From Auanema rhodensis (taxonomy: Eukaryota; Animalia; Nematoda), in NCBI GenBank assembly GCA_964057225.1, contig OZ059896.1, positions 17,360,001 to 17,424,000 of the forward strand: a stretch of 64,000 nucleotides of DNA. The letters run 5' to 3'. The translations under genes and the position numbers were made by a program. The notes under the pieces are model-generated. The model was given only the letters and a program-made list of their open reading frames with translations. It was not told the origin of the DNA and did not search any database. This document shows positions 1 through 64,000 of this stretch, one piece after another (positions within the stretch are counted from its first letter, which is position 1; every line of letters begins with the position of its first letter).

Positions 1-249
1 GAGGCATCAATGAAAAGATTTCGAGCCGCAGCAGTAAAATATCTTTCTTAACAATGCTTTCACTGGAAAGTTGCAAGACAATTGTTGACACCTCCATGTT
101 TAAAATGTTAGATGAACTCAGACTGATCAATTGAAGGATATCGGTTGAACGATGATACGCTTTGCCAAGCCGACGTGCAAAAAAATCGGTTTTGAAAGTT
201 GTTAAGACAAAGCGTTAACTTTATGAATAGTTGAATAGTTTTGCAATTT

Positions 250-888
250 TATTTTAACTTTCCCTCTCTTGTTCTCATCATTCATCAACAGTTCGTGGTG
301 ATTCTGAAAGTTTCTACACGGCTGAACAGTAAAAATTTTTTAATCGGTTCACAACGCATTCATCAATCGGCCCACGCCGATATCCGGAGTAGTTTCTTAG
401 CCTTTTCATGCCTATTCTTCATGGTATTCTCAGTTAAATCATCGAGTGATACGACAACTTCGAAGCTCAAGCTAATGTCTATCATCCTTTGAACACTTTT
501 TCTTGAAATGTTGAGGCTCAAACTTAGTTTGTTCAGATTGAGCTCGTTGTTCTTTTGAACCCTCTTTTTTCTTTGAGAACATTCATAGTACGTGATCTTG
601 TTGTTTTTTAAAAGGCTCAACACTATGTTGAATGATCTTCTCAGCTCTTCTTCGATTCAGATTCAGCTGCTTAAAAATATCACATATTCAATAACCCAGA
701 TCGTGAAGTCTATAATAATGGGTCTATGAGAGAAAGGCTTCAGTTTTTCAAAGCATATCTCTTTTGATTCACATTTTTAATCTTTATTTGCGTATTTTGA
801 ACATTATTTTGTTTCTTTTGGTATATAAGCTTTAAAATTTTGAAAATTCGCACTTTATTTTATGCGAAAATACTTAAGCGTGGTCCCC
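250..888 (-). mobile_element. Degenerate Tc1/mariner-superfamily (maT/DD37D-like) transposon, 5' part, copy A
   Basis: Broken ORF with HTH-like LNKLSLSLNISRKSVQRMI. Its 5' end (850-888) is the reverse complement of the terminus of copy B at 956 (shared GCTTAAGTAT.TTCGCA.AA). Contains frameshifts and stops. Confidence 0.7.
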
Positions 889-955
889 AATTAATTTAAG
901 TTTAAATTATGCTAATTTTTAAAAAAAGTTTTAAATTTTAAAAAAAGTTAGAATA

Positions 956-1620
956 CAGGGTGGCGCTTAAGTATGTTCGCAAAAATTAAAGTACCAAGTT
1001 TTTATATTGTTGACTTTATATTCCAAAAATAAACAAAATAATATTGTTCAAAACATGCAAATAAATATTTATAATTTTCCTTGACAATATGAAGTTTTCG
1101 CCTCATAGACCTTCCATCGCCAGACTTCACGATCTGAACTATTGTGCTTGTGATATATCTAAGCAACTGAACCTCAACTAAAGGACAGTTGAGAAAATTA
1201 TCAAGAAATACGGAGAAAGAGAAAGTGTTGAACCTCTCATACAAATAGGAAGACCACGGACTATCAATGTTCCGAAGATGAGAAAAATTATTAAGATCCA
1301 AAGAAATAATGAGCACGCAATAAACTAAGTTTGAGCCTCAGTATTTCAAGAAGGAGTGTTCAGAGGATCGTCAAAGAAAACTTGAGCGGAGCTCTTCTGT
1401 GATGGTTTGGGCTGGTGTGACAATAGAAAAGAAGACACCTCTGGTTTTTCTCGATAGGAACATAAACATAAACTCAAAATTTATGAAGAGGAGCTGTTAT
1501 CGCAGTAGTAATTAATTGGATGCAGAAAAACTTCAGAGAAAACAACATGATTCTCCAACAGGAGTTCATGAATTCCTCTCTGAAAACAGAGATAGATACC
1601 GCTGTATCGATAAAAAATGC
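956..1620 (+). mobile_element. Degenerate maT/mariner-like transposon, copy B (terminus, N-terminal HTH, part of DDD domain)
   Basis: TA|CAGGGTG terminus at 954-962. ATG at 1089 gives MKFSPHRPSIARLH...GRPRTIN...NKLSLSLSISRRSVQRIVKENL, then SVMVWAGVT..KTPLVFLD. Internal deletions and stops. Confidence 0.75.
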
Positions 1621-1655
1621 AATAAAGAACTTAGTTTAAAATCAGAACAATCTAA

Positions 1656-1995
1656 AGGAAAATACAATGTAGGTCGCATGAAAAAGCAGACATGGGTTTT
1701 TGGTGGCATTTGTCGCGAAACAAATGAATGCTTTATCTATGTTGTTCCTAATAGAACCAAGGAAACTCTGGAATTATGCATCAAAGCATCGATAAAAGAA
1801 GGGACTACTATCATTTCTGATTGTTGGAACAGCTACAATGGCATACCTCTGATGGATATGAACTACACCCATATGACCGTCAACCATTCCAAAAATTTTG
1901 TAAATCCTTCTACTGGTGTTTGCACCAACAAAGTAGAATCGATGTGGAACGTGGCCAAGATGAAATTCAAGAGAATGTAGAGAGTATACGAAGGA
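1656..1995 (+). mobile_element. Merlin (IS1595/ISXO2-like DDE) transposase fragment
   Basis: KYNVGR..KQTWVFGG..RET..F...V..RTKETL...I...I..GTTIISDCW.SY......Y.H.TVNHSKNFV.P.TGV.TN.VESMW is the ISXO2/Merlin catalytic core. 5'-truncated and fused to the preceding mariner fragment. Confidence 0.9.
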
Positions 1996-2141
1996 ATGGG
2001 CTCTTCTGCAGTTGTTGCCAACACATTTTCATTGCAATTGAAATGCTTATTTTTTAGCGGTGCATTAGAATAAACAGATACCTAGTACAGCAGGCTGAGG
2101 TTTATTAACTGCCTAAAGTTATCTAAGGCCCATACTTTAAT

Positions 2142-2195
2142 TTAAGCTTAGGTTAAGGCTTAGGCTTAGGCTTAGGCAAAGGCTTAGGCTTAAGA
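2142..2195 (+). repeat. Interstitial degenerate telomere-type (TTAGGC)n array, 9 in-phase hexamers
   Basis: ttaagc ttaggt taaggc ttaggc ttaggc ttaggc aaaggc ttaggc ttaaga. TTAGGC is the nematode telomere repeat. Confidence 0.85.
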
Positions 2196-2221
2196 TTATA
2201 ATTAATGCTTAGGATTAAAAC

Positions 2222-3071
2222 TAGAATTGGGTTAACATGTAATTTTTATTTTTTTTTGATTTTTGATAACAGCTTATATCATCTAAAATTTTGAAGAAAA
2301 TGTTTTCTCCAGCATATCATTTTCTATACATAAATTCGCAAAGATATCCATCTACCATTCCTTCAGAAACACCCCACATTTTTTTGAATTTCATCTTAGC
2401 AACATTCCACATAGATTCAACTCGGTTAGTGCAATCCTTGGTTTCCGGATCGACAAAGTTCTTTGAGTGGTTTACAGTGAGATGGTTGTAGTTCATGCCC
2501 ATTAGTGGAGCTCCGTTATAACTTTTCCAGCAGTCTGAAATTATGGTTGAACCTTCCCTTATTGACTCTCTAATACAAGCTTCGAGAGTTTTCTTAGTTC
2601 GATCGGGGACAACTTAGATGGAACATTCTTTAGTTTCGCGGCATTCACCACCAAAGACCCAAGTTTGCTTCTTCAGGTGTCCTAGGTTGTATTTCCTTCT
2701 CGACACTAAGCTCTCATCCACTTCTACAGTACAGCCACCAATTACTACGGGTTCTTCTAGGAGACGCCAGGCACACACTTCTCTAAGCAAATTACTGTAG
2801 TCAACAATAGTGTGGTGTGAACGTATTCCTAGTTGAACTTTACAGAAATTGATGGTGGTCAACTCATAACTCTACCAGTATATGAAAGATACAATGTTTT
2901 GCAAAGATATATGACAACCTTAACGCAATAAATGAACAAAAAATAGATTTTTAATTTGTACCTTCAAACCAAGTTCCACTTTTTTTTCGGCAAAAGATCT
3001 TTCGATTGAAGAAATTCTATACATTTTTCTTTGGTCCCGACAAGAGAAAGCAACAAAAGCAATCCTTCCAT
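2222..3071 (-). mobile_element. Merlin (IS1595/ISXO2-like) transposase pseudogene with a 43-nt intron
   Basis: GTWFEG|CHISLQ...LLREVCA...VIGG.TVEVDES..SRRKYNLG...WVFGG...SDCWKSY...TVNHSKNFVDP...TNRVESMW...YLCEFMYRK. In-frame stops; GT..AG intron at 2961-2919. Confidence 0.9.
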
Positions 3072-3106
3072 GTCCGAAAATATGTAATAATTTGTGAAAA
3101 TCACAA

Positions 3107-3735
3107 CTATTTATCTACGCGAAACAGAGGCCCAATTTCGGAGTAACAGAAACAACCCCAAACCATGACGTTTCCGCCATCATGCTTGGCCGTAGGTCGC
3201 ATGTATTTGGGGTTGTACCGCTGATTGGATGGCCTTCTGACGAATCCAGGTCTGTCATTTCCGAATAAGCAAAATTTGCTTTCATCAGTGAAAATGACGG
3301 AAGACCAATCTTCAATGATCCAGTTCAGATGCTCTTGTGCAAACTGAACACGTTTGAGCCTGTTGTTGACCGAAATCAACAACTTTCGCACAGGAACACG
3401 AGTCCGTAAGTTTCTGGCTAACTGCCTTCTTCTTACGTTGGAGGGATGAAGCATAATGTTAAACATACGTTGAAGATGTTGGCTCAACTGCATGGATGTG
3501 ATGTCTGGATGCTTCTGGACTAGCCTAACCAACTGATTGTCTTGATTAGTCGTGGTTTTTCTTTCTCGTCCTCTCATATCCACTTTGTATGGTTTCTGGG
3601 CATCTTTCCATACTCTTGAATAGTACTGGGAGACATCGACAGCATTTTGCTTATTTTCCGAACGCTTAAGCCCTTCTCCTTCATATTGGTTATAATGGAT
3701 CTTACTTCAAGGGAAGTTTTCTTGCCTATAGCCAT
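3107..3735 (-). mobile_element. Tc1-family transposase pseudogene, 3'-truncated
   Basis: GRERKTT..QD..LVR; R..RVQFAQEHLNW..EDWSSVIFTDESKFCLFG.D....VRRP..QRY.PKY..PT.KH.GGNVMVWGCF. Frameshifted N-terminus from ATG at 3735. Confidence 0.92.
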
Positions 3736-3969
3736 CTTAAATTAATAAATTTCAGATTTTTATTATGCAAAACAAGCAAAAATATGAATATTTTAAATAT
3801 TAAAATTCAATTATTTTTAAAAAATTCAGTTTTCATCATTTTAACTTCAATTTTAATCGATATGTTGATACTTCAGCCTGAAACCCAAATTAATCTTTTC
3901 GAATTTTTTTTTGTAGTTTGAAGTGGTGTTCTGGGGCCTCTAACATCGGGGTGTGCAACCTTCATCGCA

Positions 3970-4190
3970 CAGGACTGTAAGTGCGGTGGCATAGGACACA
4001 CGCAAGAAAACTACTGCGGTTAATTGAGAAAGCTATAACAAAGTGAGAGCTGTAAGCAGGAAGATCGTCTCTACCCAAAAAGAGATACAGAGAGAGAAAG
4101 TGGTTATCCAGGGAATAAAGAATATTGCGCTGGTGGACAGTGGCTCATCAGTTACGCTGGTACCACTTGATGCAAAAGGGGAGGGATCAG
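3970..4190 (+). mobile_element. LTR-retrotransposon fragment (gag zinc knuckle + aspartic protease)
   Basis: CKCGGIGHTQENYC (degenerate CCHC knuckle), followed in another frame by VVIQGIKNIALVDSGSSVTLVP (retropepsin D-S-G motif, about 4100-4165). Confidence 0.65.
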
Positions 4191-5049
4191 GTAAACATGA
4201 GTGTTATTGATGAAACTTTGACAGGAGCTATTCTTCAAAAAAGCTTTCAAGTGAACATCATTCACATTTCTATTGGCATCACCAAGCAGAACAGTGAAAC
4301 AATTTCACAGTTGGAATACTAACTACAGAATACTTAACAATTCCTATTATATTTGAAAATAAAAATTCTAAATATTTAATCATACTCCACTACTGTTAGT
4401 TGAACATGATCTAGCCAGATACCATCAATTAGACAACATTTTATAATTCTATAGGAATAACGAAAAAGTAATATGATGGAATGAGAATACAGGATTTACC
4501 AATAATATCGGTACAACTCAAGAAAATCGATAATCATTTAAAGCTCAAGAAAATCGATAATCGTTGTCGGTAATATTCAAATTAGAAAATATGACCAATT
4601 ACTATGATTACAAAATTCAAATTCTGTAAACACCTCACAGTTTTAGAAATGTTGTTAATTTATTTAATCCGAACTGTTTATTACTCTACATCACTGAAAT
4701 CTTTGTCCCATATTTTAACTATTTGATTATTTCATGTTTTGTTTTTAATAAAAAGAAAAGTTTTTGATAAATGAAGTTATTATCAAACTCTGTTATTTAT
4801 AGCTGTAAATTTATCTGGAAGAATAACAGTTACCGTCCAGTGAACATCATTCACATTTCTATTGGCATCACCAAGAAGAACAGTAACACAATTTCACAGT
4901 TGGAATACTATTACTAATTACTATTATATTTGAAAATAAGTTTCATCGGTATATGTACCTGTCATATTTACATTAATTCAAGATACATATATGTACCAGT
5001 TAATTATGATGAATATTTTATTAATATAGTGTTTGTATTATTATCAGTA

Positions 5050-5994
5050 ATAGGTGTATATATATGTTTTTAGGAATTTTGCTGGCAATTACAGCTTCGT
5101 GTCATTTGTTGTGTCTTATATCAGAAATTGTTCATGCCGTTTATATCTTTCTTGATTCCACAATAGACGGAGAATTTTGTTTCAAAATGCTTCTGCCCTA
5201 TGTATTTTGCTCAATATTGCAATTTGGAATGTACTTAGCAATGATTACGGATCTATTGCTAGCAACTGTTAAGCCTATTTGGTATAATCGGGCTAACACT
5301 CGGAATTTCGTATTTTACTGTGCATCTCCTGCATTCATGTTCGCAACCATTGCCACTGTTTTTAGCGTGAAATACCATGAAGATGTAGAGATACCAGAAT
5401 GTAATCCAATCGTCGGTACATAATTCATCTAAAAAAACATAGTATTACTGATAATTGAATTATAGTTTTAAAACCATTTTTTGCACAAACACTTGTTACT
5501 TCATCTATTGGATTGAATACATTAACGCTGATGGCATATATAACAACTATTTCTGTATTTTATCTAAGTACTTTCTTCTTTCTAGCAGATATCAAAATAT
5601 AGATTCAGGAAGATCAAAAACATCATCTCAAACTAAACAAGTTATGAAACGACTAAGCGTGATGGCTCTTGTATTCATACTAACGGGTTACGCAAATATG
5701 CTTGGAGCCACATTGTTGTATCTAGTGATGGACGTGGATAAAGCAACAATGCAATTCATGCAATCAACTCTGGTAATAATTTACCTCGTTTTCTATTAAT
5801 AATTAAATATTTATAACTACATCTTATAGGTAGTTTTTGCAATTCTCAATTTTTCGCAAAATTTTTACGTCACTATCTGGAGATCTACAATGTATCGAAA
5901 TGCCTTCAGTGAGATCGCTTTAGAAAACAACATTATTCCGTGCATAGCTACTCATTACAAACAACGGAAATTGATTCAATCGCAACAATTGTAA
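5050..5994 (+). pseudogene. Srsx-family chemoreceptor, copy 1, lacking exon 1
   Basis: Appears identical to copy 2 from inside intron 1 onward. The junction at about 5050 joins it directly to the 3'-flank repeat, so promoter and exon 1 are absent. Confidence 0.8.
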
Positions 5995-6132
5995 CATGAT
6001 CATAATACATCATACAACTCTAAATATTTATAGAAATCTAATACAAAAGCCTAATAATTCATACTCCACTGCTGTTAGCTGAACATGATCTAGCCAGATA
6101 CCATCAATTAGACAACATTTTATAATTCTATA

Positions 6133-7101
6133 GGAATAACGAAAAAGTAATATGATGGAATGAGAATACAGGATTTACCAATAATATCGGTACAACTCAA
6201 GAAAATCGATAATCATTTAAAGCTCAAGAAAATCGATAATCGTTGTCGGTAATATTCAAATTAGAAAATATGACCAATTACTATGATTACAAAATTCAAA
6301 TTCTGTAAACACCTCACAGTTTTAGAAATGTTGTTAATTTATTTAATCCGAACTGTTTATTACTCTACATCACTGAAATCTTTGTCCCATATTTTAACTA
6401 TTTGATTATTTCATGTTTTGTTTTTAATAAAAAGAAAAGTTTTTGATAAATGAAGTTATTATCAAACTCTGTTATTTATAGCTGTAAATTTATCTGGAAG
6501 AATAACAGTTACCGTCCAGTGAACATCATTCACATTTCTATTGGCATCACCAAGAAGAACAGTAACACAATTTCACAGTTGGAATACTATTACTAATTAC
6601 TATTATATTTGAAAATAAGTTTCATCGGTATATGTACCTGTCATATTTACATTAATTCAAGATACATATATGTACCAGTTAATTATGATGAATATTTTAT
6701 TAATATAGTGTTTGTATTATTATCAGTAAAATAACAATATAATTTCTTGAATAAACTCCAACAATAAAATGATCAATATTGCTATTATGCTAATTTTAAA
6801 TGTTAAAAAACAAATATGCCTGAAAGTTGCCTTGATCCGTATGAATTTCAAAGATCAGCTTTTTTATGTGCGTAAGGAAAACATCGAAAATTAAAATTCT
6901 ATTAGTTAGATCTAGCTGTTTGACGATGTGCTATAAACTATTACCAAAACCATAAGTTACAATGAAGATAACATGTATATGCAAATAATATTCGAGAATA
7001 TCAATTTTTAAAGTTATGGTTTCTATCATGTTCGAATTTTTTACCGATGTTATTGGTAAAACCTGGAGATTTATTTCATCATATTACTTTTTCGTTGTTC
7101 C
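6133..7101. mobile_element. MITE-like non-autonomous DNA transposon, about 970 bp, with about 65-bp imperfect TIRs and TA flanks
   Basis: TA|GGAATAACGAAAAAGTAATATGATG...CATCATATTACTTTTTCGTTGTTCC|TA. Truncated copies at about 4452-5050, 9719-10457 and 16118-17021; inverted fragment at about 12470-12700. Confidence 0.6.
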
Positions 7102-8447
7102 TAAAGCATATACAAATATTTTATAATAAAATGATATATATTGAATTTAATATAAGAGTGTTAAAGAAAGAACTTTAGAGATATAATATACTTGGGATGT
7201 ATAATATTAGTTTGTAAGAGATAAAGACGCGTTTATCTCGAGAGACTCAATCCTTCGACTAGACGTGGGAGAAAAAAGCGCTCACATGCAAATCAAGGTA
7301 CTGGCAGGTATCCTGGTAAACATAAGCGTAGAGAGTTTGAGAATATACACAAATAAGACAACGATCTCAATTAAGAGATGGGAGGTTGAGTTGTTTTTGA
7401 GTGTGTTCAATTGCTGAGAAGTTCTCTGAAACTTTTTGTTTGTTCCAAAAACCAAAACTAAATCAAAAATGTAGAAAATTATGTATCTCAATTTTAAAAA
7501 AAGCTGTCAATACGTTACGAAAAATTCTCAATAATATAAATTCATGAAGCAAAATTGTCCCCAAAAGTTGTTTTTCTCAAATACGTAGTCATTGTAATCT
7601 TATTTCTATATGAATTAAGATTATTATATTATTATAATCATCTTCATTATATATTTCAATAAATAATTTTATTAGTCTTTTTCACTGATTTTGATTTTCA
7701 TCTCTTGTAAATTCTGAGTTTCTTTGAAGGAATTTTTTGGCCTATATGCAAGAAATTTGCACTACAGCTAAAAAATTAATTTGTTAAAAATCCGTATACT
7801 ATCACTAAACATCAATAAATTATTCAACATGATTTGTAAAATATTCCAATGAACCGGAAATTCAAAGAAATTTTTTATTTTATTTTTTAAACGAACATTT
7901 GTGACATTTTTTCTCAAATCATTAATCCCCTACTACAACCGGTTAAGTATATTCACTAAAATTATAGGAAATACTGCCCCAAAAAATTCTATTTTACCTA
8001 ATATAAACAAAATAGCACATAAATGGAGGATACAAGACGTATCGACTATTGCTAAGAAGTTTAATCCGTTGTTTAGAAAAAAAACTAGAAACAGATGATG
8101 AGTATAAGAAGTATACGATGTAATTGTACGTATATTGCATACGAATAAATAATTTTTTCATATTAAATAACATAAAAAGTATTCAATGAATATAAGAAAG
8201 ATGAAAAAGATAAAACATCCTGCTTATTCTGTATGTATAGTTTCTCTAACTGTTTTTCTTATATTGCACTTAGTACATGATGATGTTGAGCATTTTCTTC
8301 TAAATATTATATGTAAATTAGTGACTTGAACAAGGAATATATAATATTTGAAATATTTTATGTATATTCTAGACTTTTAACTATTTATTAATGTTTATAT
8401 AAGAATTCGTTAACTTATGATAAATATTATATTTCAAATTATAGCAG

Positions 8448-9582
8448 ATGGAGCCTTCGGTTATCAAAGATGTTCAAAAAGTTATGGCAAGCGTGATTCT
8501 GTTGGGTGTATTCTTTGGTGGACTAGGAAATGTTATGATTATCTATATGATTTTGACAAGAAAGAAACTACAAACAAAGTCGGGTACGTTGATCAGAAAA
8601 AAGTAAAATAGTCGAAAAATATGTAGCAGATATGTTTATAGGTGTATATATATGTTTTTAGGAATTTTGCTGGCAATTACAGCTTCGTGTCATTTGTTGT
8701 GTCTTATATCAGAAATTGTTCATGCCGTTTATATCTTTCTTGATTCCACAATAGACGGAGAATTTTGTTTCAAAATGCTTCTGCCCTATGTATTTTGCTC
8801 AATATTGCAATTTGGAATGTACTTAGCAATGATTACGGATCTATTGCTAGCAACTGTTAAGCCTATTTGGTATAATCGGGCTAACACTCGGAATTTCGTA
8901 TTTTACTGTGCATCTCCTGCATTCATGTTCGCAACCATTGCCACTGTTTTTAGCGTGAAATACCATGAAGATGTAGAGATACCAGAATGTAATCCAATCG
9001 TCGGTACATAATTCATCTAAAAAAACATAGTATTACTGATAATTGAATTATAGTTTTAAAACCATTTTTTGCACAAACACTTGTTACTTCATCTATTGGA
9101 TTGAATACATTAACGCTGATGGCATATATAACAACTATTTCTGTATTTTATCTAAGTACTTTCTTCTTTCTAGCAGATATCAAAATATAGATTCAGGAAG
9201 ATCAAAAACATCATCTCAAACTAAACAAGTTATGAAACGACTAAGCGTGATGGCTCTTGTATTCATACTAACGGGTTACGCAAATATGCTTGGAGCCACA
9301 TTGTTGTATCTAGTGATGGACGTGGATAAAGCAACAATGCAATTCATGCAATCAACTCTGGTAATAATTTACCTCGTTTTCTATTAATAATTAAATATTT
9401 ATAACTACATCTTATAGGTAGTTTTTGCAATTCTCAATTTTTCGCAAAATTTTTACGTCACTATCTGGAGATCTACAATGTATCGAAATGCCTTCAGTGA
9501 GATCGCTTTAGAAAACAACATTATTCCGTGCATAGCTACTCATTACAAACAACGGAAATTGATTCAATCGCAACAATTGTAA
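8448..9582 (+). CDS. Srsx-family serpentine (7TM GPCR) chemoreceptor, copy 2, 5 exons
   Basis: MEPSVIKD...GGLGNVMIIYMILTRKKLQTKS|GILLAITASCHLLCLISE...MITDLLLATVKPIWY...IPECNP...KQVMKRLSV...FSQNFYVTIWRSTMYRNAF matches Srsx signature motifs; GT-AG introns. Confidence 0.88.
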
Positions 9583-12500
9583 CATGATCATAATACATCA
9601 TACAACTCTAAATATTTATAGAAATCTAATACAAAAGCCTAATAATTCATACTCCACTGCTGTTAGCTGAACATGATCTAGCCAGATACCATCAATTAGA
9701 CAACATTTTATAATTCTATAGGAATAACGAAAAAGTAATATGATGGAATGAGAATACAGGATTTACCAATAATATCGGTACAACTCAAGAAAATCGATAA
9801 TCATTTAAAGCTCAAGAAAATCGATAATCGTTGTCGGTAATATTCAAATTAGAAAATATGACCAATTACTATGATTACAAAATTCAAATTCTGTAAACAC
9901 CTCACAGTTTTAGAAATGTTGTTAATTTATTTAATCCGAACTGTTTATTACTCTACATCACTGAAATCTTTGTCCCATATTTTAACTATTTGATTATTTC
10001 ATGTTTTGTTTTTAATAAAAAGAAAAGTTTTTGATAAATGAAGTTATTATCAAACTCTGTTATTTATAGCTGTAAATTTATCTGGAAGAATAACAGTTAC
10101 CGTCCAGTGAACATCATTCACATTTCTATTGGCATCACCAAGAAGAACAGTAACACAATTTCACAGTTGGAATACTATTACTAATTACTATTATATTTGA
10201 AAATAAGTTTCATCGGTATATGTACCTGTCATATTTACATTAATTCAAGATACATATATGTACCAGTTAATTATGATGAATATTTTATTAATATAGTGTT
10301 TGTATTATTATCAGTAAAATAACAATATAATTTCTTGAATAAACTCCAACAATAAAATGATCAATATTGCTATTATGCTAATTTTAAATGTTAAAAAACA
10401 AATATGCCTGAAAGTTGCCTTGATCCGTATGAATTTCAAAGATCAGCTTTTTTATGTTTACAAAACAATATACATAGATGCTAATAATGCATAAAACTTA
10501 AAATTTTTTTGTATCATCTTAATTCGCTATAAAGCTATTGTTATATAATATTACTCGAAATATTATCAATACCACTTTATATGTACTCTAATTACCATTC
10601 AAAAACCATATATACTAATAGCCGAAAGAGTATATTTTATTTAAATTTATGTTGAATGATCATTGTTTTATATTTTAATATGATATATGTTCTAGCATAC
10701 CCTAGCTTAATATTAAAATAAGTGAAGTATAGAAATAATTTACCTAGCATCCATCAAACCCGGAAATAACATATTCTTTATTTTAAGAATAACACATGAA
10801 ATAATTTGTTCGAAATTTTGAAGAAAAGATTCTTATTGATTGTAATTGATATTTATTTGAATCAAACTTTTGCGTGTATAGTGAGTAAGTATAAATAAAC
10901 TAAAATTGGGGAAACCTGTTATTTCTCATCAATCTTAAGAAATATTCAATGAATGAGACAAACCCGACGTTGGATTACATCGAATATGCCTGGTAGCATG
11001 GCTTGATATAATTTAGTAATCGACAATTACTTCACTGATTTTATTCGTATTTCAAATCCATAAGTGAGTATTTCCTAATTGAATGTTTAACTCTTATAGA
11101 ATAGTGAAGTGTAAAATCACAATTACTCCTTATATCCGGATTTTAATGAAAAATATATAATAGTTTCAAAGTAAATAGTTATGCAATAATACTTTTATAA
11201 AATAGTTTGAATGGCTCTTCTTTATATTACTTTTACATTTTATGAGTATTGAGCTGGTCATAAGTCACATCACCACTAATTTTGAATTACTGTAAGCTAT
11301 TAAATGGGGGGTAGGTAATGTAAAAAGGGCCATTTTAATGGTTTTAGTACTATTTCAAGAATATTGATACGAATGCAATGTTTTTGAAATACTGAAGCTT
11401 AAAAACCTGGCAAGAGTACAACATAGATTTATCCTTTATATAGAGTATCATTATTGAAAAGTGTAATAATTTATAAATATTATTTCAACAGTTTTTATAA
11501 TATTAGGCTTAATTTTTGTTATAAAAGTAAAATGAGACAGGCGTCCCGTATTCAAACATATGGATGTATAATATATTGATCATTTATATATTACAGTTTT
11601 TTTTCATTTGTTACATTTTATTTTAAATTCATACACGATGTCAAACCATGATCCATGTTTTCCAATCAATGTTTCCTGATCTACCCAGTTGCAGTTGAAA
11701 AGTTGAGTTTATAAGAGAAGTAGAAGTTTAGTTAATCATCATCATGGGATAACGACAAGAACATTTTCAAAATTGTTCTAACATGATAGTTGGCATGGGA
11801 AACATTCACGTCTCTCATATTAAATCAGAAAAAGATTGTTACTATTTTTAAGTTTCTTAATTATCTAGTCATACACATTACAAACAAATACAAAGTTGCT
11901 CTGCTACCGCTCACAATATTTTGTCGTTTACGCAACTATTATTCTATTACAAACCTATCGTAATCGTAATTAAGAATTTATCAATAGTTTTCTAAAGTCT
12001 CTGCTCTTGTAAATTGAAGGAAATAGCTTTTATCTATTTTTTTAATTCAAAATACTATTGACACACCTTTCCAATTTAAAAGACCAATGAGATACAGTGT
12101 ACAAATCATTGGGGACTCATATATATTTCAATTAATTTTTTCTGTCGTTGACAGCTGATTAAGTGAGTTTTGGCTAATGATTTCATATGAAAGAGGAAAA
12201 AAACTATTTAATCGTTTATGATCGTCGTCATCTTTTTCTTCCCTTCGTGGTTAAAATCAGAGCTATTAGACAAATCAGAACAATAAGCTCAGGAACGTTG
12301 GAGAAAAACGGGAATTATGTTTTCTAAAAAGTTCTCTTTGAATATTTTTATTTGTTGAGAATACTCCGTTTGAAAAATACCAGCTAAACTCTGTTCCTGA
12401 TATTTTAACGTTGATTAAGTTAAGTTAAGTTATAGATTTGAATGTAAGCTCCAAAGTGATTTTTAAAACATTTCTTTTTATTAAAAACAAAACATGAAAT

Positions 12501-14842
12501 AATCAAATAGTTAAAATATGGGACAAAGATTTCAGTCATGTAGAGTAATAAACAGTTCGGATTAAATAAATTAACAACATTTCTAAAACTGTGAGGTATT
12601 TACAGAATTTGAATTTTGTAATCATAGTAATTGGTCATATTTTCTAATTTGAATATTACCGACAACGATTATCGATTTTCTTGAGCTTTAAATGATTATC
12701 TATGTGACAACGATCTCAATTAAGGGAAGGAATTTTTAATTGTTTTTAAGTGTGTTCGGTTGTTTAGAGGTTTTTTATTATATTATTTCCGTGTTGTGTA
12801 TGAGTTAGCTTTATGCTAAGTGCTAGCAATTGTAGTTTTTGTATCTATAAATCATAGTTTCCTTTGAACGAGTGTTTAGAAAAATTATTAGCTCTAAAGG
12901 TAAAAGCGGACCTTTTTGAGGAATACTCTGTAAAGAACCGTATAAGCACACATTACCAGTTTAATTATCAGAATAGAAACAACACAATATCTCACGAATT
13001 TGCATGAAAACTTACTTTTGTTGTTTTAAAACATTATTTTTGTTCAAAAAATCACAAATAAATCGAGACAAATGTAGAAAGTTATGCATATGAAATTAAA
13101 AAAAAAGCTGTCAATACGTTATGGAAAATTCTCAATAATATAGATTCATGAAGCAAAATCGTCGCACGAAATTTTTTTCTCAAATACGTAGTCATTGTAA
13201 TCTTATTTCTATATGAATTAAGATTATTATATTATTATAATCATCTTCATTATATATTTCAATAAATAATTTTATTAGTCTTTTTCACTGATTTTGATTT
13301 TCATCTCTTGTAAATTCTGAGTTTCTTTGAAGGAATTTTTTGGCCTATATGCAAGAAATTTGCACTACAGCTAAAAAATTAATTTTTTTTTAATTAATTG
13401 AAAGTAAAATTTAAAAAACAAGTTAAAAATCCGTATACTATCACTAAACATCAATAAATTATTCAACATGATTTGTAAAATATTCCAATGAACCGGAAAT
13501 TCAAAGAAATTTTTTATTTTATTTTTTAAACGAACATTTGTGACATTTTTTCTCAAATCATTAATCCCCTACTACAACCGGTTAAGTATATTCACTAAAA
13601 TTATAGGAAATACTGCCCCAAAAAATTCTATTTTACCTAATATAAACAAAATAGCACATAAATGGAGGATACAAGACGTATCGACTATTGCTAAGAAGTT
13701 TAATCCGTTGTTTAGAAAAAAAACTAGAAACAGATGATGAGTATAAGAAGTATACGATGTAATTGTACGTATATTGCATACGAATAAATAATTTTTTCAT
13801 ATTAAATAACATAAAAAGTATTCAATGAATATAAGAAAGATGAAAAAGATAAAACATCCTGCTTATTCTGTATGTATAGTTTCTCTAACTGTTTTTCTTA
13901 TATTGCACTTAGTACATGATGATGTTGAGCATTTTCTTCTAAATATTATATGTAAATTAGTGACTTGAACAAGGAATATATAATATTTGAAATATTTTAT
14001 GTATAGACACATCATGTATATAGTTTACTATTATAGAGTTGCCTATAATTTTGGCTAAATGACATACTGAATGTTAATGTTAAAAATAAAAATAGCTAAC
14101 TAAACTTTTATTTTTGTTATTTGGGACGTTTATTATTTAGACAAGTTTTGCGTGCTGTAATTATGAAATTTGAGTATTAATTTTCATTAATGTTTTACAA
14201 GTTCTAAGTTATATGACACAATTTTTTTTAGAATATATATATTCTAAAAATATATATATATATAAAGAAGCATAGCTCAAACTCTTCTTCCGCTTTTCTT
14301 TTTTTCTCATTGAAAAGGAAAATAGAAGAGAATAGAGAACTTTTTTAAATTTATGTATCACTCAGAACATTGTGTGTGTTGAATTTCAAATTAAATAATT
14401 AAACGGATGATTGAATAGAATATATTTTGATGAATTAACTTCTAATTTCTTTGTGATAATTCTTGTCCTGTGCATATATATTTCATATATAATGTGTTCT
14501 TGCTCATATTTTAAGATTAGCAGCATTAACTTTCAAATAATTCTTCATGCTTTTCACCTACAAATGTGTATTTTTTTGATTTTTAATCGTATGAACAGAA
14601 GAAAAAGAATCAAATAGTTGAAATAGTTTATTATTCTTCAGTTTTTGTTTTGTTTTGTATAACAATAGAATTGATTAAGTGTTTTTTATATTGTCTAATT
14701 GTATTCTAATCCCTTTGAAACAATATTGTCTAATTGTATTCTAACCCTCTAATACAAACTTTTCTAGATTTTTAACTATTTATTAATGTTTATATAAGAA
14801 TTCGTTAACTTATGATAAATATTATATTTCAAATTATAGCAG

Positions 14843-15969
14843 ATGGAGCCTTCGGTTATCAAAGATGTTCAAAAAGTTATGGCAAGCGTGATTCTGTTGG
14901 GTGTATTCTTTGGTGGACTAGGAAATGTTATGGTTGTCTATATGATTGTTAAGAAAAGGCATCTACAAACAAAGTCGGGTACGTTGATCAGAAAAAAGTA
15001 AAATAGTCGAAAAATATGTAGCAGATATGTTTATAGGTGTATATATATGTTTTTAGGAATTTTGCTGGCAATTACAGCTTCGTGTCATTTGTTGTGTCTT
15101 TTATCAGAAATTGTTCATGCCGTTTATATCATTCTTGATTCCACAATAGACGGAGAATTTTGTTTCAAAATGCTTCTGCCCTATGAATTTTCTTTATCAT
15201 TGCAATTTGGAATGTACTTAGCAATGATTACGGATCTATTGCTAGCAACTGCTAAGCCTATTTGGTATAATCGGGCTAACACTTTGAATTTCGTATTTTA
15301 CTGTACATCTCCTGCATTCATGTTCGCAACCATTGCCACTGTTTTTAGCGTGAAATACCATGAAGATGTAGAGATACCAGAATGTAATCCAATCGTCGGT
15401 ACATAATTCATTTAAAAAAAACATAGTATTACTGATAATTGAATTATAGTTTTAAAACCATTTTTTGCACAAACACTTGTTACTTCATATATTGGATTGA
15501 ATACATTAACGCTGATGGCATATATAACAACTATTTCTGTATTTTATCTAAGTACTTTCTTCTTTCTAGCAGATATCAAAATATAGATTCAGGAAGATCA
15601 AAAACATCATCTCAAACTAAACAAGTTATGAAACGACTAAGCGTGATGGCTCTTGTATTCATACTAACGGGTTACGCAAATATGCTTGGAGCCACATTGT
15701 TGTATCTAGTGATGGACGTGGATAAAGCAACAATGCAATTCATGCAATCAACTCTGGTAATAATTTGCCTCGTTTTCTATTAATAATTAAATATTTATAA
15801 CTACATCTTATAGGTAGTTTTTGCAATTCTCAATTATTCGCAAAATTTTTACGTCACTATCTGGAAATCTACAATGTATCGAAATGCCTTTATTGAGATC
15901 GCTTTAGAAAACAACATTATTCCGTGCATAGCTACTCATTACAAACAGCGGAAATTGAGTCAATCGTAA
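14843..15969 (+). CDS. Srsx-family chemoreceptor, copy 3 (diverged in patches)
   Basis: Same exon structure as copy 2, with clustered substitutions (VVYMIVKKRH, EFSLSL) and a stop 3 codons earlier. Confidence 0.88.
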
Positions 15970-18900
15970 TAATTATAGTATGATCATGATACATCATACA
16001 ACTCTAAATATTTATAGAAATCGAACAATACAAAAGCCTAATCATTCATACTCCACTGCTGTTAGTTGAACATGATCTAGCCAGATACCATCAATTAGAC
16101 AACATTTTATAATTCTATAGGAATAACGAAAAAGTAATATGATGGAATGAGAATACAGGATTTACCAATAATATCGATACAACTCAAGAAAATCGATAAT
16201 CATTTAAAGCTCAAGAAAATCGATAATCGTTGTCGGTAATATTCAAATTAGAAAATATGACCAATTACTATGATTACAAAATTCAAATTCTGTAAACACC
16301 TCACAGTTTTAGAAATGTTGTTAATTTATTTAATCCGAACTGTTTATTACTCTACATCACTGAAATCTTTGTCCCATATTTTAACTATTTGATTATTTCA
16401 TGTTTTGTTTTTAATAAAAAGAAAAGTTTTTGATAAATGAAGTTATTATCAAACTCTGTTATTTATAGCTGTAAATTTATCTGGAAGAATAACAGTTACC
16501 GTCCAGTGAACATCATTCACATTTCTATTGGCATCACCAAGAAGAACAGTAACACAATTTCACAGTTGGAATACTATTACTAATTACTATTATATTTGAA
16601 AATAAGTTTCATCGGTATATGTACCTGTCATATTTACATTAATTCAAGATACATATATGTACCAGTTAATTATGATGAATATTTTATTAATATAGTGTTT
16701 GTATTATTATCAGTAAAATAACAATATAATTTCTTGAATAAACTCCAACAATAAAATGATCAATATTGCTATTATGCTAATTTTAAATGTTAAAAAACAA
16801 ATATGCCTGAAAGTTGCCTTGATCCGTATGAATTTCAAAGATCAGCTTTTTTATGTGCGTAAGGAAAACATCGAAAATTAAAATTCTATTAGTTAGATCC
16901 TGCTGTTTGACGATGTGCTATAAACTATTACCAAAACCATAAGTTACAATGAAGATAACATGTATATGCAAATAATATTCGAGAATATCAATTTATAAAG
17001 TTATGGTTTCTATCATGTTCGAGTTGCTCTGAAGAGTTCAATATAATAATTATACTTTCTAGGTCTTTCTTTCGCATCTTTCGTTTCTATCTTTCTCGGA
17101 CTCATAATTTTTTTCTTTGGCTGTTATTTTTCTATTTTTTGAATGAGTATGAAAGGAACAACGTTTTTTATTAACTTCAATGTGAGAGCAGTATGTACCG
17201 AATTAAACTTGTAGTTGATTATGATTGGGAGTATTTTACAATGTTCTGTTATGTAAATAAAAATAGGTTGATAATAGGACTACGGGCATGCAAAATACAG
17301 TTGAAGTTTGGAGTAACAGATTCAGCTCTACAGAGATAAAATCGTGTGCTAACATAATTCTATAGAAGCGGTGACATGAATAAAAGTTTTTTTTTGAAAT
17401 AGCAATAGATTTCGTAAAATGGACATCAAGTGCATGATATTATTTTCCATTAATTTATATTAATATATAATTTGTATTTATGTTGGGTATACTTGGAAAT
17501 ACAAAAGAAAAAACTATCTCTGAATGTAAAATATACTGTAGAAAAGGAAATGAGAAAAAGAAAATTTGCAAACAACGCGAGCTTGATAACATATATCTTA
17601 TTTTATTCATCGTTTCACAAATATTCAAGTATTTTTGCACAGTAAATAATTCTAAATTAAAAATTTTTTATATTTGTTGCTGAATCTTGACATAATACAA
17701 CATGAATAAAATTATATTTTCATGAAAAATAACAGAAAAGTTCAATTCTAAGAGAGGAGAGGTGCGTGTTCTATGCTTGCCCCCGAAACTATGATGCGTT
17801 TGTAAGAGAAGTAGAAGCTTAGTTAATCATCATGATGAACATTTGCAAAATTGTTCTAACATGATAGTTGGCATGAGAAACATTCACGTCTCTCATATTA
17901 AATCAGAAAAAGATTGTTACTATTTTTAAGTTTCTTAATTAGTTCGGCCAAATATTACATTGCAACTTGATTGTTCTTAAGTCTGAAATATTTTTTCGCC
18001 CTTAGGCTTTCTATAGTTTTCTTGCCTACCACTTGTAAGTTATTGAAATAAAATACATGGACTTCTTTTATTCAAAATATAACTTTAGTAGTACATCGTA
18101 CATAAATAAAAACCAAATGCGCAATTACATATCTTACTGTTTATGCTATTTATAATATACAAACCTTTTTTCAATAGAAATTATTTACTTACACATATTA
18201 ATATAATGTATACTTGCTTACCATGATTATAATATATGAATTTTCTAGGTGGAAATTTAGTGCTCGGAAGGATGTTCCCGCTTGTTTGGATGCTTCAATA
18301 TATTCAAATAGTTAACAAAACATACTCCAGCTATGCATAAAACTATTCCAAAGAAGACCGTCTTTTAACGGTAGATGATGATGCAGCTGTTTCATCAGTA
18401 ATGTCGGAAAGATTTTAAAACGTTAATGAAGGGAAGAAGGAATGAGATACCAAATAGGTGCGGCTACCGTTTGTAATCAATCTATCGTTTTCTTAAGCAA
18501 AGGAGTAACCTTAGTAGATCATCTCTCTGCTCTCATTCCGGCACATCTCAGAGAGTAACTAGAGATCATATGAACATGTGAGGATTGAGAGAAAACAAGG
18601 CTATGTTTGACGCATTGAGTGATAGCTGACCGTGTTGAATAGTGAGAGAGAAAGGTATATGAAGAGAATGGAACAAACTGTTAAGGACTTCAAGAATATG
18701 ACCAACGAAACGACGGAAAGGTCAAGAACTTCATAAGCACACACATACAAGCTTAATGAGGCCGGTAAACGACATGAAACTGTGATATTTGATTAGCAAA
18801 TTATGGAAATACTTAATGTTTGACGATAGCATGCATGTTGTTTAGCCATTTACGTGCATTTAGCTCATTTCATGGTGTCTTCTCTTGGATAGTAATTGAT

Positions 18901-21900
18901 TTTTATTCTAAAATAATCATATGAAGTTAATGATCATATAAGCTTCATTTGGAAGATAAGAAATGTTATTTCTTATTACAAATCACTTATATACTTTATT
19001 AATGATGAAACAACTGAAAAACTAAGGACAGTTTTTTATTTTTAAGTAACGTTTTGATATTTTCGTCCACATCCTATATATTCCACTATTTTTTCTTTTA
19101 CCCATTGACATATCCCTCATCGTTTCACGATTTTCTTTGAAGATAAACAAATCAAGCTGGCTTCAATATTGCCATTTGAGCATCGCATCCATGTCCAAAT
19201 GCATAGGTTCATAAGTAAAGTCAATAGTTTGAAAGAAGAGAAGAGCTACAGGTACAACGATATAAATATAATCAAACGGAGAGAGAGAAAGGTAGTTGAT
19301 TAGCTTCCGGCTAACGGTCAACTCGTCACGGCGGCCGACGGTTGTCAGGCGTTGTTCAAGTTTACTGATCGGATAAGCTAATAACAGGTTAGTGTGTATG
19401 AGAATGGCAAATCTTTCTTCTCTCCCATCATGTAGAGAAACTAATCCTGTTACTCTCACAGTCTCAATCGTTCTTCAATTGAATGTACCTCTTAAATAGG
19501 TCAAACCGTTTCTACCGCAAAATACTTGTTTGCTCACAAAGTTTTTGAAGAGAAAACTCATTATTAACTTTTCATTCCTATAGGTAATCATAATGTTTAA
19601 GTATGAGAAAGTGTATTTTTGATATTAGATCAAGAAAAAGGAAGGAAAACAACACCTATAAACATTTTTTTCTCAAAATGAGTAGTACAATTCACGGAAT
19701 TCGCTATATTTTGAGGAACTTGATACGAATTAATAATTATACGTATGTGAGAATGTTTTCTTCCTCATTGTTTGAGATTGAAAAACAGATTTGAAATGGC
19801 TTCTGTTGGCTAGATCCCCTCTATTTGGTTAGATCCCCTCTATCACGTACAGAATGGAAGTAGAATTATTGCTGACCTTTAAATCGTTATGCACATCATC
19901 ATGTAGTAAAGTAGAAAGTAAACAACAAGTTAAAAAGGAAGACGAAAACGAAAGGAAAAGCGACAGGAAACGTGGGATAAGCCGATAGATAATCGTTTAT
20001 ATGTATGTATGTCATGCTACATCACCTTCATCTACTAGCCAAAGAATTCGGGATATTTCTACCTACATTCCTAAGCTTCGGATAGTCTATAGTCGGCTTG
20101 TTAGTCAAAGGTTAAGTATATGATGTTGAATAAGACATATGCTCTTACATCTAGTTCATGATTTCGTAAGTAAATACACACTTATCTGAAGATAAGAGTA
20201 TCATAAATGATCAAGATTATGAGGATTTTATCTTTCACAAATTCACAAACTCGATTTGATGTAAATGATAGTTAATATAATATTTTTAAGGTTTGATAAA
20301 CGGTTTTGTTGATTGGAGATTGAAGCAATTTCTCGCTCTCTATTCTAATTTGACTCTTTAAATCTTTTTATTTAAATGAACTGTATACGTATGTAGCTAC
20401 TACACCTCAATATTTCATGATTAATGTGGATTTTTTCCTTTTTTTCTCTCACTTTAGCAGTAAGTTTTCTCATAAATAAATATTGCAACAATGAAAGGTA
20501 TGAGTACAAATATAAGAATCATCTTAAAACTTGGTTTAGAAGTTCATAACTGATTTTCCGTTAAAAAAAACTGAATGAAACTTCTAAGTATAAAGCTATT
20601 TGATCAATTTTTGAATGCTTATACACATTGACGATAAGGGTGATAATTCACTTTTTTTTGGCTTTATTGTTGAGGTAGATCTTACCATGTAACATGATCT
20701 CATCAAACATAAATATGTAAAGTTTACAAAAGTTCATGGGATTTATATTACTGTCTCCAATTTCATTATATGGAGATTATACTGTTATGAATAAACTTGT
20801 TATGCACAGCTACGTGAGCATGTAGAATCAGTGACCATAGTAGCCTTTCTTGTTTATTTAACCGTTTTCCTTGTCACACTGCGTTCATAAGAGAGAAAGA
20901 GAGAGGTATGGACGAAAGAGAGATAGATATGAAGAGATTACAGACACGTGAAAGAGAATACGATAAACCTCGATGATGATGACAACGTCGTTCAACGAGG
21001 AAAGGACACGGAAAGTGACCGACGATATTAGTAACAGAAGCATTCGCATCATCCTTAACAATAGTTACAACAGTGCAACAGCAGTAGCAACAGAAGCAGC
21101 AGCAGTTAACAACACAACAAGCAGGATTCATCAGATGATATGAAGATGATGCTGTTCGACGGTCATCGTCTGGCCATTTAACAGCAGAACTGTATGATGA
21201 CGACAAGAAAAAAAATAACGATGAGGTCGGCTATGAATGAAGAGGTGTGTATGATGCACATTTCCACGATACAGCGTGAAAGATGTTGATGATGATGAGA
21301 CTGATGGTATACAAAGTGTCCATTTGAAGTTTTGAGAGAATGTGAAAGCAATACGTGAGCCTGACTCTATAAATACATAAAACGAAAAGTGTTCTTCCTT
21401 CTTGTCGAATTGACTTGTCTACTGAAAGACGAAGAACTACTTGAGTCATCACGTCTTCAGACTTACGAGTTTTTGGAGTGTCATGAACGACACGATTCTT
21501 GTGCGCCTCAGGGTTGTATGTGAATACCACGCTTGGTCATTTAGAGGCTGACGATGAGCCTCCAATCAGTCTCTTGTACTAATTGATAAACTCATGTTAT
21601 TAAGATTAACTTTAAATATATAGTTAAATTCTGCAAAAAAAAGGATTAAATTCTAATTTATATGCCTGCTGCTCAAGTACGTTTGCATGGAAAATTGAAT
21701 TGAATTCTGAAGTTCTAAAGTCAGAAAAGTTGAACTGATGAACTCTCTCTTTCTGATTATATCTCACTCTATTTCATGCATCCATATTCAATCGTTCATA
21801 TCTATCAAGACCTATAGTAATTATATGTTTCAAGCTTCTTAACTATGCAATATTATGAAATAATAAATATCGTAATCATAATTACATACGTATATAACTT

Positions 21901-24885
21901 GTTAATTTTAATTTTATCCTCATCATCTTCAATATCATCTTCTTATTATTTCTCTTCTTCGCTTTTTTTTGTTTCATAAAGTCATTAAATAATTTCGTAT
22001 GTAATGAATGATTCACATACATTGTACGTGTTACTACAAACAGTTGTCGATTTTCTTTTTTGAAATCATTTAGCTTTTCAGCCATCTGATTTTGCAACCA
22101 GATTTTGATTTAAACCATTTTCGAACTCTTCTATCTTCATTCCAATTTTCTTTTTTTTCTTATCTTCTTTTCTTTCTTTTACTTTATTATTACGTTTTTG
22201 ATATCTTATATTTTTATAATTAATATCACTTGTTTTTTTTTAAGTTTACTTGTTACCTGCCCCCCCCATTACTCTACGTTTATTGCTAATTCTCTCACTT
22301 CTCATTTTTTTGGTTATTTTCATCTGTTTCGGAATCTCACTTAACTGTGTATAGTATCAACTTCATGAAGAAGCAGTTGTTACCTTATGTCGGAATCCAG
22401 AAAAGAGCATACCGTAATAGTCTGGTTGTCAGCTGTTCCGGTCGTAATCCTCACCCTAAAACGGAGCCGACAATTAGGCTTTCTTTGGCACAACCAGGCA
22501 AAAAGTTAGCTATGCTGAATGCCGACGTTTATGAATCGAAAAATAGACTTTTAGTGAATGTATGGAGATAATAGAGACTGAAAGATAGAGAGATAGATGG
22601 CATAGTTTGTAAAATCCGAGAAACATCAAATAAAATGAGGAGAATTAGAATAATGAACATCACATATAGCATCGTCGTTCTCCAATCCAAATGATGTTCG
22701 TCTATATCTTGGCCATCTTCTTCGTCTTCAATAGCGGAAACGACGACATCGGAATGATGACGCCCTTTGTTCTGCGTACAAGAGAAGATGAAAATCCAGA
22801 TGCTATTTCTCATTCCTAGTAGTTGAGTTGTTTGATGACCATCTTAAACTGAATGAGCTAGCATAGTAGAGATATGGGTCTATGTGAGCAGCAGCAAATG
22901 CCTGCCCGAGATGACTGGCTAATACGCACACACAAGCTATAAATCGTAGATCAATCCTGCCAGCACTTTAAAATTAAATCAAAGCTTTAAGAGATACTAG
23001 GTTAGCTTATGATGAGAACGATGATGATGATGATGATGTTGAATCTAAATCTTTCATGAACACACATACATACTGACTCCTCTATATTTTCAATGGATAC
23101 AAGCTTATTAGCATTTCGCGCATTTCACGTTTTTCACGTTTTATATGTTCTCATATTGTTTTTGTCACCTTACAATTCAAATTGAACCCCCTAATATTCT
23201 AATTTTAACAAGGAAGTTTTTATATCCTGAATAAGCTTGATAGTATTTTATCTGAACATATACATATTATATAACTTATTACATAATTTATATTATATAT
23301 ATATAATAAAATATTATTGAGAATATGGTTTAGTCCCTTCTTATTTGGCCTTCATTTAATATAACTCTATATTTTTATTTTTTATTCATTTAGTCATCGT
23401 AAATCTGTGATTTCTTCCTCTTTTACATAATTTAACAACTGGTCGCCATGCTTTAATACAATCATAAACGTCTTAAGTAGTATAATATATAGTAATACCT
23501 AAGGATATAAGAATGTTGAACTGTTTGATGAGAGCAGATGCGACAAGCTCCAACAGGCCATAGAACAGTTCGTTAATGGTTGATGAGGTTGCCAATGGCT
23601 ACTTATGTTTTTCTTTAATCTTTCGTATTATTCTCATTATTAACCATATTTATATAGATAGTATAGTCAATAAAATTATCATAGATTTATAATATATAAC
23701 AACAAGAACAAAATACTAGTTCTTTTCCAGACAATTGAGCTATATTTTGCTCAATAAACAAGAAACAACAATAAATAATTGAAGCCTAAAAGTGTAAAAA
23801 AAACAGTTTTCTTGTTCATAATTCTCTTTGATAATCTGTAATCATGAAAGATTATTTTCGTTTATTAAATAGTTTATTTAGCATCATCTATCTGCAATCC
23901 CAAAATCATATGGCTTCTTATTCATGTATACGATCAAGTACTCTAAGCCATTGAACACAGACATCTTTCTCATGAAAGATTTTCATTTATCCGATTCGAT
24001 AAATAGGATTTCTTCAGATTTTTACTAAATTAAATACTTATATGAACAATGATCTTTTAGTTTTGATGCTTTAATTGAGCATAATATCATGCCGAAACTA
24101 TTTTTCTCTTTTTTTTCCAGTTTTGCATGATTTTCCCATATCTTCAGTCCAGTATAGCACTTCATCAGATACGGTTTGAGCTTACAAAGAGACATTTGAG
24201 CATTTGACTTACAATATCTCTTCATATCTCTCAATATCTCTTCTACCCTCTCACCATATCTTCTGCTATTTCTATATGTATATGTGTGAGCTTTTGGATA
24301 GCTGTCCCTTCTTGCGGGACAGTTCAATAAGAAAAGTGATAGAGCTCAACTAAGATAAATCAATAGCTAGATGGAGATAAGTATATTCGCGAGAAAGTGA
24401 GTAAGATAGAGGTTGAGTGAGAGAGTGAGAGAAAGTGTACGTGGAACAGCTTGAACTTCTTGACACTTCCGCAATAACTGTCCAAATTTAAGCTGTCAGC
24501 AAAAAGCTCCCATGATTTCTATTAAAATCGAAAGAAAAACGTTCCCGAAATCAGTAGTGCTTGTCTCTGCATGCCTGTTCACGTCATACAGACATCTTAA
24601 GGCAGATACTGAAGTGCACATACATACACAGATACACTCGTTTTCTAAATTTTGATGTTTTGCTCGGACAACCAATTGACATGCTCGTATCGTTTAGATT
24701 TCACGTGAACTTATCCGTTTAAACAAAAAAATTGAATTTTAAAAGACTTAAGTGATGATGAGGTGAGACAGAGAACATATGAACAAGGTTAAGAAAGTGA
24801 TTGTGTATTGAGATATATCCAGAGAACACAGAGAAAAACAATACATCAGAACAAACCATTCACTAAGACAGTTATCTTATACTTC

Positions 24886-24953
24886 TCTCTTTTTCTCTCT
24901 CTCTCTTTCTCTCTCTCTCTTTCTCTCTCTCTCTTTCTCTCTCCATCTTTCTC
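24886..24953. repeat. (CT)n / CTCTCTCTCTTT microsatellite
   Basis: Directly visible; other GA/CT tracts at about 27356-27390 and 30680-30707. Confidence 0.9.
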
Positions 24954-27900
24954 TCCAAACTCCTTTTTACATCTTATTCTCTTTTAGCTTTTCGTTTAGT
25001 TTTTATAATCATGATCCACAAATCTCTCAAACCTTTCTTCATTTTTTTGTCTTTCAGTTGAACAGACGAGCAGAAAGGTCAAATTCTCATCTGCTTTTCC
25101 ACCCTCAGAAATATATTCGTGTGTGCATCATCTTCATCATCTATATCATCACACTATCACCGCTCTTATGTTCATCGAACAGTTTTTTTTCAAGATTCAT
25201 TTTTTCGTCTTAAATTTCTTGAAAAAAAGACTCAAAAGCCTGCTCTAAACTCGTGCAATTTCTTCAAACGTTTTATCAATATTCATTAATATCACGTTCT
25301 CTGGATTTTTCTGATTTTCACGTTTTTTCTCGCTCAATCGTTTGATTTTCTAACATTGCTTCATACTCTTTACTATTGAGTTACAACGGATATCTCATTA
25401 ACCCCCGACCATTCTTAACTTCTTTTCTCCCTGTTTACCACCAGCATTTCCCTGTCTATATGACCGACGTTCCTATGGCATATACGAATCATCTGGCTGT
25501 TTCTGTACTGCTACTTGCTATCCAATACAACCGAATAAACTTTATATCCCATGAAGTAGCCGCTAACTTCATCTGACCAGTCCAGTCATATCTACACCAT
25601 CTGGAAGTTCAACTATCGTATGTCCTATCCGGCTGGTGCTGGTTAGTGCCATTGCCTGCGGCTCTTTTTCCACCTTCACATTAAGTTTTTTTCACTTCTC
25701 TTGCTCTTTCAGCACAAGTTTATCTCACACCCTCCTACCCCCCTCAATCTTCTTCTCTTTATATCAAGCTTCTCTTTTTTTTATTTTCGAATCTTTAAAG
25801 CTTCATATTCAATTCTCATTTCTTCTATCTCTTAGTCATTTCTTTAAAATATTGTTCTGTTTATTATCAGCTATGCGTATAGGTCAAAGAAAGTAATACA
25901 GCATATCATGTCATCTGGCAGTTACAGATCTGACCTCCCTTTCCTATCTCTATCTCTCCACGTGCACACACGCGCACACAAATCTTTCTTCTCTTGAGTT
26001 TTGAGTCCAAGCAGATTAGTTCTACCAGACTGTGACACCTTTGTGCGACATATCTGATCAGCTTGAAATTAGCTATCAACTCACCTAATAGACAAATTAT
26101 GAAATTTAGTTGATAAAGAAGCTCGAAGCTTCCTTTTCATCACTCCATACAACTCAACGATCATATTATCAAAGGCCACGCTTTGAGTTCATAGCTACCA
26201 CATGAGAGAAAGTTGCTATTTCTTGAATTTTCACCTTGTTCATCATCTATTTCTCTGGTTCACTTAATGTTTTATCTTCTGTGATCACCTTCTTTTGAAG
26301 ATCCATAGTTCCCGTGTACGTGGGTGCAAGCGAGTACCAGCCTGTTGCTGCTTGCAGCTAGTAATGTTCCTGAACGAGCCTGTCCTCTTGCTCTCTAATA
26401 TCTCTCACGTAAATTTCTTATATTCTCTGCATTTCAAAGATTCAAAGAGAAATAAAAAGAGAAAAGGTTCTGCGTATATCTATTAGAAAAGTAAGAGATA
26501 TGATATAGTGAAACCTTGTACAATGGTCAAAATCAAAGACCCGCCACCAGCTTCCAGAGATAGAGAGAGCCAATATGGCAGTTCAGATCAGTCAAACTAT
26601 CCCTTATCTCATCAAATAGTTCACATAGACTCAGCTAACTAATGATCTTCAACTCATTGAAACATGAAGGTTAGAGTGTATGAGAGTAAAGATCTATTGA
26701 CATAAAACTTTTAATTTTCTTCGTTTGAATTAGAATATTCTATATAGGTTATATATTGATTATTTGATATATATTTCAAAGAATAGTAAGAACTCTAGCT
26801 AATGTACATGCATACATTCATACGTATATCAAGATCACATTCAAAGTCCCACTCATCCAGCTGAATTTTGAATTCAACTGAAATCATTTGTCAGCAACGT
26901 GTAGGCTCAAGCATCTGGAATGCTCAATCGCACTCGATCAGACTGAAAATGACTCATGCAACAGCTTTTGAGATCTGCTTCTGCGGTCTGTGTTTTATTC
27001 ATGCCAATTGTAAACTCAAAACAAATTATAATCTTCTACTTGAACGTTTTTTTCTTTATCAGTTTCATTCAATTAAAATTTCTGACTTGCCAGCTATTCT
27101 TAGAATGACAGATGCTTTTTCAAAATATTTAAATTACTTTTTTTCTTTTTAAAGTTGTTTCTCGAATAATTAGAGTTTATGAATTGTTTGAGTAATAAAG
27201 AGATATGGAGGGAGATATGTCTGTTAGCTATCTGGTTCACATGGCATAACCTTTACATACAGTTCTTTCGTGGAGATTTATTGTTATTCATCTTGCCCTT
27301 ACTATTACTTAATACATGATTTCGAACTGAGTCGTTAAATGAGAGCAAGAGATTTAAGGAGAGGGAGAAAGAGAGAGAAAGAGAGAGAGAAGGAAATAAA
27401 ATGAAAAGAGAGCAGTTGAACAAGGGAGTACAGAAATGAATGAAGAGAGTTAGAAAGCAAGTTTGAATTTACTTTTGCACACATCTTGTACTCAATCACA
27501 TCTGGACTGCCTTCCTTCTAGCCATTCCATCTTGTACACTTGCTTTTCGACCAGTAAACATGAGATATTCCTAGATTAATACTTGATTCTTCCCTCTTAT
27601 TTCAATACTTAGATAGTGTATACGTGGACATATCATGTCACGTATGCTGGCACAAGATACATTTCTACTGGCTAATAGACGCGCACCGGTTGTTGCATTT
27701 ACTTCTCTTCTCCATCATACTCCCCTATTTTTCTTTCTATTTGTCTCTTCAAATTCGTATGTTCTCTCATTCTTTTTTTCTTTTTTTTCTCCATTTTTCT
27801 CAGTTAGCCCTTGTAACATCTTCCATCACCTTTACCTCACTTTGCATCTCTATTATATTCTTTAGAAGTTTTTAGGCTGTCAAGTTAACTTAACCCCGGT

Positions 27901-30900
27901 GGCCCAATTGCTTTAACCCACCCCCTAGCGACAATCTCTTGCGTGTTCCTTATTTACTTTCTCTTTTCTATTTGTAGCTTTAGACACAATGTACATTTAA
28001 GAGTGTACAGGCAAAAAGTTTGAGCGTGTTGTTCATTCTCCGCCTCAGCTCTTTATTCGAGCTCTAACTTCTATTTCACGTAACCTCTCTCTCACCCTTT
28101 CTCAGTAGCTGTCTTTCATTCTCTCAATCATCTTCCAGCTTTCTCTCTTTCTCTCTATCAATCAACTCTCAATCAATCTATTTATCTCTCATCTTTTCAC
28201 CGTTTCTTTCAGTGCTTGCTCCTCACAATAAACTCTCTTCGACTTTTCCTTCTGTATCAGTAATTCTTTCACCTATTTCTCTCTCTAACTCTCTTCCATT
28301 CTTACCATCTATTATCAAGCATTTTTTCTCGGAAGGATCTACCGGGGAAAAACGAACTTACAAAGAGAAAATACAATGATTTTAAATGAGAAAATAAGAT
28401 AGAGAACGAGAGTCAATGAGGAAAAGAAGGGAGGGTGGAGGTTTAGAGAGACGAGAAAGGTTTGAAGGGAAGTCAACGTGAGCATATCATGCTTTCTGTT
28501 CATCGTCATCCTTTTTTCTACCAAACCACTAAAATAATACGTGAGTTTTCCCGTCATTTTCTTATGTTTCAATCAATTCACATTCATTTATTACTTGATA
28601 TTATTGTTTCCGTTTCAATTATTTAGTCAAAATTTTAAAATTTCAGTCAATTCTATATCAGACGTTTATTTTATCTATTTCCACATTCTTCCTTCTTACG
28701 GTAATTTGTATTCATAGTTTGAGAATTCTTGATCTTTATGGGCAGTCCGGATGTGTTCATTGAAAGTATGTGGGTGGCCAAGTTCAAAGAGATCCTATTC
28801 AATTCCGAAAGACAAAAATTTATTTTTCTTCTCTACCATTCATCCTGTTGAAAAGCATCTGTCTTGAGTTGAAAATCAAAATTTCCAATATAACTGAATG
28901 CGGAAAAGATGAAAAAAAAAGTTTTTTTTTCTCTCTCGTTCAATTGAGCTGATGTATGGGTGGCAGAGATGGTCGGCATGGCGGCGGCGGCAGCAACAGC
29001 ATCATCTGACACTCAGATTTACTTCAATTTCATTGACATCTTGAACATATATCATACCGTATACGGATCATATAAACATGATTGATGTTTGAGACGAACG
29101 GTTAAAAGGAAAGCGAACGGAATATACGAGGGAAGCAAGAAGGACCATAAGCAGAGCTAAACGTCCAGCTATTGTTTGTTCGATTGCAGCTTCTTGTCTC
29201 TATATACCTAAAAGGTTGAGAAGGGTGGGGGGAGGGGGTTAGTTAGAAGATGAGTTAGAAACCAATGAGCTTAGAATAGATGAAGAGATCTGTAGATTGG
29301 TTAGGTAAGTTATTGACGACATAAAGAGTAGAGAGAGAATGCAATATGCCATAGTATATCAGGAGAAAATAGAGAGTAATAGAAAACAAGATAAAGATGA
29401 TAGAGAGCTAGAAAATGTGGAGAGGATGAGAGAGAGAGAGGGATTGAATATGATGGCATGAAGTGAGTACATATTTGGACACTGTGCCGAACGGGAGTTT
29501 TATGTATATGTATGGGGAGAGTGAGGGATTGATGTGGATCTACTGTGAGTATAAGTGTGTGTATGTGTGTGTGTGTCAGGTTGGGATGGGTGGAAGAAGG
29601 AAAGGTAAGACACACGAAGAAGAGGAAGCTTGACCCTATGTAACCCCTCTCCCCTCCTATGATGTCTCTCTCACTCTCTCTGTTTCTCTCTCTTTTCTTT
29701 TTTCTTGGGTCTTCATAGGCATCTCATTGAGTGGCTAACAAGTAAAAAGGAATATTTATATATAGATATATGAAGAGAGAAAACGAAATATTGAATACAT
29801 AAAGGTAGAATAGAGAGATTGAGAGAAAAGAAGGGAGATGCCAACACGTACAGAAGCTAAAGTAATGAGATGAGGCCATGGCGCATTGGATTACATCTTT
29901 ACATGGTATACATCATCTATATGTTTTCCGACTATGCAGACAATCTTCTTTGACTTCTTCAGATTGTCCTTTACCATCTTCTTCTTTTTCCATCCTTTAC
30001 TCATACCGTCATGAATGATGGAAAGATCTATTATCTTTGCTGTTTGTTATATCCTTTCTTCTTCAGCTTTGCTATGTGAGCCTAAGCATTAACTAACTGA
30101 CAGTTCGCTAGTACCCGCATAAGCTTGACGAAAAATCGCAGAGTATTGTCATTCACTCATCGCTTCCGACTGTTTACCAGTTACCTCCTACATGCTTCTT
30201 TAACTTGAGTTTGCAAGCTAGATGGTCTTTTGCGAAAGTTGACAGTTACAATTCCCTTCTTATCATCATCATCCCCAACAGCATGTTCCAATTTTAATTT
30301 TTTCCTGTATTTCGTGTCACCAGCCTACTACATTTGAAGCAGAACAGAGCAATAACAACATTAGTAAGCAAAAGCAATAGAGAGGTTAGCTGATCCAATC
30401 CATTTCTTTCCCATAAACTCCATTATCCACATATGAGACAATGTGTTGTTTATTTTATCGTTTTTTTTGTCTTCTATACTTAAAAGTTTACGTAATGTCA
30501 CATACGTGATGCTCACAATATATTGTATGTCATCTGGTGATATAGCCACAGCAGGTTCTGCCACAAATTGTCATCTTTGACCACACGATGACCAGAAATC
30601 CGAAAGTAAAAAGGCCATAATAACAGATGAAATAGAACATAAGCTGTTATTGGCAGAACACATACTTCAAGGATGAGAATGAGAGAGAGAGAGAAAGAGA
30701 GAGAGAAAGGGTTATATAGAAAGTTTGAGTCTGGAAGTGAATGAAGATGCTGACCATAACATATCTTCTGTCTTGTCATCTTCTCGCAGCAGAATTGTTC
30801 ATTAATTATTCTTACTCTACTTACAGTGCTCATATCTCATTCATACAACAGACAAATCGTCGGCTTGTCGATCGAGGCCTGTAAAACACGTGTGCTCAGC

Positions 30901-33900
30901 AGCAGGCTCTGTCATGACGTCTGTTCTGACTGCAACCGTTTCTGTTGCCACAATCGCACAGCGTTTACGCCATCTGAGGACAAAGCAAGCCTGAACCTCG
31001 AGTTGTGTCAACTTGTTCCTTCTTACTGAAATAGCTGTTGCAAACATGTTGATGCTTCTCTTCCTTCTCTCATTACGTTCTATTGTATCTAACGCATCTT
31101 GCGAATTGCTCAAGCCACCTCCGCAACTTTCTCACATCATCGTCATCTAATCTTCGTGGCTGTGTTCACGTGTTCCTTTTGTGAACTACAGCTTTCGAGC
31201 TTCCGCTTGATAATCACGCCGTGTCCTTTCCTTCCTTCTATTTCTCTCACTCTCATCCTCACACTCACATTCTTTCTCTTTTTCTCTCGCATTTCTACAG
31301 CCATTTTTCCTCATTTTCAGCTCCGAAACTGTTGACGACAGTCGATAGCTAGGGCGCATCAGTAGAATCGCCGTCACACGGATTGCAGGGTAGTAGTGGC
31401 TTTGACGTGCTGCTCTCTATTAATCGTTACCGTAATCCTTGAGGCATGAATCACATTGCGTGACGTGGCCGTTTTAGTTCTCTCAACTTCATCGCTTGTC
31501 TGCATCTCCATTTTACTCTCACACATTTTGTGTGTATTTCGCTCTTTACCTCTAACCTCATCATCATCATCATTGTAGTTGTCGTCGTCGTCGTCTCGAC
31601 AAACGATAAACGAACTGTAAATGTCAAAAAAACCAAAAAAACGAAAAGAAGAGTCTGTAAGTTAGCCGGTATAAGCTGACGTTGTGAGACGCGTAATATA
31701 CCTAAATGAAATATACAATTTTAAGTATTTTTTCACCTCAGTTCAAATTAATTCGGTCAACTGCATATACTCTATGTTGTTTCCATGCTGACAGTCATAT
31801 CTATGCATGATGTAATTCACGCGTCCACACTCATATTAAGTACGGCGCACGAGCGATTTCACCCTAAGTTGCACCTTCAGTTCTTCAAGCAATGATGAGA
31901 ATTTTACTCGTGATATCAATGATCGTAATTAGTTACTATCTCTGAAGCTTCATTAGAAATTTTGAAAAATTAAAAAAAGATTTAATAGTAAAGTGTTTTC
32001 ATAACTTTTAAAGTTGTGGGAAAGTTTCAAGGAATTGCAATTTTTAATTTGCGGGTGATGCAGTAAAAGTATTACCAGGGGGTATATCACAGGCGTGTAT
32101 GTGTGTGTGGCACCTGGTGGGGCAATGTGTATGTATTACTTGTTTATCAGATATTGGACGGCCTGACCCTATTTACAGCTACTACTTCTTATTGCAACAT
32201 TTGTGCTTTTAGTTGACGATTTGCTGACCTAAAGCTTTTTCTCTTTTTCATTATAATATCTTTAATTTGCGTTGTCTCTCATTGTGTCCAGCAGACCAAC
32301 AATCTAGGTCGTTGTTGTGAAAGTTTTGTCGCTCTTTTCTTCTTATACTTCTCCTTTTTCTTGCTGCTCTATCCTTTGCCTATTCTCTAGCTCTCAGTTT
32401 TTATCCCTCTATTTCGGCGGGGGGGGAGAAGCAAGATGATAGAAATACTAAAAGATCTTGCGCATATCCTTAGTTTAACAGACAACGACGACCCTAAGTC
32501 ATCACCCCAAGGGGTCACATACACACATACACACACATTCACATCATCATCCGCACATTGTGATGAAGACTTTAAGAGCAACAGGCAGTAGCACGCGTAA
32601 ACAACTACTATGATATTAATCTCAGATGACGTTAACGAGTTAGATTAAAGATGATATGATATGCAGGAAACTTGACCAGCTAATGTGATGCTCAATTTAT
32701 TTGTGTGGATGTGTGTCAAACGTTTCTGATGAGTTTCTTGCACTGTCAGTAGCTTCAAACTTTGTTTTCACGTTTAGGCGTTTACGTGAGATATGCCAAT
32801 CACTCATCAGCTATGTAAATGAAATGAACCGTTCTAACTTTCTATATCAGATCGTTCTCTCGTTAATTTTTTCTTCTTTGTCTATCTTAGCTTGCTCCTT
32901 ACTTTATTGTTGTTTCCTTGTTTTATACTCTCTATCTATTATACAGTATTTTACTCTTTTTCGTCTACTTATCTTCATTTTTCTTTACTTTATGTCTCTG
33001 TCTCTCTTTCTATTCTTTGCTTTATTTTCCTTTCTCTATCTCTTCTTCTCTCACTCATTCTACAGATAGTTCTATCTTCTTTGAGCTTCTTGGTCATTGC
33101 CTGCTGCCAGCGGGCCTGACCCAGATCGCTACCGAAGCAAGAAGGGGCTGGACCAACAGAGCCCACACACGGGCTCCACCTCCGCCTGCTCCTCAGTCTG
33201 CTTGTAGGTCCGGCCCGCCTCCTAATGCCGACTGCTGACCAGACGGTCGACACACCTACCGTACATGGTCAAACCTCTAAGGCGGATCATGATCAGTCCT
33301 CAGATTGAGTTCAGTCTAGTATTCGGCTATGTGACTATTCAGTGATATGTGCTCTATGCTACTTTCCACTTGATGTTCTAAGCTCAATGGTTCTTCTTGC
33401 ATTACTATATACTTATATGTTAACTATATACTTTATTGTATCAATATGCTAGTATTCCATTGCTTAATGTCTCTACGGTAATGTGATTAGCCATATTCAG
33501 AGTAACATCTGCCATACAGCAAGAAGTTTTCTTGTCATATGTGTGTGAGTAAGTAGATGAGAAGCTCAGTGTCCTATCTTTTTTTCATTCTGAAGATCTT
33601 TTCTCTTTTGCTTGTCTATGTTCTTCCTCATTTTCTTTATGATCACTTGTTCATGTCTCTGTAAGTGTGAGTGAGGTTTGTGTATCCCTTTGCTAGTGAT
33701 TTGCAGTGGGTGGGGTTAAGCAAAAATAAATGAAAACCTAAGAGAAAAGAAATAAAGAGAGATAGAGAAAGAGTGAGCAAGAGAATAAGAAGAGTTGGAA
33801 AGCGATCGTTCAATTACAAGGCAGACATGAGAGGAAGAGAAGTTGAAAAAAAAAGAGAGCAGAGTTTATTTGTGGGCATGATCCTCCTCTGCTTTCAGAC

Positions 33901-35391
33901 TTTTTCTCAAAAAATGTTTCTCAATTTATCTCACTTTTCTTTCTTTCTTCTTCTCCTTCAGCTTTCTATTTCTCTCATATTCTTACTCTATCTAGCATTA
34001 TTGCATTCGTTGTCTTCTTTTTCTTTTAACTTCATCTTTTCGTTAGAGCAAACCGCATGGCATGATTCCGATGCTGAGGCTGTCTACCTCAAGACGGATA
34101 AATGAAAGCGATGCTGCTCTCCAACACTATCTGAAGCATGCTGCTGCTCAACTTCTCGACATTTTACAAAAAAAATTTTTCTTCAACACACTCGCACACA
34201 CAGTGAGAAATGGGATACATGGCGCTCAAACAGAGTCGTTTTTGCAACCCAATTGCCCTTGGGGTCAATGTGCAAAAGAAATAAAAAAAAGGATCAGTAC
34301 CTATATTCCTTTAACTTTTTATTTTCTTACATCCATTAACTATTTTGTCTTTTCTTCCTCATTTTTGTTCCTTTTTTTCTTTCTTATACTTGCTAGTGTG
34401 TATGTGTGTTCATACAATAGTCATTTATTTTAATTCCGGCATGTTCTATCTTGCCATCATTATATAAATATTTTAAAACTTCCTAGACAGGATTTAGTGG
34501 GACACAAGGTCTCCCAGAAAACGAAAAAGAGCTGCAAAAGATTTATATAGAAAGAGCAAAAGATAGAGAGAGAGAGAGAGACTGAGGAAATAAAAAAGAC
34601 AACCAAGTGAGAGTGGGAGCTTCAGACGATAGTTATTGCTTCAAAGTGCACATGCTTTCAGCATCTGTCTTTCCAAACTGCTTTCTGCCATTCCCCCACC
34701 CAGCTTTTTCACTGACTTTCTACTTCGAAAATCTAATCTATTAATTCCAATTTTCAATTTTTTTTATTTGGAGCATATGCAGATTTGCTGACTTGTTGTC
34801 GTCATGTTATTAGCTCAGATATCGATGCCAACCAGGTGCTATTTGTATGAAAACTGAATTGTGCTCATCGTTGAGTTGATCCAAAGTTAAAGTGCTTTTC
34901 AAACCCCCGATCAGTCCAGGCTGCTAGACCTTTTCGATTCGAACAGCTCCGTGGAGTAGGCTTTACCTGTTCAATGATTCTCTTCCAGCTATTTGCTTAG
35001 TTACCACAGACCATACTCTTCTTCTTTCTTTCGTCTTCTTCATTATTCTCGTCATCTCAGCTCTGTGACTTTCATGTTGTTCCATTTATATTTATAATAT
35101 TTTATAATATGATAATTTTAATATTTATTCTTCGTAACAAGTAAGATAATCTTAATGTTTCTATTCGAATCTCAAAAATATATTCGATTCGCAACAATTG
35201 TTTAACATCAACTTCATGAGTTATGACATTTGACAGGTGTGACGAAGCATTTTTCTTGATTCTATTACATGAATGACAAACTGAAATTTTTTTTAATCTC
35301 TTGTTTCGTTTATTTTATTCATTTCTTGTCTTATTTTTGATTTTTATATATTATTAGAAGTATTCATTTCATTTAATCCATTTATTTCAGA

Positions 35392-38300
35392 ATGTCCGTT
35401 GCGAAGAGGGGTAGATCAGCCAGCTTAACACCAGCATCGGAATGCTGCTACGTTTGTACTGAATGCCCAAGTTCATTCTCATCATTGAATGAGCTTGAAA
35501 AGCACTTAATGAATCATAATAAGACATCTGTAGACATTGAAGAGGTAAGCATATTATTGGAATTTCTCTTTCATATCACCCATTGGAATGTATATTTTCG
35601 TTTCTTATCTTGCGCAGTTCAAATGCTCTTTTTTAACTATTCATCTGAATTAATTATCTAAAAAAGCAGATTATGATATTGGTGAATGATGATCGGAGTA
35701 TCCAATGGTCTTCCGGTCACACAGCTGTCTTTCTTTTCTTCCAATTGCTATTATGCAGAATGAGAGATAGTGAGATATCATAAGAGTGGAGCGAAAGAGA
35801 ACAGGAATGGGATCTTGATTGAAAGCCAAAGAAGAGATAGAGCAGCCGCCACCAATCACCAAAAGTTTTTCTGTCCCATGTAGTTCTAGCAGACGTAGAT
35901 AGAGAGAAAGGAAGAATAGGAGATAAAAAGAAATTCCGAGCTCGGAGAGGAAGTGACTAGTAGCCGATGGCACGAGGTCATCTCTGGCACGACTCCTCTT
36001 CACTTGGCATCGTTTTTCAGTTTTTTTTCGGACAAATAGGGTTTAAGATTGTCGATTTACCTTTTTTTTTTCGTCGTTTGGCTCATTAATGGACAGTTCA
36101 CTGCGCATAGAATATCGGTCAATCTGTCATAGAGTGTCTGTGAACCGTTTTTGTCATCTACCGTAATCCGAGTAAAGTTGATTGAGAGCGAAAGAGATGA
36201 GCTGGCAAATACAAATTCATGACAATTCGCGTTGTTGAAGCCTACGATATCCTTACGATTTGTGGCCAGCTGACCAGTAAGAACGAATGATGACGCGATT
36301 GTGGTCGTCTGTATACGATTGGCATTCTTTGTAGTACAGGAACAGCCGGTCCATATCTAATCATCTCAAACTTCTACCTCCAGCTGACGTTTCCAAAGAA
36401 ATATGGTAGCCTCAGCTGTTGGCTACACGAATGGTCGCAGTACGGAGATGGAGTGCTTGGTTGAACGAAAACCCATATTCTTTAGCATATTGACATTCGA
36501 TCAGAAATCATAACCATATCTATCAAAAATAATTAATTTATATTCAATTGACTGTTTTCTAGGAGCCTGACCTATTAGCTAACAACTACTTCAACACTCA
36601 TAGCCCAAGTAGTTCGGAATCTGCTCGTGGTGGAGATGATGAAGTGACACAAGACGTCGATATGGAAGATAGTATGATAGACCTGAAGCCCGGATACCAC
36701 TGCAGATTCTGCGATCAATCGTTCGATGATCAAAGCCAACTTAATGTACACTATACTCATACTCACCGTGATAAGCCACAGTACGAATGCGAAGTATGTC
36801 ATACTGTATTCGGCGTTAAACGTGATTTATCAACTCACATGAGGAAACACAGCGGAGAACAGCCTCATAAGGTATGTCAATCACATTGCAACTTGTATAG
36901 TTATCAATCATATGTGTTTCAGTGCACTCAATGCGGAAAGGAATTCGGTACTCGTCAATTGCTGAAAAAGCATTGGTTGTGGCATACTGGTGAACGAACT
37001 CACGTGTGCCAGCATTGTAACAAAGCTTTCTACCAGGTTTGTCACATTTTTATTTGAAGATCCTTTTTTCATATTTTTTTCTGAGTACCATTCATTAGTT
37101 TTACGTTTTATAGAAAGGACACCTGACCCAACACTTGATGATCCATTCTGGCGGTCGACCTCATAAATGCGAACTCTGCAAAAAGACATTTATCTTCAAA
37201 GTAAGATTGCTTTTTTCATTTCTTCTTCTATATTTTTAATTTTAATGTCTTTGGCATATGCTCTTAATGCTTACTTCTATTTCAGTTCGATCTTAACCGA
37301 CACATGAAGATTCATGCTGAACGTGGATTCTCATGCACTCAATGTGGACGATCATTCCAACGTCAGAGTTCCTTAGATGAACATCTTATGAAATGCAAGG
37401 GAAAGACTGCAGCAGTTCGGTCTTCACCTATCCGAACTACCTCTAGCGCTTCTACAGCTTCTTTGGCTGAAGTTGCAGCAGCTGCTGCCAGCACAACTCC
37501 AACAATGACGCTCAACACATCCACAAATCAGTCATCTCTTTTCCCACTTCTGAATCAATCTGTTCTTAACTTCACCACTGATCAGATGGCCAAAATGGCT
37601 CAAAGCTTGCTCGCTCAGCAGAACCAGCAAAGAGTTCTGAATGCTCTTTTCTTATCAGCCTCCAATGTGTCTACTACTCCAAGCTTGACGACTACTACAA
37701 CGTCATCTCCAGCTGCTCCAACTGCCACGACGACAGACTATACTATCTCACCAACAAACAGCACACAGCCTGTTACTCCAGATCCAACACCATTCTATTG
37801 TATGCTGTGTAGCAAGCAATTCCCCAATCAGCAAATTTTTGCACTTCACATGTATACTGCTCACGTCCAAACGAGCTCCGCATACAAAGACGATCTTGAG
37901 GTAATGTTAGAGATTATACTAATGAAATTCTAATCTTCTTCTTTAGAATACTACCCCACTTCTTGTATCTTCTCTATTTGGTCCAGTGAATCCAATCAAG
38001 ACTGAGGATGAAGAGCAAATGATAAATGTACACAGCGAGACAGCTACCAACTCATCTTGCGCCTCAAGGTATGTAAACCCTAGTTTTATACAGAGTTATA
38101 ATCAATACTTTTTTTCAGCCCTCTTAAAGCTTCCCCTGTATCATCTCACTCACCGGCTCCGTTCATGGTTGCTTCTCCTTTGTCTCCCAAGAAATTAGCT
38201 CTTGAAGACCTCAAGCATGATGAGCCATGTGCTGACTGCGACATGCACAAGACTCGAACAGAAGAGCTTGAAAACGCTCTGCGACAGAAGGCCGACGAGC

Positions 38301-38493
38301 TTCAGAAGTACAAAGACATGATGAAAGCTGTAAGTTCATATAAATGTTAGACATCATGCTAATATTCAATTCGTTACAGGTTGTAACCACAGCTGGTCAG
38401 CTCTTGAACCAATGCTCAACCGAAAATGTTTTCATTGCCCACACAAAGAACATTTTCAATCAACTTCAGTCCACGCTGCTGACTTCCGAGTAG
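35392..38493 (+). CDS. Multi-C2H2 zinc-finger transcription factor (8 fingers, S/T/Q-rich linker, C-terminal CxxC + coiled coil)
   Basis: One N-terminal finger, a tandem array of six with HSGEQP/HTGERT/HSGGRP linkers (last one C2HC), one isolated finger (FYCMLCSKQF...HMYTAH), and PCADC...coiled coil. First intron 35545-36562; ATG preceded by a tttcag acceptor. From memory it resembles C. elegans M03D4.4 (unverified). Confidence 0.93.
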
Positions 38494-39095
38494 TATCGTT
38501 GTTATATTTCAAAGTTTGCGTGTATAGTTCCGGCAAATGGTACCGGAGCCAAGACCCGGGTGGTGACGTGTAATACAAGCCAGAACAGAATCTGGAATCA
38601 GAAGTTGCCAAATTAATACTATTAACTATTCTCTACGAATGATCTTTTACTATATTTTTTCCTTTTACGATAGATATTTCGGTTCAATCTCCCTCCCACC
38701 CTCACGTTCTTTCCATATATTGTCACATCAATAATCTGAGCCAAATAGGTGAATCATCTATTCAGATACGTCTAATTCCGTTTTAGGAAACGATATATTT
38801 TGTTTTTTTTTCTTGTTTTCAACTTGTTTCTCATTTGATTTCCTTAAAACAGCTGAATTTTCATCAGCTACATTCAATTCCAAACATACGTGCTCAAATT
38901 TAAGACATTCATGTATTCCGAAAACAATGCTCTCAAGTTTGAAACATAAGTTTATTTTCCATTAAAAGCTTTAGTTTGTCAGTCGCCCATCAATCTCTCA
39001 CTTAAACTTATAAGACGATTTGTTTTTTTTCTTGAGAAAGCTGTTTAGTTGGTGAAAATAATTAGCAAAAAAGAGAGATCAAACAACTGCCTCAA

Positions 39096-39115
39096 CATTC
39101 ACCTTACGTGCCTTA
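39096..39115 (+). promoter_or_regulatory. Extensively paired miR-124 target site in putative 3' UTR
   Basis: CATTCACC-TTA-CGTGCCTTA versus the reverse complement of miR-124 (TGGCATTCACC-G-CGTGCCTTA); pairs miRNA nt 1-9 and 11-18. Confidence 0.75.
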
Positions 39116-42090
39116 TTTGTACAGTTCATGTGTTGTATACGACTGATATCTTTTGTTTTTATAATATTTTGTAGAAGAAAATATCATTTCTTCATCTTCT
39201 CATCCTAATTAGGTACACATTTTATTATTTTTTAATTATATAAACAATATACATTTATATTGAATTATCAATAATATGTATATGTTTATCACAAAATCTT
39301 TGCCTTATTTATCTGTGTTCGGAGTGCCTTTTTGGAAGCCTATATTCTCTAATATATATATATATTTATTATTATTATTATTATTTCGTTTATATATTGT
39401 CTAGAAACACATATTTATTTTATTATATCAATAGATAATCTCAAATTCTAGTTATTTCTTATTTTCTCTATGCCACTCCTCTACTCCCACCCTCCCCTTA
39501 TATATCCAGAAGCATAGTTTTCAAATTGGCCTCAATCAGTCTGAATGTGAATCTGGTCATGAGCTGATATGTTATTATTTCTCAAAAAACAAAAGAAAAC
39601 ATTGAAGCTATTTCTCCTTTTAAATACAATGAATGTGTTTCATTTTTTTGCCTTTTTATTTATCCATTTTTTTACGAAGAACCAATATGATTACATGTTC
39701 AGAAGCTACGGACATTCTTGTTGAGTATTAAAATATTTTATCAATTAAATATTCAATTATTTCAATTATATTATATGTAATAAATATCAATTATTAATAC
39801 GTTTTCTCTATTTATTTTTCTGATATAATCCAATGAAACAATCGCACATTAGATACATGTAAGCGTACATAGTAACATGCGGGAACTATGAGCTTTAATG
39901 ATAAACAGGCTTTTTAATGTTTAATAATGAATAATTCATTAAAGTCAGTTTTGATCAGCATATCAACATCATCATAAACATATATCTTATCATATCATAT
40001 CAGAATAATTAAATAAGTAAATATAGTAATTTGATGTCGTGGAGTATCCTTTTTCTTTCCGAAATCTTGATTGATCTTTTCATTCGTTTCGATGTATATG
40101 TGTATGTGTGCGCTCGTGACAAATGCTTGTTTTCTTCAGTATGAACTTCATGCGAGAGAAGGACAACAGAAAAGGGTAAACACCTGTATGAACTTCCGCA
40201 CGGAACTCTAAAAAAAAGCACAAATAGAGACAGTCAAGCCACATATAAACGTCTATCTTTCCTTTTCTCTTTATACACTTTCTGATTCTTTTCAGTAGTT
40301 GTGTTGTATTGAGGTAAATGTGGACGTTGATTGTTGAATCAAGAATTTGTCGTCGTCGAGCAATAGGCGTAAAGGCTTGAAAGACCTAATCTCAATCCGT
40401 ACACATTAGATTTACTTTCTCTTATTTTCACGATTAAAAAAAAACAAATCAATTCAACTGTAATGCAAAATTTGCTAAGAAAACTCAAATTTACACTTGT
40501 TGGATTGTTGGTTTTGTATCAATCTTAGTCTATGAAACTATTCATGATATTCTAAAACAAATATCTTTTAAAAATCTCAAATTGCAATCATGTGCTAAAA
40601 CATTTTGAAACTTTAAGATATCACAATAAGATATCACAATAAATAGATGTCAAAAAATTAAAGACTGATGTGAAAGAGAAGTTCAAAAGTCAGATAAGTT
40701 TACCATTGGACAGTGGTGGTTGTTGTTGTTACAAGATGATTTCTCTCACGACTTTTGTTTCGAAATTGTTTCAGTTTGTTGAAAATGATAAAGAACAGCA
40801 AGTTACTTCTCTTGACCAGCTTTCTCAAACACTTCATCAACTTAAATGACTACTACGGCGGCAGGAATCAGATGATTTAACAATGACCAATAGTCTTTTA
40901 AGAATTATATACTGCATCAGCTAGTATTATACATGTTTGTACGTATATCAAAATATCTGAAATACAATTTCTTAGTCATTCTCTGATTTTGCCCTTGCTC
41001 TTCCGCTCTCAACATCAAATGCAAAACCTGATGCCCGATAATTCCTACTTTTGCTGTATGTCTGTTGTTGTTTTCAGCTACGATGCCTGGACACTGCTGT
41101 CACAGCGTGATATTTGGAAAAGCAATTTGACCTATCATCATCAGATGAAGAAGCATAAGTCTGGCGATATCGTTCAGACTTTTGTCTCCTATCCCACTCA
41201 GCTTCCTTCACTACAGATCGTCACAAGTTCAAGATATTAAGACAGACGTGCCTTGTAGAATAATAGGATATTAAGCTCTGTTACAGATCACCCATAGTTA
41301 TATTCAAATGAACGAGCCACCAGAGACTGCCATACAACGGTCGTCTCTCTTCTTCTTCACCATCTTCTTCGTCTCAGGCTTATTACTATTATCTCCTTCT
41401 CTACCATCTACATCGTTTTCCTGCTTCCTCATCTTCGCTCTCATTCAACATCATTATATTTAAGAGCACATTGCTGCCATATTACAACGTGTGCGTGCCG
41501 GCACACGGTCAGGGTCATTGTGACTCCGTTGTGAGCTATGTCCGGTGCCAGTCACGGTAGTGCATCGTCACTTTTTATAATGTTTCTATCTCTTCTTCAA
41601 CTCATTCAAGTCATATAATCTAGTTTCAAGCCATTCATATTGACCAGCTTGTCGTTTAGGAGATGAAATGAATGATGAAGAAGAACTCTAAGTATTGCTC
41701 AATATGATATTGTAGATTGAGAGAATTCCGAGCATAAGAAGACAAAGTAAAGAAAAAAGTTTGAGAATGTGTGAATATTGAAGGGCACAAAGCACAAACT
41801 TTATCTTGTATTTCATAAAATAAGAACAAAACCAAATCTTTCTAACCAATTTTAGTTTTTAAAAAAATTGTAGATAAAAGCTTTTTTGATGATTAATGTC
41901 ATGTGACGCGAGAAAGTACGTGTAACATATCATGTGAAAACTTATAGACGTAACGGATTTTTCTTTTTTTTTTAACAAAGCTCTTAGAGAGCGGATGGTA
42001 TTTGAAAAGATGAATAGCGATAATTACTACTACTAGAAATGAATCAACCAGAAAATTTTATTATAAAGATAGCATGATATGCAATAGAAT

Positions 42091-42627
42091 TTATACAAGC
42101 TGATATTCGTCATGATAGATGACGTAAACGTCGTTAACCTTTCTCCAAATTTGGATGTAATTCCCCTTTAATACACCAGCTTTCTCCGTGTGGAACTCGA
42201 AATCAGTGAACATGTTAATGTAATCTCCTACTCCTTCATAGCGAGAGTTCGAAAGCTAGACATAGAAATGAGATATACTTAACGTAAAAGTAACAATACC
42301 TTCATAGTTGTCTTACCACAGTCAGTGGCCAGTTGCAGAAGAGCTTTGGCAATATCTTAAATATATTTTGCAAATTTATTGTAAAACAACAGTATATACC
42401 TTTTTTTCCAAACAACACACTTTTATCTTTCTCAATCATTACAGAATTAGCATCATAATAGTCTTCCATTTTCTCAAACTGAGCAGAGTTGAAGGTCTCA
42501 ACATAACCATCAATGAATGGTTTAAGAAGAGCAGCAGCTTCTAAAACATATGATGTGAAAATTAAATTCAACAAGTTGATTATATAATTTTTTTTAAAAA
42601 CTAACGTTCATTGGTCATTGAAGCCAT
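42091..42627 (-). CDS. DUF4440 / NTF2(SnoaL)-like small protein, 4 exons
   Basis: MASMTNEQAAALLKPFIDGYVETFNS...YYDANSVMIEKDKSVLFGKKDI...GDYINMFTDFEFHTEKAGVLKGNYIQIWRKVNDVYVIYHDEYQLV*, typical of the nematode DUF4440 family. Confidence 0.85.
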
Positions 42628-43613
42628 GTTTTCTGATCGAAGTTTGAATATCTAAACGAGTTAAATATAAGATATGCCAGCGAAACAATAAGAAATCACA
42701 AGAAATATCAGATTTGTAAGAAAAGAATGGCTTTCAACATGAATAAAACAGCTATCATCGATTTGTTGATAAGTGAACAGAGGAGCAATAACCCTTAATA
42801 CCCTTTGACGGATAGATAGCTAGTGTACAACGAGCTCGACAGTTGTTTTTGACATCATGCGTAAGCAGTTCACGGAAACATGGGGATTTTAAGAAACACT
42901 GTCATAGCCAAATTTTAAAATTATAGATATCATTAGTTCAATAGCTTATAAATCTTATTTATATGCATTCTTTTTTTCATTGGGATTACTATTTAATTTA
43001 TTCCCAATTGCGGTAATGGTCATTATTCTTACTTACAAAGTTTAAATCACAAGTTTCTTAAAATTTTTAAAATTTATGGTTCAGATAAAACATTATATTT
43101 TTGTTTTCATATATTTTTTTAAAAATCTTTATAAAGTACATCAAGTTTCATTCAAACGTATTCCTGTTTCGCTTTACACAAAGCCCTTTAATGGTGCAAG
43201 ATATTGTTGGTACAATATACATGTTCATTTCTGAATATATTATAAAAGTTTTTACTATTTAATTTTATATCAATTTCGTAAATACGATATCAAAATAAGC
43301 TGCCATTAGACAGTCATAATAGTAATTGGAATATTTAACATCATTAGTCAACAATATTTTTTTTGATTTTATTTGCTGGTTTATAATTCAAATATCGAAA
43401 CATTTGAAATTATGTATTTCATCATTTTCTCTGAAAAAAATGTTGTAAAACGCTTTAATGTTTTCATAACGATATTTTCACTTTCATCATAATGTTTTTC
43501 TTTTATTTTCCGGTTTTTGCCACATTTCTTTTCACAGTTTTCCGTGCTACGTTAACAACGTTAAATTTATCCTTGCAGCTTTAAGTTCATGCGTGTTTTA
43601 TGTCATCTTAAAG

Positions 43614-46600
43614 ATGATTCAATTAAATGCCAAACAAGAATTGGCTGTTTTATTACTATATTCTGATGAAATTATGAAACTATTAGAATTCACTTATACT
43701 GATAGGGCTTTAGTAAGTATTTGTTAACTCAAGATAACTCCTTACTCGTAATTTAGATCCAACATATCTCGTCATTACTACCATCAAATTACATCCCAGA
43801 ATTAGCTGATCAATATCCTGAATCGAAAAAATCCGACTATTCTAAGCATTTATGGCAGGAATTGATTCAAAGCCCAACGATAGCTGTGCTATATCCCACT
43901 CTTCTAAATTTTCTACAAAATGTTGATGAGTCTTTACACAAAATTGTAAGCATGACTTCTTCACATGTAAGGTCTTCTTCATTCAAGTTTGTTTAGTTTG
44001 TAATTTAACTGAATATAATTAAAACGTTTATTTCAGGTTAATATTAGAAAATGTAAATAATCTTATAAAAGTTTTCAACGTTGAACATGTTCTCAGTTAC
44101 TTATCGACAATAACAGAAGAATATAAAAAAATTTGCGAGAAAATATCAGAGAGTATAGCAGGTGTATTACAGTTTAAAATTTTGTATGTAGGTATTTTAT
44201 TTAAGAGTTGGAAGACGAGACGCAAAAAATTAAAATAACATTGAGAACTATTCCTTTTTTCGGTAGAATGGCAGCACTGGATTTGCTGAAAGCTGTATAT
44301 AATCTGGAAAACGGTAGAGAAATAATAGATAAAATACAACCGAACTTTGTTGAGTATTATGGTATGAATAACATTGATAGAATGTGTCGAGTAATGTATA
44401 ATCGCAGAAAAGATTAACTCTCAGAGAGAAAATCCTGATGGATTGGTAAAGTTTTATCCCACTACTGTTCCTGCGTCATTTAATAACGAAGCCAAGTAAG
44501 TTGGAGTTATCATTTCAGAATAATTTATCGTTTCTCAGAGGAGTTTGTGATGTTGATTTAACATGGGATGATTTTCCTCAAACTGGAATGAAACGATATT
44601 TGTGGGATAACCTTGAGTTAAGATCATTTGCAGGTAAACTATTTAAATAATTAAATAATTCAATTTGAATGTTTAGCTGCGCCGATACATTTGAGACAAT
44701 ATCAATTAGAGTTGGCAAAAGATGCTATAGCAGGAAAAAATTGTATAATTGAAGCTCCTACTGGCTCAGGAAAAACTATTGTAGCGTCTTATATAATTAA
44801 AGAGCATATTTTAAAGCGATTCCATACTCATAATTTTAAGGTTTGGAATGAGGTCACTTCATTGTTCTAAACTTTAATATTAAGGTTCTTTTCCTTGTTA
44901 ACTCTACACCTATCATAGAACAACAAGCTAATGTTATTTCTAAGTATTTACTTCACAAGTTCCAGGTATAAGTTTCTGAGTTACAGGAATTTATCGTTTT
45001 CATTTAGGTTGGATATACTTCTGGAATTCAAAACCTTCCTTTGATACCACTTATCAATTCAAACGATGTTTTGGTATGTACTCCTCAATTGATTCTGTAT
45101 GTTACAATTTTTGTTTTATTGGTAGTTTTAAAATTTATTTCAGAAATTTATTACTTGACACGGAATCAGGCATTTCTGAAAATCCTGATCAAAATTTCAA
45201 TTTAACAACATTTTCTTTGATAATTTTTGATGAATGTCATAATACTAGGAAATGTTCACCGTATGCTGGTTAATCGTATTCAAGTTAACTTGGTTAACAT
45301 TTGAATTCAGAATTGATGAAACACTATCATTGGATGAATTTCACAGGACGTCATAATATGCCCAAGCTACCTCAAGTATCTTACTTTTATTTTCGAATAT
45401 TAAGCTTGCATCTAGATTATCGGCCTCACAGCTTCATTAGGAGTTGGAAATAAATCGCGAAATGTGCAACAAGCTTTGGAGCATGTAGTATCTACATGTT
45501 CAAAGTTGAATTGCAAGATAATCAGTCGAGTTAAACACAATAAAGCTGATATGCAGCAGTATATTCACAGACCGAATGACAGTAAGATCAACACTTTTCT
45601 TTCATTTACAAAATTTGGTTGAAGTGATTTGTGTTATGGAAGAAACCCACGAAGAGCGAGAAAACTTTAACGCCTTGCTTATTAATTTTTCAAATGTTAT
45701 AGTAACGAATATATTGTCTTTCATGCGTAAGTTATCTTCTCATCAGCATTCAAATTATTTAATTTTTCAGAAAAGAATAACTTAACTCCTGATGAAATAT
45801 GTAAATCTGAATATAACCCGAATTGTGTTCGACAACATCGTGTACCAGATATAAGTTCAGAAGTTTTTGATCAATGGGTTAATAATCATTTATCAAAATT
45901 TATTCCCCTATCATGCATCGATGGGGCGATTAAGAGCAACATTACTAGTCATTTTGAACTTTTACTTGTATGTTTTTCTACTCTTCCTTCAGTTATATTT
46001 GCTCCTTAACAGATACTCTATCGAGCAACTTTAATTTTTAAAGATTTTGCTTCTATAGATGCTCTAAAGTATATCGAAAATGAGGTTGTAGAACTTAAAC
46101 TCCCCCCTATGCTTGCAGAAAGCTGGAACTGTATGCTGTTTCAGGATATATTAAGGATTATATATATTTATTTTCAGCATTTAATACAACTTTAAAACAG
46201 TATGCTACAACTACGAGCCCTATGATAGAAAAAGTAGCGGAGTATGTTCATTTCTCTTGCTAACTCGTATTGTTTCTCTTTTATAGGTTATTGTTGGAGC
46301 AAAAACGTATAGGAGAAGATTTTCGTGCCATAATATTCATTAAAACACGTATTGGAACCACAATTCTTTCTAAAATTCTAAATAATCGTTCTGATTTGAT
46401 ATTAGAAGGAATTAAGAGTGAACCATTATTTGGTATGATTATCTAGCTAATAAATGTTTAATGTTATACCTTAAAGGAACTAATAGTAAACAGAGTGGAT
46501 TGGAGAAGATTAACAAGATTGAGCAAGCAGAAAAACTAAAGAGGTGAGTCTATCATTTTAACAAATATAACTTTTTTTTCTTAGATTCGCTGATGGAGTT

Positions 46601-47660
46601 ATAAGAGTTTTGGTGACAACCTCTACTGCGGAAGAAGGTTTGGATATTATGTGTAATTTAGTTATAAATTATAACTATGTAACTAACGAAATAGCTAGTA
46701 TTCAACGAAGAGGTTAGCAACCAAAATTTCTATCATAATATAATATTAGTTTCTTAGGTCGTGGAAGAGCAAAGAACGCACGTTCAATTTTCATAACATG
46801 CTGCAATAATCAGAAAAATAAAGAACAATTCAATATGCTTAAAGAACAGCTAATGATAGAAACACTTGATTTTCTTGATAAAATCGATTTTCAATCAGCC
46901 GTAAGTTGAATAAAATAGAGCAAATTCTGATAAAGTTGATTAAGGTTGAGAGAGGAATAGAAGAAGAATTAAAAGCAATTCAACAAAATAAAATATTAAA
47001 GCAAAGGCAAGACGAACGTGCCAAGAATAATCAAGTTTACAAATTAATATGCAGGTTTGCTAGTAACAGAATGCTGCAATTCACCAAATGTTCAGGAAAT
47101 GTGACAACGAGATCTGCTCAAGTACCGATATCAAAGTTTATAGAGAATCCATGTATGTTGTTGTGAATCCCTTAATATGGAATAAAGTTAGTTTACTTGT
47201 GATACTGCTCGTACTGGAACTTTTGCAGGTCATAAGAAGAGAACTGGATGAGTTAGAAATAGAAGAAAACAAATACTTAGGAGTTGCGGAGCTTTTGTGT
47301 AATAATAGTAAATGTGGTAATTTTGTTGGACGTGTCCATAAAATTCGAGAAGTGGATTTTCCTAGTTTGAAAGTTGAGGGTAATCATTCAATCCTTGTTA
47401 TTTTTAACTAATATTACTTGGCTTATAGCATTTACCCTGAAGTATACATGTAACAACATAGTAAAATTAGAGAAAAGGAGGAAATGGTCAAAAGTACGTA
47501 TTTATGTTGCTCATTATTGTATTCAATGGGTTTTCAGGTTCTGGAGTTATTTAGTCCTTGTTCATTAAGCAATTACGATTTCGCAAACATGAACAAACTT
47601 AACTCGCTAATATTCAACAAGGCTCAAGAAATTATTAATTTATCGAATACGTGTCCATAG
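43614..47660 (+). CDS. drh-1: Dicer-related RIG-I-like DExD/H helicase (DRH-1-like), multi-exon, apparently intact
   Basis: Q motif [45 protein letters not shown]; C-terminal domain with CRKC...CNNSKC and KRRKWSK. The N-terminus (LLLYSDEI; [23 protein letters not shown]) resembles the DRH-1 N-terminal domain. Confidence 0.9.
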
Positions 47661-47943
47661 ACTTTTAAAATTATTTATTTTCTTTCGATCAGAGTTCAAT
47701 ATATTAGGATATAAAATAATTGTGTTTTATTAAGATGTTTTATTGCATGTATTGTTGTTGTTCCAAACATATTAAACAAACTTCAAGCTCCAAGCAAGAG
47801 TATAAACGATTTTATTGACAAATCTTGAATCATTTTTTTAATTGGCTTAATACGTCTTTTAAATTAATAAATTGAAGTCTCAACGATATTTACAAAATCC
47901 CAAGTGAAGAATATACATACCATTCAGTTGACCGTAGAATAAA

Positions 47944-49270
47944 CTAATCACTAACTTGCTGTAGTTTAGGCCTCAATTTTGAACATGTATGAGATTGTGC
48001 CGATTTATGTCTCGAACACAAAGTTTTTCCACAGCTAAATTTATTATTAATTTTGATCACAGTGAGACGAAAACTGAGCATACCGACAGTAAAACCCGTT
48101 ACACAAACGAAAAGCACATATTGTGCAACGTGCTGTAGCGCCCCTCAAACTCATTCCTCTCATTGGTTTTGTGAAGGTTCGACGAACAGGTAACTGAATA
48201 TGAACTATTGAAACAGGCATCACTGTTGTTGAAAACAAACTTGAGATGGAATCGTTGTTACTTCGACACCTCCTTCATTATCCTCTGAAGATGAAACATC
48301 ATGAGTCTCACGGGTCCTGCTACGTGTACGTTGTTTATTAGAGCTCACCACAGGTGGATGTCTATGGCGACGGACCTAGAGAATAAATTATATTCTAGTA
48401 TCTCAGGTTTCATACACATACTTTCAATTTGCGAAATTCGTTCGATAAATCACATACGATAATTCCAGATGATACCTCAGAACCTTCCTCAGATATACCA
48501 TTCTCAGACATAGATGGAACTTCGAGATCAGTATCTTTTCCCGTAGAATTATTCAATAAATTTTTACTTGATTCCTGCTTATCAAAACAACTAGTAGCAC
48601 ATGCAGTTTGTGCTTGACCTAATTAATTCTAATTTTATTGAGTAGAAGTGATAATTCTAACCTTCTTCACCAGAATCTTCGCCTTTTACATTACAATTTT
48701 GTCCTCGACTATTAGTACGTAACCTACGTGGATATTTCCCAGTTGCATTGGATTCAGCTACCCGAACCAGTCGCTGCCCAACTTCGTCATCACCTTCTCG
48801 TTCGGTTTCTCCTGCACTGCTTTCTTTGGCTGAAGTGTCCTCTGGGGCACTAAAAGCTCTGAAATAAGAAGATATATAAAAATAACATAGGTGAAGTGTA
48901 TACCCTATTTGACTATGGCGACAAAGCTCTCTATCGCTGGGCTCATCGCTTAATGCTACCATATCCTCTTTGCCGTTAGGTCCTGATTTTGTCATTACTA
49001 CTAATTTCAAAGCACTGTCTTCACGAATTCCTATCATATCCAACTCCAGAGAGTCAGATAAAGCTCTTCCGCAATACACCTTTAAGAAATTGGATGAAAT
49101 TCGTACTGAGGATCCGGACTTACTAAAGCTTGTCTATCAGGTGATATTCTTTTTCTCCTCCAGATACACCTCTTCAGCTCAGCCACAGTCTCAAAGAGTC
49201 GTATTCGCTCGGACCAACGTTCACCAGTAACTGCTTCAATCCACACAGTAACTGGCAACAGGTTTAACAT
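47944..49270 (-). CDS. Ubiquitin-like + AN1 zinc-finger protein (ZFAND4/ANUBL1-like)
   Basis: N-terminal UBL (VWIEAVTG...FETVAELKRCIWRRKRISPDRQAL.VYCGRALSD...IGIREDSALKLVVMTKSGP). Spliced C-terminal AN1 finger CTIC-x9-CRC-x4-CSRH-x5-HTC. Confidence 0.85.
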
Positions 49271-49623
49271 GTCCTATGTATCAGGTAAAATAAAATTCTC
49301 AATGTAGGAAATCGATAAATTAACGATTAGAAACGTCATAACTACACAAAACAAAGATAAAACTAGTTTTTTTAATAAAAAGAATTTGTATTAAAAAATA
49401 AAAAAGCCTCTGAGAGAAAAACTTGATACGGATGAGCAAATGGCATATGTACTCAAAAGGGACTCGAGGTAAACCTGACTTAACACACGCAAGAAGCACA
49501 CGGCTTAAATGGAACGAAAGACTAGAGGATAAGCCACAAAGGATACGTCACAACCAAAAAATGGAAAAATAATATTGTGTGAAACAAATATAATATGAAA
49601 AATAATTCAGTTACAAAAGAAAG

Positions 49624-52600
49624 TTAAAAGGTGTCATTTTCTTGATCTGTTGTGAGCTGCAATGATTTTCTAGCTGCAAATGAGAAATCATATAAGAACC
49701 TCAAAAAGCAACTTACGAGACTTTGCATCTTGTTCAGGATCAGGGAAACTATAGTAATATAATTGCATGATACAGTCAGTGATGTTCTCGTCTTCAATAC
49801 CACAGCAAATAGGATAACGACCACGATTATCCTACAGATTTCGGATTTTTGATAATCAACACTTAATATATGTTACCTTAGTAAAAATAGATGATATAGA
49901 ATGTGGTAGAATAACAGAAAGTAATTCACTAAGGCCATATTGAGCAGCACAATGAACATAACTGAACAGAAAAAAAAACTAAATTCACAGAAATATGAAT
50001 AGCATACGTTTCTCCTTTATTATTTGTTGCTTTTAGGACATCCGAATCATTATAAGAAAGTAGAGACTCAAATATAATCTAGATGAAGAAAATTAGTATA
50101 TGCTAAGAAAAGGAAAAAACTTTGCCAGCTTCTTCATTCTTGTGCATCATTGCCAGATGAAGAGCAGTATTTCCATTAAAATCTTTAAGAAGTGGATCGC
50201 AACCCTTATTTATCAGCATCTCTTAATAGAAAAAAGTTAAAAAGGAAAAAAGCTTGTATTATACCAGTTACATGCATATGGTTGGTTTTAGCTACTGAGA
50301 GCATTAAAGGTGTATGGTCATTGTCGTCAAGGCTATTCAAATTAGCCCCATGATCCGCTAACAGCTCAACAACCTCGTAATGGCCATTAGCTGCAGCACA
50401 ATGAAGAGCAGTTTCCCCTTTGTGATTAGTAGCAGTCAACGGACAAGCCTTTTTCTGCAGAATATGAACCACAACGTTGAAATGTCCACCTTTACATGCC
50501 AGAATTAAGGCTTTATCGGACAATAGACCTAAATTCGAAATAATTAGTTTCAACATATAAACGAAAAAACTTACAAGGAGTCACATTGACTTTAACTTTC
50601 GTCCATCTTCTGGGATCTAATAACCCACCCAATATTTTGATCTATTAGCATAAGAATAAATATATATTTAAATGTTTATCATACATGGCCATGAGCAGCA
50701 GCCCAATCAGCGGGGGACAACCCTCTGGTGTCGAAAACGTTCATAGAAGCTCCAGCGTTAAGCAATCTCACAACAAAATCCTTCTGTCCAACTGCAGCAG
50801 CAATGTGAAGAGGAGTGACATCTTCTTTGTCTCTAAAATCAAGCTTGGTTACATTGGCACCAGCTAAGATGACTAGCCTGGCATTCACATCACAGCATTT
50901 CAGAAGCATTTCAAAGCAATCCAAACTTTTTCCAGCAGCGGCTCTATGTAAGTAGCCACGTCCATTGTTGTCAACATGGTTCTTATTGGAAAGTTCAATA
51001 AGCTGGCGTGGAGAGCTTTTACAAGATGTTAGTGCAATCATACCACATGTTCTACAGGAAATTACTGACAAAAAGCGAAGAAATATTAGTTAACCTCTTT
51101 GAATTGTCTGGGTAATTAATCATGATTAAATCAGAAGGTAGCTTCATGCAATATTCTATGCAATTAGTTTTGTCAGCTTCAGCAGCCAAATGTAACGGCG
51201 TAGATCCTAATGAATCAAAAACACTCAGGACAAAATAATAGAACTCTTACCGTTGGTGTCATACCAATTCAATTGCGATTTAGCATTTTGTTGCAACAAA
51301 AGCTTAACACAAGCCAAATTCCCTTTTAAAAAAACATATACAAAAACGCTTTTCTAACCTATACAAACCTTCTCGCATAGCATAATGCAATGGAATGCGA
51401 TGTTGTTCATCTGCATATTCCAGCAAAGATTGTTGAATAGTTCTATCAGACTTAACAACAATAGCTCATATTATCAAAAAAATAAAGGTCCAACCTCCCA
51501 GTTGAGAATGGCTTCAACAGCATCAGGTTGATTATAAATACAAGCGCTGTGCAATGGTGTTAGTCCAGAATGATAAAAGCTTGCTTTGTCTTTTGCGTAC
51601 ATCTTTTCCAGGAACTAAACGTTCCAGTTTCATAAAAACCAAGAAACGGATAGAAAACTTACATATACACAACATATTGTATTCCCGAATGCAGCAGCAT
51701 AATGTACTGGCAGTAGCTTAGAATTATCAAATTGGAGGAATAGATCAGGCTTATATTCACATAGCGCCTGAATGTGCTAACCATACACAAAGTTTCGATA
51801 GCAGAACTCACTTTGACTACAGTTATGTTGGAATCGCTATTTTCGGTATGCACTGCAAAGTGAAGAGGAGTTCTACCCTTGTTATCACTGATTCCCACAT
51901 CAGCTCCAGATATAAGTAAATGATTAATCTTAAATGTGTTGATAATACTATAACAACACCGTAAGACCGCGTACCAGTTCTCTATTGGATTTAACGATAG
52001 CAAAATGTAATGCCGTCCATCCCTTTCTACTTCTGCAATTGATGTCTGCGCCTTGACTTATCAGGATTTGAGGAATTGCAATTTTTTCTCGATCTTTACA
52101 TGCCAGCATCAAGGGTGTCAACCCGTTTTCATCTTCACTATCAATTTCTGCACCCGAAGATATTAACAATTTCACCGATTCTTTTGGACAGTAAATAGCA
52201 GCAACATGTAAAGGTGTTAAACCATTGGCCATTGCCCTTAAGAAAGAAGTTGAAGGAAAATAATAAAAAGCGAAAATTCTCTTACGCATTAACATCACAA
52301 TGTAGTTTTAGGAGTATTTCAATGATTTTCTGTAGACCATAGAAGCAAGCATAATGGAGAGGTGTGCTTCCATCCCAACTTTTAGCATTAATTGAAGCCC
52401 CCGCTTTAAAATAATTGTAAAAACTATTATAATAATAATTGTGAAACCTTCAATCAGTTTTTCTACCCTTTTAGGATCATCACACATGCATGAGAAATGA
52501 AGAGCAGTATAACCGTCTTTTGTAATATCGTTGATATGGTCTTCGCGTAATTTCTTTGAAAAATTTTAATAAAAGCAAACATATTGATTTTCTTACATCA

Positions 52601-52668
52601 CTAGAATAATCCATTACACTGGAATCAGAAGCATAATTTTCTGAAATATGTTGAGGTAGAGGAGACAT
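49624..52668 (-). CDS. Ankyrin-repeat protein, similar to PP6 regulatory ankyrin subunits (ANKRD28/44/52); 5' end uncertain
   Basis: Many TPLH/TALH ankyrin repeats. GRGYLHRAAAG.SLDCFEMLL and the C-terminal GRYPICCGIEDENITDCIMQL recall ANKRD28-family motifs. Confidence 0.8.
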
Positions 52669-54413
52669 TTGACTAGCAGAGTACGTGCCGCCCGACCCGC
52701 ACGTTTTCAAGATTTTTAAAGGCAGTAAATTAGATATATCGTCGTTTTTTAACGCATTTTGAATAAGAAAAACAGAATGTTGTAATATTATTTATTTATT
52801 CAAATTAAAATACGAATTTTCAGAACGCTCTTGATTCCTGGATTCGAGGTATTTGTTTTCCACATTCATACCGATGATCTATCAATTTTGAGAAAAACTT
52901 TCACAACTTTTGAACATATTTTTTTATGTTTATCTATTATCTCACCTTGAACAACAGTTCACAAAGATTATGATAGAAAATAGTTTTCCTGATATACCTG
53001 TACGTCATTTCTAAATATATTTTGTAAATAAATAATATGTAGTATAAATATCAACCTGTACAAATCGCTTTCTGAATTAAATTATATTAATTCTTACACA
53101 ACCTGTTCTAACTTGAAAAGATATTTAAGTAATTTCTCGAAACTGTTGACCTTTTTTCATTGGGGGATATTTCATGAAGAAACAGAGATTTTCAATTTGT
53201 TATCTGAAACGAAATTAGCTAAAACAAACTGTTTAAAACTATGCTATTAAACAAGGAGGCAAGTAAAAGGATAGAAAATTGGACAAATGTTTTTGACCTA
53301 ATTTACGTGATAATGTACGTGAGCACCATTCATCAATAGAATAATGAAAGAAAAAAACCGAAAATGGTATTCAATCATGAGTGTCGATCTAACTGTCTAG
53401 GTTGCATATAGTTATAGTTGTTCATTGCGAAACACATTGCAGCATAATGAAAGGAGTATTTTTATCGGTGGCCATAGGATCCTCGGCTACTTTCAAAATT
53501 TGCTGGAAAACCGAGAGAATTCTACCAATAACCATTGCAGCGCAGCTGTTCTATCGTTTCTGCCTCTGCAGCTTAAGACAACAACAAGCAAAAACAAGAA
53601 AATACCTTCACTAGCACCATTCTTAAGAAATAATTGAATCATTTTGGAAAATCCATGATAACAACAACATATAGAGTATTTCGGTTAATTTAGCCCGTTT
53701 CATCTACACTATACTGTATTTGCAAATTTTTCTCTTCTTTTAATAGAACAACTCCAGAATAATCATGAAAATATAGAGCACGTATATAAAAAAAGAGAAT
53801 GGGAATTAGAAAAATTTGCATTGAGAACTGATTTTGCATGCCTGAAGCTACATTTTATTAAAATACAAAGTAGAGACCCTGATGCCAATAATTATTTCAA
53901 GATCTTTAACTGGGTGGACAACTTTGTGTAATGAACTATATTCATTTTTATTCATCACGACAAATTTATTAAGATTTATTTCAAAGTTAAAATTGATGTA
54001 TTTTTCATATTCATATCTATTTAGAAAATGTTTGATGCATATCAGTTAGAACAAAAAAATCATGCATGGTAAAGAGCAATACGTTCAAAATCATAGAAAA
54101 GATTTAGAATAGTTTACAACCAGTTCCACTTTTTAGATTTTGTTCAAGAAGAGTGACTTTATTTTAAAATATGTCATTCTAAACTCTTGAAGGATATTCA
54201 TACTATTGTCAATACAGTAAATACCATGCCAAACAAAACAAGCATAAATCGGACTTAATCTGTTATGTATTTTATTGCATAATCAATAATATATTACAGA
54301 ATTATCAATAATCATTAAGCTGAAAAGCTAACTTCAAAAAAATTAAGCTTATCCGTGGAATAGCGTGAACTATAATATATCGTCACGGTTAATTGCACAA
54401 AAAAACTAAAAAA

Positions 54414-54431
54414 TCGCGCGCAATTTTTGAA
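54414..54431 (+). promoter_or_regulatory. CDE-CHR (E2F/DREAM-type) promoter element upstream of Nup155
   Basis: TCGCGCGC + 4-nt spacer AATT + TTTGAA, about 85 bp before the ATG. Confidence 0.55.
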
Positions 54432-54515
54432 AATATCGTTAGCAAGATTTCGTCAATGATTAAATATTTTAAAACGTTAGCTTAATTATGATAAAAACTA
54501 AAGCTTTTTTAAGGA

Positions 54516-57500
54516 ATGGCAGAGAGCGTGGTGGGCGAATCTACAGATAATGCGGCCCAAAGAATAATTGATCAGATTGAGAATGATATTGAATTAGGAG
54601 ATGTTTATAATCGTCTTACCCAAAATGGTAAGTATACTTTATTTGATAATGAAACTTCTTTACATTTGAGGTACTACATCTGTTTCGGGTCTTGGTGGAA
54701 ATATATATAAAGAAGGTGGACAACCTGAGTACCTCCTTAAAAGGAAGCTTCCAATTCCTGAAGAGTTGAAACTCCAAATAAAAAGTATGGCAAATGGTCC
54801 TTATGGAATTTCATAGACTTTTTTTAGATATGAGAAGTCAATTTAGTATGGGCTTGTTCACTGAGATCTCTCGAGCTTGGGTAATCGTAGATCATGATAT
54901 TTTCATGTGGAACTATGAAACTAAGTAAATTTAAATCTGTGCCTTCTAAGTGATTCAAACTTTTTGTCTGTTTTTTTAGTGATGATTTGGCCTATTTTGA
55001 TGCTGTTCAAAATACCGTTTTGAAAATTGCTCTTGTTAAAGTCAAATCTGGAATTTTTTCAGTTAGTTTTTTTATTTCCCTTATGTTAGCTTCTCGAATT
55101 TCTTAAGGCTCCTGTTAATTACGGATTAATTGTGGGTACAATCGCCGATTTAACGTTATATCCAATGATTGTACAATCTGATGTTTCTATTGACCCAACT
55201 CATTACTTCAAGGTTTTTTTACTTGTCTTCGATACATTAATTTTTTTTTAAGGTTTCCTTGGAGCACAATACTATCAACGATATTATCAGTACTTCATGT
55301 GGTAGAGTGTTTTTTTCCGCTGATGACAAACTCTACGAGTTTGTTTATGAAGTTCGTACAACTCACGTTATATTTTTTATGTATGGATGAATGGCTTTAT
55401 TTCAGAATCAAAAAGGATGGTTTAGAGATGGAAAACGTTGTCGAATTGTTAACCAATCAGCTAGTATTCTGTCCACATTGATTCCTTTCTTTGGCACATC
55501 AACAGGTTTCAATTATTGATCTGAACTGTTTAATATACCATCATTCAATTTTAGAAGATATTGAGCAATTGTCCGTCGACAACTCTAGACATATATTGTA
55601 TTGCCTTGGAAGAAGTGGATCCATTCAAGTTTTTGATCTAGGTTCTGACGGTCAACAATGCACAAGGATATGTGCTTTGTTATCTGGACAAATTGCTGTA
55701 ATTGATATTTTTCGGTTCTTGAATCTCATTTAATCTTATTTTAGTCTCAAGCTAATCTTTTAACCCAGTATGGGCACGAAGAGAATAATTTCTCAAATAT
55801 CGTTTCTATTTCTGCATTGGAATCATATCAATCTAATCAGCTCAACTTGGTTCGTTTGATTCTTACCGTTATGAATTCTTTTCTTATTCCTCTATTCTAG
55901 GTTGCTGTAACTTCTAAAGGAGTACGCATTTATTTCTCAGTATTAGAGAGAAAAATAGGAACTTACGGTAGAACTGACCAAGGTGTTTATCAGAAGGTAT
56001 ATTTTCCCTTAAACTTTTAAAAATTTTGTATTTTTTTAGAACTTAACACAAGATGAAGTACGGGTTCAAAAACTTCGTGTGGCTCATGTACGTTTTGCAC
56101 CTGGTGTTGTACCTGCATCCGTATATGGACAAGGTACACAAGGAGTCTCAGTAGCCTACGCTGACCAATGTATACTTCTTAAATTTATTAATATAATCAT
56201 GTTTTTAAATTTAGCTTTATGTGTTATGGCTACTGTCAATAGAAAAGTTGTTTGGGCTATGTCTGATCTTTATTTCCCACATTCCAAATTTCTAAAAGAA
56301 GCTAAAGTAAGTGTTGATGATTGAAAAAAAATTTCATAGGTGTCTTTCAAAGAATATTAAAACATTTCATGATTTTTAAATTTCATTTTTTTTATTTATA
56401 GACTGAACTTTTTGTTGATGGAAATGTATGGGCTATATCTCCTTTAGCTCATGAGGTTTTACTCATTTTTTCTTCATTAAGTTCATATATTCATTTCAGT
56501 TACTCCCATATTCTCCTACTGACCCTTTCTTTGTACCCAGAGTTCTTTCTCACAACTTCCTTCGCCAAGTGATTATCGGACGTTCTAGATTGCTTGTTTG
56601 TTCAAATGAGGTTGATCATACTCTTGTATGTTATATATTTTTTTAACCATTAGGGCATTCACGAGTTTGAACAATTTACTCCAACTGATGCTCTGTGGCA
56701 TGCTTTACAAGAGGGAGGTCCTGATGGACGTGCTACTGCTGACCTTTTAAGAGAATTTGGTCAAACTGAATTGCTTTTCCTTGCTCTTAGATTGTTATGT
56801 AGCGATGTGCCTAAGGATGAGCGAATTAAAGATAAGGTATGCTTAGACTTGCTTCTTGTTTAGGACTTTACTATTCAGGCTGCTTCCCTGTTCTTCACGT
56901 TAAAAGATATTGCGTCCAATGCTGCTGGCGATGTAACTCATAATCCTGCCTGGAATCCTGCCGAAGATAGTATTGCTGATTGGGCCAACAGAATAAGATG
57001 TAAGCTCAAGTTTTTTATTTCTCTTTGTATATTATCATTCAGCTCCTTTATTTGCTTCTACTCCTGAACATAGCGTTGTATCCCCTAATGTATTTTCTAC
57101 TCCTTCATGCAGATCACCTCCAGGTATTTCTTTCAAAGTATTAAAATTTTAAAAATCTTCTTTATAGCTAATCAGTCAATGATTGGGTCTGCCCCTCATT
57201 CATTGAGTGGAGCACACAGGCATGATGCTCTATATCTTTACTTTGCTCGTTTGGTTTCATCTATTTGGACTCATCCAATTTGCAAGATTTCCAATAAATC
57301 GGTTTGTTTAAAACCTATTTTTGCTTTATTTTAAATTTAAAATTCTAGTTAGTAACAATTCTTTCAAAAAATGAGCTTGACTGGCTTTCAAATGAGTTGA
57401 GAAAATTGTCTGATGTTATGGAGAAATACCGACTTCTCCCGACAACTGAAGCTGGATTTAGAAACACGGCTGTTGGAAGGATTAGAAGTAATATTTAATT

Positions 57501-60500
57501 TACCAGATGCTATAATTGTTTATTTTCTTTTTTTAGATGATAATTCCAATGTCGAAAGACAATCTTTGTTAGTACTCCGCAAACTTGTTGCATTGTCAGC
57601 GGTAATTGTAGTTTATATTCCTTATTTTTATTGCTTATTTATTTAGGAAACATTATCTCTTTGGTCTATTGCTAATAGTTTCGATCTTCATGCGGTATCA
57701 GCTGGAATGAATCATGAAACAATCCAGTTGCTCTCCAGCAGACGGTTTTATCAATTAGCTAATGAATCTGATCATTTGAATGCTGATCTTATTCGCGCTT
57801 TGATTAAGTGGGTTTTTTTTTTAGAATTTACTGAATATAATTATTTTTTAGGTATTTCTTGGGAGATGAAGCTGGAACACGTGAACTGTCTGATAGATTG
57901 CGTAAAGATTGTCCTACTTTATATTCTGCTGTATAGAGTTTATTTCGTGTACTGTTTCGTAATATATCTTCTTCAGGACGATGCATGTGTAACTAATGCA
58001 ATGGAACAATTGGGAGCCGCAACGAACATTCTTCCAGGACCGCAGAGGCGACAACTTATCGAGAGCGCTTGCCATATGCTTTCCTCATCCATTCTTAAGG
58101 TTGATTTACCATCGATCAGCCAAACTCTTATTCCGCGTATGAATCTCACTGGTATTATGAAGTTTTGTTTTGTTGTTTTACAGTGAATGGATATGAGCAA
58201 CTAGTAGATCTCTGCTTGCTTCGTTCTAAGAAAGAAGATCCCAGACAGCTTGCATTGGTAGCTTTCAATAAAGGCAGTTGCACTGATGACGTCGAAATGA
58301 ATTTGATTTTAGAAAAGAGAACAAAAGCATACAAGTAGGTAAAGCTTTGAAAACTATATAAGTTTGTTCTTTCAGAGTGTTCACTGATGTTTTAACCGAA
58401 CTAGAGAACAGTATTAGCAACAATTCTCCTATGAGTAACGAGCAGGTTTGTATCATTTCACCTATTTTTGTTTGAATTTTTCCTTTAAACAAATATCAGG
58501 TTATTTATAAAACTTGTTGTTTTCAATTATACTGTCTTATGTTTACCTATATTGTTACAGTCTTTACATCGCGATCTTATGATTACAAGAATTATTTCTT
58601 CTGATGATGAGCTTGCTCATGCATCTCTCTTCCGTTGGATGATCGAGAAAAATAAATCAAATCTTATTCTTCAAGTTAGTTTATTTTATTCTTTAGTTGT
58701 TATCATTCAAATTTGTTTCTTGTCCTTCTTTCTACTCAAAGTAGTCATTGCTTTTCTTCTAAATGCATTTGTCAAGTCAGTGAGAGGAACAAACTTTAAG
58801 AAAAGCCGTATATTCCTCTCGGCAAAACCTTTTTTTTTATGAGATTTCTATATTTGCATATAATTATTTTCTGCTTTTGTCATGGAAGTAGAGAGATAGA
58901 TATTATTAACAAACTGAATATTCAATCATTGTTTTACCTTTGTGACTGAAACGGTTTCAAAGTAAAATAGAACTGAGTAAACTCACTAGAAAACATTTTA
59001 TAAGTCATGATATCTATCATGTAAAAATGTTTCCGGTAACAAACGCTTGCGACGCTGTCATATTTTTCTTTTTGCTAACAATTCTCTTATGATTTTCAAG
59101 GAAATTGATTTTTCCGTTTTTTTTTATGACTAATAATCGTTTTTAATATCACTGTGTGCAATGCTGCCATTGAATACAATCGCTTGAGTGTTAGATTTGA
59201 TGAATCATCATCACCGAAAGTTCTTTGCTCTGCGGAGCTATTGATAGAGAAGTTATATATTGTCAAGGTTCAGCTTCATTTCTTTGCAAAACTGAATATG
59301 TCTCTGTGTAATACTAGGAATGCTTTTATTATATTATAAGACAAATTAAAGAATGTCCTTACAATTTGCTTGAGATTATACAAACTAAGGCTGCTCACGC
59401 AACTGAATACAAATGTGATTTGCCCATATGTGTTCCTACTCCAGAACCGCAAAGCACTATTAACCTGGGCTCAAGATATTCACAGAATTCAAATAATTTA
59501 TTCTATAATTCACATTCAATTGAAATTCGTGATAACAGTAACAAAGTAAAAAATGACTGGATATAGAAATATATCAACTGTAATAGAATATGAGATCTGT
59601 TTTATTCCGTTTCTGCTTTAATTGCCCTCATTGCCTCTTCCTGCTGGCTGACTACTTGAAACAAATGATCAGTTAAAGATTGTGGGTTAGGAGGTGTATA
59701 AGTGTCATCAGATAACATTAAAACTCTTTTTGGGAAAGGCTTATTTGTTTTTGGAAAGCATTTCATAACCATATTCATGAGTTCTCGCTGCGATTCCTCA
59801 CTCCTGAAAGATTAACTTTTACTGTCTATACTGAAAGACTAACCAGTTATCTACGATTTTAAAGGTACTATCGGTATCGTGAAAGGTTTTCTGATGACTG
59901 TAAATTGAGCGTTTATTTTTAAATACGGCTTGGCATAAGTTACATGAAAATCTAAACGTTTAAAATGTAGATTTACATAAGTATGATGACTAAACCTATC
60001 GCTGAACCCATGTGAGCGTGCATGAGCGTATTTGCGTGTGCTATAATTTGCCGGACGTGTTCCTAGTGCAATTATTTTCGTACATACCTATCAATGAATT
60101 TTTTTTTCAATTCTATTAAAAAGAACTTACCATACACCTGATTGCCATATCTACACCTTCCTGGTATTCTTCTTTACCTTCTTCTTCATCACCACTACCA
60201 CCTCTTCTTAATTGAGGACACAGGGTACCTGGGTGATAAGGAACACCATTGTTTCGTCGATTTTTATTTTTACTATCCACTTTTGACTCGTCTAATGCGT
60301 TTGAAACTTTGAGGAGGGGATCCTCTAACAGATCGAACAATTTAGTTGCATTGATCAACCTGATTTCATTTTCAATTTCATCTTCGTCTTCTTCAAATGT
60401 TTCACCCGTTTCCCCACCATTTAACACTGCACCAATTGATGTTAGTGGGATTTGTTTCGTAGATGAAACTGTAACAGATTGTGAGGGCGCTTCTGCTATT

Positions 60501-63268
60501 CTCCGCCTCTTAGGATTTTCATGACAACCGCAGGCTGTCTGTAAATCATCTACTACAGTTATCTTGTGCTTGGCTCCTAACTAAAATAAATGGAAGTCAA
60601 ACTTGAGAGACGATGTTTGAACTTACTAATCGAGTAACGATATCACCAACATCGCACTTATCGCTTTCTACAATCACATACACCATCCTGAAACAATAAT
60701 ACATGTCAAATTCGAATAACTGTGTCACTTCGCCATGTAAAGAACATTGTAAAAAGTTTGACAGATGTATAGGGTATAGGACAGGCACTGTTCACGAGCA
60801 TGCTAAACGCCTGGCCGTTGTGCCAGCTCAGCGAACGTGAATGTCATTGCTTCATCATCCGCCTGTTGAGAGACGAGATGGAGGAAACGCAGCTGTAAGC
60901 TTTGAACTTATTTGAACAGGAGAGAGTGAGAGGGGTTGGGGAGATTTCAATTTGGCTTCTGTAACCGAAATACGTGTGTAGCGTGGAATGTGTATGTGTC
61001 TATATGACGTTTGCGTGCGTGTGTGCGTGTGCGTGTCGAGGTCGACAATCAATGGCGCGAACACGTGACGTGTACGACCGTGACGTTTGCCAGTGAGCGA
61101 TAGAGTATGTGTGTATCACCATAAGTAGTGAGAGAGAATAGGTGTGGAGAAGATAGGAGGAAAACGTGTAGAATATGGGGAATGAAATGCAGTTAAGAAA
61201 TAGCATAATGACCATGAGGTGGTTGGAGAAAAGTGTTTGCACGCGTGTGAGAGAGCGAGTGTGTGTGTGAGTGAGTGAGTGAGTGAGTGTGTGTATACTC
61301 GTGTGTATGTGTGTGTCTGTCTGTCGTGCTAGGCTATGTTATTAGCTGGTTGAATGGGGTAGAGACTGGGACGTCTGCTGTAAATGCACACATGTGAGGT
61401 ATTGAATCTTTTGAATAACATGAATGTGACTGATATGGTATTTCTAATGGATGGGACATTGAACCAAATAAGATTACAATATGAGCTGTAGATGAAATAC
61501 AAAAGATCCTTTTTTGAATTATCAATTATGCATTATTTTTGTAGTTTCTATCATAAAATTCTTTGAAAAAAACCTTGATATTTGCAATAATTATCATTAG
61601 CCAAAATGATCAACAGAGAAGCATGACAAAATTAAGGTATACGAACGAGCATTCTGAGAACTAAAGCAAATTCGGAACTTTGGAGTTCACACTTTGAACA
61701 CGAGGTTTCAAAATACATTGCTGAACCGTTCAAAATTTATAAATTCCTGACAAAGTCATTCATTCCGCTTTACTAAATAAATTTCGAGACTGAATCATCT
61801 GTTTACATCATTTTATATGACTTCTCATGCTTGAATGTTCACCATGCTTGGGAGAAATATGACATGCGTTCGGTGTTACTGTCACATTTCTGATTTATGA
61901 TCATGATGGAATCGAATTTTACATTATTTTAAAAGTAAAATATATGATGGTTAACAGTAATATTTTTAGAGCAAATCTCCTTATGTTGAGAAGTTCTTGA
62001 CTTATGAGATCTCTAACGGCCGAGATCAGAGATATCTTGACCTTCTTTGGCGGTGGTATGAGAAGAGTGGCAACTATGATAAGGCAGCTACCTTACTAGC
62101 CAGACTTGCTGATAGTACTAGGTATGCTAAAACGTTAAATGGCACATAGCTAACTAAGTTTTTAGAGCCGAGGTTTCTCTTTCTCAAAGATTCTCTTATC
62201 TATCTCATGCCATTATGTGTGCTGAAGCCAGTAATGATGAAAAGACTCGCGCTTGTTTAGAAGATTTAAGAGATAAAGTTGAAGTTGCCAGAATTCAAAT
62301 CGCCATACGGTAAGTGTCTGATAACGAGATTCAAGCTAATTTTCATGTTTTTCAAGGGACTGCCTCAAAGGCATTGCTAGTCCAACTCAAGTTCAAAAAG
62401 AGGCTGTTCGTACTCTCGATGGACCAATTTTACCACTCCAAGATCTGTTGTTTAACTTTGCGGTATTTTTCTCTATTTTCATGTAAAATTCATTCTTAAT
62501 ATTAGGTTCCATTGGACTTGTTCAAGATTCAACTATCTATTTATCACTGTGGAAGACTTTATCATGAAGATACAATCATGGATTTGTGGGAGAAGATATT
62601 AGATGCTGGTAAGATAATATATTGTACTTGTCACACTATTTTCAATCCTTTTCTTTAGAACTTAACATTAATGATGATCCTGCTGAGAGAGTTCGATGCT
62701 CTTTAAAAGAACTTTATAGCATTTTCAACCGCACAAAATATTTCCCAACTGGTATGTTTATTACTTGTTTTTATCTCATCTGACATTGAATTTGTTTAGA
62801 ATGGATTGTGCGACGCCTGTTAGCTAAAGGAGCTACTAGCAGAACCATTGACCCATCTTTCTATTATGATTTAATTAAAGATATTGCTATGTCTTCAAAT
62901 CAGTTCCTAAACTTACTCTTAGATGAGTACAGGTTTGTTTTCTCTTTACATTCTTTTCTGTATTGACGTTTTCAGAAATGGTGATCCATTCTGGTCAAAG
63001 GATGAGTTTGGACAGAAGTATATAGTGAAAGTTGGTATCTGCCACGTTGAAACCCTTTTAGAATATCCAAATGACCTCAAGAGAAAGTAGGTTTTTTAAT
63101 CTATCACCTGATCTGTAAATGCGTTATAGGCAAGAGCTTGTCGGAAGCTGCGAAGCTCTTCTGTCAGCATTCTCTTTGGACTCCCGATTGGTCTCTGCTA
63201 CCGCATCTTTGCGTCAGCTCAGCTCTCCATTGAGTGTGCTATTACATCGATTGCACGGTCTTCGTTAA
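54516..63268 (+). CDS. npp-8: Nucleoporin Nup155 (multi-exon; one 3.3-kb intron at 58675-61969)
   Basis: LPIPEEL...MGLFTEISRAWVIVDHDIFMWNYE; VAVTSKGVRIYFS; HVRFAP; RHDALYLYFARLV; SDDELAHASLFRWM; SKSPYVEKFL...YLDLLWRWYEK; LRDKVEVARIQ. Confidence 0.93.
59602..60686 (-). CDS. Nested two-finger C2H2 zinc-finger gene inside the Nup155 intron, 5 exons
   Basis: tttcag acceptor then ATG at 60686: MVYVIVESD...PKRRRI (NLS-like), acidic region, IRCMVCTK...HARSH, FSCNLCQAVF...HQKTFH, DNW...MKCFP, IKAETE*. All introns are GT-AG with consistent phases. Confidence 0.82.
61241..61320. repeat. (GT)n/(GTGA)n microsatellite upstream of the nested gene
   Basis: Directly visible. Confidence 0.85.
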
Positions 63269-63767
63269 GTTTTTTAAAATCTTTTGCGTACGTTTCCGTA
63301 CTAATTCATTACTAGCTTAGTTGTGTTGTTACTAAAAGGTAAATCAAACAGTTATGCCTCCTTATTATATTATTATATTTTGCATTAAGTGTCTGTTATT
63401 TACGTATTATCGTTGTTTGTTGATCATGTCGCTGCTAGTTGCTGTTGTGGATCTCCCATTTTTTTCATAAACTTTCCCGGTTTGTACCTCATATCGTTTT
63501 CCTCGGAACCACCGTTGCAACTCATATTATTTATTTTCTGTTTGAATCATGATCCTGTTGAAGATTGTCTTCTTATGTGCTGTAGTACATACGGATATAC
63601 ACTACCAGTGTGTTTTTCCTCGTCGCGAAATTGCATTGGTAGACTATAAATTGAGAGCAATATTCACTTTTTTTTACTTATTATTTTTAATACAGTCGTT
63701 TTTCACTGTAATTATCTAGTCATTGTTGTTAATTTATAATAATATTTGCTTATATTTTAAGTGAATC

Positions 63768-64000
63768 ATGCCCGGGGGAACCTTTGATCCGTACGATTGG
63801 AGATCATTCTATTTCGGAAAGATGGGCAGAGATGAGGCTCAGAGGCGTCTTTCTCGTAAAGAAGTTGCTGTAGGCACCTTTTTATTGAGAGATAGCTCTC
63901 ATCCTGGAGATTATTCACTTAGTGTTAGGTAACGCCGAGCACCAGTATTTCCCCAGCAATCTATTTTAGGGAATCTGATGATGAAAATATGGTAAGACAT
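63768..64000 (+). CDS. ced-2: CrkII adaptor (SH2 domain start), runs off the window
   Basis: MPGGTFDPYDWRSFYFGKMGRDEAQRRL...GTFLLRDSSHPGDYSLSVR|ESDDENMVRH closely resembles the CED-2 N-terminus; intron 63929-63969. Confidence 0.9.

Follow-up and report, generated by a model that had tools for sequence, protein, structure and literature searches.

A probable ancient miR-124 target site with extended 3′ pairing in the 3′UTR of the M03D4.4 orthologue of Auanema rhodensis

The window analyzed here, a 64,000-nt stretch of the genome of the nematode Auanema rhodensis, carries on its plus strand a gene of eight exons coding for a C2H2 zinc-finger transcription factor, as indicated by matches to the Pfam zf-C2H2 domain (Table 1). 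The spliced product is 574 aa long, and protein searches with exon 5 and with a C. angaria fragment show that the gene is orthologous to M03D4.4 of C. elegans. In that species, the M03D4.4 protein is reported to be a pan-muscle transcription factor, found in 94% of muscle cells and almost confined to muscle, and the gene shows synthetic lethality with hlh-1, unc-120 and hnd-1. In the retrieved papers that mention M03D4.4, it is not discussed as a target of miR-124.

All seven introns are skipped at GT..AG borders in contigs of the only four runs found to carry this DNA (X1-X4, all from one 2019 study), and these contig sets are therefore derived from RNA. Starting at 38380, the contigs run unbroken to 39720-39747. 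The 3′UTR therefore covers the sequence at 39096-39115, for which the initial annotation had proposed a miR-124 site and asked that its inclusion in the transcript be confirmed. PAS-like hexamers (ATTAAA at 39727 and 39744, AATAAA at 39779) suggest that the true end of the 3′UTR lies at about 39750-39800. One more ATTAAA is found at 38961, upstream of the site, and could give rise to a shorter isoform devoid of it; contigs cannot show poly(A) sites.

Table 1. Features of the M03D4.4 locus in the A. rhodensis window, and position of miR-124 seed matches downstream of orthologous stop codons in other nematodes.
Feature	Position	Strand	Remarks
Coding region, M03D4.4 orthologue	35392-38493	+	exons read from sequence, introns RNA-confirmed
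Exons 1-4	35392-35544, 36563-36871, 36923-37036, 37114-37200	+	
Exons 5-8	37286-37900, 37947-38068, 38119-38329, 38380-38493	+	stop codon TAG at 38491-38493
3′UTR	38494-39747	+	minimum of ~1254 nt, from contigs
CATTCACC	39096-39103	+	3′-pairing block, complement of miR-124 nt 18-11
TTA	39104-39106	+	opposite the single miR-124 nt C10; 1x3 loop, offset +2 (RNAduplex structure)
CGTGCCTTA	39107-39115	+	complement of miR-124 nt 9-1; includes the 8mer seed match
GTGCCTTA	39108-39115	+	perfect 8mer seed match, sense strand of the 3′UTR
TGTACAGT	39118-39125	+	conserved flank; candidate non-canonical Pumilio (PUF) element
TGCCTTA, second miR-124 site (7mer-A1)	39301-39307	+	kept in Auanema sp. JU1783
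GTGCCTT, third miR-124 site (7mer-m8)	39324-39330	+	kept in Auanema sp. JU1783; 23 nt after the second
GTGCCTT, C. elegans	+250 after stop		
GTGCCTT, C. briggsae	+213 after stop		
GTGCCTT, C. angaria	+135 after stop		
GTGCCTT, Diploscapter pachys	+287 after stop		
Five seed matches (four GTGCCTT), Mesorhabditis spiculigera	~+920 to +1105 after stop		
GTGCCTT, Haemonchus contortus	+831, +867 after stop		
GTGCCTT, Ancylostoma ceylanicum	+483, +518 after stop		
GTGCCTT, Pristionchus fissidentatus	+360 after stop		
GTGCCTT, Steinernema carpocapsae	+144 after stop		clade IV

The plus strand reads CATTCACCTTACGTGCCTTA at 39096-39115, that is CATTCACC-TTA-CGTGCCTTA, starting 603 nt 3′ of the stop TAG. 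Aligned to the reference guide miR-124 (UAAGGCACGCGGUGAAUGCCA), the two blocks pair with nt 1-9 and nt 11-18, and the near-complementary, bulged site described by the initial annotation at about 600 nt after the stop is thus recovered in all its parts. Nt 19-21 of the guide are left unpaired, as the CAA lying just upstream of the site cannot pair with them. RNAduplex returns the same 1x3-loop structure, with an energy of -26.0 kcal/mol for the site/miR-124 duplex versus -41.3 for a perfect complement. The region around the site folds no better than shuffled sequence, in keeping with an accessible site. Concerning the guide itself, the exact 21-mer appears in published work on small RNAs of the strongylid Angiostrongylus, as well as in flatworm, insect and fish papers, and a published table comparing seven nematodes lists the mir-124 family for each of them; we assume that Auanema has the same guide and expresses it.

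A mir-124 precursor gene was rejected at this position, in agreement with the initial annotation, and so was any other structured RNA. No hairpin was found on either strand, both folding worse than shuffles (z of +1.63 for the minus strand and of +0.96 for the other), Rfam gave no mir-124 match either at the gathering threshold or at E<=1, and no mir-124 locus is present within the 64-kb window. On the minus strand, the miR-124 sequence would contain an insertion of 2 nt. We also considered a stem that would close the site, AACTG...CAGTT, and dropped it, as it is not kept in the related species Auanema sp. JU1783.

Could such complementarity be a chance resemblance without function? The 8mer GTGCCTTA occurs only once in the window when both strands are scanned, and base composition predicts ~1.2 such 8mers per window (2 x 64 kb), i.e. 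about one per 128 kb. An 8mer with an additional 8-nt 3′ block has a much lower expectation, of ~9e-4 per window (allowing for 6 registers x 13 offsets). The statement that 17 pairs are unlikely to arise by chance therefore holds locally, but not over a whole genome and ~100 miRNA families, where the probability is not negligible and a few matches combining a seed and 8 nt could arise. It is conservation, and not the number of pairs, that speaks decisively against chance.

The closest orthologue retrieved comes from Auanema sp. JU1783, which is clearly a different species, its coding DNA being ~70% identical to that of the window and its exon 5 protein 66% identical. In the 3′UTR, only five short islands retain 20-mers that differ at no more than one position, and the UTR flanking the site is unalignable. 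A 33-nt island at 39095-39127 (ACATTCACCTT[A/C]CGTGCCTTATTTGTACAGTT) holds the miR-124 site, and its sole change, an A in the window and a C in JU1783 at 39106, falls inside the loop. The second and third miR-124 sites both lie within an island at 39297-39333 that is 89% identical to the JU1783 stretch 9580-9616; the 3′ pairing of the third site is weak and rich in wobbles. An island near the end of the 3′UTR (39685-39787) is also kept. Elsewhere in the locus, a block at 40112-40241 (87% identical over its aligned part) and a block of intron 1 (35660-35931) are kept in JU1783 as well.

We extended the comparison to ten rhabditine UTR stretches (C. elegans, C. briggsae, C. angaria, Diploscapter, the two Auanema, Mesorhabditis, Haemonchus, Ancylostoma and Pristionchus), those of other species being genomic sequence 3′ of annotated stops, with assumed limits. 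Together with Steinernema and Enterobius, this makes twelve orthologous downstream regions, and GTGCCTT is present in eleven of them (all ten rhabditines plus Steinernema). The exception is Enterobius vermicularis (clade III), with no GTGCCTT within 3 kb after the stop. As a control, we found that three out of 6139 distinct 7-mers are common to 10/10 rhabditine stretches, namely GTGCCTT, ATTTTTT and TATTTAT, making GTGCCTT the sole one that is not of low complexity. In Mesorhabditis, the five seed matches are packed within 190 nt.

The 3′ pairing block has a narrower distribution. The full CATTCACC is found unchanged in Auanema sp. JU1783 and in Diploscapter pachys, in the latter 12 nt from the 8mer, which places the pairing of nt 11-18 at an offset of ~+10. 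H. contortus and A. ceylanicum have ATTCAC (nt 17-12) 3 nt from the seed match, with a 3x3 loop and an offset of 0. Caenorhabditis, Pristionchus and Steinernema have the seed match only, the 3′ block being absent. The loop therefore measures 3 nt in Auanema, 3x3 in strongylids and 12 nt in Diploscapter, and its geometry is not conserved among genera, while nt 19-21, which lie opposite CAA, ACA or ATT depending on the lineage, are unpaired in all three lineages with a 3′ block. The initial annotation had suggested looking in orthologues for two kept blocks separated by a variable bulge, and this is the pattern observed, both between the two Auanema species and in Diploscapter and the strongylids. 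On sequence comparison, the 3′ pairing block is old, like the seed match. A block that survives between two species in UTRs that cannot otherwise be aligned, and that has changed solely within the loop, together with a 7-mer recurring in nearly all orthologous regions, makes a fortuitous origin very improbable. The site has the features of a conserved canonical one: a perfect seed match within the UTR, retention of the seed match in orthologues, and 3′-supplementary pairing.

The arrangement of the 3′ pairing can be compared with the affinities of AGO2-miR-124 measured by McGeary et al. (2022; PMC8940178), where 3′ pairing that includes nt 11 (G11-G12) is preferred, with an optimal offset >+2. 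The same preference is shared by let-7a and was named the ‘positive-offset binding mode’, as distinct from a ‘zero-offset’ mode starting at nt 12. Moreover, lengthening the pairing of miR-124 from nt 13-18 to nt 13-20 changed affinity 0.9-fold, i.e. brought no gain (PMC8940178). The Auanema geometry, with pairing of nt 11-18, an offset of +2 and a stop at nt 18, is close to these measured preferences, and the strongylid version (nt 12-17, offset 0) is a textbook zero-offset site. One orthologous site is thus found in both binding modes. Selection for affinity offers the simplest reading.

We know of no seed paralogues of miR-124 in nematodes, and for this reason affinity is a more probable purpose of the 3′ pairing than discrimination among paralogues. 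The part of the initial annotation that proposed a high-affinity site is therefore well in line with the published preferences of miR-124. Comparable sites are those of let-7 in lin-41 (LCS1/LCS2) and of lsy-6 in cog-1, likewise located in the 3′UTR of developmental regulators and likewise combining a seed, a small loop and 3′ pairing from nt 11; they are cited as natural positive-offset examples, with offsets of +1/+2 (PMC8940178). The Auanema site, known here from sequence, differs from them in that its seed match is a perfect 8mer, so that its 3′ pairing is supplementary and not compensatory.

Taken together, we consider, with a probability of roughly 0.8, that this is an ancient and selectively kept miR-124 target site in the 3′UTR of M03D4.4, a nematode pan-muscle C2H2 transcription factor. 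Very probably, it works as an ordinary repression site, if an unusually tight one, and not as a device for destroying the microRNA.

The latter possibility had been put forward in the initial annotation, which saw in the site a candidate trigger for target-directed miRNA degradation (TDMD), whereby miR-124 engaged on the extended site would recruit EBAX-1/ZSWIM8 to ALG-1/2 and be destroyed. Seed pairing and a central loop are indeed shared with TDMD triggers, and these are followed here by eight contiguous 3′ pairs in a strongly conserved site. Similarly, the pairs CYRANO-miR-7, NREP/libra-miR-29b and HSUR1-miR-27 have a seed, a central loop, a 3′ helix, and conservation of both site and flanks. 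However, in validated ZSWIM8 triggers pairing with the miRNA 3′ region is extensive and draws the 3′ end out of PAZ, whereas at the Auanema site the pairs end at nt 18 of 21, leaving the last three nucleotides free in every lineage with a 3′ block. In a reconstitution study of ZSWIM8, a target with 7 nt of 3′-supplementary pairing was bound ~100-fold less well than a trigger; the Auanema site has eight such pairs. In the same study, altering the length of the internal loop substantially lowered binding, yet loop lengths among genera range between 3 and 12 nt, and the specific and conserved loop geometry expected of triggers is lacking.

Conservation at the site extends further than the pairing, and ZSWIM8 binding is known to benefit from the RNA that flanks a trigger, which could be taken in favour of degradation. 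However, these flanks help without sequence specificity, and therefore do not explain a conserved flank motif. With regard to C. elegans, published work indicates that the 3′ region matters for how sensitive at least miR-43 is to EBAX-1, and proposes a ‘proximity model’ involving a cis element. On the other hand, miR-124 goes unmentioned in the main text of the study defining 22 EBAX-1-sensitive miRNAs in this species (Stubna 2025), and the C. elegans site is seed-only.

Finally, the transcript itself is an uneasy candidate. Transcription-factor mRNAs are usually rare, and the muscle specificity of the orthologue, a transcription factor, accords better with its being kept out of neurons than with a stoichiometric trigger operating inside them; its host transcript and the variable length of its loop also set the Auanema site apart from validated triggers. 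We consequently regard degradation of miR-124 by this site as very unlikely. The circuit of mutual destruction proposed for this mRNA and neuronal miR-124 is poorly supported, given the failure of 7-nt supplementary pairing to recruit ZSWIM8 in vitro and the muscle specificity of the orthologue, and the site gives no good evidence for a miR-124 TDMD circuit.

The conserved flank deserves separate consideration. Conservation runs 11 nt past the region that can pair with miR-124, and part of the constraint must therefore have another cause. We found that TGTACAG starts exactly 10 nt 3′ of the first base of GTGCCTT in the two Auanema (as TGTACAGT) and in both strongylids (as TGTACAGA), leaving a 3-nt gap, and that it is the sole copy in each of these UTRs. 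Related strings are present in Mesorhabditis (TGTACACA), Diploscapter (TGTACGTA) and Steinernema (TGTGCAGT). We know of no miRNA whose seed would match UGUACAG. Cooperative elements joining Pumilio and a miRNA exist, such as those of p27 (PUM1 with miR-221/222) and hbl-1 (puf-9 with let-7), where a UGUA-core motif likewise lies beside a miRNA site in a 3′UTR. The Auanema motif differs from these in being a non-canonical UGUACAGU/A and not UGUANAUA, and no canonical UGUAHAUA is present in any of the UTRs. A preprint on RBPscan lists UGUACAGU and UGUACAGA among strong non-canonical motifs of vertebrate Pum1 that drive mRNA decay, and UGUACAGC in human CLDN5 binds PUM1/2. A composite miR-124 + PUF element is thus a reasonable reading, to which we would give perhaps one chance in three, the motifs having been reported for vertebrate Pum1 and binding by a nematode PUF being extrapolated from them.

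It might even be asked if the block is kept mainly for such a factor, either a PUF protein on UGUACAGU or some other RNA-binding protein, the complementarity to miR-124 being secondary. The identical spacing of a single-copy TGTACAG in Auanema and strongylids, the reported activity of these motifs in decay, and the extension of conservation up to 39127 are all consistent with this idea. However, the seed match is far more widespread than the flank: Caenorhabditis, Pristionchus and Steinernema all have it, but lack TGTACAG or have it in altered form. Moreover, the upstream block matches nt 11-18 of miR-124 exactly in two genera despite their different loops, which a protein site would not predict. 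A primary role for another trans-factor appears therefore very improbable, and we retain miR-124 targeting as the main cause of conservation.

A second microRNA may also act on this UTR. The conserved island 39535-39567 contains CTGAATGTG-AA-TCTGGTCA (39541-39559), complementary to what we take to be the sequence of miR-44/45. The string used occurs exactly in the strongylid miRNA paper. The pairing includes a G:U wobble at seed nt 5, a mismatch of nt 9-10 and nine pairs over nt 11-19, with an RNAduplex energy of -25.3 kcal/mol. This site is kept, wobble included and with a variable central loop, in the two Auanema, Diploscapter, Haemonchus, Ancylostoma and Pristionchus, and the stretches of Caenorhabditis, Mesorhabditis and Steinernema lack it. 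Judging from its pairing, its architecture looks more TDMD-like, or 3′-compensatory, than that of the miR-124 site, and miR-44/45 are EBAX-1-sensitive in C. elegans late embryos.

In Auanema, the 3′UTR might even be a platform for miRNA decay as well as a repressed target: the old miR-124 site, lengthened to 17 pairs in this lineage, would use the fixed-spacing UGUACAGU flank as a cis element for an adaptor, in the manner of the ‘proximity model’, and/or the miR-44/45 site would be an EBAX-1 trigger. We hold such an arrangement to be very unlikely; if true, it would mean that a nematode mRNA contains a natural trigger with extended 3′ pairing. In the nematode EBAX-1 pathway, the lncRNA tts-2 is reportedly the trigger for decay of the miR-35 family. 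Another parallel is the candidate miR-43 site of emb-9 in C. elegans, which likewise lies in a nematode transcript and has extended complementarity.

The presence of several sites also raises the question of a competing-RNA (sponge) function, with the UTR titrating miR-124 without destroying it. Three kept sites in Auanema and the tight cluster of Mesorhabditis might be read in this way, but the mRNA of a transcription factor would, on general grounds, hardly reach the abundance needed, the orthologue is expressed in muscle and not in neurons, and nothing sets titration apart from ordinary repression through multiple sites. We consider it very doubtful that the UTR works as a sponge.

Under the preferred reading of an ancient repression site, ALG-1/2 loaded with miR-124 would nucleate on the seed match, and a 3′ helix initiated at G11-G12 would then zip across the +2 offset in the ‘positive-offset’ mode. 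Such extended pairing would raise affinity and dwell time far above those of a seed-only site, and would ensure potency when the miRNA is low or the target high. According to established Argonaute biology, a guide left unpaired at nt 10 does not support slicing, and the loop would accordingly be expected to spare the transcript from cleavage. We infer that the main site, together with the two kept seed sites 190-215 nt downstream, would silence transcripts of the muscle factor in neurons expressing miR-124, as a fail-safe or a sharpening switch keeping a muscle-differentiation factor off in these cells. The UGUACAGU motif, at a fixed spacing 3′ of the seed match, would probably be bound by a second factor, possibly a PUF protein, acting with miR-124.

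In C. elegans, miR-124 is a miRNA of sensory neurons that represses co-expressed targets. Its repression of non-neuronal transcripts, there (Clark et al., 2010) and among the classic vertebrate targets, offers a parallel to what is proposed here, with a neuronal miRNA acting on a gene of another tissue.

If correct, this reading would establish a new link between neuronal miR-124 and a recently described pan-muscle transcription factor, extending over the nematodes of clade V and reaching clade IV. It would also provide an orthologous series for binding modes that have been defined mostly in vitro, from zero-offset pairing in strongylids to positive-offset pairing in Auanema, a long loop in Diploscapter, and loss of the 3′ block in Caenorhabditis. 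Both the UGUACAGU/A motif, with its fixed spacing, and the miR-44/45-type site nearby may in turn serve as leads on the cooperation of miRNAs with RNA-binding proteins and on TDMD triggers in nematodes.

Three contigs begin at 35385 (+ strand, 35385-35391) with a single mismatch to the genome. The genome reads TTTCAG at these contig starts, and the 3' end of SL1, TTTGAG, would produce exactly this one-mismatch start. The position of the contig starts, together with a mismatch that fits the SL1 3' end, suggests that the transcript is trans-spliced to SL1 at the AG two nucleotides upstream of the ATG.

Outside the coding sequence, comparison with Auanema sp. JU1783 revealed conserved segments in the first intron, in the 3'UTR and past the UTR end (see table). 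The intron 1 block shares 74% identity with the JU1783 intron, and may act as an enhancer or serve as an alternative first exon. The block past the UTR end is 87% identical over the aligned stretch. Within it, TTTTCTTCAG resembles a splice acceptor and GGTAAAC a splice donor, and the short core that they surround is 8 nt longer in one species than in the other. None of the four runs gave RNA coverage of this block, and an Rfam search with it returned no match.

Conserved features around the M03D4.4 orthologue (window coordinates unless stated)
Feature	Position	Strand	Remarks
Intron 1 block, about 270 nt	35660-35931	+	first intron of 1018 nt
UTR island shared with JU1783	38551-38574	+	about 60-80 nt past the stop; kept as 20-mers that differ at one position or none
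TGTACAGT/TGTACAGA flank motif	39118-39125; L002 (JU1783 locus) 9517-9524; strongylid loci L006 about 13205 and L007 about 12649	+ in window	
miR-44/45-complementary site	39541-39559	+	CTGAATGTG-AA-TCTGGTCA; M03D4.4-orthologue 3'UTR, as the miR-124 site
Conserved non-coding block, about 130 nt	40112-40241	+	roughly 370-500 nt past the UTR end

In Auanema and the strongylids, the TGTACAGT/TGTACAGA motif begins exactly 10 nt downstream of the first nucleotide of the miR-124 seed match, and agrees with non-canonical Pum1 motifs reported from RBPscan. In the Caenorhabditis M03D4.4 UTRs, a TGTATAAAAC string lies immediately 5' of a seed-only miR-124 site (C. elegans L008 about 10395-10425; C. briggsae L003 about 9650-9680), which places a UGUA-core motif on the opposite side of the site. 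The C. briggsae UTR also retains ATCACC about 21 nt upstream of the miR-124 site, possibly a vestige of the miR-124 3' block. The Mesorhabditis spiculigera orthologue is followed by a cluster of five miR-124 seed matches within about 190 nt (L005 about 14488-14680); three of these are 8mers, which lie 77 nt apart.

The site at 39541-39559 is complementary to miR-44/45. The pairing has a G:U wobble at seed nucleotide 5, mismatches at nucleotides 9-10, and nine pairs covering nucleotides 11-19 (-25.3 kcal/mol). A string identical to the miR-44/45 sequence used is present in PMC3970689. Among the orthologous stretches compared, the site, including its wobble, is kept in two Auanema, Diploscapter, Haemonchus, Ancylostoma and Pristionchus, and none was found in Caenorhabditis. 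In C. elegans late embryos, miR-44/45 are EBAX-1-sensitive. The miR-44/45 site is a stronger candidate for target-directed miRNA degradation, or for 3'-compensatory targeting, than the miR-124 site proposed as a degradation trigger in the initial annotation.
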